From Alphaproteobacteria bacterium (GTDB lineage: Bacteria; Pseudomonadota; Alphaproteobacteria; RF32; CAG-239), in NCBI GenBank assembly GCA_017471705.1, contig JAFUSH010000012.1, positions 1 through 57,156 on the forward strand: DNA of 57,156 nucleotides. Reading direction: 5' to 3'. Below the pieces are notes generated by a model, which was not told the origin of the DNA, did no database searches, and saw only the letters and a list, made by a program, of their open reading frames with translations. Shown here piece by piece: positions 1 through 57,156 of the stretch (position 1 is the first letter of the stretch; each line of letters opens with the position of its first letter). The position numbers and the translations under genes are program-made.

Positions 1-256
1 CCTAAAAATAGGTAATTTCCTTTATTAAAACGGAGTGAGCTTATATTGCCTCCTTTCCCCTCGCTCGGTTACTCATACAATTTCACGCAAATATCGCCGT
101 CCCATTTTACAATAAGATTAATATTATAAAAATCTTTTAAAGTCAAGCTAAAAATATTATTAAATAAGAAAAATGTGTTAATTTAAAACTAAACTTATAA
201 TTCTATACGATTCAAATATTCATAACCATATAACAGGTTATATACTTTAAAAGTAC

Positions 257-286
257 AAAAAAAATCCGCCAATCGGCGGATTTTTC
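257..286 (-). terminator. Intrinsic terminator downstream of nusG
   Basis: Stem AAAAATCCGCC-aatc-GGCGGATTTTT; on the minus strand it is followed by a T-run, just after the nusG stop. Confidence 0.85.
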
Positions 287-303
287 ATCTGCAAAAACTT
301 TAC

Positions 304-834
304 TTAAGCTTTTTCTACCTGTGAAAATTCCAATTCAACCGGAGTGTAACGTCCGAAAATGGAAACCGAAACTTTCAAGCGGGACTTCTCAGTATCAACT
401 TCTTCCACAACTCCTACAAAAGAAGCAAACGGACCGTCATTAACTCTGACTTGTTCTCCCACTTCATAAGTGATATTGGTTTGCGGATGCTCAATCCCCT
501 CTTTAATTTGATTCATAATCTTTTCAACTTCGGCATCGCTGATTGCCTGAGGTTTGTTACGGCTCCCCAAGAAACCGCTAACTCTCGGAGTACTCTTAAC
601 CACCAACCAAGTTTCATCACTCATTTCCATTCTTACCAAAATATATCCCGGAAAGAACTTACGCTCGGTATCAACTTTTTTACCTTTTTTAATCTCAACT
701 ACATTTTCGGTCGGAACAAAAACATCCGAAATGCGGTCTTGCATATTTTTCAAAACAATTTGCTCTCTAAGCGACTCGGCAACTTTCTTTTCCGAACCCG
801 AATACACATTTACAACATACCAACGAGCTGACAT
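304..834 (-). CDS. nusG: Transcription termination/antitermination factor NusG
   Basis: [15 protein letters not shown]-terminus, [12 protein letters not shown] motif [26 protein letters not shown]. Confidence 0.98.
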
Positions 835-846
835 TTGTTTGCTCTC

Positions 847-1038
847 CTATCCTAAATGCAAAATTTTATCTACGCCCCAGCCCAGTACCATATCAACGGC
901 AAAGAAAAACACCGTTGCCACCGCGACCAAGACAACAACCATTGTACAGGAAGGAACAACTTCCTTTTTAGACGGCCAAGTAACCTTTTTCATCTCTTGT
1001 TTTACCTGACGCAAAAACTGTATCGGACTAGTACTCAT
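847..1038 (-). CDS. secE: Preprotein translocase subunit SecE
   Basis: FLRQVKQEMKKVTWPSKKE motif plus one TM helix; directly upstream of nusG. Confidence 0.96.
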   Translation of the reverse strand: MSTSPIQFLRQVKQEMKKVTWPSKKEVVPSCTMVVVLVAVATVFFFAVDMVLGWGVDKILHLG

Positions 1039-1158
1039 TTGTAACCCTTATTCAAAATTTCATTATATGCCGTAACCTTCACCGTCACGGACGCTATCGG
1101 CATATTAAATGCCGTTTTGCCATAATGTCAAGCATTTATTTACGTCTGTCAAGATTTT

Positions 1159-1425
1159 TTATTTACATCTTTCGGCATAAATGTATTGCGTACCAACAGA
1201 CAGCTTGCCTTCAAAAAAAGACATAGGCTTACTGCTCCATATATCCCTTTTACGACTCTTCAATTGAGAACACGCACATTTATATTCATTATTCTCATAA
1301 AGAAAACACGTAGCATTTGCCTTTTTAAACGACGTAACAATACTTGTATTTTCACCGAAGTCCGCGCCTCCCGCAAAAGCAACATTTATCGGCAGTATAA
1401 GTAAGCAAATCAATAATCTCAACAA
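1159..1425 (-). CDS. Small secreted hypothetical protein (about 88 aa)
   Basis: Start reassigned to TTG at 1425, after an AGGAG RBS overlapping the Lon-like stop; signal peptide LLRLLICLLILPINVAFA|G; 4 Cys in the mature part. Confidence 0.6.
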   Translation of the reverse strand: MLRLLICLLILPINVAFAGGADFGENTSIVTSFKKANATCFLYENNEYKCACSQLKSRKRDIWSSKPMSFFEGKLSVGTQYIYAERCK

Positions 1426-1435
1426 AACAAAGCTC

Positions 1436-3874
1436 CTAAAAACCTCCGTGAGTTTCTTTGGCATATTTTGCATAGTCGTCAAAAAACTCTTGCAATTTCT
1501 CCTGCACTGTGCGGTTAACCGAACCGACCGGAAATTCACCTTTTTTGTTTTCTTTGCCTGCAGGTTTTCCGGTCAAAATTTCAATACCGTCATCAACCGT
1601 ATCTATGGCATATATGGTAAATTTACCATCTTCCACCGCCTGCACCACATCAGCGCGAAGCATTAAATTGCTTACATTGGTGCGCGGAATAATAACTCCT
1701 TGTTTTCCGGTCAAACCGCTGTGATTGCACACATCAAAAAAGCCTTCGATTTTTTCGTTGACACCGCCTATCGGCTGAATTTCACCAAATTGATTAATCG
1801 AACCGGTTACCGCAATACTTTGCTTAATCGGCAAATCGGTAATAGCGGAAATCAAGCAATAATACTCGGTAGATGATGCACTGTCTCCGTCTACACCGCC
1901 GTAAGATTGTTCAAATACGATGGAAGCCGATAAAGAAAGCGGCGTATGTTTGGCAAAGCGATTTGCAATTAAAGATTTCAATATTAAAACACCTTTGGTG
2001 TGTATAGGACCGCTCATTTCGATTTCGCGTTCAATGTCAACAAAATCTCCCTTACCGACCCGAACTTGTGTAGTAATACGCGCCGGTTTACCAAATGAGT
2101 AATTCGAAAAATCATACACCACCAAACCATTGATTTGACCAACTCTTTCACCCTTAACATCCATCAAAATAGTGCCTTTATCAATTTCTTCCAACATATA
2201 TTTTTTAACTCTGTCAGAACGATATACTTGGGCTTCTATGGCTTGGTCAATATGATTTTTGCCTATTTGTTTGGAATTTGACTTGCGCGCCCAGTAATCA
2301 GCCTCACGCAGCAAATCACCTATAGACGAAATATGGGCGGTCAGTTTATCAGCGTCATCGGCCAAACGCGAAGCGTGTTCGATAATGCGTGCCACCGCCT
2401 GACGATTGAGTGAACGCAAACCTTTTTTGTTGGAAAGTGAACCTATAAGTTTAGCATACTCGATTTCATTTTCATCGGTTCGGTCCATAATCACGCCGAA
2501 ATCAGCTTCGACTTTGAAGAAATCCCGAAAATCCGGATCCCGTTCACACAGCAAATCATATATATCAAAGTTTCCGGTTAAAACTATTTTCACGTCCAAC
2601 GGAATCGGTTCCGGATCAAGCGAAATTGTCGTAAAACTGGTATCTTCACTCGGAGCTTCGATTTTCACCCTTTTGGAAGCAATAGCTCGTTTAAGAGAAT
2701 CCCACGCGAAAGGCTGTTCCAAAACCTTGCGTGCGTCCAAAAGCAAGAAACCGCCGTTGGCACAGTGCAATGCACCGGCTTTAATCAACGTAAAATCGGT
2801 CAACAAAGCTCCGTATTGCTGGATACGCTCAACTTTACCGACCAAATTACCTTGCGTCGGATGGTCTAATGTTATAATCGGGGCGCCTGCTCCCGGAGTA
2901 TTTTTCACTATAACGTTAACCTTTAATTTATCGAACTTGTCGTCTTCCGGTTGTTTCATTTTACTGAGCAAAACCTGTAACGGATCATCTTCCGCACCGG
3001 CAGGAGACACCATTTTTTCTTTATCTTCCGGCACAAATTCATCGACATTATCTAAAATGTGGTTTTGTATCGACTTCAAAAACTTAACTGCCGAGGATAT
3101 TCCTTTATATTTTTTGCGCAATTCGTCAATAGGCTCTTTAACTGCCATTTTTGCAAACTTCTCACGCAAAGAACTTATTTCATTCTTTTGCTTTTCTTCC
3201 CAGCGCGGCAAATCTTGAGTAGCGTTTTCGATTTCTTCCTGCATTGCATTCAAATCGTCCATAATCAGCTTTTTCTCTTCTTCAGGAAGTTGATCAAACG
3301 AATCCGGATTAAGCACTTCGCCGTCTTTCATCGGTGCAACCACTAACCCCATCTGCATATGCAAAAGCGAAACTCTTTTTCCCTTAGCTTTCTTCTGCAA
3401 TATATTAATATATTCGTCTTTTTTGGATTTATATTTTTGTTTTATTATACCTAATGCCGCCTTATACTCTTCCGATTCAATAATCGCCGGTAACGATGTG
3501 GAGAGATTTTCTATCAACTCGTCAATATCTTTGGCAAAAGTACAAGCTTTTCCGGCAGGGAAACGTACTGCCAAAGGTTTATACGGTTCTTCGAAATTAT
3601 ATACATAAGCCCAGTCATCAGGCGTTTTACGGGCTTTTGCCTCTTTCTCTAAAATTCTTTTAACCAAGCTCATTTTTCCGGTTCCCTCCGGTCCGAGGCA
3701 GAACAAATTATATCCGCGTGAACGAATATGAATGCCGAGCTCTACCGCGCTTATGGCTCTGTCCTGCCCTAAAGCAGACAAACGTTCTTCCAAATCAGCA
3801 GTAGTCTTAAAATCAAATTTTGCCGGATCACATTTGCGATAAAGTTGGTTAGAAGTCAATTTTGTAATAGCCAT
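1436..3874 (-). CDS. Lon-like S16 protease (AAA_32 + Lon_C, LonC/YcbZ-like)
   Basis: GQDRA, Walker A GPEGTGK, GALHCANGGFL, catalytic DGDSAS and GGVNEKIEGFF Ser-Lys dyad. Confidence 0.93.
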   Translation of the reverse strand: MAITKLTSNQLYRKCDPAKFDFKTTADLEERLSALGQDRAISAVELGIHIRSRGYNLFCLGPEGTGKMSLVKRILEKEAKARKTPDDWAYVYNFEEPYKPLAVRFPAGKACTFAKDIDELIENLSTSLPAIIESEEYKAALGIIKQKYKSKKDEYINILQKKAKGKRVSLLHMQMGLVVAPMKDGEVLNPDSFDQLPEEEKKLIMDDLNAMQEEIENATQDLPRWEEKQKNEISSLREKFAKMAVKEPIDELRKKYKGISSAVKFLKSIQNHILDNVDEFVPEDKEKMVSPAGAEDDPLQVLLSKMKQPEDDKFDKLKVNVIVKNTPGAGAPIITLDHPTQGNLVGKVERIQQYGALLTDFTLIKAGALHCANGGFLLLDARKVLEQPFAWDSLKRAIASKRVKIEAPSEDTSFTTISLDPEPIPLDVKIVLTGNFDIYDLLCERDPDFRDFFKVEADFGVIMDRTDENEIEYAKLIGSLSNKKGLRSLNRQAVARIIEHASRLADDADKLTAHISSIGDLLREADYWARKSNSKQIGKNHIDQAIEAQVYRSDRVKKYMLEEIDKGTILMDVKGERVGQINGLVVYDFSNYSFGKPARITTQVRVGKGDFVDIEREIEMSGPIHTKGVLILKSLIANRFAKHTPLSLSASIVFEQSYGGVDGDSASSTEYYCLISAITDLPIKQSIAVTGSINQFGEIQPIGGVNEKIEGFFDVCNHSGLTGKQGVIIPRTNVSNLMLRADVVQAVEDGKFTIYAIDTVDDGIEILTGKPAGKENKKGEFPVGSVNRTVQEKLQEFFDDYAKYAKETHGGF

Positions 3875-3944
3875 TTTAAAAATATCCTATATTATTATAC
3901 TTGTTTGGGAGCAATATATACATCAAAATGCTAATATAGAGTAA

Positions 3945-5426
3945 ATGAGCGAAAAATATTTTGAGTATTCAATGTTCTTTATCTGCGGATTATTAACATT
4001 AATACCGCTCGTCTGGTTTTACTTGAATATAAAATTAAAACATTTGCAAAAATTAACGCGAATCCGTGTTATGAAAAGGCAGCAGAAAAATAAAAAAGCA
4101 CTTTTTCTGTCTTCAATAATTTTAAACAATTGCTGTAAAAAACTTTTTTTCAGCACGGATAAAAAGGCCGGTCTTGCTCTGTCGGCATTAATCGGCGGCA
4201 GGATGCAAAAAACCGCCGATTATTTTAAAGATACCTATCCGTTGCTGTCACTGCTGGCGGAAGCGCATTATGATACGGCTTCGGCTTATAAAAAAATATT
4301 AAAGCAAAAAACTCTATGGCTTAAAAATGCAGAATATTGCGTGTATTTGCCGCTATTAGCTTATATTATGTTTGATAAAAAAAATATGCATTCGGCAATT
4401 ACCAAAATAAATCCGCAAAAATTAAGCAAATGCAATCTTGCTTATTATAATTATTGCGCCGCGTTTGCCTATCTTTATGACGGAGATATGTTATCAGCCT
4501 CGCAAAAAGCATCGAATGCACTCGAATATTTTCGCAAAAAAAAGTATTCTTATGAAGGGGCAAAATGTTATTTGTTACTCGGCGAAATATATCGTTTGAG
4601 TTGCGTAAACGATGTGGCGCAGACAATGATTGAGGCGGCCGTCAAAATAAATCAAGAGCAGAAAATGCCCCAGTTTTATGCTTTATCGACAGCAGCACTC
4701 GGTATGCTTATGCTGTTTGAAAATCGTTATGAGGAAGCGGATGATAAATTCAACACTGCGTTGCAATCGGCACAAACTGATGATTTGCGTGCCGATATTC
4801 ATAATCAAAAAGCTCTGCTTTATATTGCACAAAATAAGCTAAAAAACGCAAATAAAGAAATTATAAAAGCTCTGCCGATATTCATAAATTCAAAAAACAA
4901 ACACGGTCAAGCTTTTTCGCAACAACTTTCGGCGCAGATTTATTTCAATAAAAAACAATACACACGCGCCGTTAAGTTGGCAGAAGAGGCTCAAAAAATT
5001 TATATGAAAACAAATAATTTTTCCGCCGTTTTGGAATGTATGTATTTAAGTGCCGATGCTCTGTTTAAACAAAACAAGCTCAAAAAATCGGAAGATATTT
5101 TACGCAAAATGCTGGAAATAAATGAAAAGCAAAAACACAATTTTCATATTGCCAACACATACAGTTTACTGGGATTGATTTTTCTGCGCAAAAAAGACTT
5201 GCAGCGTGCCAAAGTTTTATTGCAGCAATCGCTGCATTTGGAACAAAGACACCGTCGTTGCGAGGGTATGGTTGCCGACTATGCCAATTTGGCAACAATT
5301 GATATTCTGTCCGGCAATCAGGACGATGCCGGCGATAATATAAAAGTTGCGCTTGAATACGCCAAACAAACCGGAAGCAATGAATTAATCGAACTTATAA
5401 AAAAGAAGTTTAATGATTTTACTTAA
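3945..5426 (+). CDS. Membrane-anchored TPR-repeat protein
   Basis: N-terminal TM segment; repeated helical motifs such as ANTYSLLGLIFLRKKDLQRAKVLLQQSL. Confidence 0.75.
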   Translation: MSEKYFEYSMFFICGLLTLIPLVWFYLNIKLKHLQKLTRIRVMKRQQKNKKALFLSSIILNNCCKKLFFSTDKKAGLALSALIGGRMQKTADYFKDTYPLLSLLAEAHYDTASAYKKILKQKTLWLKNAEYCVYLPLLAYIMFDKKNMHSAITKINPQKLSKCNLAYYNYCAAFAYLYDGDMLSASQKASNALEYFRKKKYSYEGAKCYLLLGEIYRLSCVNDVAQTMIEAAVKINQEQKMPQFYALSTAALGMLMLFENRYEEADDKFNTALQSAQTDDLRADIHNQKALLYIAQNKLKNANKEIIKALPIFINSKNKHGQAFSQQLSAQIYFNKKQYTRAVKLAEEAQKIYMKTNNFSAVLECMYLSADALFKQNKLKKSEDILRKMLEINEKQKHNFHIANTYSLLGLIFLRKKDLQRAKVLLQQSLHLEQRHRRCEGMVADYANLATIDILSGNQDDAGDNIKVALEYAKQTGSNELIELIKKKFNDFT

Positions 5427-5491
5427 ACTCTTTACTTTTACAAACCAATTGTATACATTATGACAAATATTGTTTTTGAGTATATGATAAA

Positions 5492-6862
5492 ATGTTAGGT
5501 TTTTACAAGGCAAAACATATAGTGGAATGGAAAATACCCAACCAAGATGATTATAATGAAATCTCCGGTTTGGTATATTCAAAATATACTCGCATACATA
5601 ATATGGTAATTGAACAATTCGGATCTAACGGTTGGTATATAATAGGTCTTTTTGCCCTTTTATTAGTAATAATAGCGGCTATATATATAAAATCGATTAT
5701 TGATACATTCAAAGCCAGAGACGAGGAGTTATCGGGAGAAAATCCGGAACCTGACGGGCTTTTTTATACAATAGAGGAAAATCCGATTAAATCAATTGCC
5801 AACGATAATAATGATGTATTTGAAGAAGAAGAGGATGAACAAAACTACCAAAAATCTTTGCGTTCTTCCGCCGAAGAATTGGATAAAGAGCTTTCTCTTA
5901 ATTTGTTGCGCGCTTCGCAAAATGATATTGATGAAAAAGAACGCGAGCAACTTTCTTCAGACATAAAAAAACGGATGAAAATTCACGCTGACGCCGAAAA
6001 TTCAAGATTAAAAGAACTGAAGTTATATCTGAAAAACAAACCGCAGGATAAGCATACCGAAACTCTTAAAGCGGAGACGGAAAAAGATAATCTTATCAGC
6101 ATAATTGTAAATCTTTTGGGACGCGGAGTAAACGTATCTAAAATTAATCAATCACTATACTTTCATTACAAAAACATTTATGAAATTAACGATATAATCC
6201 ACACGGTTCAAAGTGTTTGTAATTTTGTGGGACTTTGTAACTCCGGCAGATTTGATTATTTACCGCAGCGCCAAATGTTACCTGAAAATGATGCAGCAAT
6301 TTATGCTTGGGCAAACGGCGATTATTCTTTAACATTAATTCTGTTACAATCATTCTTAAATCAGTTAATGGAACAATCGCAGGAAGAAAACGGCATAATA
6401 AAAGATATGACTTACGCATTAGCTTCCAATTGCGCTTGTATTATGGGCGACATTGCAAAGTTGAAAGACGTGGATTTGGCGCACAATTCTTTTGAATTGG
6501 CTACCGAACTTTCTCCCAAAAACGTTACGGCTTGGAGCAGGCTCGGAGATATTTATATGTTGGAAGGCGCCTTGGAAAAAGCTATGATATCTTATCAAAA
6601 CGTTATTGATATTGCCGATGTCTACTTATATGCGGCAGAACTTGCTCACGCCAAACAGCAGCTGTCGGTATACTACCGAAAACAGGAAGTGCTCACCAAA
6701 GCCGAACAGCTTGAACAAGAAAGTACAGAATATTATGACGGCATCGGTATATATAATAATTTGACCGAAAAAGAAATTTTGGCGTATAATGCCATTTACG
6801 CCGGAAGCTCACAAAACTTAAGACAATATATCTATAACTTACTTAACACATACCACTTTTAA
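5492..6862 (+). CDS. Hypothetical membrane-anchored protein with C-terminal TPR
   Basis: TM segment WYIIGLFALLLVIIAAIYI; TPR AWSRLGDIYMLEGALEKAMISYQNV; true start may be ATG 5603. Confidence 0.7.
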   Translation: MLGFYKAKHIVEWKIPNQDDYNEISGLVYSKYTRIHNMVIEQFGSNGWYIIGLFALLLVIIAAIYIKSIIDTFKARDEELSGENPEPDGLFYTIEENPIKSIANDNNDVFEEEEDEQNYQKSLRSSAEELDKELSLNLLRASQNDIDEKEREQLSSDIKKRMKIHADAENSRLKELKLYLKNKPQDKHTETLKAETEKDNLISIIVNLLGRGVNVSKINQSLYFHYKNIYEINDIIHTVQSVCNFVGLCNSGRFDYLPQRQMLPENDAAIYAWANGDYSLTLILLQSFLNQLMEQSQEENGIIKDMTYALASNCACIMGDIAKLKDVDLAHNSFELATELSPKNVTAWSRLGDIYMLEGALEKAMISYQNVIDIADVYLYAAELAHAKQQLSVYYRKQEVLTKAEQLEQESTEYYDGIGIYNNLTEKEILAYNAIYAGSSQNLRQYIYNLLNTYHF

Positions 6863-6969
6863 TCTTCCATAAGCTGTATATTTTTAAGTAAATGCGCTTG
6901 AAGAATGTAAATTTTCGTGTTAACGTACCCTTATCAGATTTTGATGGTTCATATATATCGGAGAGGAAG

Positions 6970-9099
6970 ATGAATAATAAAGGATTATTGATAGCTGTTG
7001 TTTTGGCCGGTTTATTCATTATCGCCGTTAAATTTCAGTTATTTCCGAAATTTGACGGGAAAAAAGTGGCAAAACAGGCGGAACAAATTGAAAGCACTTC
7101 CATTTTAAAACACGACGACGGACTGGAAAAAGATTATTTTTCAAATGGTAATGTTCGCAGTGAAACGCCGTATCAAAACGGGCTGCGAAACGGTGTTGTA
7201 AAATACTATTATTCCGACGGAACCTTAAAATCGGAATCAACTTATGTTAATGATAAACTTGAAGGCGAAACCAAGACTTATTTCCGCGACGGAAGCCTTG
7301 ATAAAGTGTTCACTTATTCCAATGATGCTCTGAACGGTCCGGCTAAATCGTATAATCCGGACGGTTATCTCGAAACCGAAACCACTTATCGCGACAATAC
7401 CAGAGTCGGAAAAGAAATAGGTTATCAGCCGAGCGGAAAAGTTCGCTATATCACCCAAATAAATGAAATGGGACAAATGCACGGAAAAGCTCAAGAATTT
7501 TATGAAAACGGACAAGTTAAATATGAAACATCGTTTATAAACGGTGAACCGGACGGTCTGGACTATTCTTATTACGAAGACGGAAAAATTATGCAAACTA
7601 CCTCTTATAACAAGGGTATGCGTGAAGGAGATGAAATCACATACTATCCGGACGGAAAAATTCTTTTAAAATTATCATATAAAAATGATAAACTTGATGG
7701 CAAATCGGAAATGTATTATCCGGATGGCAAAATGAAAGAAGAAGTAAATTTTGTGGATGGATTACGTGAGGGAATTTATAATACCTACTCTGAAGAAGGA
7801 ATGCTTACCTCAAGCACCGAATATGTTCACGACTTACCTGACGGAATCCAAACATTGTACTATGACAACGGGAAAATATATTCCCAATTACCGTTTAAAG
7901 AAGGAATACTCAGCGGTAAAGGTACAATATATCATAAAAACGGCAAAAAGAAGTCTGAAGCTACTTTTGCCAATAACGTAATGGACGGACAGGAAACCTC
8001 CTTTTATGAAAACGGGCAACGCGAGCACGTTTATATGTATAAGAAAGGAGAGCTGAACGGAGAAGCCATAGAATATTATCCAAACGGCAACATTAAAAGC
8101 AAAGTCACATATAAAAACGGAAAAATCAGCAGTCCTATTACCGATTATGACGAACAGGGACATAAGTTGTTTGAAGCAAGTTATGTTAATAATATGATTA
8201 ACGGACAGGCTACTTATTATCGTGACGGCGGACAAAAAATAGGAGAGATAATTCCTTACAAAAACGGTAAAATTTCCGGAAACATCATAACAAAAGACCA
8301 ATACGGAAACACGGAACAGGAAGTATCATTTAAAGACGGTAAATATCAGGGACAGGTAGCCGGATATTATCCGACAGGTGAAATGAAATATAAATTAGTT
8401 ACCCCGACCGCGAACTTAAACGCAAATCAGCTTTATTATGATGAAGAAGGCAATCCGATATTGGAAAACCTTACCGGAACTATGACCGTATATAATCGTG
8501 ACGGTTCATTGCAGGCACAAGTTCCGTACAAAGCGGGAAAAATTACCGGAACTCTGGCTCAATACAATGAAGGAAATAACAAACCGGCATTGATGGCCGA
8601 GGTGGAAAACGGTATGTATAACGGTAAATATCGCGAATATGATAAAAACGGTGTTTTGCTTATGTCTACCGTATACCGCAACGACAAAATCATTTCTGAT
8701 GTTACGAATTATTACCCTGACGGGCAAATAATGCTTAAATTGCCGTTTAATTCCGACGGGATTGCCGAGGGTACCGCAACCGGATATTATGAGGACGGCA
8801 AACCTGCTTTCGTTGCTGACTTGAAAAATAATAAAATCAACGGATTAATGAAAGTGTTCTATCCCAGCGGTAAGGTAAGAACCGAAAAAATGTTTAAAAA
8901 CGGAAAATGGGACGAGCAAGAGTACCGTCAATATGACGAGCAGGGAAATATAGTTTATGAAGTAAGTTACGACGGGTACTCCACAAAATATTACAAAGTT
9001 GACGCCGATGGTCAAAAAGTACCTTTAGATGATGTTGAGCAGAAACAATTATTGGAAAAAATAAATATGCCTGTTTCCGTTTTGGAAGGATATAAATAG
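6970..9099 (+). CDS. MORN-variant (MORN_2, YwqK-like) repeat protein with N-terminal anchor
   Basis: More than 20 repeats of G-x-x-x-x-YY-x-[DN]G-x-x-x-x-x-x-x-Y-x-[ND]G; RBS GGAGAGG before ATG 6970. Confidence 0.85.
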   Translation: MNNKGLLIAVVLAGLFIIAVKFQLFPKFDGKKVAKQAEQIESTSILKHDDGLEKDYFSNGNVRSETPYQNGLRNGVVKYYYSDGTLKSESTYVNDKLEGETKTYFRDGSLDKVFTYSNDALNGPAKSYNPDGYLETETTYRDNTRVGKEIGYQPSGKVRYITQINEMGQMHGKAQEFYENGQVKYETSFINGEPDGLDYSYYEDGKIMQTTSYNKGMREGDEITYYPDGKILLKLSYKNDKLDGKSEMYYPDGKMKEEVNFVDGLREGIYNTYSEEGMLTSSTEYVHDLPDGIQTLYYDNGKIYSQLPFKEGILSGKGTIYHKNGKKKSEATFANNVMDGQETSFYENGQREHVYMYKKGELNGEAIEYYPNGNIKSKVTYKNGKISSPITDYDEQGHKLFEASYVNNMINGQATYYRDGGQKIGEIIPYKNGKISGNIITKDQYGNTEQEVSFKDGKYQGQVAGYYPTGEMKYKLVTPTANLNANQLYYDEEGNPILENLTGTMTVYNRDGSLQAQVPYKAGKITGTLAQYNEGNNKPALMAEVENGMYNGKYREYDKNGVLLMSTVYRNDKIISDVTNYYPDGQIMLKLPFNSDGIAEGTATGYYEDGKPAFVADLKNNKINGLMKVFYPSGKVRTEKMFKNGKWDEQEYRQYDEQGNIVYEVSYDGYSTKYYKVDADGQKVPLDDVEQKQLLEKINMPVSVLEGYK

Positions 9100-9107
9100 G
9101 ATTTGCA

Positions 9108-9317
9108 ATGAAAGATGAAGAACTGCAAACGCGCCTAATTAATATCGAAATGGCTTTGGATAATCAACAAAAAGCCATTGATGACTTGAGTGATGTAGTA
9201 ATAAAGCAGGGGAAGTTTCTGGATTATCTGCTTAAACAGAGCGAAGCTCTTAAATCAGCAATAGAACAGGATTTAGTAAAGCCGCAAAGCGAAGAAACTC
9301 CACCTCCGCATTATTAA
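9108..9317 (+). CDS. slyX: SlyX family protein
   Basis: Coiled coil RLINIEMALDNQQKAIDDLSDVV and diagnostic C-terminus EETPPPHY. Confidence 0.92.
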   Translation: MKDEELQTRLINIEMALDNQQKAIDDLSDVVIKQGKFLDYLLKQSEALKSAIEQDLVKPQSEETPPPHY

Positions 9318-9348
9318 TCGACACAGCAAAAGAGCTTTTTGATTGCAG

Positions 9349-12300
9349 CTATAAGTCGTCGCCGTTGCCGAAGTTCTTATTATACCATTCTTTCATAGAA
9401 TTAGGGCTTAGTATGGATAATGAATTTATATCCACTTCCGGTTCATCAACCGAACCGTCTATTTTGTAATCAGCGGCAAAAATTGTGCCGTCTTTGCTGG
9501 CAAGCAAATTACCCACCACCGGTATCTTGCCGAGAAAGCGATTTAAACTGTATGCCGGTGCAATTACTCCGTAAAAACCTAAGTCATCAGAAGCCCTGTT
9601 ATACGTTCCGTTAACGGTGATTCCGACCACATTTCCCTCTGCTTTAGCGTGATTAAGTTTCAATGTTTTATATTGATATTCGAGCGGAGCATTAAAGTGA
9701 GTAAACGTTAACCCGTCACCTTTCAGCAAATCCAGCATACCGGTAAAAGAAGCAACCGATAAAAGTTTAGCCATAACCGGAGCATTTTGTATACTGAAAT
9801 CGCGCACGGTTGCGTGTCCTATAAATTTTTTATCCTGCAACCTTCGCGCCTCAATTTTCAAGGTTCCCCCCACCATATTATCATACAAACGCAACACCTT
9901 TAGGGTACTGCCGGCGTTATTACTGTTTATTGAAAGGTAATGCTCTTTATTCCCGCGCGGAATATAACTTAAATTAAGTTTAATTGATTTATCAATACCA
10001 TAATTACCGACTATATTTACTTCATCTATGCCGGTTCCTTTGCGCAGTTTTGCACTGCCTGCAAAGTTTTTAATCGGTGTACTGCTGTTGGTCCATAAGC
10101 TGTTAACCGTGATAAATATATCCGTATTATTAACCTTTTCCAAGCCGTCATCTTCATTTTCCGGTTTAACATCTATTTTATTATCGGTTTTTTGAGATTT
10201 GTTATCCGCCTTATCAAACAGTGGAGTTAAATCATAACTCATACCGGAAACTTCCACTTTAATATCAGGCTCCGCTTTATCATTCAAACTTATTTTTGCC
10301 CGTGCCGAGGTTTTCGGACCGTCTATTTTATTGATATCAACTGTTTTAACTCTTCCGCTCGGATACATAACAACATTTCCGCCGATGGAAAATCCCGCTT
10401 TGCTGAGATTTAACACGGATACGGAGGTGACCTTATCTTTGAGCATAGAAACTTTTGCTTTAAGAGTTGACGGTTGTCCGTATGCTTTTTCAAATCCCAA
10501 ATAAGAATAATCAAGCTTGGTATTTTTCAAATCGGCCATTAAATCAATATCTATCAAATTATCTTTTTTAACGGTAATATCAGCATTAATTGACATTGCG
10601 CCCTCTATATTCGGAGATGATATAAGAGCCCAATCCAATCCCAAAGTTTTTTTAGCTTGTTCGTTCAATAAAAACGAAATATTGCACTTACTTTTATAGG
10701 CTTTTTCGGCAAATTTCTCATTCATTTTAAGCTGCAAAGGAATGTCATCAAATTTTGCATCTCCGTCAATAGACCACCCTTTTGAATTAACTTTAAGCTT
10801 TATTCCGTCAGAAGACAATTTGTGTTCCGGTATCAATTTGGTAATTTCAACATTATGCAAATCCGCATCAACATTTACTTTTATATCTTTGCCTTCCAAA
10901 TCTTGCCTGAGTTCAAAATCAAGACCGAGTTTTACGTCGACATTTCCCTGAACATCTTGCGGATTTATTCCTATTTCCGAAGCAAAATTAAGCGGTTTAT
11001 GATCAATTAATTTCAAAGCATCTTTAACCGAAGAATTACCGATTAATTTGATGGATATAAAATTATCTTCCTTATTCAAATCGTATATATTGACATTACC
11101 GCCGGTAATCATAACCCCGTCGCTTATACCTTTATCTATGTCAATTGATATATTTTTCTGCGTAAAGTTTGCCGTTCCGTATACTTTATTTACATACGGC
11201 ATACCGTCTAAATAAAATATATCCCCGTCTTCCAAATACGCTTTCCCTTTAAGATTTTGCAATCCCCAAGTATCATCTTTACGATTATAACCGAAATCAA
11301 ATATAAATTCGCCGTTTTTGGCAATTCCTCCGGTCAGACCGTTTTTACACCATTCCCACCCCGGTTCCGCCAAATAGCGCGGCCAGAAACGTGATAATTC
11401 ACTTAAAGGGAACTCCGGTACATTCACCTTGAAACTAACCGCCAAATCTCTCAATGAATCGCTCAAATAAAAGGTTTCCAAACCGTTGGCATACAGGCTC
11501 AATTGCGCGTTCTGTCCGCCCATTTTCAATTCTGCCTTTTCTATTTTAACCTCATCAATTCCACCGGTAATAATTCCGGAAAGCTGCATTTCATCTATTT
11601 CATAGTTATATTTTTCGTTACCTTCAAAAGAGATATATCCCTGACCGCCGTCAAGTTCAAAATCTATACGTTCAATGGCATCACTCAAATAATCTTGCGC
11701 ATCTTCGGGATGATGGCGAATATCTTCTAATTTTATGACCGTATTCACCTTTCCGTTTGCCGGTACTTCAACCGACATCACCGATAGTAAATTTTCTTCG
11801 GTTGTTTCATTAAAGGTACTCAAAATATCGGACAATATCAAATCGGAAAAATAAACCTCCAAATCCAATTTATCATCGGAAGCGTGATATTCGCTTTCGA
11901 AACCCGCAGAAGCTATTTTATCATTAATATTTATCAAAGCGTTGGCATTAACATCCATATTTATAAAATTGCGGCTAAACTCAAAATTGACATCCGATAA
12001 CAGCCAAACACGTCCGAAGTCCAATTCGTTAAATTCCAACTCACCGTTTTTAATAGTGATATTATTGACATAACTCTCCGGATAAATTTTATCTTCCGAA
12101 TTATAGTGGTCTAAAAATTCGTTTATCCGTTCAACATAAAACTGTAATTTTTTCTTACCGCTTTCATTTATATTTTCTTCCTTAACTCCGTATGTGGTAG
12201 ATATATTGGCGCTAGGATTAATTAAATTTATATCGCTGGGAGCGATAATACCTTTCATCAACGCGCGTAAACTGAATGACATATACAATTTAGGAGCTTC

Positions 12301-12582
12301 AATATAGACCGAATCATCTTTTTTTCGTAAACTCACATCTTTCGCGGTAACTCGAAGCGGCTGAATAGAGCGAACAAATTCTATATTAACGTCCCCTATA
12401 CCCACCTGATAATCATTTTCATCGTAATTCAATGCTTGAATAATATATGGTTTTAAGTACGGGACGGAAATCGGACCTTTATACAAAGTCCACAAAAACA
12501 ACAGCAAAACCACAAATAAGCCGGCGATAAAACAATCGACAGTTTTTTTCAAAAAATAGGCTCTGGCTGATAGTTTTTTCAT
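9349..12582 (-). CDS. AsmA-like/YhdP-type intermembrane lipid bridge protein (DUF3971 + AsmA_2)
   Basis: N-terminal TM + GPISV; beta-rich body; SRFWP motif; C-terminal G-x-I-x-PAYSLNRFLGKIPVVG..GIFAADY..G..EPEV..N.LS.L.P. Confidence 0.85.
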   Translation of the reverse strand: MKKLSARAYFLKKTVDCFIAGLFVVLLLFLWTLYKGPISVPYLKPYIIQALNYDENDYQVGIGDVNIEFVRSIQPLRVTAKDVSLRKKDDSVYIEAPKLYMSFSLRALMKGIIAPSDINLINPSANISTTYGVKEENINESGKKKLQFYVERINEFLDHYNSEDKIYPESYVNNITIKNGELEFNELDFGRVWLLSDVNFEFSRNFINMDVNANALININDKIASAGFESEYHASDDKLDLEVYFSDLILSDILSTFNETTEENLLSVMSVEVPANGKVNTVIKLEDIRHHPEDAQDYLSDAIERIDFELDGGQGYISFEGNEKYNYEIDEMQLSGIITGGIDEVKIEKAELKMGGQNAQLSLYANGLETFYLSDSLRDLAVSFKVNVPEFPLSELSRFWPRYLAEPGWEWCKNGLTGGIAKNGEFIFDFGYNRKDDTWGLQNLKGKAYLEDGDIFYLDGMPYVNKVYGTANFTQKNISIDIDKGISDGVMITGGNVNIYDLNKEDNFISIKLIGNSSVKDALKLIDHKPLNFASEIGINPQDVQGNVDVKLGLDFELRQDLEGKDIKVNVDADLHNVEITKLIPEHKLSSDGIKLKVNSKGWSIDGDAKFDDIPLQLKMNEKFAEKAYKSKCNISFLLNEQAKKTLGLDWALISSPNIEGAMSINADITVKKDNLIDIDLMADLKNTKLDYSYLGFEKAYGQPSTLKAKVSMLKDKVTSVSVLNLSKAGFSIGGNVVMYPSGRVKTVDINKIDGPKTSARAKISLNDKAEPDIKVEVSGMSYDLTPLFDKADNKSQKTDNKIDVKPENEDDGLEKVNNTDIFITVNSLWTNSSTPIKNFAGSAKLRKGTGIDEVNIVGNYGIDKSIKLNLSYIPRGNKEHYLSINSNNAGSTLKVLRLYDNMVGGTLKIEARRLQDKKFIGHATVRDFSIQNAPVMAKLLSVASFTGMLDLLKGDGLTFTHFNAPLEYQYKTLKLNHAKAEGNVVGITVNGTYNRASDDLGFYGVIAPAYSLNRFLGKIPVVGNLLASKDGTIFAADYKIDGSVDEPEVDINSLSILSPNSMKEWYNKNFGNGDDL

Positions 12583-12597
12583 AACTTTTCGGCTCCT

Positions 12598-13720
12598 CTA
12601 TTTTCCGTTTTCCGTGGTATCGTTTTTAACCTTTTGCGCCAAAGAAGCCGATAAAAATAAATCTATCTCTCCATCCAATACAGCCTTACAGTCAGCCGTT
12701 TCGGTCTCTGTCCGCAAGTCTTTTACCAACCGATACGGCTGCAAAACATACGAGCGAATTTGATATCCCCAACCGTTATCTCCCTGATTATCGCGTGCAG
12801 TTTGCGCTGCATCGGCTTTCTTCTGCATTTCCATTTCATATAAACGGGCGCGCAGCATTTTCCAACAATTATCTCTGTTTTGAAATTGAGAGCGTTGCGT
12901 TTGACTTGATACGACAATACCGGTAGGGATATGCGTAATTCTGACTGCCGAATCCGTTTTATTAATATGCTGACCTCCGGCACCCGATGCCCTGTATGTA
13001 TCTATTCGACAATCGGCAGGGTTTATATCTATTTGCACATTATCGTCAATAACCGGATAAATTCCGATGGAAGCAAAACTCGTATGACGACGAGCCGCGC
13101 TGTCAAAAGGTGAAATTCTCACCAGTCTGTGCACTCCGCTTTCAGACTTAAGCCACCCGTATGCATTATGCCCGCATATTTTCACGGTTGCCGATTTTAT
13201 ACCGGCAACATCGCCTTCGGTTTCTTCTATTAATTCAACCTTGTATTTATGAATTTCGGCCCATCTGGTATACATACGAAGCAACATTTGCGCCCAATCC
13301 ATTGCTTCGGTACCGCCGCTGCCGGCGTGTACTTCCAAATACGTATCGTTGCCGTCGACTTCGCCGGAAAGCAACGATTCCAATTCAGCGTGTTTAACTT
13401 GGATTTGCAAACTCTCTAAATTCCGCAACAATTCATCTTGCATCGCCTCATCATTTTCCGCTTCGGCAAATTCCGCCATTTCCTTATATTCGGAAACGGT
13501 ATTTATAAAATCATCATATTGCGAAAGTTTGGCATCAAGAGTATTTTTCTCGCTCATCAATTTCTGAGCGCGTTCCTGATTGTCCCACAAATCGGGAGCA
13601 GATGTCAATGAATTTAATTCATCACGGCGCAGAACGGCATTGTCGTAGTCAAAGATACCTCCTGAGTAAATCAAGTGACTGCTCGATTTCAGTGAATATA
13701 TTATAAAAATCAGCACGCAT
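12598..13720 (-). CDS. prfB: Peptide chain release factor 2, translated via +1 programmed frameshift
   Basis: SPF and GGQ motifs; real start ATG 13720 (MRADFYNIFTEIEQSLDLLRRYL), then CTT-TGA-C shift into the long frame (DYDNAVLRR). Confidence 0.97.
13648..13663 (-). other. prfB +1 frameshift cassette
   Basis: Minus strand AGGAGG-TAT-CTT-TGA-C: internal SD, slippery Leu codon and weak UGA-C stop. Confidence 0.95.
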
Positions 13721-16143
13721 TAATATTCTCCCCCGATTTGCAAACTGCTGTCATCCTGTTCCGGTCCGGCCACCAAAGAATCACCGTCACCGATTACGCG
13801 TTGGCGATTATTGAAATCAAAGTCCGGCTTAAGAGCCTCGGTAATCACCACCGTATCTCCCGGAGCCGACGGTTTGCCGGTTTGCGGATTAACTCTGACT
13901 AATTTAATACCCGCCGGAATACGGAAACTGGTATCAGGCGTATTTTTCAGCGCTTCTTTCATAAAATCATAGAATATAGGCAATGCGGAAGCGGCACCGG
14001 TTTCATAACGCCCCAAACTTTCAGGTTCGTCAAATCCGACATAAACACCGGCAACCAAATCAGGTGAAAATCCGACAAACCACGCATCTTTGGTTTCATT
14101 GGTTGTTCCGGTTTTTCCGGCAAGATGGCGATGTAATTCATTCAGTTTAGCGCCGGTTCCTCTGGTTGCCACGCCTTCCAAGATTGAAGTCATCTGATAT
14201 GCGGAAAGCGGATCAACCACTTGTTCACGAACCACCTGAAAATCAGGTTCTTCCTGATTATCCCACTTATCAACAGCGCACTCCGGACAAGGTGTCTGTT
14301 CGTGTTTATAAATAGTTTTACCTTTGCGGTCTTGAATACGCTCAATCATATACGGCGGAACTCTTTTTCCTCCGTTCACAATTACACAATAGGCACTGAC
14401 CATATCAATCACTCTGGTATCGGCGGCACCCAATGAAGATGACAAATACGGCGGAAGATTATTATTAACCCCTACCCGCTTTGACATTTCAACTATTTTA
14501 TCCATACCGATATCCTGAGCCAAACGCACCGTCATTAAATTTTTTGACAGTTCGACTCCGCGGCGCAGTGTCATCAATCCGTAGAATTTTTTGGAATAAT
14601 TAACCGGTTTCCACTTCGGCATACCCTCACCTTGATCAAGCACAAAAGGAGCATCCAAAATCAAATCCGTCGGAGAATAACCTTGTTCAAGAGCTGTTAA
14701 ATATACAAACGGTTTAAAACTTGAACCGGTTTGACGATAAGCTTGTGTAGCACGATTAAACTGAGATTTGGCAAATGAGAAACCTCCGACCAAAGCCAAA
14801 ACCTTTCCGGTATGCGGATCCATCACCGCCATACCGGCTTCGGCCTGCGGAATTTGCTGCAGAGCAAATGTTTTTATTTTAGCTTTTTTATCACCGGTAA
14901 CATCTTGAACATAAATAACATCTCCTTTGTTCAACACCTGAGCAACAGATGTCGGTACAGGTCCCATATTTTTGCCTTTTTCGGCGTGTCTTGCCCATTT
15001 AAGCGAAGACAACGGTATAATTCCTTCATCACCTTTTTCGGTTTCAATTTTTGCCTTATCTTTATTAACTTCCGTTACTACCGCTTTCTGCCAATCAGCT
15101 TCGGCTCCCGATGTCAGTTTGGCATTTTTGAGATTTTCTTTATAGTTATCATCAATTTCGATTTGCACTTCCGCTCCGCGCCATCCGTGACGTTTATCAT
15201 AAGCTATTAATCCTTTACGCACGGCATTGGTTGCAATGGTTTGCAATCTCGGATCAATAGTGGTTCTCACAATCAATCCGCCCTGATATAAAGCCTCATC
15301 ACCAAAATTATTGCTGATGGTACGCCGAACTTCTTCGCTGTAATATTCGGTATCTTTCAAAAATCCGTTTTTGTGGTCAACTACTTCAATCGGTTTTTCC
15401 TTAGCTTTTTCAGCATCTTGTTTATCCACGTAACCATCTTCAACCATTCGGTCAATCACCCAATTACGGCGTGCCATTGCCGCATCGTATTTAGTTTTCG
15501 GATTGTAATTATTCGGTCCCTTCGGCAACGCTGCCAAAAAAGCTATTTCATCGAGAGTAAGTTCCTCCAAAGATTTATTAAAATAGTTCATTGCCGCCGC
15601 CGCAACACCGTAAGCGCGGTTACCTAAATAAATTTCGTTCAAATACAGTTCCAAAACGTGGTCTTTGGTAAAAGCCTTATTTATGCGCCGAGCCAAAATG
15701 GCTTCTTTTAATTTTCTGGTGTATGACACCTCCGAGCTGAGCAAAAAGTTTTTAGCAACCTGTTGGGTAATGGTGGAAGCTCCCGCCGGACGCCGTCCTT
15801 TACCCATATTACGAAGATTTCCCAAAGCTGCACGGATAATGCCCGTATAATCAATACCGGCGTGACGATAAAAATGTTTATCCTCCGCCGCAATAAAAGC
15901 ATTTTTCACCGCATCGGGAATTTTTTCAATAGGCACAAACAAGCGTTTTTCCGCCGCATACTCCATCATAACCTGTCCGTCACCGGCAAACAAGCGAGTA
16001 GTTACCGCCGGTTCGTAATTTGCCAATTGCCGATAGTCGGGAATTGTAATATTGATTCTGGACAAACCGTAAGTCGCAGCAACAATCAGTATGATTAAGC
16101 CGAACAGCGCCAGACTGGCCATATATGATAAAAAACGTAACAT
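13720..16143 (-). CDS. mrcA: Penicillin-binding protein 1A
   Basis: Transglycosylase EDKHFY/GASTITQQVAKN/RKLKE; transpeptidase SSFK, SKN and KTG motifs. Confidence 0.95.
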   Translation of the reverse strand: MLRFLSYMASLALFGLIILIVAATYGLSRINITIPDYRQLANYEPAVTTRLFAGDGQVMMEYAAEKRLFVPIEKIPDAVKNAFIAAEDKHFYRHAGIDYTGIIRAALGNLRNMGKGRRPAGASTITQQVAKNFLLSSEVSYTRKLKEAILARRINKAFTKDHVLELYLNEIYLGNRAYGVAAAAMNYFNKSLEELTLDEIAFLAALPKGPNNYNPKTKYDAAMARRNWVIDRMVEDGYVDKQDAEKAKEKPIEVVDHKNGFLKDTEYYSEEVRRTISNNFGDEALYQGGLIVRTTIDPRLQTIATNAVRKGLIAYDKRHGWRGAEVQIEIDDNYKENLKNAKLTSGAEADWQKAVVTEVNKDKAKIETEKGDEGIIPLSSLKWARHAEKGKNMGPVPTSVAQVLNKGDVIYVQDVTGDKKAKIKTFALQQIPQAEAGMAVMDPHTGKVLALVGGFSFAKSQFNRATQAYRQTGSSFKPFVYLTALEQGYSPTDLILDAPFVLDQGEGMPKWKPVNYSKKFYGLMTLRRGVELSKNLMTVRLAQDIGMDKIVEMSKRVGVNNNLPPYLSSSLGAADTRVIDMVSAYCVIVNGGKRVPPYMIERIQDRKGKTIYKHEQTPCPECAVDKWDNQEEPDFQVVREQVVDPLSAYQMTSILEGVATRGTGAKLNELHRHLAGKTGTTNETKDAWFVGFSPDLVAGVYVGFDEPESLGRYETGAASALPIFYDFMKEALKNTPDTSFRIPAGIKLVRVNPQTGKPSAPGDTVVITEALKPDFDFNNRQRVIGDGDSLVAGPEQDDSSLQIGGEY

Positions 16144-16216
16144 AAATTTCTCTTACAGTATCAATTCAATTTGATAAAAATGTATAACAAACCGTAAAAA
16201 ATGCAATAACATTTTA

Positions 16217-17443
16217 TCAATTAGATGCAATTTCAGGGTCCTTAAAATATTTATCCACGGCACGAGCCACGGATTCAGCCAATTTTCTGCGGTATGATGA
16301 TGTGCGCAAATTAGCCTCTTCAGTACGGTTTGAAAGATAACCCATTTCCAAAAGTGCAGCCGGAACATCCGGAGCTTTCAGCACCGCAAAACCCGCAAAC
16401 CTGTGAGTATTTTTCACCAATTTCACACTTTTGGACATTTCCTGAACCAAATAAGTGGCATATTTGGAAGACTTGTTACGGGTGTCTGTTTGTGATAAAG
16501 AAATCAAAATATCATTAACTTCTTTAGTATTTCCGCCTAAATCTATTCCGCCTATAATATCCGCTTTGTTTTCGCGTTCAGCCAAAGCTGCCGCTTCCTT
16601 ATCCGATGCCGTATCGGAAAGAGTATACACGGACAAACCGGTGGCATTGCGGTTTTGGGCACTGTCGGCGTGAATCGACATAAACAAATCCGCTTTGTAT
16701 TTTTGTGCTATTTTGATACGCTGACGGAGCGGAATAAAAATGTCGGTTTCTCTGGTCAAATACACAACATATCCTTTACTTTGCAGTAATTGCTTAAGTT
16801 CTTTACCCATTGCCAAAGTAATGTTTTTTTCATAAGTTTTGGCGTAAGCACCGATAGCTCCGGGGTCTTTTCCGCCGTGTCCCGGATCCAAAACTATAAT
16901 ACGTTTGCGATTGACTTTGGTATTCGGTTTAGGCTCATCCGAAGAACCGAAACTCCACCACGAACTTTCCTTTTCCTCTTCCGGTGTAAATTTGGTATTA
17001 TTGGTAACTACGTACTTATTGCCTATTTTGGATTTAAAAGCATTTTCGCCGGTCATCGACAAGTCTATCACCAATCGCCAACTCTGACCGCTTTGCGGGG
17101 GTATCAGAAAAGCCTTTTTAATGATTGCGGGACGGGACAAATCAAAAACCACACGCTTATCATTGCCGGACATTTTACCGACTCTGCTGTTTGATATAAT
17201 CTGATTGGATACTTTGGTTTTAAGAGCACCTATATCGGCGTCATCCAAATCAACCACAACTCTTTTCGGATTATCTAACAAAAAGACGCGGTAATCAATA
17301 CTTCGGTTCATATCAAAAACCACTCTTGCTCCGTCACTTTGATTTCCCACGCGCATATTCTGCACATTAACCGATGCAACCGATGCCGCACTGTAAAACA
17401 GTATACTGAATAAAACAAAACACCAACGTGTCAGAAATTTCAT
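16217..17443 (-). CDS. amiC: N-acetylmuramoyl-L-alanine amidase (AMIN + Amidase_3)
   Basis: Signal peptide, AMIN domain (RVVFD..PKRVVVDL), LDPGHGGKDPGA, SIHADS, LLEMGYLSN. Confidence 0.93.
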   Translation of the reverse strand: MKFLTRWCFVLFSILFYSAASVASVNVQNMRVGNQSDGARVVFDMNRSIDYRVFLLDNPKRVVVDLDDADIGALKTKVSNQIISNSRVGKMSGNDKRVVFDLSRPAIIKKAFLIPPQSGQSWRLVIDLSMTGENAFKSKIGNKYVVTNNTKFTPEEEKESSWWSFGSSDEPKPNTKVNRKRIIVLDPGHGGKDPGAIGAYAKTYEKNITLAMGKELKQLLQSKGYVVYLTRETDIFIPLRQRIKIAQKYKADLFMSIHADSAQNRNATGLSVYTLSDTASDKEAAALAERENKADIIGGIDLGGNTKEVNDILISLSQTDTRNKSSKYATYLVQEMSKSVKLVKNTHRFAGFAVLKAPDVPAALLEMGYLSNRTEEANLRTSSYRRKLAESVARAVDKYFKDPEIASN

Positions 17444-17627
17444 CTTACTATTCTTCCGTCCCTTAAAATCACATTATTTTTTCAAATTATACGGTTTACA
17501 TATTACCAATATGTTAAAATCTTATTTATTTTTTTTGCATTATGCGCAAATTTTTATTGTTTTTTTAATTTTATCATTTATGCTTATGGAGAATGTCGAT
17601 TGGATTTTATTTTTTTTATTGAGAGTT

Positions 17628-17656
17628 TTGCATAAAGGACAGATAAAAAATATAAT
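17628..17656 (+). promoter_or_regulatory. Sigma70-type promoter of rne
   Basis: TTGCAT-17 bp-TATAAT about 215 nt upstream of the rne start. Confidence 0.6.
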
Positions 17657-17682
17657 TCAATAGCAGAGACATATAAAAGTTT

Positions 17683-17853
17683 GAGGTTTGCAACAAGATG
17701 CCTCCGCCGTTTTTCAAACAACCAAGAAGAACAAAAGCAAAAACGGCCGAGTGTTACACGTGATATTAGTACGGCGTTTGCCGTAGCTTTGTGTTATGAA
17801 AATATTTTTCAAATTCTTCTGCAAAACCTCTGTAATCAGGCTCTGTGTGAGCC
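17683..17853 (+). promoter_or_regulatory. Structured rne 5' leader
   Basis: Stems 17683-92/17820-30, 17706-14/17739-47, 17770-75/17780-85 and 17839-43/17849-53. Confidence 0.6.
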
Positions 17854-17872
17854 GTATAATATGAGGTATATA

Positions 17873-20239
17873 ATGACAAAAAGAATGTTAATTGACGATA
17901 CTCAGCCGGAAGAAACCAGAGTTGTTATCGTCGACGGTAATAAAGTGGAAGACGTGGAATTCGAATCCTCTTCCCGTAAACAGATAAAAGGCAATATTTA
18001 CAGCGCCAAAGTTATTCGTATAGAACCTTCTCTACAAGCCGCCTTTATTGATTACGGCGGCAATAAACACGGTTTTTTGGCTTTTAACGAAATTCATCCG
18101 GATTATTACAATGTTTCCGATGAAGTAATGAAAGAAGTCGAAGCCGAAGTTGATGAGATTATAGAAGGCAAAATAAAATATTTAAAAGAACGTGAAGCCG
18201 AAAAAGCGCGTTATAAAGCCGAAAAAGAAGCCAAAGAAGCCAAAATCAGATTGGAAGCTGAACAGGCCAGAGAAGTGGAAGAAGCTCAATTGGAACCGGT
18301 GCAAAACGCTATTCCGGAAAGTAATGAATATCTGGAACAAACCATTTCGCGTGAACCGGAAAGCAACCAAACGGAAGAAAACACACCGACGGAAATAACC
18401 GTTAAAGAAGACAATTCCGAACAGGCAGAAATTTTTTCTTCGGTCGAAGATGCAGAAAATACTGAAGAAGCTGAGGTTTCTCAAAAAAGTTCCGAAAATG
18501 AGGACAATGATGAAACCACCGAGGAAGAATCGGAAAAAACCGCAGATGGTAAACAGCGCCGACACAGAAAATCAACCCGTCGCCCGCGTGACCGCAAAAA
18601 AACCGTAAAAACCGTTGCTGAATCTAGCGGTTTGAGCGATGATATGCTGGCTGATGAAGATGCCGATTTGGATGATGATGAAGATACCGATGATTTAGAC
18701 GGCGCCGACTTAAACGGATACAATTTTGATTTGCAACGCAAATTATTGATTTCTCGCAAATTATTCCACAGAAGCACCATTCAGGATGTTATCAGAGAAG
18801 GACAAACCCTTTTGGTACAGGTTGTGAAGGAAGAGCGCGGTAACAAAGGAGCCGCCTGCACAACTTATATTTCTCTTGCCGGAAGATATTGCGTTTTAAT
18901 GCCTAACCGCATTAAAAGCGGCGGAGTATCTCGCAAAATAGTAAACGCCAATGACAGAAAACGCTTGAAATCCGTAATCCGCGATTTACCGATAAATGAC
19001 GATATGTCACTGATTATCCGCACTGCCGGAGAAGATAAAACAAAGGCCGACATCGTAAGAGATTACAACTATTTGATTCGTACGTGGAATGCCATTCGTT
19101 ACGGCGCATTGAAAAATCCGGCGCCGGCAATCATCTATGAAGAAGGTAATTTAATCAAACGCGCATTGCGTGATATGTACACCAAAGATATTGACGAAGT
19201 CATTATTGACGGCGAAGAAGCATACCAGACCGCACGCAGTTTCGTTAAAATATTGTCACCTCATCACCTGAAAGACATTCATTGCCGCAAAGCCGGAGAA
19301 CCACCGGTATTTCAACGTTTCCAAATAGAAGCGCAGTTGGATAAATTGCATAATCCGATAGTTCAATTGGAATCCGGCGGGTATTTGGTAATCAATCCTA
19401 CCGAAGCGTTGGTTTCGATTGATGTAAACTCCGGACGGGCAACCAAAGAAAAGGATATTGAAGAAACTGCTCTGAAAACCAATCTGGAAGCAGCCGACGA
19501 AATTGCCAAACAATTGAAGATGCGTGACTTGGCCGGTTTGATTGTGGTTGACTTTATTGATATGTATGAACCGCAGAATAATACGGCGGTAGAAAAGCGT
19601 ATGAAAGAAGCTATGAAAGATGACCGCGCCCGTATCCAGATTGCCAAGATGAGTATTTTCGGTTTGTTGGAAATATCGCGTCAGCGTATGCATTCTTCTT
19701 TTCTGGAAAGCAATTATACAACTTGTCCTTATTGCCACGGACGCGGTGTTACCCGTACGGTGGAATCCGGCGCAACTTTAATCTTGCGCGCCATTGAAAG
19801 CGAAGGTGTACGCAATCGCCGAATCCGATTAATCGTGAACGTACCGGTTGATTATGCAGCATATCTGCTTAACAAAAAACGCCGTCAATTATCCGCCTTG
19901 GAATCTTCATATGAATTGGAAATAGTTATTTCCGGTGATTTAAATATGAAAGATATTGCCGATTATAAAATTTTGAGAGAGAAGCTTCAATATGTAACCG
20001 CTTCCTGCGATACGGCAACAACCTGTTACGAAGCTGACAACATCGAGTATAATGATAGCGAAGAAACAAACGAAGACAACTCTTCCGACGAAGAAAATCA
20101 TCGTTTCAGTTTTCGCCGCAACAATACACGCGGACGCAAATATCGCCGCGGAGATAAGCGCGGATATGACCGTTCAGCCGGTGAAAATGATAAATCCCAA
20201 CCGGAGAAAAAATCGTGGTGGAGCAAATTGTTCGGATAA
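17873..20239 (+). CDS. rne: Ribonuclease E
   Basis: Start ATG 17873 (MTKRMLIDD) after GAGG; S1 domain with large acidic insert, DVNSG, DFIDM, CPYC Zn-link, C-terminal SWW tail. Confidence 0.96.
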   Translation: MTKRMLIDDTQPEETRVVIVDGNKVEDVEFESSSRKQIKGNIYSAKVIRIEPSLQAAFIDYGGNKHGFLAFNEIHPDYYNVSDEVMKEVEAEVDEIIEGKIKYLKEREAEKARYKAEKEAKEAKIRLEAEQAREVEEAQLEPVQNAIPESNEYLEQTISREPESNQTEENTPTEITVKEDNSEQAEIFSSVEDAENTEEAEVSQKSSENEDNDETTEEESEKTADGKQRRHRKSTRRPRDRKKTVKTVAESSGLSDDMLADEDADLDDDEDTDDLDGADLNGYNFDLQRKLLISRKLFHRSTIQDVIREGQTLLVQVVKEERGNKGAACTTYISLAGRYCVLMPNRIKSGGVSRKIVNANDRKRLKSVIRDLPINDDMSLIIRTAGEDKTKADIVRDYNYLIRTWNAIRYGALKNPAPAIIYEEGNLIKRALRDMYTKDIDEVIIDGEEAYQTARSFVKILSPHHLKDIHCRKAGEPPVFQRFQIEAQLDKLHNPIVQLESGGYLVINPTEALVSIDVNSGRATKEKDIEETALKTNLEAADEIAKQLKMRDLAGLIVVDFIDMYEPQNNTAVEKRMKEAMKDDRARIQIAKMSIFGLLEISRQRMHSSFLESNYTTCPYCHGRGVTRTVESGATLILRAIESEGVRNRRIRLIVNVPVDYAAYLLNKKRRQLSALESSYELEIVISGDLNMKDIADYKILREKLQYVTASCDTATTCYEADNIEYNDSEETNEDNSSDEENHRFSFRRNNTRGRKYRRGDKRGYDRSAGENDKSQPEKKSWWSKLFG

Positions 20240-21561
20240 CCAAATCAATAGTTCTTATTCTTCTGCTGTTTGTCGGTTTATACCTTAAACCGGCAAATGC
20301 GGAAGGGTTAACCTTGATTTCTGATGCGGAAACCCAAAACTATCTGGCTAAAATCGTAAAACCGTTATTCGATGCGGCAGGGGTGCGGTTTAATGCCAAC
20401 AATATTTTTATCGTTAATGACAATTCCCTGAACGCTTTTGTCAGTGACGGAAACTACCTGTTTGTACATACCGGAACCATTGTGCAGGCGGAAAATACCA
20501 ATGAATTGGCCGGTATTTTGGCGCACGAAACCGGACACATTTTAGGCGGACATATCGTACGCTTAAAACTAAAAATGGAAAAAATGCAATATGTAATGTT
20601 AGGCTCGGTTTTAGCCGCAGGAGCCGCCGCCGTTTCCACCGGCAGAGGCGATGCTGCTATGGCGGTTATTTTAGGTTCGCAAACTTCGGCATTAAACAGC
20701 ATTTTGCATTATCAGGTTCAGGAAGAACGCAGCGCCGACGAAAGCGCCATAAAACTTTTGAACAAGACTAAGCAATCAACCAACGGCTTGCTGAGTTTTA
20801 TGAAAAAAATCAAAAAACAAAATACTTTAAGCGGAATTGAAGAAAATTCATACTTCCGCACCCACCCGCTGACATCTGAGCGTATTTCGCATTTCGAAGA
20901 TGCCAGCAAAGGAAACAGTTATAGTGAAAAAAATACTTATGACAACGAATTTTTACTGGTGAAAGCCAAGCTGACGGCCTTCTTATCAGATAAAAATAAA
21001 ACAATGCGTTTGTATCCGAACTCCGATAATTCGGCTCCGTCCAGATATGCCCGCAGTATTACGGCGTTCAAACAGGGAAAAATCTCTCAAGCTTTGAATT
21101 TGATTGAAGGTTTGATTTCGGAACAGCCTGATAATCCTTATTTTTATGAGCTGAAAGGACAGTTCCTGTTTGAAAGCGGGAAGGTAAAAGAAAGTGTCGG
21201 TTCCTACCAAAAGGCTTTAAATATGTTGCCTGATAATTATTTATTGCAAATAAGTTTGGCACATTCTTTGTTGGAAAGCGGTGAAAATACGCAAAATGTG
21301 CAAAAAGCCGTCACTTTATTGCAAAAATCACTGATTACTTATAACAGTTCTATGGCTTGGCAATTGCTCTCTCAGGCTTATGACAGAGCCGGCAAACGAG
21401 CAGCTGCGCATTATGCCACCGCCGAGTTTAATTATATGATAGGGAATCCGGAAACAGCTCTTAAACAGTTAGAATTTGCCGATAAAAATTCTCCGGATAA
21501 ATCGCTGCAGCTTAAAATAAACGATTTAAAACAAAAAATTAAAGATGATGAGGATGAATAA
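20215..21561 (+). CDS. bepA: M48 family periplasmic metalloprotease with TPRs (BepA/YfgC-like)
   Basis: Signal peptide, LNAF, HETGH zinc motif, QEERSAD, THP, C-terminal TPRs. Confidence 0.85.
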   Translation: MVEQIVRITKSIVLILLLFVGLYLKPANAEGLTLISDAETQNYLAKIVKPLFDAAGVRFNANNIFIVNDNSLNAFVSDGNYLFVHTGTIVQAENTNELAGILAHETGHILGGHIVRLKLKMEKMQYVMLGSVLAAGAAAVSTGRGDAAMAVILGSQTSALNSILHYQVQEERSADESAIKLLNKTKQSTNGLLSFMKKIKKQNTLSGIEENSYFRTHPLTSERISHFEDASKGNSYSEKNTYDNEFLLVKAKLTAFLSDKNKTMRLYPNSDNSAPSRYARSITAFKQGKISQALNLIEGLISEQPDNPYFYELKGQFLFESGKVKESVGSYQKALNMLPDNYLLQISLAHSLLESGENTQNVQKAVTLLQKSLITYNSSMAWQLLSQAYDRAGKRAAAHYATAEFNYMIGNPETALKQLEFADKNSPDKSLQLKINDLKQKIKDDEDE

Positions 21562-22085
21562 TGAGTGAGCAAAGCATAAAAAATTCTATCAGAAACATTC
21601 CGGATTTTCCCAAAAAAGGAATCCAGTTCAAAGACATTACCACCGCATTAAAAAATGCCGAAGTATTGAAAGAAATCTTGGATACTTGCGCCGAGCACTA
21701 CCGTGGTAAAAAAATCGACTATGTAGTCGGTATAGAATCACGCGGATTTATATTCGGAACCGCCCTTGCCTATATTTTGAACTGCGGATTCATTCCGATA
21801 CGCAAACCGGGGAAATTACCGGCTGATGTAATAGCTCAGGAATATGCGTTGGAGTACGGAACCGATTGTATAGAAATGCACGCTGACGCCCTAAGCAAAG
21901 GCGATAAAGTATTGATTGTCGACGACTTGCTTGCCACCGGCGGCACCGCTAAAGCGGCAGCCGATTTGGTGAGAAAGCTGGAAGCCGAAATCGCCGGATT
22001 TGCTTTTGTAATCGAGCTTAACGATTTGCACGGCAGAGATAGGCTTGCATCAATTGCCGATGTTTATTCGGTAGTGCAATATTAA
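21561..22085 (+). CDS. apt: Adenine phosphoribosyltransferase
   Basis: IPDFPKKGIQFKDIT, GIESRGF, YALEYG, VDDLLATGGT. Confidence 0.97.
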   Translation: MSEQSIKNSIRNIPDFPKKGIQFKDITTALKNAEVLKEILDTCAEHYRGKKIDYVVGIESRGFIFGTALAYILNCGFIPIRKPGKLPADVIAQEYALEYGTDCIEMHADALSKGDKVLIVDDLLATGGTAKAAADLVRKLEAEIAGFAFVIELNDLHGRDRLASIADVYSVVQY

Positions 22086-24118
22086 ATCGCACCGGTAGTA
22101 AATAACTTGAAATATTTATAAACCGACCCTTGCGGTGATGACCAACTGAAATCGTCAGCCATTGCCCGACACTGCATTTTGTGCAAAACATCGGGAGCCG
22201 CATAATAGCAACGCAAGGCTTTTTCAAGCGCATCTTCATAAGCATTCAGATTGTTTTTTAACCTCTGCGCCATCAGATTGGTGCCGTAAATTTTTTCACC
22301 GCCGGCAAAAAATGCTTCGGTTCTGAAACCGTCAATTCCATCCTCAATGGTATCAACCAAACCGCCGGTAGAAGTGGCAATCGGTAATGTTCCTTTAGCC
22401 ATTGCCTCCATCTGTGTTAATCCGCACGGCTCAAAATACGACGGCATCATATAAAAATCGGCAGCAAGCTGCACGCAATACGCAAACTGGTCTTTATATC
22501 CCCTGAACACAAATATGCGTTTGGCAAAATCGCGGAAAATCTGTTTCGCGTTATCTTTTAATGTCATTAAATCGCTGTATAAATCTTTATTTCCGGCTCC
22601 GCCCAGAATAAATATCGGAAAACTGTCCGGCGAATTTTTATAGCGGTCTATAATATGCAATATAGCATTAATCGCCACATCATAACCCTTTTGTTCCACC
22701 ATACGGCTGGTCATACAAATAATCGGCAATCTTTCGGCATCGGCGAGTAAATCGGCAACATCATCGAATTTATACAGGTCAATCAGCGGAATCACCTGCT
22801 CCTTGTATTTTTCATCGGTTGCCAAGCGTGACAGTAATTTGATACATTCCTTTTTATTATGCAATTTAGCGCTCAAATTATTTTCATCATAAAATTTAAA
22901 ATCGGTAATTTTGAAAAACTGATTTATCTCGGCTATTTTTTGGGCATTCGGTGAAATCAAGCGTTTTTCGTAACCGTTGACTATGCCGTAAAAATTGCGG
23001 TAATTTTTGCGTATTTTCAGAATATCCCTGAAATCGAAACCGAAACTTTTCTCACTGGAAACCTCTTCCATATAATTTTTGGACACCGTAATAATTCTAT
23101 CAGCCAAATGCATATTTGCCGAAGCCTGATTATACGTATCGTCAACAATCAAAGTATTTACCGTGCGCGGATTGCTGTTTTTAACCGCCTTGGCATTTTT
23201 CAGCACCAAAGTCGCCAAATCACCGTACAATGAATTAAGTATGCGTGAGGTATTGTCATAATCCCATCCCTGATACCCCATATGGTGAGCAATGTGTATA
23301 ATCGGAATATTGCGGATTTTATCAGCGATACTCATATCCATTCTGCCTGCATAAACTTTGGCTAAAGTCAGATACTTCGTAAGCCCCGATAAAGCTCCGC
23401 TGTGCCAATCATTAGCGATTAGAATATTCGGCATTGTTATGTTTTTATCGGGATTTAAAGCCAAGCTCTCAATCATACAATATACTGTTTTGGAAAAGAA
23501 CGCAAATTTTTCGACTTCATCAACCTCATTAACGTTACGCACGTAACATCCGGTTTGCCCCGACGGATTTTTCGCCGACGGATTTATGCTGAAAAAACGG
23601 TCGTTACGCAAAAAATAATAAGTAACTCCGTTTAATTCACCGCAATAAACGTCAACGGCGAAATCACGAATTTTGGTTTTACCGGCAAATGCCACCTTCA
23701 ATGTTTTTATTTTTTTTACCTTAACCGATTTACTTTCCGCTCCGGTATACACGCCGTCATCTAACTCAGCCTTTTTCTTGCCGGTATCGCCCAAATACAT
23801 CGGAGTAATAATTGATATACTATGCTTTCCTGAAGCAAAAACAGTATTAAAATTCTCCGGCAATTCCGAAGCCACCATTCCCAAACCGCCGCACTTCATA
23901 AAAGTTGCCGTTTCAGCGCTTATCATCCACGCACTAATTTGTTTGATTTCAGGCCACTCTTTATTGCTTAAGCATTGCCGCTTTGACATATTCTGCATTT
24001 TTATGAGGAGTTCATTATGAGGAACACCGTAGTTTACCAAAAATTTCTTCTTATTAAAATTATTCGGTAAATATTCAAAAACTTTGTCACTTCCCGCACC
24101 GATTACAACAGCACACAT
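22082..24118 (-). CDS. glgA: Glycogen/starch synthase-like GT5 glycosyltransferase
   Basis: KCGGLG (KxGGL), NDWH, GIVNG, SRMVEQKG, PSYFEPCGLTQMEAM, TGGLVDTI. Confidence 0.85.
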   Translation of the reverse strand: MCAVVIGAGSDKVFEYLPNNFNKKKFLVNYGVPHNELLIKMQNMSKRQCLSNKEWPEIKQISAWMISAETATFMKCGGLGMVASELPENFNTVFASGKHSISIITPMYLGDTGKKKAELDDGVYTGAESKSVKVKKIKTLKVAFAGKTKIRDFAVDVYCGELNGVTYYFLRNDRFFSINPSAKNPSGQTGCYVRNVNEVDEVEKFAFFSKTVYCMIESLALNPDKNITMPNILIANDWHSGALSGLTKYLTLAKVYAGRMDMSIADKIRNIPIIHIAHHMGYQGWDYDNTSRILNSLYGDLATLVLKNAKAVKNSNPRTVNTLIVDDTYNQASANMHLADRIITVSKNYMEEVSSEKSFGFDFRDILKIRKNYRNFYGIVNGYEKRLISPNAQKIAEINQFFKITDFKFYDENNLSAKLHNKKECIKLLSRLATDEKYKEQVIPLIDLYKFDDVADLLADAERLPIICMTSRMVEQKGYDVAINAILHIIDRYKNSPDSFPIFILGGAGNKDLYSDLMTLKDNAKQIFRDFAKRIFVFRGYKDQFAYCVQLAADFYMMPSYFEPCGLTQMEAMAKGTLPIATSTGGLVDTIEDGIDGFRTEAFFAGGEKIYGTNLMAQRLKNNLNAYEDALEKALRCYYAAPDVLHKMQCRAMADDFSWSSPQGSVYKYFKLFTTGAI

Positions 24119-24266
24119 TCATTTTCTCCACAATAAAATACATTATAGGCGTATTATAGCGCGTTTATTTATAACCTTCAACAAAAAACTACTCTTGACT
24201 TGTTAAAGATTACTTACTAAATTCTAATTAAGCTATAAAATAATATTACAAATTAAAGAGGCAATA

Positions 24267-24836
24267 ATGAACGAGCAAAAAAAATACGAAAATGAAAAAA
24301 AAGAGGAAAAAGCATTAAATCCCGAAGAAAAAGTCGAAAATAAAGTTTCCGAAACTCCGGTTGAAGGTAACGATGAACTGCAAACATTGAAGGAAGAAAA
24401 TGCCAAATTAAAGGACTCTTTTTTAAGGGCCTATGCCGAAGCGGAAAACACCAAAAAACGTTGTCAGCAGGAAATTGAAAAAATATCCAAATATGCAATT
24501 TCGGAATTTGCCAAAGAACTTTTGGGAGTGGCCGATAATCTGCAACGTGCAATGACCTCGGCAAAAGATACCGATAACGAACAGTGCAAAGCTTTACTGC
24601 AAGGCGTGGAAATGACTCAGAAAGAATTGACCAAAGTTTTTGGCAAATTCGGTATCAAAAAAATTGATTGCTTAGATACGGTTTTCGACCCAAACCTTGA
24701 AAGAGTTGTGCAAGAAATAGAAGATAAAGAAAAACCTGCCGGCACGGTGATTGCCGAACTGCAATCGGCATATACCATTAATGACCGTATTTTACGTGAA
24801 GCAATGGTTGTGGTAACCAAAGGCGGTAAAAAATAA
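24267..24836 (+). CDS. grpE: Nucleotide exchange factor GrpE
   Basis: LRAYAEAENTKKR, DNLQRA, FDPN, RILREAMVVV. Confidence 0.95.
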   Translation: MNEQKKYENEKKEEKALNPEEKVENKVSETPVEGNDELQTLKEENAKLKDSFLRAYAEAENTKKRCQQEIEKISKYAISEFAKELLGVADNLQRAMTSAKDTDNEQCKALLQGVEMTQKELTKVFGKFGIKKIDCLDTVFDPNLERVVQEIEDKEKPAGTVIAELQSAYTINDRILREAMVVVTKGGKK

Positions 24837-24858
24837 TCATTTTCAAAAACAATAATTT

Positions 24859-24886
24859 AAGCACTCATCTTTGTGAGTGCTTTTTT
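24859..24886 (+). terminator. Intrinsic terminator after grpE
   Basis: AAGCACTCA-tctttg-TGAGTGCTT followed by TTTT. Confidence 0.8.
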
Positions 24887-24944
24887 GTTGCATATCTTGC
24901 AAATTGTTGTTTCAATATTAAAAATAATCATTATAATCACGCTT

Positions 24945-26060
24945 ATGAAAATATTAAGTAAATATATTACGAAGCAAATCTTTATCGGCTTTTTGCTGAT
25001 TGCGTTTTCTTTGCTGGCAATGTTATGGCTTACCCAATCGCTCAAATTTGTTGAAATGGTAACCAGACAAGGATTGCCGGTTTATTTGTTTACCGAAATG
25101 ACATCTCTTTTAATGCCGCGTATTTTCAACGTATTGTCACCGATAGCCGTATTTGTTTCTGTACTGTTCGTATATAATCGCCTAATCAGCGACCGTGAGT
25201 TGGTAGTTATGCAGTCGGCGGGCATAAAGCCGAGCGAAAGTGCCGTACCGGCTTTAATTGTCGGTATGTTAATATCCGTTTTTAACATATACATTATGAA
25301 TTGGGCAATTCCGCAGGCGGAGAGCCATTTCCGCGAATTAGAGTGGAGAGTTAAAAATAATATTACTCAAATGATTTTCCGTGAAGGAGAATTTACACCG
25401 CTAAAAAACGGTATAACCATTTTTATCGATAAACACGAAGACGACGGTTCGGTTTCGGGAATATTCGTAAGCGACGAAAGCAAGCCCAATTTGAAAGTTA
25501 CGCTAACTGCGGAAAAAGGACGTTTAATTCAAACACCAAACGGACCGCGCATTCTGTTTATCAACGGAGTTCGGCAAGAGATAGACAAGACAAACTACAA
25601 ATTTAATTCTTTGGCGTTTTCACGATACTCCGCCGAGTTTAATAATGCCGGAGGCGCACAAAAAAAGGCTGAATCGGTGCGTGAAAAAAATATTATTGAA
25701 CTGCTTAATTCGGCAAATGATTCAACTTTGACACCCCAAGATGTGCGTAAAAATATTGTTGAGGGACATCGGCGTATTATTTATCCGTTCTACAATTTAG
25801 TATTTGCATTGCTTGCCTGCACTGGGTTATTGATAAGTTCTTTCAATCGCCGCGGTCAAGTTAGGGTAATCGCATCGGAAGTATTTTTTATGATACTCAT
25901 AAGCGGAGCTGACTTGGCGTTGACTAACTTGGCGGGGAAAACTTTGTTTATTCTTCCGTTGTTGTATATGAACTGCATTGTACCGTTATCAGCGTGTTTC
26001 TACCTGCTGTACTTTTATAATCCGTTTTATTTTCATCATCGAAAAATGTTAAGGTCATAA
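24945..26060 (+). CDS. lptF: LPS export permease, LptF/LptG family
   Basis: MKILSKYI start, RLISDRELVVMQSAG motif, 6 TM, first gene of the lptD operon. Confidence 0.85.
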   Translation: MKILSKYITKQIFIGFLLIAFSLLAMLWLTQSLKFVEMVTRQGLPVYLFTEMTSLLMPRIFNVLSPIAVFVSVLFVYNRLISDRELVVMQSAGIKPSESAVPALIVGMLISVFNIYIMNWAIPQAESHFRELEWRVKNNITQMIFREGEFTPLKNGITIFIDKHEDDGSVSGIFVSDESKPNLKVTLTAEKGRLIQTPNGPRILFINGVRQEIDKTNYKFNSLAFSRYSAEFNNAGGAQKKAESVREKNIIELLNSANDSTLTPQDVRKNIVEGHRRIIYPFYNLVFALLACTGLLISSFNRRGQVRVIASEVFFMILISGADLALTNLAGKTLFILPLLYMNCIVPLSACFYLLYFYNPFYFHHRKMLRS

Positions 26061-26062
26061 AA

Positions 26063-28348
26063 ATGAAGTTTGATTTATCTAAAATATTGTTTACATCTGT
26101 TTTGGCAACGTTGTTTGCTTATCAGGCTTTTGCCGTCGAGGAAGCCGGAGAAATTCAAAGAAAAGAAAATAAAACTCCGCAAACTGGTATGTTTGTTACA
26201 AACAATATTACCGATTTTAATTTTGGAGATAATGCGGAAAATTCGGAGCAAGATGTCGTAGAACCGATTGATTTCAGCGCCGATGAAATGATTAATGATG
26301 AAAAATCGGCAACTGTCACCGCAATCGGAAATGTTGAAATAAAATATAATAATATGCGATTGGTAACCGATAAGTTAGTATACAATCAGGAAAAAGATAC
26401 CATCATTGCCAGCGGAAAGACTTATCTTTATACGCCGGACGGCGCAGTAATAAAATCAACTCACGTAAATTTAGCCGATAATATGTCAGTCGGCGATATG
26501 TATAATATTAAAGCACTGTTAAAAGATAAATCCACGGTTACGGCAGAAAGATTCAGACGAAAAGATAATCATACAAAAGTTTTAAGTTATGCCACTTATA
26601 CCGCTTGCGATATCTGCGAAGGAAAATTTCCGTTATGGCAAGTCAATGCCCGCAAAGTTCAACATAACGAAAATACTAAAAATGTAAACTATAATGATGC
26701 CTTTGTTTATATTAAAGGCGTTCCGGTTTTCTATACTCCTTTTCTGACACATCCTGATCCTACCGTAAAACGCCGCTCCGGTTTTTTACAACCTACAATG
26801 GGTAGCTCAAGTTTTCTGAAAGCATACTTGCAGCCGCGCTATTTTTGGGCAGTAGATGACCAAACAAATGTCTTATTCGCCCCGATACTGTCATCGGATA
26901 AAGGGCTTATTTTAGACGGCAGTTACTCGCATTATTTCTACAATGCTTATACTTCAATCAGCGGTTCATATCTTAATGACAATGATAAAAACTGGCCGGA
27001 AAACCGCGGTAATATTTTTGCCGAGGGACGCTATGATATAAATGATTTATGGCGTATGAAATATGATTGGAAATACGTTTCGGATTATATATATTTAAAA
27101 GAAATGAATTTACCTTACAATGACAATGCGTGGCTGGATTCAAACATCGGCTTTGAGAGATTCTCCGGACGCGATTATGTTTCGGTTGATGCTTATTATT
27201 ATAAAATGCTGAGTTATAACTTACGCCGCAGAAACATCAGACAATATCGCTCGATTAACAATCGTAAACCAACCGTTGTACCGTTGATTGATTCTGAATT
27301 TTATACATCTCCGAGTTCAATCGGTTCTTATTTCAAGAACAAGTTAAATACTGCATCGATATATCATAAAAACGGTGCAAGTTCACAAAGGGTAACCGCC
27401 ATAAATTCGTGGGAGTTGCCATATACCAGCAGGTTTGGTGAAAAGTATCGTTTTGTGGCTTCTTTAAAATCCGATGCTTATTACATAAATAAGTATTCCC
27501 GCTTGAACAATGATGATACTTATACCGGAACCACCACAAGATTTTTCCCGCAAGCCGGTATTGAATGGCGTTTGCCGTTTGTAAGAGCGACCAAACACAC
27601 AAGACAAATAGTTGAACCGGTTGTTGTTGGGGTGGCAGCGCCAAACGGCGGTAACAAAGAAGATAAAATTCCGAATGAAGACAGCGAAGACGCCTATTTT
27701 GATGATACCAACGTGCTTGATTTAGACAGATATGCAGGATATGACCGTAATGATACGGGAAGCCGTATCAGCTATGGTTTGCGTTGGAGTTCTTATGGTG
27801 ATATATTCGGCAGAACATCGGCATTTATCGCACAATCTTACGAACAAAGACGTAACTCATACTTTATGAACGCTTTGGATAGTCAAAAACGCTCTCATTC
27901 AAGTGACTATGTAGGTCGAATCAACGCGGAGCCGAATAAGTATTTGGATCTTAACTATCGTTTCAGATTAGACAGAGAAACTCTTGATGCCAAATACAGC
28001 GAATTGAAAGCAGGCTTGGGACCTTCTTTCTTACGTTTTAATGTTTCATATATTTTCTTGGAAGGCAATACCCATTATAACGACAGATATTCTCAACGTA
28101 AAGAGCTGTATACATCGGTCAAAGCAAAGCTGACGCAATTTTGGTCGGTAAGAATATACAACTTGCAAGATATGACACCGAAAAGCCGCGGTTCTTTGGA
28201 ACACGGTGGAAGTGTCATATACGAAGATGAGTGTTTTAAGGTTGATTCAACGGTTAAAAAATACAACAGCAGTAATCCGGATTTGGATAATGATTATGAA
28301 TTCGGTATAACCTTTTTCTTGAAGACCATAGGTAGTGTAGGTTCTTAA
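26063..28348 (+). CDS. lptD: LPS assembly outer membrane protein LptD
   Basis: YTACDIC, PVFYTP, KRRSGFL, NEDS, Y-x-DEC near the C-terminus. Confidence 0.94.
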   Translation: MKFDLSKILFTSVLATLFAYQAFAVEEAGEIQRKENKTPQTGMFVTNNITDFNFGDNAENSEQDVVEPIDFSADEMINDEKSATVTAIGNVEIKYNNMRLVTDKLVYNQEKDTIIASGKTYLYTPDGAVIKSTHVNLADNMSVGDMYNIKALLKDKSTVTAERFRRKDNHTKVLSYATYTACDICEGKFPLWQVNARKVQHNENTKNVNYNDAFVYIKGVPVFYTPFLTHPDPTVKRRSGFLQPTMGSSSFLKAYLQPRYFWAVDDQTNVLFAPILSSDKGLILDGSYSHYFYNAYTSISGSYLNDNDKNWPENRGNIFAEGRYDINDLWRMKYDWKYVSDYIYLKEMNLPYNDNAWLDSNIGFERFSGRDYVSVDAYYYKMLSYNLRRRNIRQYRSINNRKPTVVPLIDSEFYTSPSSIGSYFKNKLNTASIYHKNGASSQRVTAINSWELPYTSRFGEKYRFVASLKSDAYYINKYSRLNNDDTYTGTTTRFFPQAGIEWRLPFVRATKHTRQIVEPVVVGVAAPNGGNKEDKIPNEDSEDAYFDDTNVLDLDRYAGYDRNDTGSRISYGLRWSSYGDIFGRTSAFIAQSYEQRRNSYFMNALDSQKRSHSSDYVGRINAEPNKYLDLNYRFRLDRETLDAKYSELKAGLGPSFLRFNVSYIFLEGNTHYNDRYSQRKELYTSVKAKLTQFWSVRIYNLQDMTPKSRGSLEHGGSVIYEDECFKVDSTVKKYNSSNPDLDNDYEFGITFFLKTIGSVGS

Positions 28349-28365
28349 AATAACAAGGAGATAAA

Positions 28366-29544
28366 ATGAAGAAATTTATATTCTTTTTCACCGCTTTTTT
28401 ACTATCTGCGCAATCGGTCGCGGCAGCCGATATTGACTTGCAGGAAATAGATGCAGCTTCGCGTATGGAGAAACCGAATTCCAATTCTATAATGTTTCGC
28501 CGGAATGCGGAAATGTATCAACAATTAACCGATGAACAGAAAAAAGAGATAGACAGGCAAAGAGAAGAAGCTCGCAAGCAAATGGAAGAGTATGAACGAA
28601 AGAAAGCCGAATATGAAGCCCAAATGAAGGCGCAGCAGGAAGCCGAGCGCAAAAGAGCAGAAGAACTCAAACCTATCACTCTATACGGAAACAGCCTTAA
28701 AATATACGCATTGGTTAACGGTGAAATAATCACCAGCAATGATATGCAAAGCCGTATAAATGCCTTTATTATGACTACCGGTATTCCGTATAATGCCAAA
28801 ACTAAGTCTATGATAATAAACAAGGTATTACAGGCCGCGATTGATGAAAAACTGAAAATTCAGGAAGCAAAGAAAAATAAAATTATCGTTACTCCTCAAG
28901 AAATAAAGGCAGCGGTGCGCGAATTTGAAAAATCAAACGGAATGAATGCCGGTCAGCTGAAAACCATATTGGAAAAATCCAAAGTAAGTATGAATGTTTG
29001 GACTAAACAAATAGAGGCGGATATAGCTTGGAAAAAATTGATTGCCAGCAAAGGACACGGTCGTGTCAGCGTGGGAGAAAATGAAATAAAACGCGCTTTT
29101 GATGATATTAAAAAAGATATGAAAACACAAAAATATATGGTATCAGAAATCGTTATAAATAAAAAAGATGCCAAAGATATAAACGGTTTGGTTGAAGTAT
29201 TGCGCCAAGACCCGCGTTTTGAATTATACGCAATGCAATTTTCACAAAGCCCCAGTGCCGCTAACGGCGGAAGGCTCGGTTGGGTAACCGAAGGCAAACT
29301 TCCGGCAGTTTTGGAGAGCGCCCTTGTCAAATTAAAAGAAGGAAGCGTATCAAGCCCGATTGCTTACGGAAATGATTTTTATATTTTCAAAATGGAGAAG
29401 ATATTTAATCCGAAAACAGATGCTCAATCGCTTCCGGATCGCAAGCAAGTTAAAAACTACTTGGAAAATAAAAAATTGGAAGAATTTGCCGATAAATATA
29501 TCAAAGATTTGCGTAATCGTGCGCTGATTGAAAAGAAGATATAA
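28366..29544 (+). CDS. surA: SurA-type periplasmic chaperone/PPIase
   Basis: Signal peptide, ALVNGEIIT, FSQSPSAANGGRLGW rotamase motif, YIKDLRNRALIE. Confidence 0.85.
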   Translation: MKKFIFFFTAFLLSAQSVAAADIDLQEIDAASRMEKPNSNSIMFRRNAEMYQQLTDEQKKEIDRQREEARKQMEEYERKKAEYEAQMKAQQEAERKRAEELKPITLYGNSLKIYALVNGEIITSNDMQSRINAFIMTTGIPYNAKTKSMIINKVLQAAIDEKLKIQEAKKNKIIVTPQEIKAAVREFEKSNGMNAGQLKTILEKSKVSMNVWTKQIEADIAWKKLIASKGHGRVSVGENEIKRAFDDIKKDMKTQKYMVSEIVINKKDAKDINGLVEVLRQDPRFELYAMQFSQSPSAANGGRLGWVTEGKLPAVLESALVKLKEGSVSSPIAYGNDFYIFKMEKIFNPKTDAQSLPDRKQVKNYLENKKLEEFADKYIKDLRNRALIEKKI

Positions 29545-30374
29545 TGGCAGAAATATTGAGTTTGCGTGATACCGTTGAAAAATACGGTTTATTGGCCAAA
29601 AAATCCTTAGGACAGAATTTTTTGTTGGATACGAATATTACCGATAAAATTATTCGTACCTCTCTTGAGGCTCAAAACAAAGAGAATTTCAGCGGTCAGT
29701 GCGTATATGAAATCGGTCCGGGACCGGGAGGTCTGACCAGAGCGATTTTAAAAGCCAATCCGGAAAAGCTAACCGTTATAGAAATGGATAGCAGATGCAT
29801 TCAAATAATGAATGAACTTAAGGATAAATACGGAAATACACTGCAAATCATTGAAGGTGACGCTTTAAAGTATTCGTTTGACGAAGCAAGCAATTTACCC
29901 AAAAATATTGTCAGTAATTTACCTTATAACATATCCGTTCCGCTGTTATTAAATTGGCTTAAGAATGCCGAACAGTTCAACAGTTTAACCTTAATGTTTC
30001 AAAAAGAAGTAGCAGAACGTATAACGGCAAAACCCGATAATAAAAATTACGGACGAATTTCGGTTATGGCGCAGCTGACCTGTAAAATCAAAACATTATT
30101 CAACTTAAATCCCAGTTGTTTTGTTCCGGCTCCGAAAATCTGGTCAACCGTGCTTTTATTTCAACCTTTATCTCAGATACCGGATTGCAAAACTCTGTGT
30201 AAAGTGGAAAAATTAACCGAACTTGCTTTCGGACAACGCCGTAAAATGCTCCGACAAAGTTTGAAAAGTATTCCCGATTTAATAAATATCTGCGAAAAAG
30301 CGGAAATTGATACTACCGCAAGAGCAGAGAACTTAACTCCGCAACAGTACTTAATTTTGGCGAATTTGATATAG
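29544..30374 (+). CDS. rsmA: 16S rRNA dimethyladenosine transferase
   Basis: KKSLGQNFL, EIGPGPGGLT, NLPYNI, FGQRRKML. Confidence 0.97.
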   Translation: MAEILSLRDTVEKYGLLAKKSLGQNFLLDTNITDKIIRTSLEAQNKENFSGQCVYEIGPGPGGLTRAILKANPEKLTVIEMDSRCIQIMNELKDKYGNTLQIIEGDALKYSFDEASNLPKNIVSNLPYNISVPLLLNWLKNAEQFNSLTLMFQKEVAERITAKPDNKNYGRISVMAQLTCKIKTLFNLNPSCFVPAPKIWSTVLLFQPLSQIPDCKTLCKVEKLTELAFGQRRKMLRQSLKSIPDLINICEKAEIDTTARAENLTPQQYLILANLI

Positions 30375-30459
30375 GTACTTCTCGCCATATTACTCTCGTT
30401 TGATTAATAAATTGTTACTATTTCAACATTTTTTGACCTTTTAGCTAAAAATAAATTAT

Positions 30460-30488
30460 TTGCAATAACTCTTATTTTATGCTAGGAT
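30460..30488 (+). promoter_or_regulatory. Putative sigma70 promoter of the autotransporter gene
   Basis: TTGCAA-17 bp-TAGGAT with extended TG; AAGGAG RBS follows. Confidence 0.5.
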
Positions 30489-30527
30489 TCCTGCGTATAT
30501 GTGTAATGTTTATTAAGGAGTTTTGCT

Positions 30528-39720: not shown

Positions 39721-41937
39721 TCAATCAATTGCAATACCGTGATCATAGGCATACGCCAATAATTGCTGACGAATACTGTTCTTCGGAGATTTCAAAAGAC
39801 TCTTAACATAGTCTTCGACATCTTCTTCTTTCATACTCATAATCATTTTTTTAACTTTGGCATACGAAGCTCCGGAAACCGATAAATTACGATATCCCAA
39901 ACCGATTAAAACCATAGCTTCCAGCGGATTACCGGCCATTTCCCCGCATACCGAACAATAAACCTTATATTGTGCGGCTTTATCGACTATTTGTTTCATT
40001 AACTTCAAAAACGGAGCCGATAATACATCATATCTGTCCGACAAACGAGGATTTCCCCTGTCGCAAGCAAACACAAATTGGTATAAATCATTGGTGCCTA
40101 CCGACACAAAATCAACCTGTTGCAACAGTTCATCAAGCTGGAACAATACCGACGGAACCTCAATCATTATTCCGACATTTACTTTTTTGGCCGTTGATTT
40201 TTGCCGTTGCTTTTCTCTTTCGTATTCCAACATAAGGGTTTCTTTGGCTTCCAGAAATTCTTGTAAAGACGAAACCATCGGAAACATTACGTTAAGTTCC
40301 TTATCGGCTGCGGCGCGCAGCATAGCGCGAATCTGCCTTTTCAATATGGCACGACGATCAAGAGTTATGCGAATCGAGCGCCAACCCAATGCCGGATTTT
40401 CTTCTTTCAACTCTCCCCAATACGGCAAAAACTTATCGGAGCCGACATCCAAACTTCTGAAAATAATCTTTTTGTTATCCATTGCGTCAAATAATTTTTT
40501 ATATTGCCGCTCCTGACTTTCCACATCAGGCATCTTATCGGCAGACATAAAAGTTATTTCGGTTCTATAAAGTCCGATACCTGAACATTTGGTGGGTTTA
40601 ATGTATTCATAGTCTAAATCCAAGCCGTAATTCATAGCCAGATTAATTTTAACACCGTCTATTGTTTCCGTCGGCAAATCCTTTATTTTATTCAATTCGG
40701 CAAATACTTTCTTTATTCCGGTGGATTTTTTTTGATAATCGTTAATCAGACGAGCGGAAGGACGCATATAAACCGTGGCATCTTCACCGTTAACGGCAAT
40801 GATTTCACCGACTTTTATTTCTTTTAATACCCCGTGTATTTTAGCTATTACCGGAATATTAAGAGCTTTCGCCACAATTACCACGTGCATTGTCGGAGTG
40901 CAATCTTCAATAATCAAGCCTCTGATATGCTCATAATTGTAATCCATTAAATCAGCCGGTCCCATTGTCTGAGCAATTATTATAATATCTTCATCAACCG
41001 GAACCTGAAAATTTTCCTCATCGCCGGAAATAAACGCCCGTAAGCGATCTGACACATCGCGCAAATCATATAATCTTTCCCGCAGATATTGGTCGCTGGT
41101 TGCCGATAATTTGTTCCACATATCTTCATAAACGTGTTCTACCGCAGCTTCTGCCGTATATCCTTTATCTATGTCCGCGCTGATTTTTTTATACCATCCT
41201 TTATCAAGTGCAAACATCTTATATGCTTCCATAATTTCAGCGGTATTACCGATGGAACTGCCGGCTTGAGCTATTTTAGCATCAATATAATTTACCATAC
41301 GCTCTCGACCTTCCGCCAGTTTAGATTTTTCCAGCTCCGTATTTTCGGCAAAGATATTAACCAAGTCCCGATGACGGCGGTGAAACACCGCTTTTCCCAC
41401 ACCGTAACCTTTGTTAAGGCTCACTCCGTGCAAAGCATCGCGCACAACAATACCTTTTTCCCTTATTATTTGATTGCGATATTCGGTAAAAGAATTGGTA
41501 GAAAACAAATCCGGTAAAGATAAAGTCAGCGTTTCTGTCAACTCGGCTTCGTTTTCATCAAACCCTTTATCTCCGTTTTTAACAATGACCAATGCTCCCA
41601 CGGTAATATTTGCGCGCATTACCGGAACACTTATCATTGAAACATTAAGCCCTTTATTTACTTCTTGCTGCGGACGTTTCGAAGCCGCGCTTCTGCCTAT
41701 ATAATCCTCATTGTAACGGATATTTGTTTTATAGTTTTCAGCGTGATATTCTCCCATCATTTCCAGATAATTTTCATCAACTGTGGCATATAAAATCGCC
41801 GATTGCGCTTTAGTGGCGGAAACAAAAGATTTTAATATCTTTCCGAGTTTTTCCGACATCGGCGTTGATTTAAGCAACTCCGCACTGATTAACCTTTGTA
41901 TGGCAAGCGCTTCGCTCACGGCTGTTGAAATTTGCAT
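39721..41937 (-). CDS. ptsP: PEP-protein phosphotransferase EI(Ntr)
   Basis: Degenerate GAF domain, TMHVVIVAKAL phospho-His site, GLYRTE, ENPALGWR, SVGTNDL, CGEMAG; start moved to ATG 41937. Confidence 0.93.
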   Translation of the reverse strand: MQISTAVSEALAIQRLISAELLKSTPMSEKLGKILKSFVSATKAQSAILYATVDENYLEMMGEYHAENYKTNIRYNEDYIGRSAASKRPQQEVNKGLNVSMISVPVMRANITVGALVIVKNGDKGFDENEAELTETLTLSLPDLFSTNSFTEYRNQIIREKGIVVRDALHGVSLNKGYGVGKAVFHRRHRDLVNIFAENTELEKSKLAEGRERMVNYIDAKIAQAGSSIGNTAEIMEAYKMFALDKGWYKKISADIDKGYTAEAAVEHVYEDMWNKLSATSDQYLRERLYDLRDVSDRLRAFISGDEENFQVPVDEDIIIIAQTMGPADLMDYNYEHIRGLIIEDCTPTMHVVIVAKALNIPVIAKIHGVLKEIKVGEIIAVNGEDATVYMRPSARLINDYQKKSTGIKKVFAELNKIKDLPTETIDGVKINLAMNYGLDLDYEYIKPTKCSGIGLYRTEITFMSADKMPDVESQERQYKKLFDAMDNKKIIFRSLDVGSDKFLPYWGELKEENPALGWRSIRITLDRRAILKRQIRAMLRAAADKELNVMFPMVSSLQEFLEAKETLMLEYEREKQRQKSTAKKVNVGIMIEVPSVLFQLDELLQQVDFVSVGTNDLYQFVFACDRGNPRLSDRYDVLSAPFLKLMKQIVDKAAQYKVYCSVCGEMAGNPLEAMVLIGLGYRNLSVSGASYAKVKKMIMSMKEEDVEDYVKSLLKSPKNSIRQQLLAYAYDHGIAID

Positions 41938-42023
41938 TGATATACCTATAAAAATTGTTGCAACCTTGTCTTTATTGTTTATATTATTTTTTATTCTATG
42001 TAAACTAAAAAAAGGAGATTTAA

Positions 42024-42389
42024 ATGCCAAATACATATATGCGCGGACAGAAAGATACGCGTCCGTGGGGAACTTGGGAAGTGATTGACTGCGGTCAGGG
42101 TTTTTGCGTCAAACACATTATGGTAAATTCAGGCGATATACTTTCTTTGCAATTGCACCATTTTCGTGCCGAACATTGGATTATCGTCAAAGGCGTTGCC
42201 ACTATTACTCTGGGAGAAATGGAAATCACTAAAAAAGCCGGCGAATCGGTATATATTCCGGTGGAAACAAAGCACCGAATCCAAAATTCATCCGATGAGC
42301 CGATGGAATTTATTGAAGTGCAAGTCGGCGAAAATCTTGATGAAAACGATATTGTCCGCTTTGAAGATAAGTACGGAAGAGTTAAGTAA
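42024..42389 (+). CDS. Mannose-6-phosphate isomerase type II C-terminal cupin protein
   Basis: RPWG, LSLQLHHFRAEHW, EVQVGENLDENDIVRFEDKYGR. Confidence 0.9.
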   Translation: MPNTYMRGQKDTRPWGTWEVIDCGQGFCVKHIMVNSGDILSLQLHHFRAEHWIIVKGVATITLGEMEITKKAGESVYIPVETKHRIQNSSDEPMEFIEVQVGENLDENDIVRFEDKYGRVK

Positions 42390-42489
42390 GCAAATTTGCT
42401 GTGCATAAGTCTTGGCATAACTCTAAAATCCTCTTGAACTTTCAAAAAGGTTAATGAATCCTTAATGCAAATAACAAGAGGATTTTTTT

Positions 42490-42906
42490 ATGCTTGATAA
42501 CAATGATGTTGATTATTTTTCCGAGCAAACCGGAGATATTGCCGTTGAAGCTTATCCCGAACAGCTTGATTCCGAAAATTCGGGACGCGAGCTGTGGGCT
42601 TTTTGTCTGCGAATAGAAAATAACTCTGATAAAAGAATCTGCTTAATCAAACAAAATTTTTGCATTACAGACAGCCGCGGAAACAATCAATATTATTCGG
42701 CTCAGGGATTTAACGGCGAATTGCCGGATTTGGAACCGGGGGAATATTTCGAATATGAAGATACCGCGACATTTGAGGGAAACGCCGCGGTATTGTATGG
42801 CTTTTGCGAAGCTGTGGATTCTGCCGGTAATCCGCTCAAAATCAAGCTTCCTCTTATGCAGTTAAGTACTGCTGTAAATAAACTTCATCATCCGACTTGT
42901 CACTAA
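42490..42906 (+). CDS. apaG: Divergent ApaG-domain protein
   Basis: WAFCLRIENNS, ITD, GELPDLEPGEYFEY. Confidence 0.7.
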   Translation: MLDNNDVDYFSEQTGDIAVEAYPEQLDSENSGRELWAFCLRIENNSDKRICLIKQNFCITDSRGNNQYYSAQGFNGELPDLEPGEYFEYEDTATFEGNAAVLYGFCEAVDSAGNPLKIKLPLMQLSTAVNKLHHPTCH

Positions 42907-43511
42907 AACTGAGTGACGCTTCTATCATCTTTGATATACATATTCAAATATTTGCGGGCATTGGCTTCCATATAATCATCAAATGATTGGAACAGATTAG
43001 TAACCATCTCGTTCCAATGTTTTTCCTTATCTTCAATGGAAGTATCTATCGGCATAACTAAATCACGATACGCTTCAACCGAAGTTTGTGCCGAAGATTG
43101 ATTATCTATAACCTTGAGCATTACTTTCAAAGTAGCGTGATATTTCAAACGATCTTTAGCAAAAAGTTGTTCCGATTTTTCTTCCGCAGCGGTGACACTG
43201 GCATCTTGAATAACAAATTCTGCCGTGCGATTGGAGTTTAAATCAGCTGCTTCCAAACGCTCTTTTGCCCAAGTTTTAGCGGTCTTTTCAATAGAAATAG
43301 GAAAAAGGTGCTCTACATTCGGACGTGTAAAGGACGGCGTAAATTCCGACTTAACATTGACGGTTTTCACCATTAACGGAATCGGAGCCTTATTATCGAA
43401 ATGCAAATCACCGTATCTTTCCGGTGTTGCCGTGTTATTGTTCATCGTAGAGCAAGCGTTAAGACTGAAAGCGGTTAAAATCGCCAACATCACCTTGAAT
43501 AAACTTTTCAT
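42903..43511 (-). CDS. Putative lipoprotein
   Basis: Lipobox LNAC after a short signal peptide; PNVEH motif. Confidence 0.75.
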   Translation of the reverse strand: MKSLFKVMLAILTAFSLNACSTMNNNTATPERYGDLHFDNKAPIPLMVKTVNVKSEFTPSFTRPNVEHLFPISIEKTAKTWAKERLEAADLNSNRTAEFVIQDASVTAAEEKSEQLFAKDRLKYHATLKVMLKVIDNQSSAQTSVEAYRDLVMPIDTSIEDKEKHWNEMVTNLFQSFDDYMEANARKYLNMYIKDDRSVTQF

Positions 43512-43660
43512 ATTCGTATCCTATTTTGTTAAGTTAACTTTAGTCACAAAATAGCCGAGAATGTTTAATATATATTTAAGACTCGCCGCTTTTTGATTTT
43601 AAAAATTCTTTACTTCTGTCTATTTTGTGATATAGTTAAACAAAATTACGGAGATTTGGT

Positions 43661-44665
43661 ATGACTAAAAGAGACATTGTGATACTATACGAAGAAGCTG
43701 TAAAAGATGTTGTGAAAAATATGGCAGAAATATTTAAAAGCCGTAAATTTCGTCGTTCTAACGGCAACAGCGGTTATCCCGAAGATAAGATTCATAAATA
43801 TGCATTAGAACATTTACTTGATAATGCCGATAAAGAAACTACCTTAAAAATAATTCAAGGTATTGCAAACGGAAAATTTGCAAATACTGCCGACGAACGC
43901 TCGGTGGAGGGATTTGTTTTAAAGGATATTATCCGAGACAATATTCACGACAAAGATATAACGGCAAAATCTTTGGAAGCTATGGAAGAAATGATTAATT
44001 CAACTCGAAAATCTCTTAAAGGCACAGATAAAGAAAAAGCCGTTGCCGATGTGAATTCAATGCAAAATATGCTTTATGCGATTGCCGATTTGCGGGAAGA
44101 TTTTCCGACTTCACTCGGAAAGCAAACTGACCATATCTATGACGTTTATAAACTAATGATGAAAGAATATTCTTTGAGCGGACTGCATAATGACGGCATA
44201 AATCACACTCTTTCCGAAATCGAAGACTATTTCTACGGACGTGACGCGTACAATGATGTCAAAGAAGCCGACATTATTCGTAAACAGGAAAATGCTGCGT
44301 GGGAAACAAAAGAGCAAATAGAAGCATCTAAACAGAGAATCTATAATAAATTTACTAAAAGAGAAGTCGCCGATTATGAGCAACGCCACGCCGATGAAGT
44401 AAAAAAGGAAGATTTACAAGATAAAATTGAGCGCGACAATGTCATAGCCAATCACGAAAATCACATTCGCAGTAAAGAACATCGCAAACAAATAACCGAA
44501 GAAAATTTAAGGCGTAATGAAGAACGCTTAAGCAAGGCTTATGAAAATTTCAAAGATATAGCCAGAAAACCAAAAGAGGGAGATGAAAAAAAGGATAATC
44601 CGATTTCAAACGATGTTCCGAAAAGAGCTGTATTCATCGGACGCGCCGAACCTCGACAGAATTAA
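43661..44665 (+). CDS. Orphan charged helical hypothetical protein
   Basis: 334-aa ORF with GGAG RBS and host-like codon use; no recognisable motif. Confidence 0.7.
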   Translation: MTKRDIVILYEEAVKDVVKNMAEIFKSRKFRRSNGNSGYPEDKIHKYALEHLLDNADKETTLKIIQGIANGKFANTADERSVEGFVLKDIIRDNIHDKDITAKSLEAMEEMINSTRKSLKGTDKEKAVADVNSMQNMLYAIADLREDFPTSLGKQTDHIYDVYKLMMKEYSLSGLHNDGINHTLSEIEDYFYGRDAYNDVKEADIIRKQENAAWETKEQIEASKQRIYNKFTKREVADYEQRHADEVKKEDLQDKIERDNVIANHENHIRSKEHRKQITEENLRRNEERLSKAYENFKDIARKPKEGDEKKDNPISNDVPKRAVFIGRAEPRQN

Positions 44666-44710
44666 TGAAAATACCTGTTATCAATCTTCAGATGCTTTTT
44701 TGATTTAGGG

Positions 44711-45613
44711 TCAATGTTTTATCAATTCCCCTTTATCAAACGAATATACTTGTCCGCAGAAATTACAGGTAGCGATGATTTTGCCGTTTTCTGCCATATT
44801 ATCAATATCTTCTTTTTTCATAGAACTTAAAGTATTGAGTAACTTTTCTCTGCTGCAGCGGCAACCGAAACCGTATTCGTTTTCTTTAGTCACGCGCACC
44901 TGATGTTCGTGAAACAAACGGAACAAAATATCTTCCAAACTCAGGTTTTTATCAAATATTTCTTCCTGTTTGAGGCTGTCGGTCAATATTTTATCTTCAT
45001 TCCATAGTTCATTAAATTCATTTTCATCTTCTGAAGCATCTTTTCCGCCTTTGGTCGGCATTTTTTGAATTAAAATACCGGCAGACTTCCAAGAATCACC
45101 GTCTTTTTGCAAAAATAACCGCAAGTGTGTGTCTATCTGCTCGGAATTTTTAAAATAACGCAATGCGCATTCCGCCAGATTTTTACCCTGCAAATCCACT
45201 ACGCCTTGGTAAAGGTCGGTATTTCTGCCTTGGTCAATGGTAAAGATAAGATTACCCTGCCCCAACCAATGCGGCGCCGGCTCGATTTCACCTTCCGTTT
45301 TGCGTAAAGCTTGTGCTTCTTCAATAGCTTTGGCATCGTATTTTGCGGTTGCCCGCACCTTACCGGCAGAGGTTACATCGGCAACCAATACCGAAAGAGG
45401 ACCGTTTCCCTGCATTTGCAAAGTAAAAATACCCTCAAATTTCATCAAAGAAGCGATTAAAACCCCCAAAGCGGAGGTTTCCGCCACCGCCGCGGCTACA
45501 TTATCCGGATAGGTTTGGTGTGTGAAAATATCGTTTAACACATTATCCAAGCGTACAATTCGTCCGCGAAAAACATTATTGTCCAAATTAAAAAATAAGC
45601 ATTTATCGTTCAT
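44711..45613 (-). CDS. hslO: Redox-regulated chaperone Hsp33
   Basis: YQGVV, YFKNSEQ, CRCS...CNFC zinc centre. Confidence 0.95.
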   Translation of the reverse strand: MNDKCLFFNLDNNVFRGRIVRLDNVLNDIFTHQTYPDNVAAAVAETSALGVLIASLMKFEGIFTLQMQGNGPLSVLVADVTSAGKVRATAKYDAKAIEEAQALRKTEGEIEPAPHWLGQGNLIFTIDQGRNTDLYQGVVDLQGKNLAECALRYFKNSEQIDTHLRLFLQKDGDSWKSAGILIQKMPTKGGKDASEDENEFNELWNEDKILTDSLKQEEIFDKNLSLEDILFRLFHEHQVRVTKENEYGFGCRCSREKLLNTLSSMKKEDIDNMAENGKIIATCNFCGQVYSFDKGELIKH

Positions 45614-45677
45614 TATTTAAAAACCTCTTTTGTTATACAATTGTTGCAAATTTAGTTTATTTTAAAGGAATTTTCAA

Positions 45678-46250
45678 GTGCTTAACTTTGATAATGAAAA
45701 TAATAACAATTTTTCGGCGGCTCGCAAACGAAAACCGCAGAAAAAAATTACTCCCGCACGTTTGAAAAACATCGGTCTTTACTATCTCAAACGATTTGAA
45801 TCATCGGTGGAAAATCTGCGAACCGTATTACATCGGCGCGCAGATGCATACGCGCGTGAAAATCCGGATTGGAAAAAAGAAGAGGCTTATCAATGGATTG
45901 AAGAAATATTGCAAGAATTTGAGCGCTTGCATTATTTGGACGATACGCGTTATGCCGAAATTAAAATCCGCGGATATCTGAACGCCGGAAAACCGGCGCG
46001 CTATATTGAAACTAAATTAAAAGCAAAAGGGGTAAGTACTGATAAAATTTCCCAAATATTGGAAGAACAGGAATACAACCCGTTTGATATGGCGCTGAAA
46101 TTGGCAAAACGCAAAAAAATCGGACCTTATCGACCGGAGGAAATCAGACGCGAATCCAAACAAAAAGATATGGCAACCCTAATCCGCGCCGGATTTGATT
46201 ATGATGTGGTCTGCGATGTTTTGAATTATGAAATTGATGACGATAATTAA
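45678..46250 (+). CDS. recX: RecX family regulator
   Basis: YYLKRFESS..LR.VL, LDDTRYA, L.AKGV, LIRAGF. Confidence 0.85.
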   Translation: MLNFDNENNNNFSAARKRKPQKKITPARLKNIGLYYLKRFESSVENLRTVLHRRADAYARENPDWKKEEAYQWIEEILQEFERLHYLDDTRYAEIKIRGYLNAGKPARYIETKLKAKGVSTDKISQILEEQEYNPFDMALKLAKRKKIGPYRPEEIRRESKQKDMATLIRAGFDYDVVCDVLNYEIDDDN

Positions 46251-46489
46251 CCGTAAACTCTTTTAGCTCGGAATTTATTTTTTTTCAAACGGCTGCACTT
46301 ATCTGAACGAAAGGGAAAACGATTTTTTGTAATCCTTTTAATATATTTAATCACTTTGTTAAATTCATCTTCGGTCATAAATTGAGCAGCCATTCGCAAA
46401 TCGTATTCGGCAACACTTACTTTTTCATAATAATCAATGGTATGGTGTATATTGATGTTACCGTCAAAATCAAGCATATCCTCAGACAT
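46247..46489 (-). CDS. 80-aa hypothetical protein downstream of C4-like RNA
   Basis: AGGGAG RBS; acidic N-half and basic C-half; overlaps the recX stop. Confidence 0.6.
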   Translation of the reverse strand: MSEDMLDFDGNINIHHTIDYYEKVSVAEYDLRMAAQFMTEDEFNKVIKYIKRITKNRFPFRSDKCSRLKKNKFRAKRVYG

Positions 46490-46529
46490 TTTTCAATACT
46501 CCCTAAAAAATAAAGCCGCTTGATGAGAG

Positions 46530-46606
46530 CGACCGGAAGTTGAGAACTATACCTAAATAGTGCGGCATATTGACTGTAAACGACTTATTTTGCCGCCTTC
46601 CGGTCG
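46530..46606 (-). ncRNA. C4/CI-like antisense RNA core
   Basis: Closing stem CGACCGGAAG/CTTCCGGTCG, GCGGCA/TGCCGC arm, ACTAT-TTAGGT-ATAGT hairpin and TCTCAA bulge; complementary to upstream TGAGAAC and ACCTAA. Confidence 0.75.
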
Positions 46607-46655
46607 TATTATTAACCAGAAAGCGCGCAAAAGTTTCGTCTTTGCACATAAGACG

Positions 46656-46679
46656 TTAGGTAAAAGGTTCTCACACCTT
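46656..46679 (-). promoter_or_regulatory. C4-type antisense target site (a1/b1-like)
   Basis: Minus strand AAGGT-GTGAGA-ACCTT hairpin, then TT and ACCTAA. Confidence 0.7.
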
Positions 46680-46706
46680 AAGCAAGTTATCATCTTGCCT
46701 AAAGAA

Positions 46707-46735
46707 AAAATACAAAATTTGCGGCGTAAAGTCAA
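46707..46735 (-). promoter_or_regulatory. Putative promoter of the C4-like leader
   Basis: TTGACT-17 bp-TATTTT on the minus strand. Confidence 0.45.
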
Positions 46736-46768
46736 GTTCTGTTTAGCTAAATATCTTTAAATTTTTAA

Positions 46769-46797
46769 TTGCCATAATCACAAAATGATATTATAGT
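46769..46797 (+). promoter_or_regulatory. Putative promoter of the restriction-modification operon
   Basis: TTGCCA-17 bp-TATAGT, 20 nt before the MTase start. Confidence 0.55.
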
Positions 46798-46817
46798 GTT
46801 TTCATAGGGAATTTACT

Positions 46818-47756
46818 ATGAACGCATATCCTGTCTTAAAAAATGAAGTATTTGAAGAAATAAATGCCAAACCAGTATTAAAATGGGCTGGTGGTAAAGG
46901 TATGCTTTTACCTAAAATTACAGAACATCTTCCTACTAAATTGAAATTTGGAGCAATAAAACGATACATTGAGCCTTTTATTGGTGGTGGAGCTGTATTT
47001 TTTGATATTGCAAACAATTATAATTTTGAGGATGCTTACCTCTTTGATATAAATCCCGAATTAGTTATTTTATACAATGTTATCAAATATGATGTAGATG
47101 ATTTGATTACAGAACTCTTTGAATTGCAGCATAGATATAATATTTCCGAAGACAAAACAAATTTTTACTATGCTGTTCGTGATGAATATAATTTGTTCGA
47201 TAAACAGATAGATGCAAATAACTATACTAAGGATTTTGTTAGAAGAGCTGCATTAACTGTATGTCTTAATCGGACTTGTTTTAATGGATTATATCGTGTT
47301 AATTCTAAAGGGTTATTTAATGTTCCTGTTGGAAAGTATAAAAATCCACGAATTTTAGATGAAGATAATTTAAGAGAAGTGGCTAAAGCTTTGCAATATG
47401 CCACAATTATACAGACAGATTTTGCAAAAGTCTTGAACTATGTGAATAAAGATAGCTTCGTTTACTATGATCCACCATATCGCCCAATTAATGCAAGTTC
47501 ATTTAATTCATATGCAGTGGGTGATTTTGATGATAATGAACAAAAACGTCTTCAATGTGTTTTTGTTAAAGCTGATAAAGTCGGAGCTTTGCAGATGTTA
47601 AGCAATTCAGATCCGACCAATTATAATCCCGATGACAACTTTTTTGATGATTTGTATGCCAAATATAATATTCACCGTATTTGGGCAAAACGTATGATAA
47701 ATTCTAATCCTAATGGTCGAGATGGTGTGAGAGAACTTTTAATAACGAATTATTGA
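46818..47756 (+). CDS. Dam/DpnM-like alpha-class N6-adenine DNA methyltransferase
   Basis: [46 protein letters not shown]. Confidence 0.93.
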
Positions 47757-47757
47757 T

Positions 47758-48528
47758 ATGAAGAAAAGCTATCGTTTATATTGTGATGATTGTATAGAAC
47801 GGTTAAAGGAAATCCCAGAAAATACCTTTGATATGATTTTTGCAGATCCACCATATATGCTCTCAAATGGAGGAATTTCTTGCCAAAATGGCAAAGTCGT
47901 TTCGGTAAATAAGGGTGATTGGGATAAAAGTAAAGGGTTTGAAGAAGATTTTGAATTTCATAAAAAATGGCTTACTGAGTGTAAAAGAGTATTAAAACGC
48001 AATGGAACCTTATGGGTATCTGGAACATATCACAGTATTTATTCTTGTGGATTTGCTATACAATTATTGGGTTATCACATATTAAATGACATTACTTGGT
48101 TTAAGCCGAATGCCAGTCCCAATATGTCTTGTCGTTATTTTACAGCCAGTCACGAAACATTAATTTGGGCGAGAAAAGATAAAAAAGCTAAGCATACATT
48201 TAATTATGATTTAATGAAAAATGGTAATTTCCCGAAAGATTTTATAAAAAAACAAGATACACAAATGCGAAGTGTTTGGGCGATAGGTACTCCACCAAAA
48301 AAAGAAAAAATATTCGGTAAGCACCCGACTCAAAAGCCATTAGACCTTTTGGAACGTATAATTTTAGCTTGTACAAATGAAGATGATTTAATTTTAGACC
48401 CTTTTATGGGGAGTGGAACTACGGGAGTCGCAGCCGTCAAGTTAAACCGCAAATTTGTAGGTATTGAAAAAGAGTCAGATTTTGTTGCATTGGCAGAAAA
48501 AAGAATCTATGATGCCTTTATAAGTTAA
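47758..48528 (+). CDS. DpnA-like beta-class N6/N4 DNA methyltransferase
   Basis: FADPPY precedes HPTQKP and [11 protein letters not shown]. Confidence 0.93.
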
Positions 48529-48542
48529 TTGGAGAAGCAGAA

Positions 48543-49082
48543 ATGAAAGAAAATGGAATTGGGGGAGCAAATACAAAAACAGGATTAGTTTTTGAAGGAA
48601 AAACCGATTTGCAAACTTTTCTATGTGGTCAGAAAGGATATTCTTGTGAAACAGATCCCCGTGGTTGGATTTTAGTTAAATACAACAAAGAAGAAGTTGC
48701 TTCAATTTTCAAAAAAACAGCATTATATAAGTTCCTTAACTACCGAGGTGTTGAATGGAAAACCATTTTATCTAAGAAACTATTACCGGACGATTCCATT
48801 TATGTTGTGTGTAACAATACATTTTTTGTTATAGAATGTAAGTTTCAAAAAGTGGCAGGATCTGTTGATGAAAAGTTACAAACCTGTGACTTTAAAAAGA
48901 AACAATATAAAAAGCTTTTATCTCAATTGAATATGGAAGTAGAATATATTTACTTATTAAGTGATTGGTTTAAGCAGAAACAATATATGGACGTCCTTGA
49001 TTACATTAATAGCGTAGGTTGTTCATATTACTTCAATTATATTCCATTAACGAAGTTTGGATTACCAGTTCCAAGAAAGTAA
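48543..49082 (+). CDS. Putative type II restriction endonuclease, PD-(D/E)XK fold
   Basis: LPDD...IECK catalytic pattern, GSVDEK; third gene of the MTase operon. Confidence 0.75.
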   Translation: MKENGIGGANTKTGLVFEGKTDLQTFLCGQKGYSCETDPRGWILVKYNKEEVASIFKKTALYKFLNYRGVEWKTILSKKLLPDDSIYVVCNNTFFVIECKFQKVAGSVDEKLQTCDFKKKQYKKLLSQLNMEVEYIYLLSDWFKQKQYMDVLDYINSVGCSYYFNYIPLTKFGLPVPRK

Positions 49083-49084
49083 TA

Positions 49085-57156: not shown

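Follow-up and report, generated by a model that had tools for sequence, protein, structure and literature searches.

C4-type RNAs are phage immunity repressors, and C4 itself is released from a precursor by RNase P at the 5' end of P1. The CI RNA of P4 has a box complementary to sites on both sides of its own gene, upstream as well as downstream, and brings about premature termination of its own transcript, while sRNA-Xcc1 is reportedly trans-acting, as worded in the title of a 2011 paper by Chen. Multi-copy chromosomal look-alikes of these RNAs are known (A. baumannii Group 1, Xylella sXF and possibly Bartonella Brt), but to our knowledge they have no known targets or mechanism. C4 RNAs are described as consisting of three helices with two boxes, in which small differences give separate specificities, and antisense action in trans is established for RNAs of this type, as set out in PMC5320573. 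Related elements include the c4-a1b1 motif (Weinberg et al., 2010; PMC2864571) and the multi-copy chromosomal sRNA-Xcc1 arrays described from Xylella, where the labels sRNA-Xcc1, C4 and isrK fall on neighbouring copies (PMC12189769).

Three further systems resemble the locus studied here in part. In the Salmonella prophage Gifsy-1, one promoter gives rise to a short terminated RNA, IsrK, and to a read-through mRNA; according to the description in PMC4825925, expression depends on alternative structures, and the long form is targeted in trans by the short one. The A. baumannii Group 1 C4-like sRNAs occur in many chromosomal copies with a conserved scaffold and a variable a' loop, and are apparently processed from longer transcripts (as reported in PMC5320573). 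In Bartonella henselae, also an alphaproteobacterium, nine RNAs of 194-203 nt (Brt1-9) end in a 3' terminator with little read-through, and each lies directly upstream of a gene (Trp1-9) with no promoter between them. The Brt authors proposed a riboswitch-like switch in cis combined with an sRNA acting in trans (as outlined in PMC5387305).

The locus lies in the window, that is, the whole stretch of 57,156 nucleotides of contig JAFUSH010000012.1 from an uncultured alphaproteobacterium. The original prediction described a phage C4/CI-type antisense RNA switch controlling a tiny orphan ORF, and every element that it listed (promoter, target boxes, CGTCTT/AAGACG hairpin, three-helix RNA, RBS and 80-aa ORF) is present in the minus-strand sequence (Table 1). 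Both of its pairings are there as well: the loop TTAGGT is fully complementary to a1, and the box GTTCTCA to b1. Transcription is predicted to begin near position 46700. Among the 32 family loci of alignment A2, which are the best-scoring and mutually related and are therefore not independent, the -10 hexamer never varies at positions 2 (A) and 6 (T), and conservation of the TT in the -35 hexamer reaches 90% or more. Each of the modules of this genome is about 190 nt long when measured from the predicted start as far as the T run. Three elements had escaped the original prediction, namely the intrinsic terminator between the RNA and the ORF, the 5' hairpin H0 and a second, mutually exclusive set of helices.

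Table 1. Features of the module and its downstream ORF (positions of the window).
Feature	Position	Strand	Sequence and details	Basis
Promoter, sigma-70-type	46707..46735	-	-35 TTGACT 46735-46730; 17-nt spacer; -10 TATTTT 46712-46707	consensus scan
5' hairpin H0	46680..46700	-	AGGCAAG / CTTGCTT	covariation
Hairpin Hb	46664..46679	-	AAGGT 46679-46675 with ACCTT 46668-46664	
Box b1	46673-46667	-	TGAGAAC; in the loop and 3' arm of Hb	
Box a1	46656..46661	-	ACCTAA; single-stranded, abuts stem A; exact complement of the P3 loop	
Hairpin	46655-46637	-	CGTCTT/AAGACG	
Stem A	region 46625..46655 (with stem B)	-	CGTCT 46655-46651 with AGACG 46641-46637; mutually exclusive with stem B	
Stem B	region 46625..46655 (with stem A)	-	GTGCAAAG 46647-46640 with CTTTTGCGC 46633-46625; mutually exclusive with stem A	
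Stem C (anti-P1 helix)	46588..46632	-	leader strand TTTTGCGCGCTTTCTGGTT 46632-46614 with GACCGGAAGGCGGCAAAA 46605-46588	
Three-way-junction RNA, C4/sRNA-Xcc1-like	46531..46605	-	helices P1, P2 and P3	
P1		-	GACCGGAAG 46605-46597 with CTTCCGGTC 46539-46531	
P2	46594-46564	-		
P3	46561-46546	-		
Loop a'	46556-46551	-	TTAGGT; P3 loop; exact complement of a1	
Box b'	46547-46541	-	GTTCTCA; joint 3' of P3; exact complement of b1	
Intrinsic terminator	46505..46534	-	stem GGTCGCT/AGCGGCT 46534-46514; T run to 46505	terminator scan
RBS	46504-46499	-	AGGGAG; RBS and ORF together span 46247..46504	
80-aa ORF	46489-46247	-		ORF list

The assignment to the C4/CI type held for the anatomy and failed on other points. 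Like the C4 RNA of P1/P7, the module has helices P1-P3, with a' presented by a hairpin loop and b' by the single strand next to it; the boxes complementary to them, a1 and b1, lie upstream in the same transcript, and specificity is separated by small differences in the boxes. However, Rfam C4 (RF01695, gathering score 45 bits), the Infernal check that the original prediction had suggested, gave no match at E <= 10 in 46200-46850 of the window or in the whole genome. Unlike in C4, there is also no phage context and no a2/b2 target, either at the RBS of the ORF or elsewhere in the genome by exact-seed pattern scan, and the stretch between terminator and start codon contains nothing complementary to the boxes. 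Gating by RBS blocking in the C4 manner is therefore not what the anatomy shows. In its place stand a terminator and, in competition with it, a putative antiterminator stem (P1) that shares bases with it; together with a conserved helix opposing P1, this amounts to an attenuator, and the cargo is cellular and diverse, with no antirepressor or icd context.

Across the entire three-way junction, the top Rfam match is sRNA-Xcc1 (RF02221; 34.3 bits, E 3.6e-4, 46605-46523, model positions 1-87), which misses its gathering score of 53. The module shares with sRNA-Xcc1 its chromosomal multi-copy occurrence, as in the Xylella arrays (described in PMC12189769), but sRNA-Xcc1 was described from integron cassettes, plasmids and phages. 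The order of promoter, terminator, RBS and ORF would fit an IsrK-type dual small and messenger RNA, with read-through predicted here. In contrast to IsrK, whose target is described as lying downstream, in orf45, where it controls translation (PMC4825925), the complementary boxes of the module lie upstream of the RNA, and the competition that is conserved involves a terminator. A downstream site in the first ORF that sequesters the RBS, as expected of an IsrK-type element, was not found; the 3' strand of P1 pairs with the Shine-Dalgarno sequence in 9 of 32 folds. P4 CI, compared by description alone, belongs to a satellite phage, and the module has the upstream site only. The A. baumannii Group 1 RNAs agree with the module in multi-copy chromosomal occurrence, conserved scaffold and variable a' loop, but they match Rfam C4; self-complementary leader boxes, terminator overlap and cargo genes are not described in the available text of PMC5320573. 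Brt, also compared by description only, likewise comprises several copies of an RNA of about 200 nt that ends in a 3' terminator and lies immediately before a gene, and XRE regulators lie downstream in both cases (behind two modules here), whereas Brt is reported as genus-specific and always located before XRE genes (according to PMC5387305). Known riboswitch families gave no match to the module.

Similar leaders, for which the original prediction had proposed a genome-wide count, do recur, given that the genome holds at least six modules: four close copies identified with nhmmer, which score 162, 150, 131 and 128 bits with the working covariance model R1, and two divergent copies, which RF02221 picked up and R1 confirmed with 33.9 and 21.2 bits. 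The RF02221 scores of the two divergent copies (28.1 and 24.4 bits) are below 53, and sub-threshold matches also occur in control genomes. The RF02221 genome search missed the window copy, which cmscan scores at 34.3 bits, and the first-look filter of the search passes over members of the family. A DNA search placed the module in 120 of 201 family genomes, which represent 20 of 23 genera. Furthermore, R1 found 12 genomes in 12 of the 149 other families of the class, together with one further genome of the family itself. The conserved exact pattern occurs in 91 stretches of genome_contigs, with all 80 of the titles listed referring to uncultured Alphaproteobacteria-type MAGs, and the stretch is present in nine sequencing runs, all of them DNA gut metagenomes. 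Current Rfam models miss this RNA family, which R1 retrieves throughout the class.

Behind copies of this module lie about 50 different genes, which are of many kinds and include outer-membrane proteins, PEGA lipoproteins, pilin-like proteins, glycosyltransferases, restriction enzymes, XRE regulators and a small-protein family; 20 of 49 cargo genes belong to ordinary Pfam families. Thus, the 80-aa ORF is not the point of the element. In most of the roughly 50 copies, the T run is separated from the start codon by about 5-40 nt that contain an RBS and no promoter. As there is no room for a promoter of its own behind the terminator, the cargo gene would be expressible only via read-through.

The complementarity of loop and target on which the original prediction was built is kept in all homologues, and the box/anti-box pairing covaries everywhere through compensatory change and exceeds by far what chance would give. 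The b1:b' helix is 100% paired in all 32 homologues of A2, with four of seven pairs changed on both sides; a single one of these pairs is AU in 14 loci, UA in 10, GC in 6 and CG in 2, without a mismatch. In 20 distant copies (alignment A4) it is 99.3% paired, with 5/7 pairs compensatory. Box a1 differs among copies in sequence and length, yet it matches the loop of its own copy each time, and the a1:a' helix ranges from 5 to 11 bp across the distant copies. The mean leader/RNA duplex energy of the 32 family loci is -17.1 kcal/mol for cognate and -7.2 kcal/mol for non-cognate pairs, and 29 of 32 leaders pair best with their own RNA; in the distant set, the corresponding values are -17.3 and -6.3 kcal/mol and 19 of 20. 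Within the genome itself, the 6x6 duplex matrix ranges from -14.8 to -18.4 on the diagonal and from -2.0 to -12.4 off it, so the six modules are mutually orthogonal, in a sample too small to prove selection. For each of the four close RNAs, the sole bipartite target in the genome is its own leader, according to a pattern scan that required b1 as an exact 7-mer and a1 as an exact 6-mer and to which imperfect or single-box targets are invisible. Covarying hypervariable boxes are also to be expected of a purely cis long-range helix, and H0, which is plainly cis, is equally variable.

Two mutually exclusive folds are conserved in the module: a closed fold with the full terminator and a C4-like three-way junction, in which P1 claims three bases of the terminator stem. 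The 3' partner of stem C, GACCGGAAGGCGGCAAAA, corresponds to the 5' strands of P1 and P2, and the first bases of the terminator, GGTC, double as the last bases of the P1 3' strand. Stem C and P1, as well as P1 and the lower terminator stem, have bases in common, and all of them covary. In the 32 homologues, H0 is paired in 95% of cells (both sides changed in 6/7 pairs), Hb in 99.4% (compensatory pairs 3/5), stem A in 85%, stem B in 93%, stem C in 91.9% and the terminator stem in 99.4%. In A4, where the closed-fold alignment was fitted to the closed-fold structure, stem A is 97% paired with 5/5 pairs compensatory, a 12-bp part of stem C is 92.2% paired with 8/12 compensatory and the terminator stem is 97.4% paired with 6/6 compensatory. 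P1 is 100% paired in A2 and 98.7% paired in A4, with 6/9 pairs compensatory in an alignment that was not fitted to it, and P1, P2 and P3 are all backed by covariation. The unpaired bases of the junction (GGC-GGCAAAATA ... AATATG-CGCACTAT) are nearly invariant. The arrangement is that of an attenuator: the conserved helices exclude each other, and the intrinsic terminator among them stands before the cargo gene.

Folding energies were compared with the same set of loci. The 221-nt stretch of the window copy folds with z = -5.8 relative to 200 shuffles, and stem C is present in its minimum-free-energy fold. The minimum-free-energy folds of the primary transcripts contain the cis b1:b' helix in 32/32 cases, the terminator in 31/32, stem C in 27/32 and P1 in 0/32. 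The terminator and junction states are predicted to be nearly iso-energetic, with a mean difference of +2.5 kcal/mol in favour of the terminator state, which turns to -1.2 kcal/mol when TTTTGCAC is held in stem B; the average gap between the two states is about 1-3 kcal/mol. The simple idea of a trans RNA flipping the switch was rejected: blocking of a1/b1 in silico flipped the minimum-free-energy fold to P1 in only 3/32, hence thermodynamics alone fail to show a trans competitor switching the leader. Since a1 abuts stem A, box pairing is as able to stabilise the terminator path as to loosen it. Translational control by the P1 3' strand, of which CUUCC would pair with the Shine-Dalgarno sequence, was likewise rejected as a general feature, being seen in only 9/32 folds; the window copy shows this pairing, and one of the nine cases is not at the Shine-Dalgarno sequence.

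What the comparison shows is the anatomy, two folds that both covary, helices that exclude one another, self-specific boxes and cargo of many kinds. The module probably works as a gene-specific RNA switch. The explanation proposed here, to which we would give about an even chance, is that it forms a regulatory leader cassette of C4/sRNA-Xcc1 type, complete in itself, which combines an attenuator with private trans feedback for each gene. Its own promoter would produce a transcript of about 190 nt that ends at the intrinsic terminator. In the closed fold, b1 and a1 would pair with b' and a', CGCTTTCTGGT would pair with the 5' strand of P1 (stem C) and the full terminator would form; this would be the OFF state, with release of the short RNA. 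In the open fold, the P1-P2-P3 junction would form and P1 would take the first bases of the terminator stem, so that it would act as an antiterminator and let transcription run on into the cargo gene. P1/P7 C4, P4 CI and IsrK suggest by analogy that the short transcript may be processed to a free three-way-junction RNA. By the same analogies, this RNA may pair in trans, via a'/b', with a1/b1 of new transcripts of its own locus only, and may thereby compete with the cis lock and establish a private feedback loop for each gene. As to the sign of such feedback, the energy models lean slightly to derepression and the phage precedents to repression.

The comparative data alone supply a candidate target and mechanism: the own leader, an orthogonal address code and a scaffold competing with the terminator that would gate any gene behind it. 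If correct, the proposed cassette would be a portable, programmable and gene-specific RNA switch, the address of which could be changed by swapping about 15 bases, in wide use by uncultured gut and rumen Alphaproteobacteria before envelope and defence genes, and it would offer a possible mechanism for unexplained sRNA families in pathogens. A bolder version, which we regard as distinctly doubtful, sees in every module a private feedback switch made of RNA only. The junction RNA, once released, would read only its own leader through the two-box address and shift the balance of terminating and read-through folds; each surface or accessory gene would flip ON or OFF alone, with its state passed on via the RNA pool. 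This would amount to heritable, DNA-sequence-independent phase variation of contingency genes in small-genome, host-associated Alphaproteobacteria, of which Bartonella Brt may be one instance.

A purely cis attenuator or riboswitch-like leader is possible, though somewhat unlikely. Here, a1:a' and b1:b' would be long-range helices of the OFF fold, the junction would be switched by a protein, a small ligand (e.g., a second messenger), temperature or transcription speed, and no free trans RNA would matter. The exclusive folds and the terminator overlap are exactly the topology of an attenuator, and the near-invariant unpaired junction bases resemble those of ligand- or protein-binding pockets. 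The pilin-like, outer-membrane, lipoprotein and glycosyltransferase cargo observed here may be comparable to second-messenger riboswitch regulons. In addition, H0 shows that cis helices can vary to the same degree as the boxes, box blocking leaves the predicted fold unflipped save in the 3/32 cases mentioned above, and a riboswitch-like mechanism has been proposed for the similar Brt layout (as outlined in PMC5387305). However, the anatomy is of the C4 type, for which action in trans is established (PMC5320573), a length that varies from 5 to 11 bp, as in a1:a', is unusual for an aptamer helix, and the mutual orthogonality of six same-genome modules, a sample too small to prove selection, would be unneeded in cis.

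It is less probable still, and in our view improbable, that the RNA is a conventional trans-acting sRNA, the real targets of which are other mRNAs reached via a' or b' alone. The leader boxes would then mask the RNA until processing, like a pro-sequence, and the downstream gene would be incidental. Masking of both boxes by the closed fold in 32/32 primary transcripts is consistent with this, as is the trans activity reportedly ascribed to sRNA-Xcc1 in Chen's title. Furthermore, both the A. baumannii C4-like RNAs and Brt1 have been proposed to have targets elsewhere (as stated in PMC5320573 and PMC5387305). Against it, the exact 7-mer plus 6-mer scan gave none of the four close copies a second bipartite target in the genome, and the overlap of terminator and P1 is conserved. 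In most copies, moreover, the cargo gene begins only about 5-40 nt further on and has an RBS but lacks a promoter, which points to the module as its leader.

The original prediction was right that no prophage surrounds the module. The neighbourhood from 29.5 to 57 kb consists of housekeeping genes and a restriction-modification cassette, with no phage genes within about 16 kb on either side. Phage or plasmid origin was considered and rejected: blastn ('distant' setting) gave no match in 50,697 phage records or in the plasmid collection, and the conserved exact pattern occurs in 0 IMG/VR viral contigs. A phage-type immunity or decoy RNA, either a C4/CI relic or a defence that titrates incoming phage transcripts, would account for the C4/CI-like architecture and was raised as an idea by the A. 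baumannii authors for C4-like RNAs (in PMC5320573), but with this neighbourhood and these searches, with the own leader as the matching target of each RNA, and with the module spread over chromosomal sites before cellular genes, the decoy reading found no support and is very improbable.

The 80-aa ORF has no Pfam, NCBIfam or PHROG family, was recovered as itself alone in a 90%-cluster protein search and yielded nothing usable in the Atlas; a fold search gave no match (Foldseek best E 1.2; VIA-align best Z 3.5 over a two-helix hairpin). The suggestion that the module is an RNA antitoxin silencing a toxic small protein agrees with the basic tail and lack of a known fold of this protein, with one small-ORF family behind three of the four close modules of this genome and with a module directly upstream in 7 of the 12 places where the family occurs, but it gained no support and is very unlikely, given that most modules precede ordinary genes, that the small-ORF family stands behind only some of them, that no RNA box matches the RBS or coding start of the ORF and that Pfam, NCBIfam and PHROGs give nothing for it. 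Nor is the ORF the orphan that it was taken for, as it is a member of a small-protein family in which 34 representative clusters match its profile. Its paralogues lie behind two other modules of the genome, with 46% and 28% identity.

The element is best read as a self-contained leader cassette in which a terminator attenuates the gene behind it and an RNA may feed back in trans. As a whole this reading is evenly balanced: the attenuator core is probable, and the trans step, drawn by analogy, is tentative. The promoter, boxes, hairpin, three-helix RNA, RBS and ORF of the original prediction were all located on the minus strand (read from 46745 to 46240 for the order of elements), and a terminator and alternative helices were found in addition. 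The P3 loop TTAGGT (box a') and the following joint GTTCTCA (box b') are exact complements of the leader boxes a1 and b1, and the terminator's first bases double as the last bases of the closing stem P1. Folding of the stretch gave z = -5.8, with 0/200 shuffles as good.

Coordinates of the module, neighbouring features in the window and further module loci
Feature	Position	Strand	Remarks
Sigma-70-type promoter	46735-46707	-	TTGACT / 17 nt / TATTTT, from sequence
H0, 5' hairpin	46700-46680	-
Hb, small hairpin	46679-46664	-	box b1 in its loop and 3' arm
Box b1	46673-46667	-	TGAGAAC
Box a1	46661-46656	-	ACCTAA, single-stranded
Stem A, hairpin		-	CGTCT/AGACG, already seen in the original prediction
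Stem B, hairpin		-	GTGCAAAG/CTTTTGCGC, competes with stem A
Pyrimidine-rich strand		-	CGCTTTCTGGTT, after stem B, before the three-helix RNA
Three-helix RNA (P1-P3)	46605-46531	-	P3 loop, then joint
Intrinsic terminator	46534-46505	-
80-aa ORF	46489-46247	-	preceded by AGGGAG
Restriction-modification cassette	46818-49082	+	two methylases and a short PD-(D/E)XK ORF
1881-aa ORF	30528-36170	+	no Pfam family at E <= 1e-5
rpsB leader (RF01815)	53036-53130	+	42.9 bits, above threshold
Ribosomal protein S2 gene	53135-53947
Divergent module L124	G000:C7:73638-73800	-	same architecture
Divergent module L125	G000:C19:16474-16680	-	same architecture
Tandem modules L139	1216-1647	-	two complete modules
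Tandem modules L151	1750-2187	-	two consecutive modules, then small-ORF homologue

Comparative sequence evidence supports two folds that are both conserved and exclude each other. The closed fold comprises b1:b', a1:a', stem A, stem C (a leader strand paired with the 5' strands of P1 and P2) and the full terminator. The open fold comprises Hb, stem B and P1-P2-P3, with three first bases of the terminator stem going to P1. Across 32 family homologues (alignment A2), pairing reaches 97.6% for the open set and 94.0% for the closed set, and in each set 17 pairs change on both sides. For the open set, 0/500 shuffles reach this result (slid controls, 35-46% paired). A second alignment of 20 distinct distant copies, drawn from across the class and from the divergent copies of the window's own genome, was fitted to the closed structure. 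Here the 12-bp part of stem C is 92.2% paired (compensatory in 8/12), and all pairs of stem A (5/5) and the terminator (6/6) are compensatory; P1, which lay outside the model used for fitting, is 98.7% paired and compensatory in 6/9. That one set of P1 5' bases covaries with two partners is what marks a switch or a precursor/mature pair. The stem C leader strand (A2 columns 142-151) occurs in two conserved versions: CTTTCTGGTC pairs fully, and CCTGAAAGTC, in ~9/32 copies, leaves a 3x3 GAA/GGA internal loop.

The boxes carry an address that differs from copy to copy. In A2 all cells of the b1:b' helix are paired (100%) and 4/7 pairs change on both sides, one of them occurring as AU 14, UA 10, GC 6 and CG 2 with no mismatches; in the distant copies it is 99.3% paired, with 5/7 pairs compensatory. 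The a boxes vary in sequence and length (5-11 bp) and were therefore scored by duplex energy. Cognate duplexes averaged -17.1 kcal/mol (sd 1.3) vs -7.2 (sd 3.3) for non-cognate ones in the family set, where the best partner was the own RNA for 29/32 leaders, and -17.3 vs -6.3 in the distant set (19/20). Because box pairing and cognate energies hold, the predicted complementarity of loop and target is clearly maintained in homologues. The six modules of the window's own genome are mutually orthogonal (diagonal -14.8 to -18.4, off-diagonal -2.0 to -12.4), and the closest cross pair has b in common and a not. Two A2 loci, L010 and L016, lie before orthologous PEGA-lipoprotein genes in two genomes. 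Their promoters and H0 hairpins are almost the same, and the two boxes as well as stems A and B are exchanged and fully compensated: the address can be swapped with the cargo unchanged.

Minimum-free-energy folds of the predicted primary transcripts contained cis b1:b' in 32/32, stem C in 27/32, the full terminator in 31/32 and P1 in 0/32; in silico blocking of a1/b1 flips the predicted fold to P1 in only 3/32. In such models, the terminator state is ahead by a mean of 2.5 kcal/mol without box pairing (P1 favoured in 10/32), and removing TTTTGCAC, as if it were held in stem B, puts the P1 state ahead by a mean of 1.2 kcal/mol (in 19/32). Since the two states are otherwise close, cis box pairing (~-17 kcal/mol) seems to lock the RNA in the terminating fold. 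The module promoter would make a ~190-nt RNA that is normally terminated, and the cargo gene would be expressed solely through read-through, at a level set by how the closed fold and the three-way junction compete. The main rival is cis-only attenuation, in which a protein or ligand would drive the switch by binding the almost invariant junction; this is rather unlikely but a serious contender. Under the preferred reading with feedback, the terminated RNA may mature to a free C4-like RNA whose two-box address would match its own locus' leader only, giving a private feedback loop of either sign; by competing for the boxes, it may loosen the cis lock. The analogies for maturation and feedback are C4/CI (PMC5320573), IsrK (PMC4825925) and the Bartonella Brt layout (PMC5387305).

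Both strands of the own genome were searched for the b1 7-mer with, no more than 24 nt further on, any 6-mer that complements the P3 loop. The matches were the leader of the copy itself, the antisense strand of the RNA gene (a trivial match) and a few AT-rich chance sites. The scan covered the four close copies and required exact seeds, which partial targets escape; a conventional sRNA with other targets is improbable. In the window copy, the interval from terminator to start codon holds no complement to the boxes. On this exact-seed scan and the lack of a complement in the interval, the module, unlike P1/P7 C4, has no a2/b2 site over the downstream gene's RBS, and its anatomy does not fit C4-style gating of that gene.

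The proposed C4 class also failed by covariance model: C4 (RF01695) gave no match at E <= 10 in the module region, nor any match in the window's genome, and at gathering thresholds the sole Rfam match in the window was an rpsB leader located elsewhere. The three-way junction aligns end-to-end with sRNA-Xcc1 (RF02221; E 3.6e-4), and its 34.3 bits fall short of the gathering score, which is 53. C4, isrK and sRNA-Xcc1 are taken here as labels for one loose superfamily because they fall on adjacent tandem copies in Xylella (PMC12189769). The module RNA ranks by architecture and weak score as an outlying relative of this superfamily; its score does not reach the threshold for membership. For A. baumannii (PMC5320573) and Xylella (PMC12189769), chromosomal C4-like RNAs in multiple copies are already published, and the layout of Brt, also alphaproteobacterial, is similar to that of the module (PMC5387305). 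Beyond these, the present element adds its lineage, covarying self-addressed boxes, a conserved anti-P1 helix, the overlap of P1 with the terminator, and diverse cargo; none of these was found described in searches of the literature on c4-a1b1, sRNA-Xcc1, c4 antisense RNA, IsrK and Brt. The supplement of Weinberg 2010 may detail c4-a1b1 further.

The genome-wide count of similar leaders called for by the original prediction gave four close copies (contigs C62, C36, C2 and C7; DNA search and nhmmer) in the 1.82-Mb, 89-contig genome, and two divergent modules from sub-threshold RF02221 matches (C7:73638-73711 and C19:16474-16564). The latter each have their own matching b1/b' and a1/a' boxes in the same layout (by eye), and were confirmed at 33.9 and 21.2 bits by R1, a covariance model of the module with 168 positions and 40 pairs. 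A DNA search scoring three candidates per genome matched 120/201 genomes and 20/23 genera of the bacterial family, often several times per genome. A species-representative genome collection contains 91 stretches with the exact conserved pattern, and all 80 matches listed come from uncultured gut or rumen Alphaproteobacteria-type MAGs. Among 151 genomes sampled as one per family across the class, R1 found the module in 14: two belong to the bacterial family of the window, one of them being the own genome, and 12 to as many of the 149 other families. These genomes are mostly 0.9-2.5 Mb with up to seven copies each. At L139 the two modules carry different boxes and are separated by ~140 nt that contain no ORF; this arrangement and the consecutive modules of L151 could provide two-input control.

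The first ORF usually starts ~5-40 nt past the T run and has an RBS. A Pfam scan of 49 downstream proteins assigned families to 20: outer-membrane beta-barrels (4), PEGA lipoproteins (3), glycosyltransferases (4), a hexapeptide transferase, PLD-like nucleases (2), XRE regulators (2), an N6 DNA methylase fusion, an Mrr-helicase restriction enzyme, a resolvase-like protein, a methyltransferase and DUF805. Many of the remaining 29 are lipoprotein- or prepilin-like by eye, and the divergent C7 module precedes a 75-aa ORF without Pfam family that resembles a helix-turn-helix regulator by eye. Such genes are of the kind varied by host-adapted bacteria. The 80-aa ORF is not an orphan as had been supposed: 34 representative clusters match its profile, and paralogues lie behind the C36 and C7 modules (46% identity, E 5e-21; 28%, E 1e-5). 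Its family (window 46247-46489 (-), P0002-P0035) comprises proteins of ~75-100 aa with a KYI.R.T motif and a basic tail; an N-terminal MSED and DG.V motif recurs, and a Tyr and a Glu hardly vary. Seven of 121 family genomes carry it, at 12 places in all; 7/12 of these places have a module immediately upstream in the same orientation (five strong matches, two weak). One 1713-aa protein has eight stretches that match the small-protein profile.

Phage genes were not found in 29.5-57 kb of the window, in agreement with the predicted lack of a prophage; this part encodes KsgA, RF1, HisRS, RodZ, PtsP, ApaG, Hsp33, RecX, a two-methylase restriction cassette, ParE, S2, EF-Ts and ORFs without family. 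DNA similar to the module was not found in a phage collection, a plasmid collection or viral contigs, and a phage immunity or decoy RNA, for all the likeness to C4, is very improbable. An RNA antitoxin paired with a small toxin is equally hard to credit. The 80-aa protein is modelled (pLDDT 82.6) with two short strands, two helices and a basic tail, and family and structure searches found no match to its fold or family. The predicted divergence from a restriction-modification operon was confirmed, an 82-bp intergenic region being common to both promoters. The cassette, DpnII-like in its layout, has methylases of the Dam-type D12 class and of an N6_N4 class resembling CcrM. The window also holds the long ORF of 1881 aa, and the rpsB leader, directly upstream of the S2 gene, is an ordinary autoregulatory leader.
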